A stretch of 59,775 nt of DNA, the filler included, from Catajapyx aquilonaris (lineage: Eukaryota), in the NCBI GenBank assembly GCA_000934665.2. It is 2 parts of 2 records of this genome, joined end to end, with 100 filler letters (N's around TTAATTAATTAA, not from the genome) between each part and the next. Parts side by side here need not be neighbours in the genome. Positions count along the whole stretch, not along the records: positions 1 to 29,844 come from JYFJ02004732.1; 1 more part is not named here. One strand, given 5' to 3'. The translations under genes and the position numbers were made by a program. Positions 1 to 59,775 of this stretch are shown piece after piece (the first letter of the stretch is position 1; the number at the start of each line of letters is the position of its first letter). The notes below the pieces were generated by a model. That model was not told the origin of the DNA. It searched no databases and worked only from the letters and a program-made list of their open reading frames with translations.

Positions 1-92
1 GTTTCCGGACACGGGTTCCTATGTCAAAAATACTTGTCTTGGTCCCCTCTATTATCCCTGAAAGTCTTTGCAGAGTTACAATAGACACCCTG
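1..92. mobile_element. Right end of a Tc1/mariner-type element or MITE, truncated by the window start
   Basis: Ends in GACACCCTG followed by TA (93-94), the reverse complement of the TA-CAGGGTG terminus also seen at 2885, 48544 and 58132. Confidence 0.55.
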
Positions 93-1456
93 TATAGTGC
101 CGTCCGTCGGCAGCGGGAGAAACTGACATGCTGGTGACTATCCCTGCCGCTAATAGAGGCACGTCGGGAGCCAAGACTGGGAGGGTGGGGGAAGGGGAGA
201 GCATGCGAAGGAGGGAGACCAGAGAAGAGGGGGTGGAGTAGTATGTGTCCGTATGGTTAAATAGGAAAGAGATACAGATTATTTGGGCTTCCTCGGCTAA
301 TAAGCGCAAGGTCACGGGCATTTTTCAGACTCGAAATTCGTGTGTCATTACGATTTCGCACAGTTATCTGCGATGCGCGTTGGCCGCGCTGTAAATGTGT
401 CAGTTGTTGGGTCATTCTTTTATCGATGCAATATTCCATGCGACGACGATGCATTAATAATAACAACTATTATTATTATAATAATTCATACTGCAAAACA
501 ATCCGATCGGATTTTTTTCCCTCATTTTTTAATCGACAATATTACCGGTAACAACAACAAAAGCCATGATCCGACCGTGGTCCGATTGCGATGTTCAAGT
601 CCCGCGTGAATGATGTCATTAAGTCCGAACAGCTGTCCGAACAACTGCAACACAAATGCACATCATTGTATTGCTTGATTTGTCGGTTATCAACAAACTC
701 CAATGTTACTGGCCCAAGTGGTTCTGAAGGTAAGAGGAAACCCAGTCCTCAGCAGCTAAAAGAAGGGGGTATCAGTTAGCATTTTATTTCATGTCTTTGT
801 GCACTTGCTAACGTCATGAAAATTTTTTGGGGTGCTCTTCAGTGTAGCTACCTGGATTTGTGTTACTTAATTACGGAAAATTGCGAAGCAAGGTAGTGAA
901 AATAAATTAATACCCAAGATGTATCACTAATTTTTTAAATTTCCACATCAAGCCCTGCCCACCATCACAACGCATGGATTCACATTTTTGAAGGATATAC
1001 TTCACACGTCATTATGAGATGGAATGGAAAAGCGCACAATATCAACACCTAACTTCGTGATTTATTTTCACTACTTTGCTTCGCAATTTTTTCGTAATTA
1101 AGTAACTCCAATCCAGGTAGCATCGATAAGAGAATGACCTGACAACCGACACATTTACAGCGCGGCTAACGCGCATCGCAGATAACTGCGCGAAATGGTA
1201 ATCATACGCAAATTCCGAGTCTGAAAAATGCCTGTGACCATGCGCTTATTAGCCGAGGAAACCCATGTCTCTCCTTCTCATTTAAACATCCGGACACATA
1301 CAGTACGACTCCCCCCCTCTTCTCTGGTCTCCCTCCTTCGCATGCTCTTCCCATCCCCCACCCTCCAAGTCTCGGCTCCTGACGTGCCTCTATTAGCGGC
1401 AGGGATCGTCACCAGCATGTCAGTTTCTCCTGCTGCCGATGGACGGCGCTATATAC
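92..1456. repeat. Long foldback/inverted-repeat element with ~400-bp arms; left arm interrupted by an insertion
   Basis: 92-429 is the reverse complement of 1120-1456, and 849-908 is the reverse complement of ~1060-1119. ORFs 76..321(-) and 1228..1491(+) are mirror translations of the two arms. Confidence 0.9.
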
Positions 1457-2484
1457 CCATCACCTTCGGACAATACATTTGGTGCCCATAGTACTGAAGC
1501 ACCTACATCAAAAATATTGCAAGTTGTGAAACACTGCGCATACGTTTATGGTTATGCCCAATATGTGATAGTGATGTTTTTACTTTGACCTTAATCATCA
1601 TGGCCCTCTGGCATCACACTGCACTAGGGACCTTTGTCATAATATCTATGGTTCAATTTAGCAAAATTAATAATTAAAATTGTTTTATTATTTTACATGG
1701 AATGGTAGTCATTTGAGCGAGCCATAAACTTGAAGCATAAATAATGACTGCTAATGGACCATTCTGTGGTCACACGTGACGTTTTTACGTGGTTTTTTTC
1801 ATAGGTGATGAAACTGGAAATTTTGACAGGCTTAATTTTTGGTTTTAAACATTACACTTCTTGCGTTCAAAATGCACAGGGGGTTTTTTTCGGCCACATG
1901 TAGCAATTAACAGCATGGCGACTTAATTTGTGTTGCCAATTTGTGTTGGTGCATGTTGATAGGAACTTTGATCAGCATAATTCATTGGATATAAATAATT
2001 AGTAGTTTAGTGCAACGGGAAAAAAGCTGACAGAGAAAGGCAAGATGGTTGATCAACATGTATGATGCAAAATGCTTTAATTGACTGTGACTCATTGATG
2101 TTCATTATTTTCAGACAAAACATCATCTGGCTGCTACCACAAAATGGACAACATGGATGAACCCCAACTACCACCACGCAACAGTTCAACAAGCTGAGCC
2201 TTCGCAAAAGTGTGAGGGTGTCGCTGGTGCATGAGGCGACTCCTGTGGGACTACTGGTCCCTGTTGCATGGAACTGTGGCCATTTACCTGCAGCGTGAAA
2301 CTACAGCTCAGATGGGGGTGAAATGGTGAACAGCATCATCACTTGGCTGAGACACAGGTATGGTGTAACAGTGTCAATGTTTCTTCCAGGTGAAAGTTGC
2401 TGTAATTACTGTAGCAACCTCATTATCATGTATTTAAAAAATATGGGTTGAAGACTTATGAACCCATGATTCACAATGCAGTAA

Positions 2485-2809
2485 AGGACATGGCACAAAA
2501 TGTATATGGGCCAGTGGCCTTCCATTCGATTTGCCTGAAAATGGGATATGTTGCAGCCTAGACCGTCCTGATCAATGTTCAATTGGGACATTTCGAGGTA
2601 GGGACGTACAGGGTGCATGCTAATGACCTCCGCAGGTCATATGGGGAGTATAGTAACTACTCCCCATATTATATTAGCAAGCTCCCTGTACGTCCTACCT
2701 CGAAATGTCCCCATCCAACATTGATCAGGACCGTCTGGGCTACCACACATCCCATTTTCAGTCAAATCAAACGGAAGGCCACTGGCCTACACATTGTGTG
2801 CCATGTCCT
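2485..2809. mobile_element. Palindromic MITE, possibly Kolobok-like (degenerate TTAA flanks)
   Basis: AGGACATGGCACA...TGTGCCATGTCCT; the arms pair almost to the centre (ATGGGGAGTA-TAGTAAC-TACTCCCCAT). Flanks are GTAA and TTGA. Confidence 0.8.
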
Positions 2810-3040
2810 TTGAATAAAATTCGCAGCAGGAATCTGAATGACATTTTTTTAGTGTGGAAAGGTTGACCTTACCCACTATATGCATACAGGGTGATCCAGA
2901 ATAATTGCTTTTGCGATTTTTTCTCACGAAGCTGTATGTGATTGTGAGTTTTTGTCGAGGTTTTTGTGCATCATGGAAATCCAAATAGCGTGCTATGAGG
3001 ACTTGTCGAAGAATACGTTTTGCGGTGCTACAGTTTCAAC

Positions 3041-4079
3041 CAGGGTTGATAACCGAACCGAACCCTTGCTTAGTGAACCTGATAACGTCAGAGCCACTCC
3101 GGATCAGTAGAGCCGGGTCCGGAGCGAGCGTCGGAGCTTGGTTCGGGTTCGAGTGGGTTCGGGGGAGAGTGGAGCCAAAGTCGGAGCGGGTCCGGAGTTT
3201 GGTTGGGAGCTTGCCAGCTTGCCCGGGAGTTTGGTTCGGGCCAGCGCCACAGGAGTTGAACCCGGTTCCAGAGCGTGTTCGGAGCGGTTCACAGCCTGGT
3301 TAGGTCATACATACCAACTCAACGGGTGGAAAGGCAGAAAAACCAGTGGATTTACTCCAACGTATGCGTCATGTTGTCATGCTGCCAGAATGACATCTCC
3401 AAGACCCCCGATACAGGGTGTACCGCATATGTCACATTTTCATATCATACGCATTATTTTGGATGTCAGATTTTCATGTCATATGCATTTTTTAGATGTT
3501 ACATTTTCATGTCATACCCATTTGTTGGATGTCACAATATTATGTCATACCCAGTTTTTGGATGTCACATTTACATGTCATATGCATTTGTTGCATGCCA
3601 CATTTTTATGCCATATGCATTTTTGTACTTTACAATATCATGTTGTAAAATACAAAAAAATGCGTATGACATGAAGATGAGACATGCAAAAAATGGGAAT
3701 GACAAAAATGCAACATTTGCTGTGTACCCTGTATCGCGGGTGCTTGGAAATGTCATTCTCCCACCATGAAAACATGACTCATACGTAGAAGTAAATCCAC
3801 GGGTTTTTCTGCCTTTCCACCTGTTGAGTTGGTACTTGGTATGTATGACCTAACCAAGCTTTGAACCACTCCGAACCAGCTCCAGATCCATTGGCCTCAC
3901 CCAAACTCCGGAACAAGCTGGCAAGCTCCTAGCCAAACTCCAGACCCGTTCCGAACTTGGCTCCACTCGGCTCCTGATCCCACTCGAACCCGAACCACAC
4001 CCCGACGCTTGCTCTGGACCCGGCTCTACTGCTCCGGAGAAGATCTCGGAGCAAGGGTTCGGTTCAGTTAACAACCCTG
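3041..4079. mobile_element. hAT-like foldback non-autonomous element with 8-bp TSD
   Basis: Termini CAGGGTTG...CAACCCTG; TSD GTTTCAAC (3033-3040) / GTTGCAAC (4080-4087); ~400-bp inverted arms. Confidence 0.8.
3428..3625. repeat. ~33-bp tandem repeat (about 6 copies) in the centre of the foldback element
   Basis: Unit approximately GATGTCACATTTTCATGTCATA(C/T)(C/G)CATTT(G/T)TTG; 1-2 inverted copies follow at ~3652-3720. Confidence 0.85.
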
Positions 4080-4088
4080 GTTGCAACT

Positions 4089-4553
4089 CCATGCAACGGA
4101 CAGGGTAAAAACGAGCATGGGCAGATATGTTGAGCCTTCTGGCATTTATAGGATGTGTTGGTGACTTCTTGCGGATTATGAGCATGCGTGGTAGCCATTG
4201 GGCGAGACCTAATGGCGAGCTGAGCGTGCCCGCCCATATTCCACCAGGAAAAGTCATGCCAGTCTGAGTGTGTTGGTCGGATGAACTAAAGCAGAAGTGA
4301 GGACAGATGCTTGCAGCCAACGGTTGACATACGACATTAGTCATTGGCTAGTGGAGTGGATGGTCCGGAGATGTCATGTCTGAGCAAATGGTGTGGCGAT
4401 ATGATGGGCGGACACGCTCGGCTCACCACTCGGTCTCGTCCGACAGTTGCTGGGCCTGCGCGCAAGTTGCAAGTAGGCGCCTACACATCCTATAAAGTAG
4501 AGGAAGGGTGAACGTACCTGTACATGATTGTCTTGACACTGTTCTTCGCATGG
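4089..4553. repeat. Degenerate palindromic MITE
   Basis: TTTATAGGATGTGT / ACACATCCTATAAA and CTGAGCGTGCCCGCCCAT / ATGGGCGGACACGCTCGG are inverted pairs; pairing extends outward through CAGGGTAAAAAC (4101) / GTCTTGACACTG (4541). Confidence 0.7.
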
Positions 4554-5099
4554 CGTCGAAACTAGCATCTCAAAAGTTTTTTCTGAGTAGCCCTGGTACA
4601 ACAAGCAGTAAATACAGTACAATGGATTAGTGTTTAGCCAATTGGAATGGTTCGGATTTTAAAGTGTGCTACTTGCTGAGCATCATAGGTGCTGGAAAAA
4701 GCCTGTACTGGTGCAATGTCCTCATATCAATCCCAACCAAGTGCATAACTGGTCGGACAGGGTATCTAAAGTCCTGCCAGAGTGGCCATATGAATGCTAG
4801 GATATTGATCATGCAGTGTTGTGTTGCTTACCTTGGATTTTTACAAGGTCAACAGTTCCAGTAGAAATGAGCCAGTTGCTGTAGGGTTCATGTGTGGGAT
4901 GTTTGTGAGGTACAGAATTCTTGGAACCAAATTAATATATTTTAGTCTACAATTTTTACTGGGAATAGTGTCATTATAACATTTTAGTTGGTCATTTATA
5001 ATTTTTGGATGATGGGTTTTATTGCTTGGCGTTTTTCTGTCATGGTGAATGTGTGAGAGAGACTGAGAATTAAGGCGGACCCTCTTCTTTTCAGATTTC

Positions 5100-6700
5100 C
5101 AAGGACACCCCAACATGGCGTCGCATTTGGGTCAATTGAACTACATTCTCCCTTTCTTCAATAAGTCGCAAGCAATCTCACCTGCATGTGGACCAGGATG
5201 AAATTTAATTTGCAGAGCTTGAGATGGATCAGGGCAATTATATTCCCATTTAGTGAGACAAATTCTTGAGAAAGTCCTGTCCCGTCAGTGTTTCCTAATA
5301 ACCCGATAGCCACAGTTGCCGTGGATCCTACCCACTCAAAAGCCCTATTCAATACAGTCGCATTTGCTTGGTAATGGACAAAGTGAGGGCTTTGTAAAAA
5401 TAAGTACACATGAGGCAGCATACCAACCTTGCCCTGTGACTCGCATGTGTTTGTTATGGACAAAGGCAATGTTCCTGCATTTGTATGGAGGGACCTGATG
5501 GACGGCATGAGAAGGAGGCCTCTGGGACACTGGGGTGGGAAGGGCTTCAATCCCCTAACCATCAAGAGATCCCTTGCGGGGTGCTGGCGGGGACAACGTG
5601 AGGGTGGCAGTTGGGAAGAAGACCCATGGGCCTGGTTGCCGCCATCATTTGAGACGAACAGAAGTAGCCAGGGCTACAAATTACTCCAAGAGCAAGTCAC
5701 ACGTGGGGAATTCTCATGGGCTGGTTGGTCATGTTGTTTCCTCTGCATCTGTATCAATTCCTGTCTGCAGCTCTGACGTTCCAAGGTTGTTGAGAGGTCC
5801 TGGACCTTTCTTTTCTATTTTAATCCAAAGAAATGTTCCATGGAGCCGTCTAACACCTGCATTAATCTCATGAGGCCCTAAATTACTTCATTTCCATGCA
5901 GTCTGCTGAAGTGACTCCACGTGGATTATTCTCAGGGGAAGGAAATGGAAAATATTAGTAAAAAATTTTACCCTGGGGTTTTTAAAATATTTCCTCTACA
6001 GTCCATTGTAGATTGGGAAGGTGAAATCGCTGGTACTGTACTGTCCCTATGTCCATACCTGGTTGAAAAAATTCGGCTAGTCCATACCACTGTCGAGCCC
6101 TCCGCGTAATTGACTTTTTTACCTGAATTAGCTCGGAGAATCCGGAAGTTGTGGCTTACGCAGGTAAAATATTGGAATAAGTGTTGAGACAACCAAGAAG
6201 TTTTAAGTTCTAATTATTATTCAACACTTGTTACATAAGTATGCAACATGAATTACATTACACTTGTTACCAAACTTGGCAACTGATTTTACACATTAGT
6301 GTGCGGTTGTCGTGCCTCCTTACTCTTGCTGATTTGTCCATGGCGGGCAGCTTCCCGTCTGAGCAGGAGAAGGTCACGGCAGCTGGTAAATATGGTCATC
6401 ACTCGGTGTCTGGAATATTCGCCCGTCTACTGGTGGTCATCCTTCGTTGGCGGTTGGATGGTAATCAACGACGGCGTTGTGGTTGTTGGAACGTGGCTGC
6501 AGACATGTTGTGCCGAACGGGTTCGCTCGCACCAAAATGGGTGTAAGTGTGTAGGCGCTTACTGGTCATCGCACACTTGAAAGGGGGTTTGATTACTCTC
6601 GAGGTGACAGTTGAAGCTAAAATTACACGTTGGTGACCGCACCAACAAGTACTGCACAGTACATTGCAAGAATTCACACCCACTTCAGTCCAAAACTGGA
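5100..6700 (-). mobile_element. Possible degraded LTR-retrotransposon 5' end
   Basis: On the minus strand ...CTCGACA (6091) is followed by GTGGTATGGACTAGCC (TGG-initiated, PBS-like), then broken coiled-coil-like frames. No diagnostic protein motif was recognised. Confidence 0.25.
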
Positions 6701-8014
6701 GCTTAGATTAGCCACATCTTACTTCCAAAATAGGACCCACCCGACTCCTATTTCTCCGCTCCTGCCCGAAAAATCAGCCAGGCCAAAATAATCCCATTGG
6801 CTACCCATTAAATGTTACGTTACTCCTCACTGGCCATCACTGCCGATGCTTCAAGTAAGATGTCAAAATAATATTGATTGGCTGCCTGAAGAAATGACGT
6901 AGTGTACTAATCAGCTAACGTTAACAGTAAACCCTTGTTGCGGGCAAAAGCTCGCTCCCTACATCCCATCTTCCCATGTCGCAAGAATGTCGGGAGGGAG
7001 GCAAGCAATGTGGTATCGGATGCGCGTGGCAGAAACTGCATGATCAACAAAAGACGCTTAAAAAGGAGCTGGCTTCAAAGTGAAACCAGCCTGCTCAAGG
7101 CTATTTACTCTCCATGTTAAAAGTTACTCGACATTAAAACATGCATATTTTGGGGGGTTTCAGACCTTACTGGTGCCACACCTGCTGACCCACTTGCGGG
7201 CCAGCACATACCGCCCAAGTTGGGATCTGAGGTTCTTAATTTTTGTTTGATATTGGCAGGTGTGGTGTGGGCGTACACCCGATAAACAGATAACGCCCAT
7301 GTTTGTGTTGTATTCATCAATAACTCCTGGCCTAAGTACCCAAAAAGCCTGAACCCAAGTAGAGTGGTATAAGCCAAGACAGGCAGTTCAGTGTCTCCTT
7401 CCAAACTTGGTGTACTAAAAAATGTTCTTGAGAAAACTTGTGTGTGCAGTTATCACAGAAAATCTCAACATTTGCATGCATAACCATATGACAATGCGCA
7501 CTTACTGGTATTTGTCATCACGGACAATTGGACAAAAATTGGATGTGTAGCACATAGATGCCACCATCAATATTTTTCGCTGGAGTATCATAATGACGGC
7601 TGGCATCCTGGCTTTGCCAAACTCTCAATGCGTATGTTTTCAGTATCAGAGATGTGAGCCACTTCTCATATTTCTGTATACCGCTCATCTCCAACTGTGG
7701 GATGTTTGTCTCCAATTTGGTTTGTTATTTGGTGGTACCCCTGGCCCGTAGCCAGACGTTTTGGTTCAGGGGGGGCCAGAAGAAATTCTGGGGTGGCCCC
7801 TCCCCTCGCTCCACCATTGTTGATACCAGCAAGTGAGAAATGATAAGTAAAAATTGCCAAGGTGGATCTTTTTCACATTTTATTCACAACTTGATTAACA
7901 CTTATACACTCTCATTTCTATAATAGGGAAATTCAGCAGGCATTTGCTCTTGTAAGAGAGAGAGAGATTTTTTTGATGTTTGTATTTTAGATGTGCTGAC
8001 CCCTGTAAAATATT

Positions 8015-9204
8015 TTAAAAACTTCTGCACGTGTGCCAGTTTTCCTTCTCAGCACAATGACTACACATGAAAATGTCCTCAGTGTCGCTAGTGTACCATG
8101 GTAATGAAACATGCATTAGTAACACGTGGTCCACTTGGCTCCATTTTTGTCTTTCACGTCTGACGAGGGACAGAGGGATGGTTCTGTTGATTCTGCCCCA
8201 GATCCCTGTGCGACTGGGTTGGTGTAGAGCCTGTTGCTGAGGTGTTTGAAGTGGTAGAGCTGCAACTACTAGGTGAAGACATAAGTGCTTCGTCTGGTAT
8301 TGCATCTCTCTTGAGTGGATAAATTCCTGTGCAACGAAACCCGGATTGTATGGTCTCTGGGGTGAAGCTTGTTGTCATGGCAGGTGTGAACAGACTGTTG
8401 AAGTGAAGCCTCCCAGGCCTTGTCATCTACATTTCTCAGGCGAAATGCTTCAATTTCTTTTCTCCATGCACCTTTGAGGGAGCGGTACACAGTCATCCAG
8501 GGGCTGGAGGAGATGGCTGGTGTGGGGAGGCAGGGTCACAAGGAGCACCTCATTCGTCGCTGCATAGTCTAGGCCCTCTAGGGCATCAGGAGTTGGATGT
8601 GTGGTATGAGAATCCATTATGAGGGCAACAGGGCGAGAAGGAGGAATAGAAGCCACAAAGTGTTTTAGCCAATCAAGGAAGATGGGACCCTTAATCCATC
8701 CATTGTCAGAGGGCCTGATCAATGAATTTGGAAATGCTCCATCTGACAGTCCATCCAACATGCGCTTGCCGCTTGAAAATGACCAGGGGCGGAATGAAGT
8801 GTCCAACAGCATTGACACATGCCAGTACAGAGAACCCACCAATTCCAACCTGCCATTTTCCTTTCTGGACTAAATGAATGCTTTACTCCCGCTGCCACCA
8901 CCAGGTCATATGCAATACGCCGGATTCGGTTCACTGTGAGACCAAATCCCAGTTCTTGCATATTAATTATGTATGTGACCAGTTTGATTTCCACGTCACC
9001 AGGCAGTGCAAAGGGTCGACCCACCTTTAATGCTTGGTAAGAGCTTGGATCGTCTCCTGAAGTTCTCGTCTAGTTCAATTTCAGGGTGCTCCATGGAATG
9101 TCATACTCCTTGGCAGCCCTGTAGACAGTCCACTTCTCCACCATAACTTTCTTGACAGCTGCTTTCAGCTACCAGGACTCATACTTCCGGTTTTTCTTGT
9201 CCAT
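8015..9204 (-). pseudogene. pogo/Tigger-type transposase pseudogene (HTH_psq, CENP-B HTH, DDE_1, C-terminal PHD remnant)
   Basis: MDKKNRKY..LKAAVKKV..YRAAKEYDIPWSTL; GRPFALP..E.KLV.YI..MQELGFGLT; SDNGWI..FLDWLKHF..RPVALIMDSHTTH..LPPHTSHLLQPLD; IQSGFRCTGIYPL; W..C..C..YH...FMCSHC. Multiple stops and frameshifts. Confidence 0.9.
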
Positions 9205-9499
9205 TTTTTACTGTAAGATGTAGGGTATTACATCATTATATTCGGAAAGCCCTGCCCAAAAGAGTGTCCTCTTGCTCCCGCTTGAGCTTCCTAACGTATG
9301 AGTATATTCTTTTCGGCAGTTGTGGTTTGAGGTGTCTAATACCCAGCTCAAGTCGCAAGTAGTAGCCGGCCGCGCTATTCGGGAGAGCAAAATTTTTTTT
9401 AACAAACTAATTTTGAGCAATCTCCAAATTGTCCAAACATTGAGGTCCCCATACCGGAAGTGCATATGTCAGCGATAGTATTACCCTAGCTGTGAATAT

Positions 9500-9675
9500 T
9501 TTCATTGCCACCTTGAAATCCCGTAGTTTGAGTCTCAAAAGTGAGAGCTAAATGGCGTTTACAGCTGCTTTCGCTCTCTTGATAAAATGGTTCATTGTTC
9601 TGTGAAATTTCCCGTTGGAAAAAAAACAACGGGATCCCCAGATACGTATAATGGCTGCATTGCTTTTGCAATTGA
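9500..9675 (-). pseudogene. Non-LTR (LINE) reverse transcriptase C-terminal fragment
   Basis: YTYLGIPLF, then a frameshift, then SNGKF..HFIKRAKAAVNAI; this resembles the YxYLG motif and following helix of LINE RTs. Confidence 0.55.
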
Positions 9676-10249
9676 AGCAAGGGACATCTGGGATACAGAA
9701 ATAATTTAAATTACTTAATTTCTTTTCAAACTTGTATTGCTGCTCTGTCACAACCCCACTGCACCTGACAGCCGTTTCGCGTTGTTACGCTCTTCAGAGG
9801 TGCTAAATCGTGAGGGCTGTAACACTTGCACGTTGCACGTTGAGGATCCATCTTCCCCAGTGTGTGAACTGGGTATCCTCTCCTTAACAGTTGAAGGATA
9901 ATTTCAAAAGAAGCAGCAACTGTGCCATGGATCAAACTACATCTCTGTATTCATATAATAGTTGTCCTTGTACAATACCATCTAATATTGGGGTGGAATG
10001 ACAAGATTTGGGGGTAATATAGTGACAGCACAAGTAGGTTTGGTGTATAACAGGCATTCCAGCTGCTTAGCTTGCTAATCAATATCAAAAATATAATCTA
10101 TAAGGGACACCTTCCTACCCATTTCTTGAATTCATACATGCATCCTCATTGCATTTCTCCCCAAATCTTATAAAATGTAACTACTGCGCAGGTGTCCTGT
10201 ATAGGGGGCACTAGGCATATCTGGGTTAATCATGCCTGTATTTTCCGCC

Positions 10250-10870
10250 ACTTGCATTCAAATGCCGTTATACGCCTGCCGTTGCCACAAACGTTGTTGA
10301 CATAAGTGGCAATTCCAACCCACGACTTTGACGGCTTCCTCTCCTTAAGAAGATTGGGGCAAGGGAAGATTGCTAACTTCTTTTTTCGTTGCAAAGGAGT
10401 TTTCTTCTTCTTCTTCTCCTCTTCAAGTTGTCTTTTAATGGCCCCAATTTCTTCTCGATTCTTCATTTTGCACCCAATATAGTTTTCTGAAAAATTCTGA
10501 ATGACAAAAATTAGTCCCTACCACATATTTTTATTGCAACATTTTCTTAAGTGCATCCGCATACTTTGGAAGGGAATCATGGGGTGGGAGGCCCAAAACG
10601 TATACATACATGTACAAAATTCTAAAATTGCTACTTCATGCAGAATTTTGTACTTACAAGGAGTATTCTGGCATCTTTTTGCACACATCCTTTACAATTT
10701 GTCTGCGGATGTCAGCTGGCAATTCCTGTGTTCCGCTGGGGTTGTCACCATCTAGATATGCCTGGATGTCAGTACGAAATTTTGGTAGGGCAAATTTAAT
10801 AGGCCACTTTTTCAATGACAGGTCGTCTTGGCTGTGGTTTGCAGAACTGCAATTGATAGGAGAGAAATCC
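10250..10870 (-). pseudogene. SAMD3-like accessory gene fragment of a CMC/EnSpm-type element
   Basis: WPIKFALPKFRTDIQAYLD..IRRQIVKDVCKKMPEYSL followed by a GTAAGT donor; later PNLLKE..W..NGRR. Confidence 0.5.
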
Positions 10871-11481
10871 GTTTAGGTCCATGTTGTTTAGAGGTGAGCA
10901 TAATAGCAGTCCGAAATAGATCTACTAATACACGATGATATAGTACAGGCACCTGATAGAGCGCCATTTGCGGCTGTGAGCAAGAGTTGGCATTGACATG
11001 GCAACTGTACCTCGAGAAGCCAAATTGAATTCTTCTTGGCTATGACAAGTGCCCTTATGGACTGCTCAATAGTGTACGTGGGGCATAGTTAGGTCACTGT
11101 TCTGTCAATGATTTCAACAATTCGGTTGTGTCTAAGGCACACTCACCTTGCATGAAGAGGGCTTGGCACGTATTGCAGGTGCAGGAGTCTCAGGTGTGTC
11201 GGAAGGGGGAAGGGCATCACTTTTGTTGTTCTCGGCCAATTCCTCCTGTCTGTGAATTATTTAGCAGTTACTTGCATTCAGGTATAGGACAAGGTGGCTG
11301 CAAGAGTTCATTGTGAAGATGATGCCTTTGTCTTACCTCCTTCAGGTCCAGTTTCACTGTCATGAATATATTACAAATTCCCTTCTTATAAGCATCACTG
11401 TAATGGCAATTATAGTTGGCATTACAACAGTGGGGGTAAGCAAGGGTTTTAATGTACGTACAGCAGTGAAAGCAGACCTAT

Positions 11482-11637
11482 GACACTTGGTTTCACCAAT
11501 GTGGTTCTGTGAACCAGCTGTATGTCAATCAAATGTCATGATGGCAGCAAAATAATGTTGATTGACAGCTGTTGCCATGAGAGAGCTTAATTGAAACCTA
11601 GTTTCCGTTTAGTGACCCTGTTGGTGAAACCAAACCT
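11482..11637. mobile_element. Short MITE with PIF/Harbinger-like TIRs
   Basis: TTGGTTTCACCAA (11487) ... TTGGTGAAACCAA (11633) is a perfect 13-bp inverted repeat. Confidence 0.6.
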
Positions 11638-11838
11638 TCACAATAACTGTATAACATGTAATAAACACATGTGACTGTGTAGTACATGCAGCTACATTGC
11701 CAACACATTGTTTCCTCTTTTAATAAGCCCCAGATTGCTTCCCAAGTAAATGCAAATAATTCCAGCACTCAACATGCGCATACCTCTGTTCCACCACCTT
11801 GAGCCTTGAACATCCCTCTGGCAATGAGTCGTCGATGT

Positions 11839-12456
11839 CTACCCATTCTTGAAATTCATCAGATATCGCTCCCTAGCCTCACTCAGATATTTTTCCATTT
11901 CCGCCCGAACTCGGGACTGCCCCTCCTTGGAGAGGCGATGGAAGATCTCCTCCCTATGCCGTTTGGTACGGACCAGAAGCGCACGCCTCTGCTTGTAGAG
12001 GAGAGTTGTCATATCAGCACTCACCGCCCGGGCAAATGCATCTAACTCGTTCCAATCCTCATTGGATATCAAGTCCATATTAGGAACATAGTGCTCCGGG
12101 TGCAGGTGGAGAGTATGGATAGGGTCCCCCGCCAAGAGGCTCCTGACCTCGTCGTCCAAAATGGTACGTAACCAGAGTTCTCTCTTGTACAGTGCCATGA
12201 CCTGACTGGCCAGGCTGGCGGGGTTCCCCGGAGTGCGCAAAGGCACGTTCGTCAAAGGCCTGGGAGTCAGCGGGCTCCACACCTTGATCAACTCGGCCGT
12301 GGCCGGGACCAACGGCTCAAAATCGTAACCGTCCGAAAATATGGTCGCTTCTTTGGAAACACATGCACGGACCATTTGCCACGGGGACCCCACAGGGGAC
12401 ACCCGCCAAAAGTCCGCATAAACGCGGGTCAAAGGAATAGTAAGGCTGGGAGCCAT
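11839..12456 (-). CDS. Uninterrupted ~205-aa ORF of unknown function, probably TE- or virus-derived
   Basis: No stops; ATG in GCCACCATGG context; helical, charged C-terminus; GC-rich flanks; TATA-like ATATATA ~300 bp upstream. Confidence 0.45.
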   Translation of the reverse strand: MAPSLTIPLTRVYADFWRVSPVGSPWQMVRACVSKEATIFSDGYDFEPLVPATAELIKVWSPLTPRPLTNVPLRTPGNPASLASQVMALYKRELWLRTILDDEVRSLLAGDPIHTLHLHPEHYVPNMDLISNEDWNELDAFARAVSADMTTLLYKQRRALLVRTKRHREEIFHRLSKEGQSRVRAEMEKYLSEARERYLMNFKNG

Positions 12457-13415
12457 GGTGGCAGCAGGGCTCTGTGCCTCCGGCGACCTCCACAAGGAAG
12501 GTTTAGGTTAGATATAGATTCCAGCCGGTTGTCCACCACCACCGGGCTCTCTCCCAAAGGCCCAGAAAGCTTAGGGCGGTCGCCCACGGGCTCGGTTCCC
12601 AACCGGCCTCACAGGCCCCGGACCGGCCCCTCAACCGGCCCGGGTAGATACTGAAAAGGGTGGTTTTTGGACCGAGCAAGTCGGTTGACTACTGCACCCA
12701 GCTCCCGACAGAAGCCCAGCCAACAGGGCGTTCGCCCGGGAGTGGGTTGGTTTCTGAATATATATTGTATAGGCCTTCTCCACAGTTTTACTGATATTTA
12801 CGATGGAGGAAGGGTGTCACTTTCTCCCCAGTTTGATACTTATACGGAGGAGGAAAGATCGATTGGCTTCCTCCCCAGTTTGATGCTTGTACGGGGGAGG
12901 AAGGGGAAAAGGAAAACCTTAAACAACTACGGTACCCTTTTTCTGAAAGACTAAAATACCCTTTTGCCACACGATTTGAAGAGTTCTCCGGTTCCCGACC
13001 GGTTTCGCTTTGTGAGAAAAGCTCGTCAGGGGGTGTGGGGTGCACTGTGTGGACTACAAAATCTTAACCTAACATAAAAATAAAAATACCACCGTCCGTG
13101 TGAGCTGCCAGGCCGAAGCCACAATAACCGCTCACACACCTGAAGGGCGGCCTACCTCTTTGGACTAGTACCATCCAGGTACAGCAAGGGGCCCAAGGTA
13201 AAACTGGAGGGCAAATCTCCAACCTCAGGTGGAAAAGGGAAGGGGGGACCCCGAGCCACTATGTGCAATGTGTCCGGGGAGCCGGCAGCCTCTAAAAGGC
13301 GCCTTGCTGAGGGAGTACCTTGCTAGTGAACCAGCCAGGACCTCCAGATCCATAGGGTTAGAAAACTTGGACCTGTAGGAGGAACCTGCCCTCCTCCATC
13401 CTACCAGTCCTGGTG

Positions 13416-13684
13416 TTATTTGTTGCTTACAATTGATTTAGACTTGGAACCTCCCCTTTAAGGTGTTGCATACGAGGCCTTAGCTCCACTTGGTTTGTTC
13501 TAATACCCAGGATTTCTCCTAAAAAAATCGTCACTGACCAGGAAAATTACATTATTTGTTGCTTACAATTGATTTAGACTTGGAACCTCCCTTTTAAGGT
13601 GTTGCATACGGCCTTAGCTCCACATGGTTTGTTCTAATACCCAGGATTTCTCCTAAAAAATCGCCACTGGCCAGGAAAATTACA
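13416..13684. repeat. Tandem duplication (136 + 133 bp)
   Basis: TTATTTGTTGCTTACAATTG...GGAAAATTACA at 13416-13551 and 13552-13684, near identical. Confidence 0.95.
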
Positions 13685-13965
13685 AACACCCTAAAAATAA
13701 GTAGTGTTCGTGCAAGAAGGGCACTTGATAGTGTGGAAATGGGAATCTTAGCACCGTTTGTCAGTAGTAGTGCACAATTATGCCTCAGCAATTCTTTTCT
13801 TTGCCTGGCCAGTGGTGGGATTCTCTGGGAATGCCAAGATCTTATTTCTTGGGCTGCAAGTGACAAGCACTTCCATTGTTCCAGCGTTAATCGAAAATGA
13901 TAAAACCAAGTTTTAAATAAATGATTGTGGGAAATACTACTTAACATAGCAGAAATGATACGCAG

Positions 13966-14690
13966 TTACTCATTGCCATATGGTAGCGCATGTTTCAGGA
14001 GCACCAGTGACTGGCCATGAACTTTGTAAATGGACAGTGGTGTGGCATCCTCTAGTCTGCTCTGTGTTAGCCTAACTAAATGATTAGTGCTTGCTGGTAT
14101 AGTAAGGTACCCATGGTAATGTGAATCGTACTGAATGATGTCCCAAGTGGAACACATATCATTGAACAATCTTCACTGTCAACATAAAGGTCTAGAATTT
14201 CTGCAAAACATGGTTCACCATCCTTTAAATCCCACACTACAGCCGTGTTTGCATAGTAAGTAAGGCCACTGATGGTAACGCTCTTACACTTTACAGCGTT
14301 GACTCTGTCACCTGTGGAACCAAGACTTTCCTTTAACAGCTGTACATGATCTACAGAAATTGTGCTATTTGGCAATGCCACAAATGAAATCTGTTCATGA
14401 TCGAACTCACTACTTGCAAAGTAGTAGCACTGTTTCAGTTGGTGTCTCCTGGCTAGAGTATAACTTAGATTGATTCTGTTTCGTGACAACTGCGCCCACT
14501 GTCTCAGTTCGGAATGCTTTGCCTCAAAGCGTACAGTGGAACAATGCACTAATGGTCCAAACCTTGTCACAAGCCATGGGTAGTGGACCAAGAAATGCAT
14601 TTTTGGTGTTATGCGTTCTTCTGGAAAGAGCTCATGAAACTGACCTAAAAAGTCAGTGACTTTCACAGTAAAACATGCCCACATTGTTCC
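13966..14690 (-). pseudogene. CMC/EnSpm-type transposase C-terminal fragment
   Basis: ITPKMHFLVHYP..FGPL..STVRFEAKH..TLARRHQ; after a frameshift YDSHYHGY..PLSIYKVHG..VLLKH. Confidence 0.8.
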
Positions 14691-14973
14691 AGTCCACATT
14701 GGGGCACATATGACCACATCTTTGTATTACAAAGCAATTGAAAACATCCCTATTAACTTGCAAGTTTGTAAATATTGTCAATCGATATTGCTGGAAGAAC
14801 GTTAATTTTTATTTCATCCCCTGCGAGCCCAGTGAAATTGCAATAAAAAATAACAAAAATTGCCTATAATGTTATCAGCATGGGCATGATGGGTGCAGAT
14901 CCCAACCTCACCACCTCCAGTTATATACTCACTGCACAAATTGAGGCAGTGAAACTTAATTACACAAACATAC

Positions 14974-15375
14974 CTCTACGGTTTCTGCAAGTGGTCTCTG
15001 GACACGTTCCCTTTGCCAGTCTACTAGTTTGGCCTGTGCACGTGGTCCGACTTTGGGAATTAGGGAAGCCACATGCTCACTTTTTAATACCGCCAGTCCT
15101 TCTTCATCTATTTCCTCGTCTGAAAGGTATATCTAGTCATAACCAAAGAATAGGAGTCAATCTCCACACCACAGGAATCTCCCTGGCAGTAAATAAGCAC
15201 GTGCACATCATTAATTTTGGGAAGTGAGGTTATGTTCTAGGCATACTGTACGTTTCCCCTTCGGGCCTGCCCTTGAGATATGGAGTGCATTATTTCAAGT
15301 ACTTACCTTCAAACTGCGGAATATAGGCCTCATAGCCCCACTCCACGAGGAGATGTCTGACAAGTTGATCGGTCA
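14974..15375 (-). pseudogene. Spliced SAM (sterile alpha motif) domain gene fragment, accessory gene of a CMC/EnSpm-like element
   Basis: Exon ~15375-15307 (LVRHLLVEWGYEAYIPQFE), GT-AG intron 15306-15120, exon 15119-14974 (DEEIDEEGLAVLKSEHVASLIPKVGPRAQ...) ending at a GTATGT donor; phases are compatible. Confidence 0.8.
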
Positions 15376-15763
15376 CGGTCAACACTGGAACATGGCCGGC
15401 CTATGTGCTGGGCCCATCCCTACATCCGCCCGGGAGACAATATTCGCCTGGCTCCACTTCGGTTCCAAATAGCGGCTTTTTTTCAAATATCGTAACAGTA
15501 CCAACAGAGTCACATAATTATGACAACACGGACTGGACCTCTTTCAGCTCCTCAGTCATGCTGGACAGTTGTCCCTGTACCTCTCGTGTATGGTCCTTAA
15601 GGCTTGTTTCACGATCACCGAAAAGCGAGCTGCAAATCTGTCCTCCGCCCTTTGCAGGAGCTGCTTCACATCTTCTGTTGTCAGCCCCGGTTTCCCTCTC
15701 CCTTATCTTTTTTTGCACCCAGAAAGCACGTCTGTTCGCCTTGGCAGCCAGAGGAAGTGTACC

Positions 15764-16200
15764 TTAATAAATGGGGAACATTGTTTTCAAAACAACACCA
15801 TGCCTTCCACGCTTGCTGTAGACTGGCAGAGGAGTGTGCAAAGCCAGTTGCCTGAAATTCATCTCTGCATGGTTTGTGGCAATTACTGAATAGTAACCAC
15901 AATGAGCATGGTATTCACTGTGCTTGGATTTCAACAGTAAGAACAACTAATTTTTGATAATGTACATGTTCTGGATAATTGTGAACTTGGGATCAAAATT
16001 ATCCACGCTGTGTATCAAACACATTCCCTGTTTGTAGCGCACCCCATGATACTCAACACTTGAAGCTATTAATGCTGTGTCCCCTGGCAAAAAACCAAAT
16101 TCACTGTCAAGCTGATGGTGTAAGTCTTGAATTGTAACTACCCATTCACAACTGATTGCCTTTGGAAAGTCAGTCATGAGTTCACTAGACCACAAATGAA
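15764..16200 (-). pseudogene. Second CMC/EnSpm-type transposase C-terminal fragment
   Basis: VEYHGVRYKQGMCL..PKFTII..*LFLLLK..YHAHCGYYSV..PLPVY..GVVLK, homologous in pattern to the tail at 13966-14300. Confidence 0.65.
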
Positions 16201-16801
16201 TGACCCAAAATGGAAAGGGCGTAAGTCCATGAGACCTAATTTTACAGGGGAGACAAAAAACTGAAATGCGGCATTGTAAATTCGTCATGGTGGTCGGACT
16301 CGCGGGAAAGTTGATCTTATTAGTCGACATTGGCATCATGTTGAGCAGAGTTCGGTGGAAAACGCGTCATGACAGATGCGTGAGAGCGATTTAAAGGGAC
16401 GGGACTTGCGTCCCTTTCATTCTGAAAGATGGCAGGATGAGGAAATCTGTGCCGTTCTGTCACATGATGACATAAGTAACACAAAATAATACACTCATTG
16501 ATATAGGCAAACACTTTACTTCAACATTTTCCTGAATACATGTAGGTACATACCGGATAATGACACATATCTCCCATTCTGAGAGGGGATATTATGATCA
16601 TTTCCCACCAAGGGAGCAACATTATGCCCTCAGTCACTGTCGCCCTCAGATTCCTCTCCCCTTGTTTCTTGCGTAGTTAGGGACTTATAGAGAGACTGTG
16701 CGCCACTTGTTAAATACCTAGAGTTTCAAAACGTCTGAGTTTCAAAGGATTTATGGGTAATGCCTCCCCATATAGTGCCTCCCTTGGAAAGGTTATTTCT
16801 T

Positions 16802-18130
16802 TTACCTGGGGTTCCTTAACCAAACTCCTCCATCTGCAATTATTTTGTTCACTTCTTCTGCCAATAAAGTGGGGGCTTCTTTCCCTGCTGCATAATTTTC
16901 ACTGTGTTCCATGATCATGATGGTTTTGTGTGTTTTCACAGATTGCATGTTTGTTGAGCCTTCTAAAACAAAATTCACTGCTGTCCAGTTCAGTCCATAG
17001 CTGTTCATTCTGACACCATCACCTTCCAGTTTCAGAGTAATGGTTTCTTCCCTTCCGACCATGTTCTTGTGGGCACATAGCTCTTCCACCGAATCGACAG
17101 CAATCTTCATCACTGAATCTACAGTTGCTCCTGCAACTCTGCCCCTTAACAATGAGATATTATATTGTTGGTCCACATATTCCTGACACGATTGCAGCAA
17201 GCTCCACTTTGGAATTTGGGACATGGAGTTCAATGATTTCCAGGCATTTTGGCTGATGTGGCAGCTCAGCTGCATGTGCAAGAAGATGAAAACTAGATTC
17301 TTTTGATCGGGCGTCAACGAGGCAAAATCAGAGGTTCCTGCTATGTACAAATTGGGCTTCCCCTTATAGACACGGTCCCCTTTGCTGGGTTTAGAGCATA
17401 AGTAGCATTTCCCCCTATGCATATCATTATCTCCCGCAAGTCTATGCCAAATGAGTCAAGAAAATAGAGGCACGTGTCTGTTATCGTCATCACTTCCTTC
17501 AGCTTCAAATATCCCTGTGTCTTGCCTAATTCTCCGACTTTTTTTCCTCTGTTCACCAAGGAAAAGTCGCTGCCGGGGCCAGGCAGTCACAATTTCTCAA
17601 CTGTAAGGTTCAATTCATTATTTCTTGCCTTAAGGGCGTCCTTCTCCGTCACAGTTTTGTCAAGGGTTTCATGAAGTTTTGAAGTTGCAAGGTTCAGTTC
17701 CATGTTTCTTGCCTTAAGGGCGTCCTTCTCCATCACAGTTTTGTCAAGGGTTTCAATAAGTGTTGCAATGTTGGAGTCTTGTAGTGCCACTGTCAGGCTG
17801 CCTGCACTAACACGTGAAACATTTGATGTTGTACTTCTACAATACCCTACAAAACAGTACTCCTTCTCTAGCAACAAATATTTCCCCTTCCCTGATTTCT
17901 TCGTATATTTGCTCTTGGCGATTTTGGCATTCATTTGGATTGTGGTTTTCATGGCGTCAGAAAATGTGATGCTGAGGAGGCTGTTCAGGGCTTCATCAAT
18001 GGCAAAGCTTTTGCGACTGCAGATAGTTTCCAGTTGTAGCAATGTCCTGCACTTCATTGACACTTTTGCCTCACCGTCAACTACGGTCATGGATATCTCT
18101 TCTTTTATTGCGGAAAGTTCTCCCTCCATG
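16802..18130 (-). pseudogene. RAG1/Transib-like DDE transposase, N-terminal part, disrupted and 3'-truncated
   Basis: MEGELSAIKEE...coiled coil; in-frame stop at 17587-17589; CLYFLDSFGIDL; frameshift; then ITLKLEGDGVRM..WTAVNF..QSVKTHKTIMIMEHSENY..LLAEEVNKII. This is an RNase-H-like beta-strand Asp with RAG1-core-like downstream spacing, recognised by eye only. Confidence 0.55.
17605..17755. repeat. 84-bp tandem repeat encoding a 28-aa (four-heptad) coiled-coil unit
   Basis: ETLDKTVMEKDALKARNMELNL / ETLDKTVTEKDALKARNNELNL; nucleotide copies start at 17605 and 17689. Confidence 0.9.
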
Positions 18131-18153
18131 ATGTGAGCAACCACTTCACTGAT

Positions 18154-19128
18154 TCACTGATTTTGAGGGCAAGCCTGTCTAGCAAGTACGAGATGCAGGG
18201 ACTCCTGAGGGATGTACTTGGCACAGACATTTCCCGCACTGTCCTTCTTAAACACTTTCCTGGCAACCCGCACTCCACTCTTCATCCTCAAAGGAAAGTT
18301 CACCTTCCTACCGTCCCCAAGTGAATTGTAGACAGTGAACCACTTCTCGGGAAGATGTATGTCTTCGAAGGCTTTTTCTTCATAGAGGCTCCAGCCCTTC
18401 CCAATTGGCTGGCCTCTGCTACCAAAGAGAATCATGAAGACATCCTGGCGGAGACTTGCCCTGATGGCCCCTCTTGCTTGTGACTTCTGAGTCAGGCCTT
18501 CTATCACTAGGTTTAAGAACACCTCCACTCCTTCATCCAGCAGCTCCCGGCTCACGTTTGGGTACAAGTAACTCTTCTTCGCCGTAGCGTTAAGGTGACT
18601 CTCTGGTTCCCAAGTGCACTCTTGATTGGTGTGGTACTTCCATTTGACGAGGTACTTCTTTCCCTGTTGACCAAGTACATTATGAAATTTTTCATAATAA
18701 TGGAAAGTGGTGGATTGTTTAGAAATGAAAGTAGAGCTCGTGTCAGTGCTGGAAAAATGTTGCGGCTAATTCTGCTGCGCAAAATTGTTACAACAGTACC
18801 CATCGAAACTCTCCCCCCACTCACACACCATGAATGTAAGCATCCCTTTCACAAGCATCCATGTAATGACAAATAACACATCACTGCTAAACTCCAACAG
18901 TATACATATATTTTGACCATCATGATTCCTGAGAGTGACCCAATTCATTGTTTCAGCAATCTTGAGATTATAGTTGTTTATACTGATCACGTTGCTCTTT
19001 GAACGGATGAAATGTGCATCAAATTCAATGTGTGTCTTACCCTTTTTTGCAATTACACGTTCTACTTCATGATATGTTGACTCTAAGCGAGAGGTGGACC
19101 TTATCCCTCTTCTAGGAGATGGTGTCAT
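18154..19128 (-). pseudogene. Two-exon chromodomain protein gene (~200 aa), probably frameshifted by 1 nt
   Basis: Exon 1 19128-19041 (..TYHEVERVIAK), GTAAG donor at 19040, CAG acceptor at 18664, exon 2 18663-18154 (GKKYLVKWKYHTNQECTWEPESHL, continuing in frame into ORF 18154..18567). Confidence 0.8.
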
Positions 19129-19376
19129 ACTGGTCTCTCATGTGGACGTTTCTGAATTTTTAGAAATTGTAATAAATGTCATTGAGAGGACATGACATTC
19201 CATCTCAAGTCCCAACCAATATGACCTTCTTTACTCCCCGAAATGTTGCAAATTTTGGCCATTTCTAGTTTTGCTTTGCCTGTAGTGTTGTACAAACTTC
19301 ACCTTAGCTGCTAATGATTGTCAACTTTTTAAAGTTGCTATATTTCTATTAGTTGCGGTGTGCAATGACACGACAT

Positions 19377-19990
19377 AGAACGAAAGAGCACATTTCGAAG
19401 TTTTCATTGCACACAGTACAAGTGCTAAATATGAGCCCCTTTCGTCGCACGACTCACATCAAGACGATAGTCCAATTCTCTCCACACCCTGGCCAACATG
19501 CCTGGTGTGATTTATTCCACAGCTGCAACAATCCTGCGTTTTAACTCACACAGGCTTGTAGGTAGCGGTGGTACGAAGACGTGGTCCTTTACATGCCCCC
19601 AGAGGAAAAAGTCACACAGGGTGAGGTCATGAGGCCACTGGAGAAAAATCATCACACTCTCGGGTCCCTCCTCCGACACACGCGGACGTCCCGTACCCTT
19701 GCCCTTGCAAAGGCATCCCGTCGTCTGAAACTTATGGAACCACCGTTGAATGTGATTGTAGGGAGGGGCGTAACGCCCTCCGTACTGTCGGCGGAAGGCC
19801 CGCTGAACAGAAACTACCGAACCAAGCTTTGCAAACTGCAGGACACACAACGCTTTCTGAACGGGAGACGCCATTTTGTGAGGTGGCGCTGTGTGCCTCG
19901 CGGAAAAGTGCGGAGCCAACTTTTCTGTGTGCAATAAAAACTTCAAAGTGTACTCTTTCGTTCTGGGTGGTTCCATTTCAGATCAGCCAG
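19377..19990 (-). mobile_element. Internally deleted Tc1/mariner element (DUF4817-type HTH fused to catalytic C-terminus)
   Basis: MASPVQKALCVLQFAK..SVVSVQRAFRRQY..RWFHKFQTTGCL..GRPRVS joined to WP.DLTLCDFFLWGHVKD; ~40-bp inverted repeats at ~19377-19417 and ~19925-19964. Confidence 0.85.
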
Positions 19991-20542
19991 TGAGTGAAAA
20001 AAGGTGTCAGGTCATAGTCATCGATTTTTTAGAAGAAAAAATATGTGAAACCCACATCCAATTGAACTCTTATGGAGCAATCAGTTTTACTAGATTAAAT
20101 TGAGTTATCGAGATATTAATATTTCTTTGAAGGGGTACCAAAATCACAAGCACGCGAAGACGCACTTTTTCCCGCCTTTTCCATTGCTTTCAATGAGTAT
20201 ATCTCGGGAACTGTTCTGAGAACCAACATGAAATTTTAAACTCATGCTTTTGGAATAACAGTCATTTAATGCATAAATTTACCCTATTTAATGGTACAGT
20301 CACCTGCAAAAAAATCACCAATCGTGCATATTTTGGTCAAAATGCGCATATTTCGCAATTTATTACGCCGTTATGGTAAACGTGACGGTTGCGCTGATTA
20401 TATTTTGTGATATACTCGGTGACCTTCTCCAGGCTATGAAATAAAACCTTCGTTAGCTCCGCGTGTAGTTGAGATATGCGAGGTGAAAATATGGCAACAA
20501 GTGAAAACGTGCATATTTCAAAAATTATTTTCTCAAAAAAGC

Positions 20543-20866
20543 GATTTTTAAATATTTTTATTTAATTTTTTATTTTAAAAGGAAAGGCATGGTAAAAAAT
20601 TAACTGGTGTCAAAACCCCGCATATATTTTTTATACATGAGATAGGCCTACAAATTTTTGTAAAGTCACAACTTTCGTAATTGTGCTACAAAATGCACAA
20701 TTCAAATAAATATTATCTCGAAGAAGCCATTTTGAATATTTTATTTTTATTTTACAAGGACGGACATGGTATAAAATTAAGTAGTGTCAAAACCCGGTAT
20801 ATATTTCTTATACGTGAGATATAAATTTTTGTAAAGTCACAACTTTTGTAATATATTGTGCTACAA
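20543..20866. repeat. Degenerate ~175-bp tandem duplication
   Basis: CATGGTA.AAAATTAA..GTGTCAAAACCC...AAATTTTTGTAAAGTCACAACTTT.GTAA..TTGTGCTACAA occurs twice. Confidence 0.8.
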
Positions 20867-20871
20867 TATAC

Positions 20872-21060
20872 CAATACATCCTGCCAATGCCGCTTTTCTC
20901 GCCCAATCGGGTCCTGCGTTTGCTTGTCGATTGTATCATGCAACCTAATGCGCCTCTCCAATTCCAACCAATCTTTCATGCTCGAAATGTGTTCACGAGA
21001 TCTCTCATGACTCTGGAGTCTCTCGCTCAATTTTTTTCAGTTGTCAAAACCTTCACGGGA
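20872..21060 (-). pseudogene. hAT (ZMYM1/TTF-type) transposase fragment
   Basis: GFDN*KKLSERLQSHERSREH..W.EL..R..TIDK..EKRHWQDVL. Confidence 0.8.
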
Positions 21061-21061
21061 G

Positions 21062-21395
21062 TAAGTTTAGATGTAGGAAGGGTTTGCTGCAAGTCTACAG
21101 TGATAACATAGTGTTGTTCAGGGTTTCTTTTTGCTAATTCAGAGAGGTGGACAATGTAATCCTGGCCACTTTGTGCCTTTCGCAAATGAAGCTCTTTTAA
21201 GAGATTTCAATGTCTTAGTCTCAATAGCATTTTCAACTCTCTCTCTGTTTCAGCTATCTGTATAGCAAGCTTGTCACATGTTGCGCATGAATCTGACTTT
21301 GGCAATTTAAATCCAATGTTAAAATCGTGAGTGAAAATTTGCATGAACTTGCTCTGAGAATTTTGGTCCTGACACCATGGTAAATACCTATCTGT
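21062..21395 (-). pseudogene. Sola1-like transposase fragment
   Basis: IFTHDFNIGFKLPKSDSCATCD..*..ELHLRKAQ..VITVDLQQTLPTSKL. Confidence 0.65.
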
Positions 21396-21418
21396 GAATA
21401 AGGACGAAGTAGTGCTAT

Positions 21419-21838
21419 TGTGACCCCAGCGAGTGGCTAGGGTTAGCACAATGAACTAGATGGATCCCATACTGGTCTGGTTTATTCGCAATTAAGGACA
21501 CACATACAATATCATTACGAGGAAGGAACAAGGTTGGATGGGACGAGCGAGGTGGAGTGGCCAGTGGCCGGCAGCGACCGACCGAAAGGCCTCGTACAGT
21601 AGTGGTCACGGGTTTTTATAGTTTAGGTTAGACAAAGCATGATGGGTACGAGATAAGGCGCAAGACAGGGTGGGTATATACAAATGGTAACCTTGTGACG
21701 TATGTACAAATGGGGTTTGATAAGACATAACAACACCACAGCCCTGGTCCATTAAATCTGGTTCAACATAAGATAAGCTTTAGATAGCTGGGTTTTTATC
21801 AGTACATGCGGGGCGGGCCAGCGACCTCTTAGGTCACA
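21419..21838 (-). mobile_element. LTR (420 bp), probably the 3' LTR of a Gypsy element
   Basis: Termini TGTGACC...GGTCACA (7-bp inverted); minus-strand TATAAAA (~21620) upstream of AATAAA (~21485). Confidence 0.75.
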
Positions 21839-22127
21839 CACCTCACGGCGGAGAACCCACCCACGCAGACGGCGGAAAACACTTCAACGGGGTTAATTTC
21901 CCCAACGTAAATACACACCACCTTATTCAACCCATCCAAAAAAAAGAGAAAAAGCGGCTGCCAAAATAAACGTTTACGTTAACCAGTAGGAGGGCCTTCA
22001 AACCCAACGGAAACTTACACTTACAAAAAGAAAAAGCCGCAGAAGCACTATTGTTGGGTATGGCAACATTGAACACAAATCACACACGCACTTTCGGTAA
22101 TGCTCAGCACATTCACAGGAACGTCAC

Positions 22128-22547
22128 TTATTCTCGGTCACTGTCGTCAGCCACTTCCACTGGATGATGACCTCCGGACGACGTCAGGGGAGAAAGCAAG
22201 GTCATCGGGCTTCCTGGGGTGAAATCCCCCCCCTCGTATGGTTGCACGATAGGGGCCGGTGATCCACTAAGGGCAGGCCAGATCCTTCCACACTGGTCGG
22301 GCGTTAGTTCGCGGAATACATCCGCAGGGTAGGAGAAAGCCGGCATATGTTCAGCGGCAGGGCCCTCCAACGGTGCGATACCTGTCAGCAGCTGTTTACG
22401 GCTGTCGATGTCACATTCCCAGTATGAGAGAAAGTCCATTGGTAGATGAATAGGGATGACCGATGAGGGGACTATGGTGAAACCCTTCTGGAAGATGGTC
22501 CCGGCTAACTCCAATGGTAGAGTGACGTGTCCCACAGGTAGGGGCAT
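22128..22547 (-). pseudogene. Gypsy-like retropepsin (aspartic protease) C-terminal fragment
   Basis: GHVTLPLELAG..FTIVP..IHLPMDFL resembles the ILGxDFL motif; same strand as, and upstream of, the LTR. Confidence 0.6.
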
Positions 22548-22704
22548 TTCAGGTGGCTCTTTCTGCTTCTTGCACAGGTCTCGCGTATATTGGACTTCCA
22601 GTCAGCACTGTTGTACAACCACGCTTGCGTCCCTTGGTCCTAGGTCATGCAGTTCCTGGGTTTAACTTTGGCACGGGAATAATGTCTCGCGGCGACCCCA
22701 TCTC

Positions 22705-23890
22705 CTCCATCAGCTAAACATTTCTTGTCTCCAAGGGTGTTCCGTACAAGTTTCAGCATATGACAGGGGTCAAGATACACATTTTATTTGCTGACGGGAT
22801 GAGGAAATGATGTAATCAGGGCACGTGGTGTGTCAAAGTTACATCCTAGGTTCCGAGCCATGGTAAAGTTGGACGAAAGGCCATCAAGCGTGAGTGCAAC
22901 AACACGAACTCCAGTGTTTTGAATCAGTCCCAAGCCGTTTTTAACAAGATTTTCTAGTGCAACCCCAGACAATCCATCAATAATTAAGAAATACCCCACC
23001 GGGATCTTCCAACTGCCATTGATGGCAACCAGCATGAATGTCATCGCTTCTTTTGCAAGTGGAAGGCTGTCATCTGTCATCCCAATTCCCATGGCTATAT
23101 ATAGCCAAAATATCTTTTCCCATCATATTCTAAACGCTGCCTAGTAGCCATCTCGCCCATTAGCAGTGTACAAAGTATGTCATGGCCACCTTCTTCTTTG
23201 GCTTTCTTAGACATTGCCTGTAAAAACCTTATACTCTCAGCAGTAAATCCTGGACCACCATCTGTGCTTTCATACCATCTGACAATGGTCCGCGGGTGTG
23301 GCAGGCATGTGTCGAATGTTTTGCTTACGTACCTGTAATGATAATGATACTTATTTCTCTCTTCAGGATTTAATTGGAGAAAGAAAAAACGTACCTGTAA
23401 GCCTGGGGTGAATAGAAATGCAATGTCATTGCAAATGCACGGATCTGGGAGGCATATCTAGTAGGGTTTGGGTGTCCATGGATCTTATTAAGTTGCCGCT
23501 TTAATATGAATCCTGGAGCTCCTATTAGAGTGTCCTTTAGGAGATGGATGTGATCTTCACCCATTAAGCTGTTCTTTTTCAGGTCACCAACGACATCTTT
23601 TAAGTTTTAACGTAGCATTTCTTTTGCTCAAGCGTCGCTTACTTTGCAGCAACAGTTTCACCTTCTTTTTAGCTGACATCAGCTGCTGTTGTGCATTCTC
23701 CAACTTGCGCTTCAACTCCTCCTTCCTGGGTGAAGGATTAAGGTGGTTCCTATAGCGTGCACTTGTAAACAATATGCAGAAACATTGTCTCACCTTTGCA
23801 TGAAAGGCCTTGGTGTAGGCGGCTTTCGTTTCTTTCCCTCTTTCTGTAAGTGCTTCGGGAATGATGGGAAAATGGTAGGCACTACCCGCA
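22705..23890 (-). pseudogene. P-element/THAP9-like transposase pseudogene with retained intron
   Basis: THAP tail VVPTIFPSFPKHL; RYASQIRAFAMTLHFYSPQAYR, intron 23394-23333, then YVSKTF..LPHPRTI.RW..PGF; LLMGEM; FMLVAINGSWKIPVGYF; VVALTLDG..NFTM; DPCHMLKLVRNTL. Confidence 0.92.
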
Positions 23891-24179
23891 TCTCCACTAT
23901 CGCTAGTATTCTCAAGTTATCTGTGATTGACAAGTCCGAAATTAGGTCCGGTATGGAGACCCCGTTGCCATTCCATACTGTGCACTCGCTATATCCACAA
24001 TTGAGGTTCCGTTTGGAAGGGCGCTTTTTCTTCGTAACATAGAGCTGTCGTTGTAACAAAACATACAGTATATACATCAGCAGACCAAGTTTAATATACA
24101 ATATTACAACCTGTTATAACATATAGAAGAATTATTACATTATGTGGACATAATTAATATGCACTGTACTTACTTTCAT

Positions 24180-24920
24180 AATGCACCTGAATTGTGCATT
24201 GCGTCCTGAGCTGAGGTCATCTGATATAAAGCTCAAAGTGATAGCTTCCACTGATAAATAAGAAGCATACTTTGCAGTCTTTTCAGCGTCTTCTCCATTT
24301 CCATCATGGATGCTTGGAACGTTACTTCACACTGAGCAGCGAGCTACAATAATAATATATATTTCAAAAATGGCAGTAAGATGTCAATGAGATCATGTTA
24401 ATATAATTGTGTATGTTACACTTACACCTTTCTTCATGCATAAGATATGATGGAAGTTGTCTGCTTATTCGCAAGGACAACTTCCTCTCATCATGGGTGA
24501 TTGCCAACAACTTCTTTAAATGCTTTTTCTCGACGGATTCGACACTCCTGCTTCTGTCAATAATATCACATGTGTATGTTACATATTACAATGGCGCCAT
24601 TTAATTACGTGATAAACCGAAATGAAAACAGTGCATGTATACAGTATAACTCCTGTTGTGTGAATGTTGTCAGTTTTCATAGTATAATATCGGAAGCCCA
24701 TATAGCATGTGCAGATTCATAAATGTGTACAGAAAGTACAGAATATTATGGTTATACTATACCTCCAGCTCTTTTATGGCATCCTCTACACGAAGTACTT
24801 CCTCTTTATCTTCTTCTATTGTATTTGACAGAATGTCCTGATCTTCATGTGTTGCCTCCTTCTTCTTGTTCTTCCGGAACTTTTTCATGCGCCGCATAGC
24901 TGAGAGACATTTCATAAAAT
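24180..24920 (-). pseudogene. Possible multi-exon SAMD3-like accessory gene remnant
   Basis: Short minus-strand segments bounded by GT donors: MRRMKKFRKNKK..EDAIKELE, then KKLLAITHDERK. Weak similarity only. Confidence 0.3.
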
Positions 24921-25229
24921 ACGTCTGAGATTTTTTTTTCGCTAATTGCACAATTATTAAAATATTCCAAGCATAAACTGTGTCATAAATGATGCCCCCA
25001 CAGCAGGATGTACACTGGATCTGCTATAAGCTGTGTGGAATTTACAGAAATACATTGTGGCAATTATAATGCCTCAATCCTTCAGTCGACGGAGACACAG
25101 GAGAATGACCTTTCAGCACCTGCGCTGGATACCGGAATCGTCAGGACTATTCGCACCAACCTACATAATACAGAATGATACAACACAAGTGACTCAAATT
25201 AAACTGAAGTACAAGTGGGGAAAAACAAT

Positions 25230-25480
25230 ACCAACCTGTGCAATTTGTGGAAGGCATTGCGATAGTGAGTTTCGACTCCACAAGAATGCTACTCCGCCAG
25301 GGGTCTAATGAGTGCCATGTCCAATAATTTGTCACCTATTGGAGACAGGGCACTGATGCCTTTGTAAATGGCATTGTTATCCAGAAATAACCTGTCGAGT
25401 TATTTTATTATGGAAGTTAATATCTTGCAGAACAGGTTCTCCCTGAAGTCCTCACGAGATGATATTATGGGTTTATGGAG
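25230..25480 (-). pseudogene. hAT transposase C-terminal fragment
   Basis: DFRENLFCKILTSIIK*LDRLF..NAIYKGISALSP..LLD..IRPLAE. Confidence 0.55.
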
Positions 25481-25762
25481 TTGCACACTCGTGTCAACAA
25501 CATATCCTCCTGAGACCCGAGCCTGTACTGCTGAGTGTTTTGAATAGTGTCACCGATATTATGCAAGAGAACGAGCCTAGGGATTATAATAAAATTAAAA
25601 TTTCCAACCTCCATTGTTAGAATTGTTGCACGAGCATGTCCATTTGGATGGACACGGGGACTCAAGCACTTCACATTTACTCGACAATACCACTTCACAT
25701 AAATAACTTCACTTTGCACACCATTTTTTATCCCAGTTTAGGCCTACATTACGTCTTCAGTA

Positions 25763-26190
25763 CTAGTGTTTATCTCCCTTTTGATACTTCAAGAAACAGT
25801 TCCTTTCTGGCCAGACACATAGAAACATGTAGCATTCGCAACGACGAATTTTTGGTTTTTTTGAGCACCCATCCATTCTACACCTTGTACTCTCAGTTAC
25901 CATCTCAGGGAGGTGCTGTCCACGACTCAGCCGGGCCTTGGTGGGCTTCGGTGTCACTTTTCTCCTCTTCAGATTCTGTTCTTCATCTGATTCTTCAGAT
26001 GTACTATCCGGCTGGCTTGCTATAGGAGCTGTACCGCAAGGACCATCTTAAAATCCAAGAATTGCATTGCAGTGACCTGGTGTGCCTTATTGGCATCTTC
26101 ACGATATTCGATCCATGAATTTGCAGCTGCTTAGACCATCATGTGAAAAGTGACCATAACGGTCCACTTCTTCGTTCTCTGGTTCATACG
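25763..26190 (-). pseudogene. piggyBac (PGBD2/3-like) transposase C-terminal fragment
   Basis: RTKKW..H..ANSWIEYR..LDFKMVLA; HLPEM..RCRMDGC..C.C.MFLC..RNCFLKY (cysteine-rich tail). Confidence 0.85.
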
Positions 26191-26214
26191 ATACATATTA
26201 CTTATGTAACTGCG

Positions 26215-29200
26215 CACTGTGAAAAAATCTTCCGTAAAATTACGGTACAATGTACTGGCAACTTTGCGACCAGCACACTTTCCGTAAATCTACGGACTCT
26301 CCGTACCACACCAAAATTGCTTCCGTACTTCTACGGAAAGGGACAACGGATGTTTTACGGAAAGTGTTCCGTAATGTAACGGAAACCCCCTCTCAGGATT
26401 TAATGTTGAGCAAGCACCTGTCAGGATAAATACAATTTAAAAAACAGGCTTCCCAATATGTTGACCAGCATTGCAGTGGAAAAGGTAACCTACCTCTGAA
26501 TAAATTCCAGAGTTGCTGAGGCCTCGATGACAGTTTTTACTCCCTTCATTTCAGTACCTGCCACCTAAAACAGAAAAAAGGAAATGAATACTCTGAATAC
26601 TGAAGTAGCAGTAGGGAAGTCTACCTGAGCAAGAGGCATTGTCAGATATCCAATGGTGCAGTGGGAGATTTCTCCCTAGCTTGTACGCATATAATGGATG
26701 GTAGTCCATTACATCAGCGAGCTGCACACACTGGTATTGTTTCCATGCCAATGCCTCTGTCAGTCGGTACATGCCCAAGTCCGTCAGTTCTGAGTGGAAC
26801 AATTGCACAAGCAATACAACCGTCTCGTGTCCCACGACAAACATCTGGTGCAGCTTGGCAAATATAATTCCTCTCTCCTCCCTCACCATCGCAAAATATT
26901 GGCCAACCTTATAGAAAGTGCCCTTGAATCTAAGTTGGCTGCATGCGACAGACCCTTGCAAGTTAATACTAGCGGACTTCACTGCATCTTGTAAGTCTGC
27001 CGACACGAAGCTCACATCTTCCCCAAAATCTGACCTGATTATTACCAGTGGGTGCGTTTTCCTTGACTCATTCATGCATGCCTGCCATTTTTGGTGCTCC
27101 TGTGCGCACGTTTTCACAATGTTAATATAATTGCGCCCCGCCCTTGCTGTAGACTTGAGATATGAATGCTTGGACTCCATTCGCAAGGTCCACACCCAGG
27201 AAACAATCTTGTCGTCAAAATGACGTCAATATTTGGTCAGCTAAGACCGGATAAGACGTCATTATCCCGTCATGAGAGGACGTGATAAATTCGTCATTAT
27301 GTCACGAATTCGACGTCATTTTGGGCGTGAAAATGACGTGGTTTTAAGACGTGCTTTTAGACGTTAAAATGGCGTACTTTTAAGACGTCATTACTTGACC
27401 TAAAGATGACGAATCTTAAAATTTCATATTCCAAATATTGCAGGAAAGGTCAGTAGATCATAACTGCAGAGGTGAATTAAATGGGGTACTTGAAATTACA
27501 TCCGAAACACTGCATTTACATTGAACAACAACTGTCTTCATTCCAATTATTTCCTACATGAATATAAAAATGTACAGTTAGGCAAGTACAATCATTTTGA
27601 AATAGGTTCTCTCAGAAGATGTATGTATTATTTTGTGTAATTTATTATATTTATGTTATGCCCATGAGAATAAATGTGCCACTGAGAGAACCTATATTTC
27701 AAGGACTATGGTACTGTTCATATAAAAATACAGGTAATTGTTGCAGCTTGAACGATGTGTCCCTATTACATTCTGCAATTGGAGATGTTCTCAATGCCAA
27801 TAAAACATAAACGTGATATACAGTGCATATAATTATGTATATCAGGTTGTGTGTATTAGCGGAATTGAGAGAGTGATCACTACGTTTGTGTGAAAATGGT
27901 ACAAGCATACACTTTGCCTTGATCTGATCGGCAACTATCAGTCATGGCACTGACAACGAAAATGCCCACTTTCGATGAATCTCTTGGATATGTGTACAGA
28001 TTTTCATATTTTTTGAATTTAGTGCATACAATGACTGGTTCGCACTCCTCTTCCAGTAGTATCATGTTTTGTACCACAGCGACTGTATTGTCCTTTAGCA
28101 TGCACACTGCGTCCGCACTTCGATACCTATATGTTGTAAACACGCACTTGTTCCTCCTAGATTCCATCTTCTTAAACTCTTTCCCTACAACTGAGGACGG
28201 TTTTGGTCCTGCATGATGTTCGAGAGTACTGTGAAATGTTTCACCTCCTGTCACATTTTCTGTACTACCTGCCCCAATGGGTTTTTTTTTGGAGACTTCA
28301 CCATGTCTTTAAATGTCCCTAAATAGTTCTCGAAGGAAAACGCGGAAAAATTGTTGAGACTTCCATACTTCTCACAGTCTCCCTCTCACAGTCATTACTC
28401 AGGTGGCTTAACATATGCATGTTGTAAGTGAGGCAATCCCTGCCATAGATGAGCTCCGAGTGGCGTACAAAGGTCTTTTAAGTACCTATCTGCTCGATGG
28501 CACTCTGCCACAGACACTGTTCCTGACATCAGCAAAGTCACACTATAATGTAACAATAGGAAGTGTTCATATATTCCAATGTCTACTATGTTTCTTAAAA
28601 CAACTGGCCCTGTGTACAGCAGAAATGTTCTGAATTCTGTGGCCTTCCACAATGCCAATTCATTGATTTCTCGTGGCTTTCGGTTGAATTCTATAGGCAT
28701 GGAATGGCACAACCCTAAGAGCTTTCTTGATAACTCATCCACCCTTGCAGAAGGCAACCTTATCCTTCAATGGCTCCGTCGCCAGTCCACAACTTCAAAA
28801 GCCTGCGCATAACTCCTAAACATACACAGTGCATGTAGTCTACAGGAAAGTCGGTGACCATGCCAAATCCTAACCTAGTCAAAGGTGACACGCCAGTGTG
28901 ATGGTCATCATCGGCCTGACGCCTGAAATCATCATCACTCCTAGCTGGTGCTGTCAAGCCTGGTAGTATTACTCGATTCTTGAAATATTCACCATATTCT
29001 GTGCACTTAAAACAGGATGAACAGCCACTATGTGATTTCACACACTTAACATATGCAACAGCTGGAGCATCGCATACAAAGGAATGAACCCTGACCTGGA
29101 AAACTTTTTCTCCAAACACCAAACCTGAATTCAACAATTTTTCCAGTTCGTGAACCAAATCCTCCAAATATTCAGATAGGGGGGTAGGCTTCTGCTTGCC

Positions 29201-29740
29201 ACAGTAAATGCCAAGTGCAGTCCTGCACTTCTTTCAATGCAGCCAATATAGGCCAGAACTGTTTCCTGGTACTCTGAAACAATGGTAGCCCATCAATGTT
29301 AAAGGAAATGTGACTTGTGGGTGGTGTGTTGGGTAAACTGACGTCATTCAGACGTCATTCAGACATCATTCTTCCGTCGTAGACATGACGTGATTGTAAG
29401 GTCAGTAAATACGTCATTAAGACGTCGTTCGCTCGTCCTGGACATGACGTGATTGTAAGGTCAGTAAATTGACGCCATTGAGACGTCATTATATCGTCAT
29501 CGACGTCATTTTGACCAATATGATTAAATAATGACGTCATTATGACGACACCATGTTTCCTGGGCAGTGAAACTAAAGGTCCAAATTTTTGTATGAGGTC
29601 AGAATAGTGTAACATGTAATGGTGTTTAGGTTTCAGTTTTTTTGTGGGAAAATGATCTTGCCTGATTTGGAGATACTCGATTACCAAGTACTGCAAAAAG
29701 ACAGCTTCGTGGTCACTAAAAAGTGGGCAGCAAGCATACG
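26215..29740 (-). mobile_element. CMC/EnSpm element with CACTG terminus, transposase split by a nested insertion
   Basis: Terminus CACTGTGAAAAAA at 26215 with TCCGTA/TACGG subterminal repeats to ~26385; transposase KPKHHYMLHY..FGPLVSL (29565+) continues as WTLRMESKHSY (27194-26551). Confidence 0.85.
27195..29564 (-). mobile_element. Nested 2370-bp CMC/EnSpm-type element with CCCAG TIRs, 2-bp TSD and decayed transposase
   Basis: TIRs CCCAGGAAACA...TGTTTCCTGGG; TSD CA at 27193-27194 and 29565-29566; GACGTC-rich subterminal repeats. Transposase motifs FNIDGLPLF..FWPIL, FVCDAPA, DYMHCVCLGVMRRLL, EFNRKPR..WKATEFR, FSFENYLG (27880-29320). Confidence 0.92.
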
Positions 29741-29844
29741 AGGGGCAGTCATAAAGTTCTTACAATCACCGAGAAAGAAGAGAGTCACGGGCTAGTGCAG
29801 CTATTGTGTGGTAGGTCCTTTTCCACATATGCGCCATGCAAGGT

Positions 29845-29944
29845 NNNNNNNNNNNNNNNNNNNNNNNNNNNNNNNNNNNNNNNNNNNNTTAATTAATTAA
29901 NNNNNNNNNNNNNNNNNNNNNNNNNNNNNNNNNNNNNNNNNNNN
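29845..29944. other. Artificial contig linker / assembly gap
   Basis: 44 N + TTAATTAATTAA (stops in all six frames) + 44 N = exactly 100 bp. Confidence 0.95.
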
Positions 29945-32900
29945 TAAGTGTGAGTCACACCAGGGTAACCTTAACGATTCACTATAGTTACAGATAATGC
30001 ATGGAGACAAAACAAACATAATCAACATAAATATAACAACACTGCTCCATGCATTACATACATTACAATCACAAACAACATAATTAACAACAATGCTCCA
30101 TACATTACACAATGTAACACATTCAGGTGCAATTTCTTTTACCAGTTCAGGTTCCATGTCAAAATATATTTCAGAAGCCGAAATTTGGGTTCTTTCTGAT
30201 TCCAACGACGTATCACACATTGCCAACAAGTCATTTTCAATTTTTGTCCCAGATGTTTACTTTTACGTGGAATTGCTCTGCTGCGTACAGGACAACTACA
30301 GTGTCGGAAGGTCCCCTGTCCCTCTTTATTTAGCTAAAGGAGGAGTCAAGCGAAAATTGCTTCCATTAGCCCATCAGCTGCAGGCCCTCCCTGTAATCAA
30401 GCGCGAGCCCAAGGCTAGGGCCCTTCCTGATGATGCAACAAATGGGGCAGTAACTTGTCCACTTCTCTTGTCTGCCCCCGCCATAGTCTACGTCTGACGG
30501 TGAAGCCTCCGCCGCTCCTCGACACCCTCTCCTCGACGGTGGTGGAGGGAAGGGGGGCAAAAAAGGAAGACTGTTAAAACTTGGCTTCAAACTACCGAGC
30601 CAGCAGACCCCCCCCTCTCTGCCCATTTAGGCGGCTGCAGGGATGGAGGGAAAAGCGCAAGTAAATTTCCGCTGCCCTTTTCTACCGCACCAGATGTTCC
30701 TTTTTCAAAGTCTCCCCGCATCATTTGCACAGAATTCGGCAACCCTCTCCTGACTAGTTAGGTCCAGAAACTTGCCCTATTATCTCAGACGAGCTTAGTT
30801 TGACAGCCCCAGACACTAATAACAGAGATGCTGCTCTGGTGGCCAACAGACAATTATGCAAACCAGTTATTATAACGGTCCCTTTCTAAACGCTATTTTG
30901 GAGATCATTTGCAACGCATTTTCGTAACGGCTATCGCAAAAGCTGGTTGAAAAAAGCGGTGTTATCCTATAGCCACCGCAGCATGATAAAAACTGACAAG
31001 TTGCATTACCGGCATTAAAAGTTGGGCCATCCCCGCTACTTTTGAAAACCAGCGAATGTCCGCCGGTAATGAAGAATAAGTAGGAAGCCAGTAAACCAGG
31101 GTAATGTCGCCATCCCCTGAAATCACTGACGGCTTGTGCGTGTGTAGGATGGGGAGTTGGGGAGGTTGCGAGGGAGGTTGGGGGAGGTTGGGGAGACGTC
31201 CGTGACACCCGCCATTTTTATGGATTCACTCTATGTGAGAGTTGGCAGTCCAGTCACCCGCCTCGCCATCGGAATCTATGGAAAGAGCAGGTGGTGAAAA
31301 GTAGAGCTGAAAGCAAGGGGTAAGGGCGGGTATTAGCCGCCAAACTTTTCCGACCTATAATCCTACCCTCCCCCTCTTCAAGTTCCCTCTAAAAGTAACA
31401 TAAAAAGGAAAACTAGGGAAAAGAAACGCCCCCCACCCTCTCACGGAAGAAATGAGAGAAGTTGAGGACTCCGTGCACCACCTAAACTTGAATCTAGGAA
31501 AAAGGCTCAGGAAAATTTTTGCTAATCTTATCGCGCTTGAACGACTTAACACTACGTCTCAGCTGCCATATTAAACATTGCTCTGGGGGGGGGGCTGTCA
31601 TATAAGAAAGAAATAAAAATCGTTAAAAGGTATAACTAGCGCTATTTACTGATATGCACACGTGGCCTTCCCTCAAATAAATAATGGCGAAAATTGCTTT
31701 TCTCGGCCCCGGCCTGGTACATTTCATGCCTCCGCTCCATTATTTCCCTAGCTTAATACCAAGGAAAAGCATAATAACTCACGCTTAGCATGATGTAGCG
31801 ATGTCTCGTTTGGATAATACAATTTGGCCTAATTGCGTTTGCCTTGGGCTTCCAAAATTTGTGCAAAATAACTTGGACGCGTCTGTAATTTAATAAAACT
31901 ACTGCGGGTTATTAGTCAACAACAGCGTTCTATCTCCTTTTTTTTAGTCGACGTTTGGAGTGCGCTCTGGTTCAATCTGGGGTCGGGTTTTTGGTTGCAA
32001 ATATTTACAATCATTCCATATATTGTTCATGGTAAATAGAGCGATGTGGCCGGCAATGCGGTGACGAATATTTCAATCTAAATTGATTACGTTGTTGCAG
32101 CCAGCCATCCGAATTGGAGAGACAACGCACATTACTGGAATGAATTGTTATTATAACTTCATTTTGTTTGCCAAATGCGTTTGCACTTTTTTTGTTGTTC
32201 ATCCATTGTGATACTGTTTGACCTCAGAATGTAATATGGGCACATGTGATATTTAAGTGCAGCACGCCATTAAATCAGTTGCAAAAATACAGTGCATCCG
32301 ACCTTAAAGTAGACAGTAACGAGGGTGACAGCTTATCGGAAAATACTTCAATTATTATTACAGCGACCTCTAAGTTTGACTAACATGTCAACCGCAGCTT
32401 GATCCGCTCTTAATATACGGGCTTTCAATAGCAGCTTCTCTCTTCTGCTCAAATTATGTCCTCAGTTTTTACCCACACACTTTCACTCAATAATGTGAAC
32501 CTTGAATTAATAATATTGAATCCGGACACTAAAGTGAAGCTTTTATTTTATTTTATTCCTGTCCCGAAAGGATATGACAAAATTAACCAATTCGGAAACA
32601 AACACGACCAGAGCAGCAATAAAAAGAGCTGACCAACCCTCCCTGAAGAACCGTGTGTTTCGTCCCTTATTTTTACCCGCACGCAACTATTAAGGTCCAA
32701 TTAAGGAGCCCTTAATCAGACCCCCATCCAAGTAGTGGCCGCAGCAATAGAGCCATTATCCTGTATATTGAATCCGCTTCGTCAGCTGCCACTTTCCTGA
32801 CATGACGCGGGGCCAAGCCAAAACACACACATTTCGATGCAGTCATGTCCACATCGATCCTGCAATTTTTTTGTGTGTCCGCCAAAATGTTCATTCATGT

Positions 32901-35900
32901 GAAGCCCCCATTTGGTGGCTGGTAGTAACAACTTCCTCAACTCCACGTAACCCTCCCTATCTCAGGAGACATCTATGTAATTAAGTGTCTGACATGGGGT
33001 TGTTGTAAGATTCCAAGCTTGGCCTCCCGAAAACGAGGCCGCTTCCTTTTTCCTCTTCCTTTTCCGGAAGTCTAGGAGAAAAGACCCCCGTTTTCCAACC
33101 CCCAGCTAGCTAAGTGCCACTAGTTCCACTCACAATAAAACCAGATGGGCCGTTGCAGAGGCCGCCCACTTACAAGGTTCTTGATATACCTGTCTTCCTT
33201 TCCCCCGGATGCAGTTTTGGACCCCCCCTTTTTCTTAGGACTCGTCCCAAAAACTGGAACTTTGTCCTGGTGCAGTTTCTCGTTATCTGCGAGTCTCGAA
33301 AGGGAGCTGCGTTTCTTCGAGAGCTTGGGAACTTTCGGTATGAAAAATATGTTCTGCGGAAAGTTTTGTAGGTGTTCATTACGCGCTCGCTGCAGGGTAT
33401 ACGGTACGTGCACGGCTCGAATATACACTGACAAAGTCCCCAGTTTAACATAAGGCAGATAAGTCACGGATAATTCGCTCCATAAACCATATTTTTTTTC
33501 TCTCTAAATAACGGAGTCTGTAACTTCTGCATAGCATACTTTGCATGTTTTTGAGCTGATTTGATTATTTTAACACTTATTTTAGTTTTAGGCTAATAAT
33601 ATTAAGTCTGTAAAATTGAGGAATTCGGCCTTGCCTTGACTGGATACAAACTTCGAGCTTAAGACACTATATTATTTTACACTGGCGTTAGAGCCCAATC
33701 GTTGAACACATTTTGCAGCTAGAAAGGATCCTTCTTGTTCACCCTAATATTTTTGACAGTCAATAAAATGAACAATTCCAGATTGTATACGTACCAGCAG
33801 CTTAGTGCAGAAAAATCTCGCACTAAAACGGGCATTAAACATGTATTCGCCAGATTCCGATTATAGTACTCCGTGTACAATATATTGGTGAAATAATGTA
33901 CGAAACATGATCCATAACTGGCACCAATAGCGTGTGGCCTATTAAATAATTATGTCCACTGCTTTTTTTCGAACCCTATTAACGAGTAAGCGAAACACAA
34001 CAAGGATGGCCACGGGTCTACCTGTGGGTGGCAACAACGGGCGGCAAAAACAAATCGATCAAACGCTTGACGTGCGAAATCGACACTACGGGAAATCACA
34101 AACAACATACTATCCGCATTGCCAGTGGATACACCACCTGCAACTTGTTTCCCAGTGCACCTGTATGACCTATACATTAATTTCTGTCGCCCAAATTCAC
34201 AACCGCGAAAACACTGTAATTCGCACAATGGAGAGAGGCTTACGTGAAAAATCGCACTTTACACCCGGAAAACAAAGCGAGTGTGTCAATCTAATGCTGA
34301 GAATTACAATGCGCCGGTATACCCGCGTACACGTGGCATTAAAAGCTTACCATGGTTGTTTACAAAAGAGCGCGCACGAGCCGGAAACGCAACCCGGATT
34401 TTTGTACGGGTCGTAAACATACACCGACAAATACTCGGCGCATTTGAAAATGTTATGAAGCAAAGTTCAACGACATTCATGCCCAAGTCCACCCTACAAA
34501 ATCGAAGCATTTTTTAATTTCTAATGTCGAAACACGCTGTTTCTAAAAAAAATCATCCAACCGGACTTTAACTTACAGTTTAACAGGTCGATATACTAAG
34601 TTAATCTGCAGTTTACATGCCCCAGTCAATCTTATACAGTGCCCTGCAACCAAACTCTTTTCCGATCTTAGCTTCGACTCAACATCTTTACGCCGAGAGC
34701 ACTTTATGAAGCCGGCTGTTGTCGCCCCAACTGGTACAATTCCGACCCTATTTTCTTGGGGCTCGCCTTGAACCTTCAGCCCCCTTTTTTTCTCCTCCAC
34801 AGCCCGAGAGAGGATAGAGTAAAGGCAAAACCCTTGGCAAACATCTCCATCTAAATGAGGTCCGCCGGGTGATTGGAACATGCGCAGGTATTCGGGTCGA
34901 GAGAGATACGACCAGAGTTTGAAGCCGACCAAGATGGCATCCGGGTCGTATATACCTCTCCATTGGCCACAGAGTGGCTGCCGTTTTCGATGAAAATTCC
35001 AGTGTGCGGACACGCTCGTCCGACCAATGGCGGAATTCGGTCTCGTTAATACCTGCTTTCAACCCCTGCTGCCATCACATCCTTGCTGATGATGACGATC
35101 CGACGTTAGGCAATGAAGACGTCAACAAAATTCCAGCTTTGTTCAGCCTGCCTCCATTACAGACACAGATCACATGACCAACAAGGTCGGTGCAGTCACC
35201 CGTCAAATTAACAACAAACCAAACAAATGGCCTGTAATTCACTTCATGAGCACACCTCCTTTTAAAAAACCAGCCTCCGGATCATTTACTTGGTTGACAA
35301 TTCGCTGTCCGGGCCGTGACAAATGGTCCGGACCGGGCATAAGATTGGGTCAGGCTGGACAGGCATGACAATGGACACGTCAAGCTAGAGGAGTAACCAC
35401 TGAGAGAGTATGGGGGGGACACGTCTCCAGGAGGACAAAGTGGCTCCATTTTTTGGGAGAAGGTCGCATCCAGATTGATTGAGATCCCAGATTTTTTTTT
35501 GTTCTCTCGCCCCTTTTGTGCCCTCATAGTTTCGCAGAAAAAAGAGCTTAGGTGAGCCTTATTCTCTCTTTTTTGCGAAAAAGGGGAGTAGAAATGAGAC
35601 ACCCTTTTGGGGCTTAAAAATGCAAATCTACTCCGCTAAAAGTTTGAGCCAGAGAGAGAGAAAGTTTTTCGCAAATGTCTTAAGCCATCTGCTTCACGTT
35701 CTTGCAGAAGGAAAGCTTTACCTTGAGCGAAACTCTGTAAAAGGGGCGGGGTAATTTGAAGTAATAAAAAGGATTAGCATTTTGAGGAAGGATGATTTTG
35801 TCGTTCAAAAGCCCCTGAAACAAGAATTTAAGTGGCGCGGGCAGAAGGAAACCCTCCCCCCCTCCCAGTTTCCTCTCGAAAAGTCGCGAAAAACGTGTGC

Positions 35901-36367
35901 AAATATTTCTCTTCCCCCATCACTCACCGCTCCTTTTCCACCTCCATCAACCAGACACGATTATTAATTTTACAAGCCCCGTGAAGTGAAATTCCGTGTT
36001 CCTTCTCCTGCAATAATGGCTTCACAGCAAACACGTAATTATTATCCGGGCTTATCCAAGGGTGTATGAAACATTCCAAAAGAAATTAAGCACGGTTTTG
36101 CCTCGGTTCTGCATTATCTGCTGTTTGGTCCGACTGTAGTAGTAATTTAGTACAAGACCTTTTGCCCCTGGAGAACCATTAGGACCTCCTAATAGAGAGG
36201 CCCTGCCTGGATACAGTTCCGGAGTTCCCGGTGTAGTAGTAGAGTGCCTGGGGAGCGACCCGGAGTGGCTAAGTCCATTCCGAACCAGTTTCTGTATTGT
36301 CTTTTCCCTAACCCGGCCTCTCTTCTCTCTTTTTTTTCTGCCGATGCTGCCGACGCCGACTCTTCAG

Positions 36368-36545
36368 TTCCCAAGGTAGTGGTCGTGGATGACCATGGTC
36401 GATCTCTCACAGACAAGTTCTACAAGGCCGGCAGCACCATTGAGCTCAAGTGCGTCATCAGCCAAGTTCCTCACCCTTCCAGTTACGTCACCTGGAGGCA
36501 CGGCGAACGTATGCTCAACTACGACACTTCTCGAGGAGGAATTAG
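36368..36545 (+). CDS. dpr13: Dpr-family (dpr13-like / zig-8-like) Ig protein, internal exon encoding the first half of Ig2
   Basis: TTCAG acceptor and AG|GTGAGT donor; VPKVVVVDDHG..KFYKAGSTIELKCVISQVPHPSSYVTWRHGERMLNYDTSRGGI. Paralog assignment is from recall of the Drosophila dpr13 sequence. Confidence 0.9.
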
Positions 36546-38380
36546 GTGAGTACTCTCTTTGACTTGTCTTGATTTTGTTGGAGACACAATGCCATATGTC
36601 GGTAACACCAACTGCGATTGAAAACTTGAAGCGAATCAGTTAGTCTGAAACCGTTCTCAATAGCTGCTCTTGCTAATTGCTACTGTCTGGTAACTGCTAT
36701 GGAGACCTGCTATAAATGACCCTACTATAAAGAGTTTCATATGCCATGTAATGTAAGGGTTTTAAATTGATCATGTTGACGTAAATTACTGTTCCAAGTG
36801 AACTGTAGTTTGGCTATAAAGTTGGGAAGAATTTTTAAATATTTGCATTCGTTAAATTATTATGCATTGATTATGTGAGACGTGCAATCCGATATGATTT
36901 ACAAACAGGCTAGTACATAATAGCACTGCGTGTACTGTACCAAGATGAGGAAGAAAAAAACAGGGGAAGGGTGTGATGTGCCTCCGAAAATGTGGTGGTT
37001 GGGCTTAATTGGCGATGAAAAATTACTGTATCACAGGGATTCCAGTGTACAGAGCTTTTGAAACGAGATTCCTGGCTAGGTCACGCCTGAAAGTTTCATG
37101 CGGCGTATGTATTTTTATAACCGTGTGAACATGCAGGCTCATGCCCTTGTCACGGTTGCGGTTAGAATATTTCAACGCTCGAGAGCAGACTACATGCTCA
37201 AAAGTTTGCATCGGCAGAAATATTTATGTGCGTAATAAATATGTAACGGCTGTTGTCACAGCTTCGCACTTTCCCTATGGCCATAAGCTGGTACATTATA
37301 ACGTGTAGAGTAAAACATTCATCCTCTGGAAACAGGTCACATTGTGTTATTATGTCATTTTGGTAAACAAAATCAGTGAGGAATTTTGAAAATTAATGTT
37401 AACTCTTTAAAATGCATTTTGGTTGAAAATAATTTGCGAACAACATTTGCGGTCAGACTTGCACAAGCTACATCTGGTTAACATTTGATGTCAGGGCTAA
37501 AGAGCATGCTATTTTGATGCTGTCCACTCAGCCTGGGCGTAATGGAGGCGCACAACACACGTCTAGCCAAAGAGCTTGTTTACTTCATGTTAATGGATAA
37601 TAATTATAGGTCTCAAATAATTAAAATCTGCAAAATAATCTGGTATATCGCAATAATAACATATAGCTCCATTTACTCCCATTAGTGCATTAATAAACAC
37701 CCCGGTTTTTCGGTGAAAATGTCCACCATTCGACTGTATAGTGACGAATTAGTCTTCCCCAGTTAAGTATGTAATAACCATGTATTAATCGGATTGGTCA
37801 TACTAATTGCTTGCCCAGCATTACTTTTTCGTGTTACCGTTGTACAGTGCTCTCCAGCCGCGATGTACAGTACGACATAAGCATCATGAGAATCAGCCGG
37901 ATTTATCTGAATCATCTTGCAGACATGATTAATCTCGTCTGCTAATGACTGGAATAATCACCCGAGTAACAATCCTCACCAGCAACCGATTACCCAGAGC
38001 CTGCACCCAACAAAGGGCTTTTCACCTGTGCATCGTCCGGATAGTGTGTTATCCCTCCCCCAAGTCTATATCTCTGTACCATCCCCTAGTTTCCCCTGCT
38101 GGCTGTGCTGGGCTGGCTTGGATGTTCAGAGCAGCGGCATGAATCGTAGGTGTGTTGAGGTGGAAATGGAAGGCGAAACAAAGCAGAGGAGGCTGAGTTT
38201 CCTGCCGGCAGGCACGTGAATAATACAGTAATGAGTCCCTCCGGATGCTGAGAAAAGCCTCGTCGCCGCTTGACTTGACTCAGACTGGATGTGGCTCTCT
38301 CTGGGTGCGACGTGCCATCTGCCGCATTCACCCAACCAGAGTGCTGCTACTGCTAGGCTAAAATAAAAGGGGGGCGAGGT

Positions 38381-38416
38381 AAAAAAAGAAAAGAAAAGAA
38401 AAGAAAAGAAAAGAAA
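38381..38416. repeat. (AAAAG)n microsatellite
   Basis: About 6-7 consecutive AAAAG units. Confidence 0.95.
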
Positions 38417-41400
38417 GATGCTCCAGGATTTTCGAGATGGAGCAGTCCGTTGGGACTATCCAACCTCGTCTCCTTTTTTTCTTCTCTTTTGGAAGCCGGT
38501 AGCAGCACTTGGGGATATTCTGCACGTGCGAATACGCTAGAGAGAAGCGTCTTTGGGTATCTTACGGATGGAATAACTGCGGTTGCCTTAATCCGATTTG
38601 CAACTGGAAAGCGGCGTGGTTGCAGGGGATTGGGTGTGATATAAATCGGACTGTTATTGACGGAATTGTGACACGTGCAATGTACAGGGTGCCATCTATC
38701 TGGATTATGAACAGTACAAGAGATCAGGACATACTACGTAAGTTACCTAAAAAATCTAACATTTGCATAAAAAATACGGCTGAAATTACGTAACAACCTG
38801 GGAAAAACTGTTGTCGTTTTGGAATAAGGTACATGGCTCCACGTTACGTAAAATTCGTCTTACGCGTTATTACGTGAGTCGGAAGCAGTCTTCGTATTAT
38901 TACCCAAGATACGTATGTTATAGCACTTGGTTGAACACGGTTTCAGCACTTTTTCTCTATCGGTCTATATCCGAACAGAGCAAAAGGGTATTGAAGCACT
39001 CACCTCGCACATACGCAGACACACAGACTTTGGAAAGTGGAAAATTGTGAATTGCAGAGTGCAAAAAGGGCCTGGAGGCAGACTTTAATCCCAAGTGTAG
39101 TGACATCGGAGTATGTGGAGCTGGGCACGTGCATAATGAAGCCTTGCGGCCCTTTCTGCGCATGGTCGTATCGTTTACATCGGGGGATGTCATTTAACTA
39201 GGGAAAACAAACAATGTGGTTCGAAGGACTAGTGGCCTCATCCCCCCGGTTGACGATGTGGTGTTTAAGTCAACACATATAAGGTTAATTAATTGATTCT
39301 GCGCTGCATTCTGCTACTGCAGGTGGTATACCCTTTTCAGTAGGCTTTTTTTTCCCTCGGGGTGATGCAATGTGTGTGGACAAAGGTCCCGTTGCATTTC
39401 CATTCTCAAAATTGCGTTCCATTATTCATTCGGCGGGCTGTCCTGCCTCAAAGTACACAAGTACTTGGTGCTAAAAGGCAAATTTCGGACCAGAATTAAC
39501 CTCGTTATGTAATTAATGTTGACTGGACCGTGTCCTCCTGGCCGCTTTGCATTTAAATGCTTCGAGGCAAATGGTTTCGGCGTCAAGGGACGGGTCCATT
39601 TTGGCCGTTCTTCGGGTGGCAACTGCTGCTCCTGACAGGTTTTTTTTTTTGAAAGAAGGGGGGAAACGGCCATTGATTTGCACTCTAATGTTCCAGATCT
39701 GAAGAATGAAAGCAGTGGAGCCTGCGGAAAACGCTCATTTAAAAAAATGCTCAACAAACCTGGCTTGCGATCGGTCATTTTCTATTTCAGTAGCTTATGC
39801 GACATTACATGAAAATATTACGAACTGTAGCACATAGGCGCAAACTTTTTGACCGTGTCGACTCTGTATCCGCGCCAAAGTTTACAGTCTTCCGCAGCAC
39901 ATAATGAGCAAACCAAAGTATGTTGATGAGCAATCTCGTTTCGCCCGGCTAATATCTGCATATTATCACGGGGTCGTTATCGCCAGATTGCAGGCGGCAA
40001 AGTTGTGACAAGTGCGGCTTCCACAGGAAAAGACAAGGCCAGTAATGATGACAAAGGACGTGCGCGACGAATGTGGCAAAGTAGATGCAACCCACTTCTT
40101 TGAAGATTGAAGCATTCCCCCTTTCCCCCATATCATCCTTCAGGACTAGCAGCCCCGGAGGAGGAATGTCTCTCGTCTCATATCGTTATCAAAAGAGCGC
40201 CAATGGAGGTGAGAGGCTTTTCCTTCTACCCCTCTTTGCCTGATTGCGTCTCGGTTTTATCTACACTCAGACCTACCCCGCACCAGAAATGATTGAGTAA
40301 GGCAAGAAAATTCGCGCGCCGAAAACTTTCCAGGTTGACCTGAAGCAAAAATTTCAGACTTCAAAAGCTGGCCCCCACCAAAATGTCTCCCAAGCATCGC
40401 GAACTCGCCGCACGAATCAAATAACGTTTGGGCCATTCTTTTCATCCATTTGATTGGCATTCCCGCTGCGACAAATCGCATGACCTTCGACCCTTCCAAC
40501 CCCGCTTTCTTTCCCTTTCACACAATCTCCTTTTTTCCCTTTGTGTCCCGCCTAAGAACGCTCGCAAAAGTCAATCGGCGAACACAACTGGTTGAGTGAT
40601 GAAGGACGGAGGGTTTGGAGGTTTCTGATATTGGCACCAATGTTGCACTGTTGCTAGGAATTCGTGTCACTTTCTCCTATTTTCCCTCTCTCGCCAAAGT
40701 CTCTCTCTCTCTCACTCATCGCCAGGCTAGAAAACCACACTTTTTTGGTGGCCAATAAATTCCGCCAAGAGATTGGCGGTTTTGAAGCGAAAGGGAAGGA
40801 GCTGCTGGCCCAACGGTTTCGGGATACGGGTTTCGGCTTTCTGACGGAAAAATGCGGTTAGAGTCTCCGGGAAACCGATCCTTTATTTAATAAACGCCAG
40901 TCCGTGACACACCCTCGGTTGGATATCCCCGGGATATACGTACTGTCGTGGAGGGGGGAAAAAAACGAAGGTATATGTCTCTCAAATCGTCCTTTTCCGT
41001 CTACAGAACAAGTTTAGGAAGAGGCAAATATTGCTTACACTCACTATTTGTCTCATTTTTTGTGATTTCTTGCCAATTCGTCACGTATACGTCAAAAAAA
41101 TGCACTGTATGAGCGTGTAATTTCAATCGCGAGCGACTTACAAAGGCGTGAAATGATGCCCGTTATCTAGTAAAGCAAACTCGTTCCACTCATTTATTAG
41201 GGCCGAATAAGTAGAGAATCAGACAAGGATAGCAGAGTCAGGAGGTGCATTAATAATGTACAAATTCATTGTGTTAATGAGTTCTGGGCTGGCGCCACCC
41301 TCTGTTGTGCACGCGTAATGAATCCTATTAACTCTAATCCAGGCCATCTTCCAGGCTCCCATTAAAAACTCGTTTGTTCCCCAGATTTTTTTTTGTGCTG

Positions 41401-44034
41401 TTGTTGTTTTTGTAAACCCCTAGCTACCCACTGTTTCCATACAGACACAAAATGTTATCTTCGCTCATTTACAAGGGCGGCATATTAAAAAATTTTCGCC
41501 GCGCACAATGTGCCAAGGAATAAATAATTTGGAACAAAGTATGCGCTCCCGGAAGCCTGCCCCACTATATATAAAAAAAAGTTCGCACATGTTGAAGACT
41601 CATTCACGGTCAGCGGAATGGCAACCCTGATGCATTACTATTTAACTACATTATTCCGTTGTATAATTTATCGTTGGAAGCCCCGGCGCGCGGCACTATT
41701 TGCAATCTCTCCCCACCCTCACTCACATGCAAAAAAAAAAGAGTCCGGCTATTAAACCTGGCCATTGCTGTGTGCTTACATTTCAGCGAGTAATGCACCA
41801 TGAAAGCAGATAAAAGTTGTAATGAATAGTCCCTTCAAGATTGCACGTAATCCAATTCGGTCATAAAACGCTCCATGAAATTTACGCCGGATAGTCTGAA
41901 GCTACCTTAACGGGATTAGGCCCAGTTCTAACCCTTGGCCCACCACCCACCTTTCCTTCCAATTCAAGCGCCTCTCCCCCAAAAAAAGGTCTATTCAGAA
42001 AGTTTGGGTGACACCGGGATGAGGAGTAGCTTTTCTTGGATCGGGAAGTGGGATTGCAAGCGGTTAATTGCAGCGATCGGGAGTCATCAAAGGATAAGAC
42101 CTGAGGTGAATGATTCTTCAAGCCTAAGCCAACCCTTAATCAAGCAAGAACAATATTCATTTCGAATTGTCTAGTCATACTGGAGCATGTGCCAACTTCA
42201 TTACGTGGGCGATTCTGGACACTGGCGTCATGTACGTACAAAGAAAAATTTAATTCACTCCAATTTTGTCACACGTCAAATTGGCTATGGTTGTGTCGGT
42301 TAGTGTCATCTGCATGGCTTTTATGTGAACTCATTCTCGTGGCCCTGCCAGGCACGGTCCGTCGTAGCGTCCAATAATAGAATGTACCTATAACATTTAG
42401 AGAGCCCCTAACTGCAATGCCAGCTCAAGTAAAGCACACACAAAAAAAATCTGCAAATCTGTTCCGCACACCGACAACGACAGCTATTAAAACAACGTGG
42501 AACCAGACCAGATTAGCACGCAATCGCGGTCCAATTGCTCGTCGGATATTAATTCCAAAATTAGGGGAAACACTCCCACAGTCATCAACATCAGCTGGCA
42601 GAAGTGGGACACGGAAACAACATTTTCGTATCTCTCGCGGGAGAGACACAGAAAATTGTTGGGTCGAACAACAACACGAAGTGGAAAATTAAATTTTGCT
42701 TATAATCTCAGGACCAAAACTCGATTTTTAGTGTTGTCTTTTCCGATTGAGTTGTTCGGAGGTAATATTAATAACAATGTTCGTGGGCAGATTTTTTTTT
42801 TGTCCTGATTCGGATATGGTGGTTTTTGCAGCTCCGGGGCCAGCTTGAGCGTGTGTTTCGCGCTTGAGAGGACTTACGGACGAAGGAACACACATAATTA
42901 ACGGCATAATTGTGTCACTGGCCCGGCTTATAATCCTCCCGGTTCCATGATTGGCGTTTCCGATCGTTGTGCTCAACGGAAGCAAATCCGGAGGGTTTCG
43001 AATTTGTCCCGACGAGCACAGGAATGGCTCACATTTTACGCCACTCGATCATCTTCAAACCCCCCATACTATTTCCTTGCTATTCATTGCCTCACAACAG
43101 CCCCGGAGTGACATAGATGTCACGGCCAGAACAAACACCGGGGGATTACACCGCGCTTTGTTGCTCCCACACATGCGTTTAACCATCTGCATTTCAAATC
43201 ATTTTCCTAATTTATTTGCCCAAAGACTAATAGCATAAGTTGGTTGCATTATTCCGCAAGCTGGAGCTGAGGGGGAGATTTTCTACACTGACGAGAGAAT
43301 TGATTTTCTCTTCATGCATTGTGACACATGCGTTTTTTTAAAATAGAAAAAGTAGCATGCACGCACGGAAGCATACCTCCATGTGATTCTAGGAATCCGG
43401 GCCGGTATGGACTTACGCAGCTTTTGTAATTGGATGCGGGTCGAATTTGGAGCATCGGTTGAGCTGGGTGCTTGAGAAATAAGCTAGCCTAATGGCCATA
43501 TGGCTTCCAACTTCGTGGAAGACTAATTACACATACCTGCAATAAAAAGAAAAACTGATTTAATACCAACAGCCGATTCTGATAAGATGTGTGGGTGCTG
43601 ATTTCAGGAAGAAGTACACTTAGAAAGTTCCATCGCCCACCAATTTTCCAAAACTAACAAATTTTTTTCCATAGCCACATATACACAGTGTTAAGTTTCT
43701 AATGGAGGGGGTATTCAGGAACAAAAATAATGGTTCTAGTACCATCAGGAAGATACAAAGCAGCATCTGTTAACTGGTAGGTCAGAAAATGAGGTCTGGT
43801 GATGACTTCGTTTGTGGGGTTGAGTTCGTAACATACGGGGTACTGCTGGGGTACTGTGACAAATCTTTGTCTTAAAATAAAGAGATTGTTGGGTTACTTT
43901 GTTACATTTTCTGTTTCCCATGTTTAATATTAAGGCAAGCCTGAAGGAAATGAACTGTCACAAAGTCACCTCCACTTACGGTAATTTCTAAGTACGACGT
44001 ATTACAGTACAATGTATGAAGACTTCTATCCTAC

Positions 44035-44193
44035 ATCCTGACTGTTTAGGGCTACCCTCAAGCCTCCCCTGCACAGCGGGTCACCGACAAATCAGGATAA
44101 AAATAATTGAAGTCGTCTGTCCCTCACCCTGACTGTTCAGAGCTACCCTCAAGCCACACCTGTGCTACGGGTCACGAACAATTCAGGATAAAA
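44035..44193. repeat. Two ~90-bp tandem copies, probably subterminal repeats of the adjacent Chapaev remnant
   Basis: CCTGACTGTT.AG.GCTACCCTCAAGCC...CGGGTCAC..ACAA.TCAGGATAAAA occurs twice. Confidence 0.8.
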
Positions 44194-44289
44194 TCAACAG
44201 ACCTTCTCGCCGTTTTGTTTTACAAGAGTAACATTACGAAATCACGTTAATTAGTGACTAAAATACTGGAATACTAGAAAGGGAAGGCT

Positions 44290-44580
44290 GCAAGAGGTTG
44301 TCTTTAATCAGCTGATTCCATTTGTTACATTTGTGGGGAATTAGGAGTAAATAAATACCAAAGGAACATTACAGACTTCGCGAAGAAAGTGCACTATGCA
44401 CATCTTGGAGTACAGTATACAACTACAGTATACCAGGCGAAGGCATGGGTTTATCATACAGTGTGTCACACTTGTGTACTCAAGAAGACCTCCATAAGTA
44501 GTCAAAACGTGAGAAGAAGGCTTTCCGTTTTGCAGTCCCTATGATCTGGAGGGAACCCCGAAATCACAGTGATGATGCTT
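44290..44580 (+). pseudogene. Chapaev (Chapaev3-like) transposase N-terminal zinc-finger fragment
   Basis: RGCL*SADSICYICGE..QRNITDFAKKVHYA ... FRFAVPMIWREPRNHSDD. Confidence 0.75.
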
Positions 44581-45501
44581 AACAGTATTTGTATTACTTT
44601 TGATTTTGATTTTGGTAAACGTTAGCTTGGAGGCTACTCTATGATACACAACTTTAAACTAAATCATATTATACCATTTGAGACTCGTTGCATTTGGATG
44701 ACAACTAACCCAACAATTTTTCATCCCCACAAATTAATTCCGTACATTTTTTTTGTGCCTGCTAAGCCCATATCCCAGCATGCTAACCGCACATATTAAT
44801 ACTGCACCAGAAAATTGATTTTTTTTTTTTTTGTAAATATCGAATTCGGATAACACCTCAATCAGAAGGACCGGAAAAAAGAGTACGAAATAAAGCGCAT
44901 CGTACAAGCTGCAACGATAACTCGTCAATTGGGCTAATGGTCCTAAACAAGGTCGTAAAGTGCAGTTACTATCTCTAGGCCAGGCACTGTCAAAGACAAT
45001 AACTTGCTAAGGGCCAGTTGATTGCAGGGATAGCAAAGCTGTTCGTGCGATTAATGCTCTATATGATTACATTTTTTTCTGGTAACGTATTTGCTTATTG
45101 TCCTGCAAGTACAGGGGGAGTCAGAAAGTTTTTATCCATGCGAATGTGAATTTTTTCCACCACCTTGTGGTCTATAGGCTACATCCAGTGAGTGTGGGTG
45201 CGGTTGCAAGTATAAAGGTAAAAATAGTATCCGGATCGCGTGCGAAACAGAAGGCGGTCTCCTCCGGATAAACCTCCTGCGGGAGCCGTACATTACGATC
45301 GAGCTGCTTACGGGGATTTGACGCTCGTCCCCGAAGAATTGCCCCAGGCAAGGACACCCGGATTCGCCTCCGACAGCCTCTCCCCATAAATTATTTATCG
45401 ACAGGGAGAGAGACGAGAATTTCACCCAACCAAACTCTCTCCTATAGTGTGAGGGGGCAAAGAATAATATTAAAAGTATGGCATTCATCCATAAAACGGC
45501 C

Positions 45502-45563
<62 letters not shown>
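45502..45563. repeat. (AAT)n microsatellite
   Basis: About 20 perfect AAT units. Confidence 0.98.
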
Positions 45564-45570
<7 letters not shown>

Positions 45571-48545
45571 TGTCAAGACCTGGGGCTCATTTGAGAAAAC
45601 CAAATTGAACCTGGGTAATCAGCAATTATATTTGCTGTTATTGAGGCTCGACCAGTAAAGTGATCTTTTAGTACCTCATTTCGTATGCTGGTGGTACTTT
45701 CCAACTTTTGATGCCAAGAGTATCCCCCCCAACATTTCATAAATTGGATGCCACGTCCATTAACGGCAATTTCGTGCCTAAAGCGACTCTTCATTAAATT
45801 TCAATATTGAAGAAAATAACTCGGTCAATGCGATCATAGCAGGGGCCTTTAAGGGTTTTTGCCTCCTATCCCACGTTGCATTATGCATCATATAAAGCTG
45901 CCTTTTAGTACAGAGAGAAAGTGAAACCCTCCATGAAAAAATGGGGCAAGCATAGAGCTGGGCATTATTATCGTGCGTCCAACAGCGATGCAGCTAAGCT
46001 TCCATTCAAAAACATGAATTGCAAATGGGCTCCCTTATTAGCTTTGTAAAAGGGAGAGTCAACTTCGATGACAAGTTGATTTTGTTGAAGATATTTTTTG
46101 TGTGTCTCGTACTCTCTTCCAGACTTTGCCCAAACAAGCAGGTCATTACCAATACGGTCTTTTGAGACCTCTGGAGCTTGAAAAAAAAGAGCAGCAGTTT
46201 TCGTCGTCGCCCAGGCTTGTCTTCTGTTCTGAACATAATTGGAACAGGTCCGGATCTGATATTCAAGTCAGCACGTACAGTAGCTGGGGCGACATCACTC
46301 CTCTCTAGCCTGTACAGCACAATACAATATACGGAGGAGACTCCGGTTGTAGACAGGCAGTCGTCGGTGAAAAGCTGTTGGAGATAAAAGCCCGCCTCGT
46401 TCTGATCTGGGCTGGAAGGAACGTCCTCAGCATCACAAAAGGAAGCGTAAAATCCACATCGGAAGCCAGGGGTGTTCCCATGGCGAGCCTCGAAACTTGT
46501 TTGGAAGAAACTAATCCAAAAAGGGGTTTGCTGCCTTGGTGGTTGGGAGAGGAGGAGGCAAGAAGAAGAAGACAAGGGATTGCAAAAGGCATCAGGAGTG
46601 TAGAGTGCGTGTGACAATATCGAGCGCGTTGGGGCGTGCCCGCATCCCTGGAACACTGGGCACGGGTAGGGTGCAGCCAAGGGTGAAAGCAGATTCAGCT
46701 CTTGACAGCTTCCCCAGGCAGACAAGGAAGCAGCAAGGAGCAGCCAGGCTAAGGGATGAGCAGCACTTTACATAAGCTTACGAGCAAGGCTTGCAGGGGA
46801 GGCCAAAACCTATCCATTTTCTTGTTACCATTGCTTTCCTGGGATCAAAATATGTTGAAAATGGAGGGGTGAGATATGTGGAGGAACCAATCAGTAACGA
46901 GAAAGACTATTTTGATGACGTCAGCACCTGCAAGGTACCAGATATATCAATTTCGTTTGGTACCATGTCAGGTAGTTATAAACGTCCTGTCCATGCCATC
47001 ACATGTGGTGTATGTTGGTGTCAGTATCAGTCGCATGCAGGTCAAAAAATCTGCGTAACATGCAGTGCGGTGCGCCGTTTCCGGACAGGCATGTCGAGTC
47101 TCGGTGTTGACGTTGTCGCCGTTTGGTCACAGGTACGTTCCGTACACAAAATGACCCATCTTTTTTTTTAAACCGCAAAAAGTCGGGCTGTCACAAAAGT
47201 CAGACAGTTACTGATGCGCGGGAAGGGCTCCGGGATCGATTCGGAAACATGCGCAATAATGACTCATTGTTCGCCATTAATTAGCGATAAAAATGATCGA
47301 GGTCGCGACACCTCGTCGGCCATTATAAACTTTGGACAGTTTATTATATCCGATAGGAAGGTGATTACTTCCCCCTCGCAAAAATTTAGCAAAATCATCC
47401 CGCAAGTTTTCGCATTATCCGGTCCATCTAAAGCTATAAATTTTATAAAAAGTGTCCAAAACATTTTGAAAAGTGATTTAGGGAAAAATTGTGTTTTTCA
47501 TCACAGCAGCTAAAGAGGAGGTGGACAATGTAATCGTATTTGCCTGAAAGTAGTGTGCGGCTGGCAAATTTTATGGTCCAGAGTCTAGCAATGAGATCCC
47601 TGCTCTTAATTCCTGCGAGGAGAAAATTCATCCTGTTATCATATGTAATGAGATTGCGCAATCGCTCCTAATTAACAATTTTAGGCTTCCCTCTTAAATT
47701 GCCTTGTAATGTACCGAGTAGGGTTCTTGCGGACTTGAAAAAAATATTTTAATCCGGAGCCCTGTTAGGGTTGATTAAAGAAGTTGAATTTAATCGGCGG
47801 AGAGATCTTGAGACACAGCAAAAAGGTGTGTGTCCTGAAGCTGAAAGCGGAACAAGTCGAATTATCCTTGCTTAAGGTGGCCGGAACTAAATTCCATGAA
47901 ATTAATCCCCCCCTGTTCCGGAATTACCCCCTACAATTATACCATTTGGCTCTGAATCGAGCGGAAGGCAAAAAGAGCCAACATTCCGGACGCTACAAGC
48001 ATCGTTTTCCGGGCAACTTGGCAAGAAAAGAAGTGCAGGTCATGTCGCACTCTGAACCGCACCAATTGCTAGGAAGAAGTTGTAACATGGGATGGTGGTT
48101 AAAATGTGTTAAAAATTTTCCTGAGTTGTATACAGCAGCTTGAAGAAAATAGGACTTTACAACCTTTGGTTTTTGATCCGGAAAATCGGGAAGGGTTTGG
48201 TGTGGGGTAATGAGAGTGCCATTGTTTTTACCCGTAGCACTTGCCCCCGCTCCTTGTTCCCATGTTCCTGCTTAACGCGCTAAAAGCCCCGCCAGGGATT
48301 TATGCTAATGCCCCGGTTGGAGAACATGGCGCCCGACAGGCCTTCCCGGAATGCCTCCTCTGTCCGGTGACAGAAATTGAATCAGGGGGCAGCTAAAGGG
48401 GGTTTGGCTGGAAGGGGATGGGAGGCAGAGAGAGAGGGGGGGACACACGCAGCCCAAATACCAATCCGGCGGATGGCCCAGTCCCAAAATTCCGGGGGAA
48501 CTTTAGACTCCGACTGCCATTGTTAGAGAAGGCGTCACAGGACTA

Positions 48546-48801
48546 CAGGGTGGTGCATTGCAAAGGTATCCGGATCACTAAAATGGGGGGAAAATAATTA
48601 ACAAGCAAACTAAGTGAGCACATTGAAATTGCTAATCAGCTGCATGTATGAGCTATTAAAATATTTGCTACCACTATTACGGTTTTGTTTTATTTCCTAT
48701 ACTGTACCCAGTTATTATGCTCGGGCCTATTATCAATAAATAAATAAAAAAAAAGTTCGGTGGATTAATCAATGTTGCGACTTGGACAGTGTCGCACCCT
48801 G
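48546..48801. mobile_element. Tc1/mariner-type MITE with TA TSD
   Basis: TA|CAGGGTG...CACCCTG|TA with imperfect ~20-bp TIRs. Confidence 0.7.
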
Positions 48802-51800
48802 TAGATCACGTCGTTGCAACTCGGGTGTCGTTACATTTGCACCTAAATTTGGAGCACATGACGCCCTGGCCTAAAACCCACCCACCGATATCACAGCCTG
48901 GACTTTGGCAAATGACTGCTCCGCCGCTCTTTTTTTGAGGTTTCAAATGAAGTAATTAATCCTGGTTAATTAGGGATGTAGGTGAGGCGGCTGTGGAAAG
49001 GGTCGGCTCATGAACCGGACTCCACATGGCCACTTTTTTTTTAGCACAAAATTTTTCCTATATTTTTTAAACGCAACTCTGGCATTGAAAGGCATTACAC
49101 AGAATTCAATACCTTCCCGATTGAAGCTTTGGCGTTTGTTTGATGCAACCTCTGGCATTAAAAGTTAACGCCCCGTGTTTATACGCCACCTCGTTTAATT
49201 AGCGGAATTATCCGGTCCCCTTTTATTTACAATGCTTTCCAGCCTATATATTTTCCATTATCATTCCTGGAGGCCCTGTTTATGTCTCCACTTGAGGGCT
49301 AGCTGTAAACCCCTCCACTCTCTTTCCTTTTGTAACCCCCCCCCCCTCCTTTTCCCCGTGCAAGCTCCTAGCACATATATACCAACCGACGACCAGAAAG
49401 AGATAAACCCCAGTGCGCGCCTTGCAATAACACTAAAGGAACGGACATAAGGGAAGTGCGGTCTAGGTAGTTCAAAACTTCTTGCAATTCCGCGGAGGAT
49501 ATTGTGGAAAAGCTGGGCAGGGTTGGAGAGATGGTAACCTCTTTCTACAGAAAAGAGGAATTTCGCGGCGAGTGGAACTCGATAAAAAAAGGTGGACCAC
49601 ATAAGAGGAAATCGGATTCGATGTCTCGAAGCAACACAGACACACACTATCTTGCAAAAAAAGGAGACAGTTCCGAAGAGGTCAAATTGTCCTCGCCACT
49701 TATCCCTAGGTGCTAACCCATGCGAAGAAAAGCTGGTCTCAGAAAAAATATCCAAATGACCTTTTTTTCTCTCTCGAACTTCTCGGCTTTTCGTTTTGTC
49801 CGAGAAAATGACTTTGACCAGATTGAGGATTGGGGAAGGGAAAAAAGAAAACATAAATAAAAGGGTATTTTATCCGTCCCTTTTCATGCTGGCCCTGGGG
49901 CAATCAGTCCCGTCTGTTGTGTTCTTGTTTCTACAAAACTCTCGGAGGAAAGGCGTCCCCTCAGATAAGTATCGACTTTTCGGCTTTGCAGAGACCGCTG
50001 TCCAGAGCCTCTTCTTTTTCTATAGGCGAAGCTATTTTCGAAGTAAATTATTTCATTTCCAGGCTTTGTCAGAGGATGATGTTACTTAGGGCCGGTTGCA
50101 CGAAAGCAGATTAGCAAAAATCTCTGGTTATGTATAGGTAATCACAAAGCATAATTGGACAAAATAGACGATTTTATTCTTAGTTTGAAGCCGACTGTAT
50201 ACGCATAATTTGCTTTCGAGCACGAGAGTACTCTAGTACAATAGTGTATGTGGGGGGGATCCGGTTTTAATGCGCACTCATAAAACATGCATCGGCCTAT
50301 CTTGATAGTCGGGGACAGGGAAATTGATTACGAATAAGCTGAGTAAATTTTCCGGTTAATGGTACGCAATGATGCTCAAAAGCTTCCAGATGTGTGCCTG
50401 CATATTGTGCCGGATAATTTAATACGCCCTCATGATGGCAGAGCTACCAAATTGAACGGATCAAACCGGATTTAGAGGCAACTAATCTCCCACTTACTAC
50501 AACATCTCTGCCACCTATCCCCCAGAGAGAGGATTTGAAAAAAAAGGACAATATTCGAGTTTATGATAGTAGGTGAAACAAAAATCGAGGACTCTAAAAA
50601 AATTCTGTAGCTGCAGCCAGACCCCCATGTTGCAGAGAGTATCTGACAACCCCTTGACATTATTCCAGTTCCAAATTGGAGTGCCTGAGGAACAAAGCCA
50701 CGCAGTCATTCTGAGAGAGCAGCAGCATCCATTTGGACCTCACGCTCAAAAAGATGTGTCCTGGTGGCGTAGCGCAATTGTCTTTCTTCATAATGAAGGT
50801 CTTTTGACGCTGCCTCCGGGTTTTAAGCCATTGCCTTCCCCTCTCCCGGGTCCCAAAGCCAGTTTCATTAAATAAACAGCCCCAAGGGAAAGCAGCGGAA
50901 TCATTCACCTTTGAAGAATCGAGGCTGCTTTTGCATCAACTTATGTACGGTACATGGTATGTCAGGAACAACAGGAAATCAGCCAACACATTTCAACCCT
51001 TCAATTTGGTTCAAGCGTATTTTCCTAATCTCTTGTATCAGCAAACAATGATATAAAATGTCTGCTGTGCTGTACCATTATGTCAAAAAATATGACCAAT
51101 ATTATCGGGACTAGGCGTCTACATTTTTTAACGGGGCAGTACAGTGTTGAGAGCGCAGAGACGAATAACAAAAAAGGGCAAAAAATTAAACAAATGAGCA
51201 TTGAAGTGGAATCGCAGTCCTGTCCCAAATTAGCGAGGATTGATCTGACACGCACATCCAATCACTCTCATTACATTCACTCGACTGCCAGCAGACCAGT
51301 ACCATGTGACAGACTGACTGTACCAGATTTCCAGTTGCCTTTTTTTATTCGGAGGGGGAGAAAAACATGGAGCGTGCATATCATGATTCCGTTTAGTGTT
51401 CCATCGATGCGTGCACACATACAAGTGTCGGCTTGGGGGCATTTGAGGAAGGCAATGGCTGACCTTGTGCTAAATCGAAACTCTTGTTGTCGAATCTGAT
51501 GGCACGGTTCGGTAATTACACCCCCTTAGCCGGCTATCACGCAAATGCCGTTGGGCACGAAATGGCTGTTTCGATGCATTTTTCATAATGTACGCGCGCT
51601 TTTTCCCTTCACAAGGCGAGTCTCGGGTTGTAAAACACGGCTTAAGCACCTCTCAAGTTCAACTACTCCCTCAGCAAGTCCTCCACATAAACTGTGATCT
51701 AACTCCCACAATCGTTAGCATGAACAATAATGAATCCGTCGACTCTCATGCGACACGACGCAGGTGTAGCGCTGGCAGCCCTCCCCCAAAAAATGTGTTG

Positions 51801-54800
51801 TGTCAAAGCATTTTGTATCATCAGAGACACAGCGTGCGATCGGCTGATCGGATTCGACGTGGGTCACATTTGCATACGGCGGTGAGTGATTAATGCCCGG
51901 ACCGCCATTGTCCGGAGCCCAGGCTGCAGGTTTATGAACGGTGATGAATATGCAGTTCAATTCTCTCCCGTCCACAATAACCAGGAGGAGCCCTGTCCTG
52001 TCCACCATTCACCCCCCAAAAAAATTCATCGTCCGAACACTCAGGGGAACTCTCTCTCTCTCTATTGTGTTGGGCCTGGAGTGAGAGAGAACTAGTTCCA
52101 AAAGCATTCGGCGGATGTTCTAAACTGCCTTTTATTGTGACTGGCAAGTCATTAAGAAGTCTGAATCACCCACGTCTCTTTTCATTTCCCTCTGTTTCGT
52201 TCCCCTTCTTTTTTTCCTTTCTTTTTCAGCTCTTTTCTTCAGTCTGTTCCACAACAAGGACGTGATTGAAAAAGTTGACAAAGTTTCTACAGGTTTCGTG
52301 ATTGCTAGGACATCGAGAAGAAGGGGCCAAAGCAAGGACACGGATAAGATGAAGGATCCATCTTGACAGGTTTCATGCAAATAATGAAGCCCGCTTTTCA
52401 GGTTCGTTTAACAAGTTGGCGAAACCTGGCAAAGACGTGGTCTTATCAATGACTGCTGGACACCACCTGTGATGTGAAAAGTTTGAAGAAATAATATATT
52501 TTTTTTGCAAAGTTAAATATGTCCACTGTCCAGCCTCTGATTCAAATGATTCTAAACATGCTAATAATTCCAACGGTAATAGTCTCCGTGTCTTGCCTAT
52601 ATGAATAATACTCTGATGTTGGTGGGGTAGAGTTGCGGCAATGTTATCACAAGTCATTCATGCAATCTCTGATGCGCCCAAGCGAACAATCAGACAGACT
52701 TTGCCTTCTGATTTTCCGGTTTCCCAATCGAACTCAGGGGCTAGATATTTCCGCAGCTCTTCGAAATTAAGTTTCTGATAGAGTTTTGGGACTGGATGTT
52801 TACAAGAGAAAACTTTCTCCTCTGAACAGAATCCCGTCGACACTGATTGTGCTAGAGAAGTCAAGGTAATATGTAATTATTTCCTCCCGAACAGAACCAA
52901 AATCGTCAGACGTGTAACTACAGAAATTTCCGATGTTAAATTTTGTACATTGAGCACCCACTTCGTACATCGGACTAAAAAAAAAAAAAAAAAGTCCAAC
53001 CGCTACATTTACATAACCGAATTTTTCATGTCCATTTGGTTCGGGGTCGTTTCGAGGCCCTGGTGCCTGGTCGCAATTTATTCCGGCCCTGACATAAAAC
53101 CGCGCATTTGGTAGCATCCGCACCAATTTTGCCGGGAGCACTATTCGCGACTATTGTTGCGTGTACTCCCCGGATTTTGATCTCATTTCGGGAGAAAGGA
53201 GGGGACAAATGCAGGACCCCGGAGTTTGTGGGCCATCTTCCAGACGCTTTCCTCCGCATCATACAAGTGTAGCGGCGGCTTGGTTGGAGGCCATTAACAG
53301 CAATCAGGTCTTTCCCTTTTACTCTCCTTCCTATTCTCCTTATTCTCCAGAGACCATCAAGTCGTTTGGCTCGCCCACCAATCTCCGAGGCTCTCTCTGG
53401 GAAAAGGCGGTCTCTCTATTCCATTTGCCAAGACCCCCCTTTTTCCACCTCCTTACCTTTTAATTTGGGAGGTCTGAACCAGTCGGCCATTCAACTCTCG
53501 CTGGACCAAATTTTTAGCTAACACTGGTCGTTTCTACTAATACTAGTGAATCCGCTGCCAATATGTGGCAAAACCTGTAATCAATATTACAGTGACAAAC
53601 ATGGCCCGCCGATTTACCACCATTCTTCACGCACAGATGGCATACTCCCTCTGCACACTCCTGCCACCCTCAAGTCGTGCGAGAGATAGAGATACTATCA
53701 TGTCGGACAAACATCGGACGGAGAGAATAACCCTATTATCAGAAATATTTTAATAATAGCTGCCTTCAAGTACAATGGGTGTTATAACAAAATATATAGC
53801 AGTAAAATATTCGCAGCTGTGGCGCACTTTCAACCTTTGGGTCAAAAATTATGGATTCAAAAATATGATGGAAGCTCGCGCTTTCCTATATAAAAAATAT
53901 GGTTAGGGGCGTGTGGTCAAGACCGGAGGATCGTCCTACTCTCAATAATCGGATTAAAAGCTATCCGCAGCTCTTTTGCTTTCCATCGGCCCAGAATGAA
54001 GTGCGACCGCGACGCATCGCCGTTCGCTTTGCCAATTATTCCCACTGCATTCAGACGTGACGGGGGACGAAATTTCCTCGTATTCATCATCACACATGCG
54101 GCCTGCGTTTCCAGGGGTCTGCCTCCGGGAAAACGGAGGAATGGCTGCTGCTGCTGCTGCCTCCCTCCCGGATATATATGTAGTTCCATGCAACCGGAAT
54201 ATATCCTCAGTCCACTTGTCGCATGCTCGGCTCAAAGGGAGGGGAAAATCCCTCCCACACTTGGACAGTGTTTGCCCCTAATGAACCGCGGTCCGGTTTG
54301 ACTCGTGGCTAAGCCCAGATTGCGATGAATTGCCACCATGAACACACTCCGTCTGTGATTATTAGCCTCCGGATCGTACCACACCATTAGCTGGAACAGT
54401 GTTGGTCATGCCACCAGATGGACATACATATAATACACCTGGGATTGTGCCACATTCTCTGGAAGTAATTTACACGGCTTCCTGCTTACAAAAGGAGTTT
54501 TGATATAATCCCGTCTTAAAGAGATCGATTTAAACACCAGTGAATCGACGGCGTCTCACGGTTCCTTCTGAGGATGTCGCCTCATTTTGGCAGACACTCC
54601 TGGCCAGCTCCGTCTGTGCGCCAAAATTCAATTGCTGGCAATCCGGTTACGACGCTGCTTTTCCTGCTTCTCCTTCCACCATCTACATCGCTTATACCTT
54701 TCCCCCTCCCGATCCTGGGATGAGCCCGGGGCCTACACCATCTCACCTCGTGCTATCCTCTCCTCCAAAGTGCCCACTTAATCCATTCCGCCTACTCCCC

Positions 54801-54937
54801 ATCAGCAGATTAGATTCCAGGCGAATGTTTCAACTAGCAGCACCGCCCGGACCGGCCTCCGGATCATAACTGGGAGGGGCCTCTCCTTGTTATTAATCCG
54901 GATGAAATACCTCATGTTCCTCTTTGCTTCTCGGCAG

Positions 54938-55074
54938 CGTCAAGACAGACATCATGGCGGAAGGAGCCATCAGCAAGCTCTACATCGCCAATGCCAACAC
55001 GCATGACTCGGGAAACTACACATGCTCCCTGGCGGACGTGGCCTCCACTAGCATTATGGTCCACGTTCTGAATG
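54938..55074 (+). CDS. dpr13: Dpr-family (dpr13-like) Ig protein, internal exon encoding the second half of Ig2
   Basis: GGCAG acceptor and G|GTAAGC donor; phase-2 join AG+C=Ser gives GGISVKTDIMAEGAISKLYIANANTHDSGNYTCSLADVASTSIMVHVLNG, containing the DxGxYxC Ig motif. Confidence 0.92.
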
Positions 55075-58000
55075 GTAAGCCTGCCATTACTTTGCTTCAA
55101 ATTTTATACACGTGTTTGTATAGAATAAGCCAACTGTAATGAATGTTAGTAAGTTTTGGAGTGCAACAAATTTTTCCCCTGAACTGTCATGGCCTCCAAA
55201 TGCCACAGCCGCCTTCTATGCAAACGCTTTTCTTCACGGAACTGATGGGACTGTTATCTCCGCAAACTTGTTTTGGTCACCAGGACCGTTAGACTGTGCC
55301 TGCAGGCTGTAGCGAATGCTAATGAGACGTAATTGCAGATTGCGAAACCACAGGTCGGACCCGAATATTTGCGTGTGTGAGAGGCAACTAGGGAAAATTT
55401 TCAAATCACGAAAAAGAATTTCCACTTAGCTGTTGCAACCCCCATTTTTTTCTCTCCTCGACCATCCCACCCCTTGCAATATGGCTTGGGTGCATAAAAG
55501 TAGGGAACGTGCAAGTACACAATGAAAGGGACTAACATGTGTTTATGGCCACACTTGCGTGTGAGATACGGTGCTATAATTCCCAGGAAATGCCTATTCC
55601 GGAAAACACCCATTCAGGAAAGTGCTCATTCCGGAACACTGTAAGACTGCTGTTCCATGAAGTTAGCATGGCCGAGATAATCTTCGCTGAATGGGATGGG
55701 TATAGGTGATAAAATCAATCGCGGGCAAAAAATTTAACATTCGGCCATTAGCCCTTCTCACTCGTCAGTTCCATTGATTAAAATTTAACGATCTGAGCTG
55801 ATACACGACACTGCTAACGATAATTCGACTGAAAATTTATGCAGTGTTCCAGGTTCCAAAGGGGAATGCGGGAATAAACAATGGATTGTTAGCTCTAACT
55901 AGTTTCAAGGCTAATTTGAGATCTTTATAAATTTATTTCTGGGGTTAATCATAATCTGAAACTTGGGACTTGGATAGTGCACCCGTTAGTATGTGTCTAA
56001 GCAGGTATGAGCACAAGAAACCTGTGTGAAAATTAATGTTGGTATCAGACCCATACGACCAAATATACGTCCTTGGATTTGATTCGAGTGTTGCCATATA
56101 GATGCTGATTATATAATGATCTTGATCAAATCGCTGGTTTGGTCGAAATCAAGTTGGATGCAGTGACTCGTCTTCCAGTTTGATTTCCTTCGAATCCTCG
56201 CACATGCTGGACTCATTTCCAAAACGCCCTAAGTGCAGGAATTATCTTCATTCAAAGTCGTTCCAGTAACGCAGCAGCCATAAGACTGCTCAGTTATGGC
56301 CAAGGGCGGCTTTTCTGCCGACTCTAAACGGAAATGAAAACCCCTGCAATTGGTTTCTAACTGTTGCTACACGACACGTCTATTCGGATTTAAGGGGGGG
56401 CGCCACTATGTGAACGGCTCCTTTCGTCCAAGAGAGAGCCATCTGGAAATGGCTCCTCTCCTAGAGAATGTCTATATCTTCCATGGTCATTATGGCCCCC
56501 CCTCCATTAAGAGTGATGCCACCGAGAAGATCTAATACACTGCCAAAAAAAGAAATGAAAGGTCGTTCAGGACGCCATCGCCAGATCGAGCCAGTGTCGC
56601 GGCCACAAAAACCGCTGATTTACTGCAGGATCATTTCTTTTGTTTTAATGCCTCCCCCCCTTCTCTTCCTGAATCGGCTTTCAGTTTACACTCATCGGAT
56701 GGCGCATACTGATGCCCATTTTTTTTAAAGCAGGCAGTCGTTGACTTAATTTATGTCTTAAATATCTGGACTCTGCAGCTGTTATGCGGATTCTAGCAAA
56801 ATTAGTTTGCCCAATTTAGCAGCTAATTCGGGACCCCTCCAAAAAATTAGGGTAGCAAATGGACAAATTTTTTGGGTCCGCGCAATGGCTGCAGTCACAG
56901 CTTCCCCATAATATTACATACGCATGCCGCAAATACGGTTTGCACCGGGGATGCAATTGGCAATAAAGTTCTAATTAAACTCAACCTGATGAACTAAATA
57001 AATCAACGTTATTTGACGCGTCAGGGGCCTATAATTTGACCAGCAAATTGATTGATTTACAGGTCTCGACGTGTATAAAAAATAGTACCGGACACTTTCG
57101 AGCAGCGGTTGAAATAGTTCATTCCATCAGCCAGTAAGAAATGAAACCTGATTCGCATTATTCCCAATGTGATGCACTATTTTCATGTTATTTTCGTATT
57201 TATTGTATTCATTCTTAGAGAAAAATTTATTTTTTGGGAGATCTTCAAGAAGTGAAGGATCAATATTTTAATTTTGCAATTTTATAAAATTTGCTGTAAA
57301 TATTAGCTGCCTTTTAAGCATGCTTCTAAGTGGCTGCTAGGTTAAACAATCACTAATGTTCCCCCCTTTGGCAGTGCTGGCATCAGAGCCCTGCAATATC
57401 ATTGAACCGCGAACAATGTCGATAATGAGCGAATGAAAAAAAAGGAAGTTTTAGCAGCTCGTCATAGGTGACAGCAAAACAGCCCGTGAATGAATGAAAC
57501 AGGGTGCTAAACCTTCACTAAAATTGCACTTGTCTGCCTTTCGAGCTCCTGCGAAAGTAGAAATAAAAAATTCGGAGGGCTCTGATACTGCTGCATTCTT
57601 TATTACCTCAGCCCCCCCAGCCGTCGGATATAGGCATGCCCTGGCCGAAATTTGCCGCATCGATAGCCCGGATTATGGAACCATTACCCTCCGTGTTATC
57701 GGCCCCCAAGTTACAGGGGCCTAACAGTTATCAACACATTTGATGCAAAATACCGAGCTGTTAAACTCCTACATGCTATCAAACCCTGCTTTTTTTCAGC
57801 ATCGGAGGGGGATGAATAGGAGGGAATCACTTTGCTGCAAATCGGCCGATTCCGATGCGTTTCCGTTTTAATCCGCCGCCCAAATGTTTGTATATTGTTA
57901 TGAGTTTCGAAGCTCGATTGAGGCCCGATGAATACTCCCGGGTCTTATCGTGCCTTACGCACACACATTGCCGCTGCAGATAGAAAAAAAGGGAGCAACG

Positions 58001-58131
58001 ATTTTTATCAGTCCCATAATCGCATCGATTCTGTGACGAGGCATGTCTGAGTAGGCTCCAGTGAATTGACAGTTTTTCGGATCAGGCTGGAACGATCTTT
58101 CCAAACTCCGGTGTAAATACTGCGCAGTGCA

Positions 58132-58205
58132 CAGGGTGTTTCATAATGATGCGCTTACCAGGTTATGAATTCATCTGATACGTACCATCATTTGAAGTCA
58201 CCCTG
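58132..58205. mobile_element. Very short mariner-type MITE (74 bp)
   Basis: CAGGGTGTTTCATAATGATG ... CATCATTTGAAGTCACCCTG|TA. Confidence 0.65.
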
Positions 58206-59775
58206 TAGGACCCGTCAGTCCTTCCTTCCACAAATCTGCGCCAGCAGGATATATACCCGCAAGATATTTGGGCATGGGCTTATCTTCAGCAGGATTTTGT
58301 TGTGGCTGGATGATTGACGGGCTTGTGAAGCGTTCAGATCGGATAAGTCTATGGGAACAGGATTATGGACTGCGTAGATTCCGCAGACAACCTGGCCTGA
58401 TCCGGACTGGGTCTAGTTTCAAGTGCTGTGTAAATGAACCCTATTTGGCGGACCCCAAGAACAGAGAGGCCTGCCAACTGCATAATTCGGAAGCAGCACA
58501 GGTTAATCGATTGTAATACGATTCTGCTTCCGTTATTAACCAGAACTTTACAAAAACCGGCTTGATTTATGACGGCCCGAACTTTGCCTCGGCGCATAAT
58601 TACAGTTCATCCAATCCCGCATTGTTTGCAGACACGAACCTTACATTAGCAGCAATAACGTCACCCTCCCACACCCCTCTCCATATTCGACACCACAATA
58701 ATGAAATGACAACGCTGGAGAAAGGCCCGCTTCCCAATTACAGAAGCCATTTGCTGCAACACCTTGATTATTACGTTGCGATTCTGATCAGCTACGTGGC
58801 ACAATATTAATATGAATAACGGTTATCAGCTGCTATCTGCTCTTATCTTTAAGAGTGCCTTCTGCTGATGGTCATTTTCAGACACTATAACACGCTATAC
58901 TACTTCAGCTCATTCTTGTCTCTATTTTAAACCCTTTGCCTCTATCTCTTCTTGTCATGGTGGAACGGAAGGGGGTGGGGGAGGTTGTCTGAGCTGAAAA
59001 GTGGCGATTTGACCCGCCCTGAAGCTCACTACAGCAAATGGGACGAGGATTCGGGGATGGAATAAAAATGAAACTAAAGGGAAAAGGCAAGGCTCCGGCG
59101 ACAAAAGTTGGGCGTGCGCTTCTGTCGCAGCTCCAACTCTCGCTTTTTTTTAGGTGGAGGAAGAGGAGGGTGACAAAACCAAAAGTGGAAACTGCGGTGG
59201 GAATATGTTGATAATGGGCCCTTCCTCGAGAGTATTTTTTTTTGTCTCAGCTGACTTCTCCAGTTCATTTAAATCGTTGACTTAAAGCTGTACGTAGTCT
59301 GGTTCAATGCTCTAATGATTTCCATCAGGAATTTTACCCACAAATTGTACTGTACAACATGCGGGTGCGATAAATGAAGTGTACTTTACCTCGCCGCTAG
59401 TATTCCACGTTTGCACAACCACGTTTCCTGGTACCGACGAGTAACACTTTGCGTCGTGAAGTGAATAGAAAAACGCGGTCTAATTTCGTCACCTGCATGC
59501 TAGTGGTCAAATGCCCCAAAATTACACCGACAGTTGATGTCAACAAACCGTATTTTATTTAATCCGAAATTTAAACTGTGCAACCGAACATTAAACGTAA
59601 ATCACGATTTTGAGCAAAAATTATGTAGGCACCCTGCCTTTTCCCTTTGGATTTGGATTCCACGTGACCCCACAATATATGGGCGTTATAACTTCAGGTG
59701 TATCATAAAACCAGGCTTATCCATAACCATAGTTAAATACATTTTTTTTCTACATATCCTGACCTCATTTCCCCC

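Follow-up and report, generated by a model that had tools for sequence, protein, structure and literature searches.

A decayed transposon copy in Catajapyx aquilonaris and a two-gene family pairing a RAG1-like transposase with a putative chromatin-reading chromodomain protein

Overview of the window copy

The minus-strand segment running from 19263 to 16802 of the window (the whole 59,775-nt stretch of Catajapyx aquilonaris DNA that was analysed) is best read as the decayed, 3′-truncated front of a two-gene cut-and-paste DNA transposon, with a chromodomain gene, here called chromo-X, whose product we infer to be the chromatin-reading partner of the transposase; we place the probability of this reading at about 0.72. 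The two-gene transposon, with its RAG1-like transposase and chromo-X, is real, and the window copy of it is dead and non-functional: it cannot work because it combines a 1-nt frame defect at the splice site, two histidines in the aromatic cage, a nonsense codon and a frameshift in the transposase, and the loss of everything from the second catalytic Asp onward. Other transposon fragments surround this damaged copy. Its features are as follows, all on the minus strand.

19250..19263: candidate decayed 5′ terminal inverted repeat (TIR), AATGGCCAAAATTT, from its match to the L062-type left TIR
19041..19128: chromo-X exon 1 (MTPSPRRGIRSTSRLESTYHEVERVIAKK plus one extra G), first chromodomain strand; ATG 19128-19126, 88 nt
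18664..19040: GT-AG intron within the chromodomain; GT 19040-19039, AG 18665-18664
18592..18663: chromo-X exon 2, chromodomain portion GKKYLVKWKYHTNQECTWEPESHL; Pfam Chromo, above the gathering score
18232..18570: X domain, about 115 aa, alpha+beta, with no family name; relatives' profile E 3e-24, alignment A5
18154..18156: native chromo-X stop codon TGA, at the same alignment position as the L003 and L043 stops
18130..18153: 24-nt in-frame gap separating the chromo-X and transposase ORFs
17590..18129: transposase pseudogene, N-terminal domain and coiled coil (MEGELSAIKEE...); weak match to profile positions 11-135, E 0.005
17602..17765: 84-nt tandem duplication, 89% identical, within the coiled-coil coding region (repeat D1)
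17341..17586: transposase pseudogene linker, in the frame of the N-terminal part and then frameshifted between about 17418 and 17374
16802..17455: transposase pseudogene, pre-RNase H region to strands 1-3 and helix 1; phmmer, profile E 3e-28

One of the key unsolved questions about the origin of V(D)J recombination is how a transposase of the RAG1 type became dependent on the chromatin-reading RAG2. A RAG1-like branch that is separate, appears to be active still and has a different predicted histone-reader gene in the same convergent position is a natural comparison system: is chromatin licensing by a partner protein general, does the partner contact the same surface as RAG2, and which chromatin is targeted?

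The chromo-X gene

The initial annotation proposed that splicing from 19041 to 18663 across a GT-AG intron rebuilds a chromodomain; the intron and the chromodomain both hold, and the reading frame does not, being off by one base. Exon 1, at 88 nt, ends in phase 1 and exon 2 begins in phase 0. The homologous intron is in phase 0 (..AAG|gt ... ag|GGA..) in all five relatives whose junctions were read (L003, L043, L006, L062 and L001), and the window junction, AAGg|gtaaga, has one extra G relative to these, arising by mutation or by sequencing error in a homopolymer. As judged from the aligned junctions, the window intron is real and homologous to the phase-0 intron of the relatives. Exon 2 (18663-18154, minus strand) encodes chromodomain sequence and a conserved domain of about 115 aa, and the ORF that contains it (18154-18765, minus strand) matches Pfam Chromo at E 1.6e-7, with 31.6 bits against a cut-off of 25.1, over positions 14-42 of the 53 in the profile. 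The chromo-X proteins of the relatives are about 200-225 aa long, with an N-terminal chromodomain and, after it, a conserved domain of alpha+beta type spanning about 115-130 aa; the protein of L042, which is intronless, covers profile positions 2-52 of 53 (E 9.7e-14, 51.5 bits). Pfam scans of chromo-X gave no match to Chromo_shadow, the HP1 C-terminal chromoshadow domain, at E≤1, and no chromoshadow chain is present among the weak matches shown for the fold searches with the X domain.

At the three aromatic-cage positions, which we take to be those of HP1, the aligned window residues are H, W and H, so the suspicion that two of the three are His is correct; each His has an adjacent Tyr. The aligned residues of the relatives are Y/F, W and Y/W/F.

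The domain without a family name that had been seen after the chromodomain recurs in the relatives, where it is conserved and likewise has no Pfam match. An AF2 model of one relative has a pLDDT of 93-97 across this X domain, and comparisons with the PDB yielded nothing convincing (best E 0.036 with Foldseek and 0.15 for the profile against PDB sequences); the best Z in a wide VIA-align search, 3.9, is under that tool's own noise level. The X domain, being conserved and confidently predicted with no convincing structural match, may thus represent a new fold whose function can be tested. Its dN/dS is 0.13-0.25 in the five of ten pairs with a finite dS, which at 1.5-2.2 is near saturation, and on these sequence estimates the domain is under purifying selection.

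Searches of a large protein collection, which were word-limited and therefore weak, gave no chromo-X homologue at E≤0.01 among 23 candidates of similar length, and none for the X part alone among 316 longer candidates. Atlas look-ups, which serve as leads only, returned chromodomain clusters, mostly cnidarian, with scores of 0.82-0.89; the chromodomain proteins in two of these (98 and 96 members, scores 0.82-0.84) are about 194 and 228 aa long and resemble chromo-X.

The transposase pseudogene and its relatives

The second gene was said to begin about 24 nt beyond the chromo-X stop on the same strand, and it does, with the TGA at 18156-18154 and the next ATG at 18129-18127; what had been missed is that the stop and this ATG are also in the same frame. 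We considered whether the TGA is a nonsense mutation in a once-fused chromo-transposase ORF and rejected this, because the TGA lies at the stop position of the relatives and the transposase family members begin at the Met equivalent to the window start.

All of the sequence landmarks reported for this gene are present, i.e. MEGELSAIKEE, the coiled-coil stretch, and the segment LKLEGDGVRM...ENY...LAEEVN. It was also described as a broken copy that ends before the second catalytic Asp, and the lesions agree with this: there is an in-frame TGA at 17589-17587, the frameshift listed above, and a TAA at 16804-16802 about ten codons ahead of the second-Asp column. Only the first Asp of the DDE triad is kept (codon 17020-17018), the CxxC/HxxxxH region is absent, and sequence and profile comparison found no second half of the transposase anywhere in the window.

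A phmmer search with the 217-aa window ORF recovered 11 proteins at E≤1e-3 (best 3e-13), including members of 721-836 aa, and the intact transposases of the relatives are about 800-840 aa long. Their architecture is an N-terminal domain and a long coiled coil, followed by a core that resembles RAG1 and contains D, D, CxxC, HxxxxH and E, in which the DDE triad is present on an RNase H-like fold. In alignment A6 the G-D-G motif, D394, C413 and C416 do not vary, conservation is 90% or higher at H636 and H641, and E661 is nearly invariant; the family E aligns with the glutamate of the GNE motif of RAG1L. Pfam has no model for either the transposase or the X domain, and in a scan of six family members there was no RAG1 match at E≤1 and no Transposase_21 match. 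Family profiles match the amphioxus RAG1L 6b40_A at E 1.8e-6 and 2.3e-8 and RAG1 at 6.8e-4; HzTransib is absent from the sequence-profile matches at E≤1.

The structural comparison was made with P0004, a full-length relative modelled by AlphaFold (pLDDT 81), and not with the window fragment. The top PDB match of this model in Foldseek is RAG1 (6cim_A, E 4.9e-16, about 570 columns, target TM 0.52), followed by the amphioxus RAGL 6b40_A (8e-12) and HzTransib 6pqx_A (3.7e-10), and the first unrelated fold is the P element transposase (6e-4). Together with the RAG1L profile matches, this supports a RAG1/Transib-like fold for the downstream protein, a test that had been set beforehand, and among solved structures the modelled transposase is closest to RAG1 and RAG1L. 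The family had been assigned by eye; its place in the RAG1/Transib/CACTA-Mirage-Chapaev ('CMCT') clade stands, and membership of Transib proper is not established, because CMCT lineages with no solved structure also match RAG1 in HHpred (in the part of PMC12730594 used here). According to the same part of that paper, the CMCT lineages have C(2)C, H(3-4)H and CA..TG termini in common. Sequence and model comparisons thus place the transposase in this wider clade, and not necessarily in Transib itself.

Linkage of the two genes

The linkage sample consisted of 79 metagenome loci of a sister subfamily to the window transposase. The window chromo-X protein finds 17 of these by tblastn at E<1e-6, and an X-domain profile finds 20, every one of them downstream of the transposase on the opposite strand. 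Where the C-terminal end of the transposase and at least 700 nt of downstream sequence are available, chromo-X adjoins the transposase in 17 of 26 loci, and after merging copies at least 95% identical it does so in 12 of 16 lineages; the pair is intact in L001, L003 and L006, and in L001 a distance of 236 nt separates the 840-aa transposase ORF from the chromo-X stop. The remaining nine loci have no chromo-X, some of them being clearly truncated or interrupted; this does not account for L004 or for the L014 group, which keeps a long transposase ORF. The expectation that a chromodomain gene would be adjacent to the transposase in other copies is therefore borne out for adjacency and not for the tandem order, since the relatives are always convergent.

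The order of the window, in which chromo-X lies upstream on the transposase strand and stops 24 nt before the transposase ATG, occurs in none of the 79 loci. Among metagenome contigs (138 pattern matches), genome contigs (23) and viral contigs (79), no DNA relative of the subfamily to which the window transposase itself belongs (alignment A3) was found, and tblastn against phages found nothing; the tandem arrangement thus rests on one broken copy. The identity of the window genes to the linked relatives is similar for both (transposase 15-28%, X domain 21-30%), and among the relatives the divergence of one gene follows that of the other (Mantel r 0.66, p 1e-4; 13 lineages, 78 pairs). The two genes occur as a pair in no fewer than 12 diverged lineages, and they diverge in step. 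Copies of the element are abundant in cnidarian-type contigs.

Termini and mobility

In the relatives the gene pair lies inside TIRs with the consensus CATRGCCAGAAAT, and chromo-X starts about 65-130 nt inside its TIR. Five copies, L062-L066, have about 6.8 kb in common at 99.6-99.96% identity, bounded by the TIRs CATGGCCAGAATTT.. and CATGGCCAGAAATT.., with four different left flanks and five different right flanks; some of these contigs may be chimeric, since L062 and L065 have a common left flank and different right flanks. The L006 type, an element of 5.2 kb, has a 23-nt TIR with a 91% match between arms, and in L005 and L035 the homologous end of the element is joined to two further left flanks.

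The termini have the form 5′-CA..TG-3′, being CATGGCC...GGCCATG in L062-66 and CATAGCC...GGCTATG in L006. TIRs starting with CAC had been predicted, and the relatives did not bear this out, with termini of CATG, CATA or CATT in five lineages; the statement that the window has no RSS-like TIR stands. Flank repeats of 2-6 bp consistent with a target-site duplication were not found in L062-66, L006 or L007, and a 3-bp CGT flank match across contigs is at chance level.

Within the window, the 14-mer AATGGCCAAAATTT (19263-19250, minus strand) matches the L062-type left TIR at 12 of 14 positions and is the sole match with at most two mismatches on either strand, where 0.74 are expected. Its end lies 122 nt upstream of the chromo-X ATG, the corresponding TIR-to-ATG distance in L062 being roughly 130 nt. 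A shorter TIR 11-mer is not above chance in the window (35 found, 32.5 expected). The 14-mer is suggestive, as a sequence match, of a decayed 5′ TIR of this copy.

Possible roles and alternative explanations

In the mechanism we propose, the transposase, probably dimeric through its coiled coil, would cut at the CA..TG termini; chromo-X would be a chromatin reader encoded by the element, its aromatic cage binding methylated histone tails, and the X domain would tether, license or steer the transposase. By analogy, chromo-X may thus play a role parallel to that of the RAG2 PHD finger for RAG1 and of chromodomains for chromovirus integrases. We also raise, tentatively, the possibility that the family is a sister lineage of the RAG-like transposons, one in which the RAG2L slot beside the 3′ TIR would be filled by a chromodomain protein of new fold; the pairing with a reader would then either be ancestral, with the module swapped, or have evolved twice, and X would be a previously unseen transposase-docking module.

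Transposon-encoded anti-silencing proteins exist, and chromo-X could be a true gene of the element that acts in this way, e.g. by competing with HP1-type readers for H3K9me nucleosomes, and not as a transposase cofactor. Its status as a separate gene with its own start so close to the TIR, the cage of the relatives, which is intact by alignment, the purifying selection, and the lack of any finding that ties the X domain to the transposase would all suit such a factor; the co-divergence with the transposase and the convergent position, which is fixed, are compatible with both roles; we regard anti-silencing as rather unlikely. A different possibility, which we take seriously without favoring it, is that the two-gene transposon is real and already catalogued in Repbase or Dfam under some other CMCT name, for instance that of a Mirage, Transib or Chapaev family, which would leave only its reading as RAG1-like plus chromodomain as new. 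The CMCT features cited above (PMC12730594, in part) point this way, as do the abundance of the elements in cnidarian-type contigs and, as a lead only, the two Atlas clusters. Against it, the full-text literature gave no RAG1L with a chromodomain, and nothing relevant for Transib or Chapaev with a chromodomain, as judged mostly from listed entries; Pfam lacks the models in question, and the Chapaev3 elements, as they appear in the part of PMC3014272 used here, are unlike these.

The adjacency in the window might itself be accidental, or the product of rearrangement in a dead copy, the tandem order never having been a functional design. That order was seen once, in a heavily damaged copy among other transposon fragments; yet both gene families are linked in the relatives, to which the two window genes have similar identities, and the native chromo-X stop is followed 24 nt on by the usual family Met, an arrangement that a random breakpoint would rarely give, and we consider an accident improbable. 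Very improbable indeed is a domesticated pair of host genes: in its favor, some lineages, such as the L014 group, have a long transposase ORF and no chromo-X, but the pair is enclosed by TIRs, the flanks differ between copies that are nearly identical, and many copies, including that of the window, are decayed.

Comparison with known systems

The closest parallels are with the RAGL/ProtoRAG elements and vertebrate RAG1-RAG2. The RAG2 PHD finger is a histone methyl-lysine reader, and chromo-X would likewise be a second protein with a predicted module of this kind. The core of a modelled relative's transposase is RAG1/RAG1L-like over about 570 columns, and the second gene of the relatives is convergent and adjoins the 3′ TIR, as in the RAGL layout of TIR - RAG1L -> <- RAG2L - TIR (given in the part of PMC7204232 used here). 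The differences are in the partner, which has a chromodomain and a domain of unknown fold in place of a kelch propeller and PHD finger (Pfam gave no kelch or PHD match in the linked gene, and found Chromo, with X beside it); in the N-terminal coiled coil of the transposase; and in the termini, which are CATRGCC.. here as opposed to a CAC heptamer with a nonamer. The tandem order of the window resembles that of AanRAGL of a pelagophyte (PMC9435367).

Transib, as represented by HzTransib, is similar in fold class (6pqx_A) and in being a cut-and-paste DDE element with TIRs, but descriptions of Transib elements give a single gene, the structural match to HzTransib is weaker than those to RAG1 and RAG1L, and no CAC terminus or 5-bp target-site duplication was found here. 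The chromoviruses (Ty3/gypsy) are also mobile elements that carry their own chromodomain, which according to Gao and colleagues in 2008 reportedly directs integration to heterochromatin; it is fused to the retroviral-type integrase of a retrotransposon, whereas here it is in a separate protein of a DNA transposon. Chapaev3 elements are about 1.8-1.9 kb long, have CAC termini and encode transposases of 485-561 aa; they differ from the elements here in size, termini and transposase length (PMC3014272, in the part used here). No published description of the pair was found in a comparison that covered the full-text literature. For annotation, cnidarian 'hypothetical chromodomain proteins' of about 200 aa and tick and octocoral 'hypothetical proteins' of about 830 aa become readable as the two genes of one transposon family.

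Elsewhere in the window, the ORF at 14076-14726 (minus strand) was considered as the missing C-terminal part of the transposase and rejected, since its similarity to a CMCT-like family at 26551-29759 (E 2e-9 and 3e-6) is far greater than that to the present one (E about 0.002-0.3). We note that this second CMCT-like family of the window has an H..H..E motif faintly in common.

Organization of the window copy

The chromodomain gene of the window (chromo-X, encoding an N-terminal chromodomain and an X domain of about 115 residues) and the transposase gene beside it most likely belong to a RAG1/Transib/CMC-clade transposon that moves by cut-and-paste and encodes its own chromodomain protein. The window copy is a dead fragment, and its interest lies in the family that is reached through it.

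Features of the window copy (all minus strand; chromo-X features read from the sequence)
19128-19126: ATG of chromo-X exon 1 (88 nt), which encodes MTPSPRRGIRSTSRLESTYHEVERVIAKK
GT 19040-19039, AG 18665-18664: borders of the chromo-X intron
18156-18154: TGA, end of the chromo-X exon-2 ORF
17602-17765: 84-nt tandem duplication (89% identical), which repeats 28 aa within the coiled coil of the transposase
17589-17587: in-frame TGA nonsense codon of the transposase pseudogene
between about 17418 and 17374: frameshift of the transposase pseudogene
16804-16802: terminal TAA of the transposase pseudogene

The exon-2 ORF alone matches the Pfam Chromo model (E 1.6e-7; 31.6 bits versus a cut-off of 25.1), and the chromodomain of the initial annotation thus stands. 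The splice that it proposed, from 19041 to 18663, is correctly located, with an intron at the same chromodomain point in all five relatives whose junctions were read (metagenome loci L003, L043, L006, L062 and L001), but it is one base out of frame, exon 1 ending in phase 1 and exon 2 beginning in phase 0. The intron is in phase 0 in these relatives, with the pattern ...AAG/gt...ag/GGA..., whereas the window junction reads AAGg/gtaaga; the window copy thus has one extra G, which arose by mutation or reflects a sequencing error in a homopolymer. We note that chromo-X introns differ by lineage: the window has one, within the chromodomain, the same five relatives have a second in the stretch that links the chromodomain to the X domain, and L042 (L042:3012-3686) has none, its gene being an intronless 225-aa ORF in which the chromodomain is complete (Pfam E 9.7e-14).

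The TGA at 18156-18154 is the native stop and not a mutation, because the stops of L003 and L043 align there, and the downstream family proteins likewise start at the equivalent Met. From this stop to the next ATG (18129-18127, minus) the spacer, estimated earlier at about 24 nt on the same strand, measures 24 nt exactly, and both ORFs also lie in one frame. The transposase is broken as had been described, ending about 10 codons ahead of the second catalytic Asp when aligned with its family, and no further piece of it was found across the whole 59.8-kb window.

At the cage positions of the chromodomain, presumably those of the HP1 cage, relatives have Y/F, W and Y/W/F and the window copy has H, W and H, which agrees with the His residues reported at two of the three. 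The domain that follows, noted before as unknown, has no Pfam family; its consensus in the alignment is ..HDVF..LF..KG....LLEK.DFS...P..WD...D..GDG..V.FP.K.R.FLS.SPK....EKLS..F.K, and its predicted structure has a helix and then a mixed sheet (pLDDT 93-97), for which structure and sequence searches of the PDB gave no convincing match.

Relationship of the transposase to RAG1

When 1.84 billion representative proteins were searched by HMMER with the window's 217-aa ORF, 11 matched at E<=1e-3, the best being a 92-aa fragment with 56% identity and the others including proteins of 721-836 aa. A word-indexed search with P0004, a full-length transposase among these matches, brought in further hypothetical proteins, encoded by ticks of four genera and by one octocoral, and a cluster look-up brought in a second octocoral protein. 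Six family members matched no transposase or RAG1 model in Pfam at E<=1. Two family profiles both match the amphioxus RAG1-like transposase 6b40_A (E 1.8e-6 and 2.3e-8) over about 275 residues, which run from the CxxC motif to the catalytic Glu and include the H..H motif; RAG1 of vertebrates is next (E 6.8e-4 to 0.05), and HzTransib is absent from these sequence matches at E<=1.

P0004 was modelled with AlphaFold from a 16-row alignment (mean pLDDT 81), and the top PDB match of the model is RAG1 (6cim_A; E 4.9e-16 over 570 columns, TM 0.52 when normalised to the target, with TM up to 0.63 for other RAG1 chains), followed by BbRAGL (8e-12) and HzTransib (3.7e-10), and the first other fold, the P element transposase, is at only 6e-4. 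The RAG1/Transib-like assignment, made by eye, is thus correct as to fold and clade. The match to RAG1 does not place the family within Transib proper, because only RAG1, RAGL and Transib structures have been solved. According to Kojima 2025 (PMC12730594), the CMCT clade comprises EnSpm/CACTA, Mirage, Chapaev, Transib, Plavaka, ESTA, Lanisha and RAG1; common to its members are the C(2)C and H(3-4)H motifs, termini of the form CA..TG and TSDs of 2-5 bp, and the ESTA lineage too matches RAG1 by HHpred. Full-length family members (P0004 at residues 786-807, and P0003, P0006 and P0018 at their C-terminal ends) close with a conserved tail that is rich in helices and weakly matches the SAP domain (E 0.05); this tail may serve as a further module for binding DNA or chromatin.

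Linkage and co-inheritance of the two genes

Contig scans found no DNA of the window's own transposase subfamily. Metagenome contigs scanned with the sister subfamily (alignment A4) gave 79 loci, in which the transposase was set to the plus strand. The window chromo-X protein matches 17 of these by tblastn at E<1e-6 (best 4e-16), and a profile made from these matches finds the X domain in 20. Every X-domain match lies downstream of the transposase and on the other strand, giving a tail-to-tail arrangement; in L001, L003 and L006, with uninterrupted transposase ORFs of 840, 840 and 795 aa, the chromo-X stop is 210-340 nt from the transposase stop. The X domain is present in 17 of the 26 loci that are adequate (containing the C-end of the transposase and 700 nt or more after it), and the pair in 12 of 16 lineages once copies at least 95% identical are merged, so the adjacency is found in related loci. 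Adequate loci without it are L004, L014, L016, L023, L039, L046, L060, L061 and L073. L039 and L046 are truncated copies from lineages that otherwise carry chromo-X; L073 has, directly after the transposase, a 579-aa ORF (L073:4912-6648, plus) resembling, by eye, a LINE reverse transcriptase; and L060 and L061, of the most divergent transposase lineage, have a convergent downstream ORF of 128-144 aa (L060:9715-10146 and L061:3513-3896, minus) that recalls the X-domain pattern only faintly (E 0.16 against the profile).

The directly upstream position given in the initial annotation holds, among these loci, for the window alone: chromo-X adjoins the transposase in relatives, but the genes are convergent in the 12 lineages and in tandem in the window, with only 24 nt between the ORFs. 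Gene order can vary within such families, because RAG2L followed by RAG1L in one direction is reported for a pelagophyte RAGL element (PMC9435367).

Pairwise identities of a transposase segment and the X domain correlate among 13 lineages, window included (Mantel r 0.66, p 1e-4, 78 pairs), and the two window genes are about equally distant from the other lineages (transposase 15-28%, X 21-30% identity). The X exon is under purifying selection, with dN/dS of 0.13-0.25 in the five of ten lineage pairs with finite dS (the other five are saturated), values that are only rough because dS is 1.5-2.2, near saturation.

Termini and mobility

The gene pair is mobile. L062-L066 have about 6.8 kb in common at 99.6-99.96% identity, and in all five the similarity stops at identical element positions, with four distinct left and five distinct right flanks. 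Inverted repeats, CATGGCCAGAATTTAATTTCA and CATGGCCAGAAATTCATTTCA, form the two ends and enclose both genes. The L006 type (5.2 kb) terminates in CATAGCCAGAAATTCC and CATAGCCAGAAATCCC; L005 and L035 provide two more left flanks, breaking at the same base as the L006-type end, and like termini occur where expected in L022/L024, L051 and L059. The proposed two-gene transposon is therefore borne out by linked genes, enclosing inverted repeats and near-identical copies with differing flanks. Of the terminal repeats and TSD that copies were expected to reveal, the repeats were recovered, with CAT.. in place of CAC.. termini, and no TSD was found at the flanks of L062-L066, L006 and L007; since L062 and L065 have a common left flank and different right flanks, some of the contigs are probably chimeras joined through the repeat. 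An ATGGCGG motif occurs in both subterminal regions of L006 (148-230 and 5300-5383), about 45-65 nt inside the TIR, and at the right end includes the chromo-X start codon.

In the window, the sole match on either strand to the L062 left-end 14-mer with at most two mismatches is at 19263-19250 (minus), one found versus 0.74 expected per window. It is 122 nt upstream of the chromo ATG (motif end to ATG), and the chance of a match within 300 nt on the correct strand is roughly 0.002 per motif tried; as several motifs were tried, this candidate decayed terminal repeat of the window copy is suggestive only.

Proposed role of the chromodomain protein as transposase partner

By analogy, from the domains and two precedents for a reader role (the PHD finger of RAG2 and chromovirus integrases), the transposase would cut and join DNA, and chromo-X would read methylated histone tails and steer or license the reaction. 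A role of chromo-X as an anti-silencing factor fits the data equally well. The difference from other RAG-like two-gene transposons is the partner, here a different putative reader. In full-text literature searches no paper had RAG1L and a chromodomain together, and among the papers listed for Transib or Chapaev with a chromodomain none was found to describe such an element; the family may nevertheless have an entry in Repbase Reports, Repbase or Dfam. Term searches gave no word starting with 'chromo' in the RAGL/Transib papers PMC9435367, PMC7204232 and the 2021 DDE preprint.

Neighbouring elements

Other transposable elements in the window
14076-14726, 15947-16366, 26551-27225, 28760-29233, 29355-29759, all minus: fragments of a second CMCT-type transposase family
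19361-19980: short element with inverted ends of 56 nt (82% complementary), adjoining the chromo gene on its upstream side
8450-8869, minus: DDE_1 (pogo/Tigger-type) transposase fragment (Pfam E 4.2e-13)

The ORF at 14076-14726 is not part of the chromo-X-linked transposase, with which it has only the H..H..E motif in common, and is a member of another family, which recurs at 26551-29759. The fragments of this second family have the H..H..E motif in common and weak Pfam matches to Transposase_21 (tnp2) and DUF1258 (E about 0.04), and 14076-14726 matches 29355-29759 (E 2e-9) and 26551-27225 (E 3e-6). The element at 19361-19980 contains a degraded ORF, in which the helix-turn-helix of DUF4817 (E 2.3e-9) and, weakly, the Mos1 HTH are matched, and looks like an internally deleted mariner-type element.
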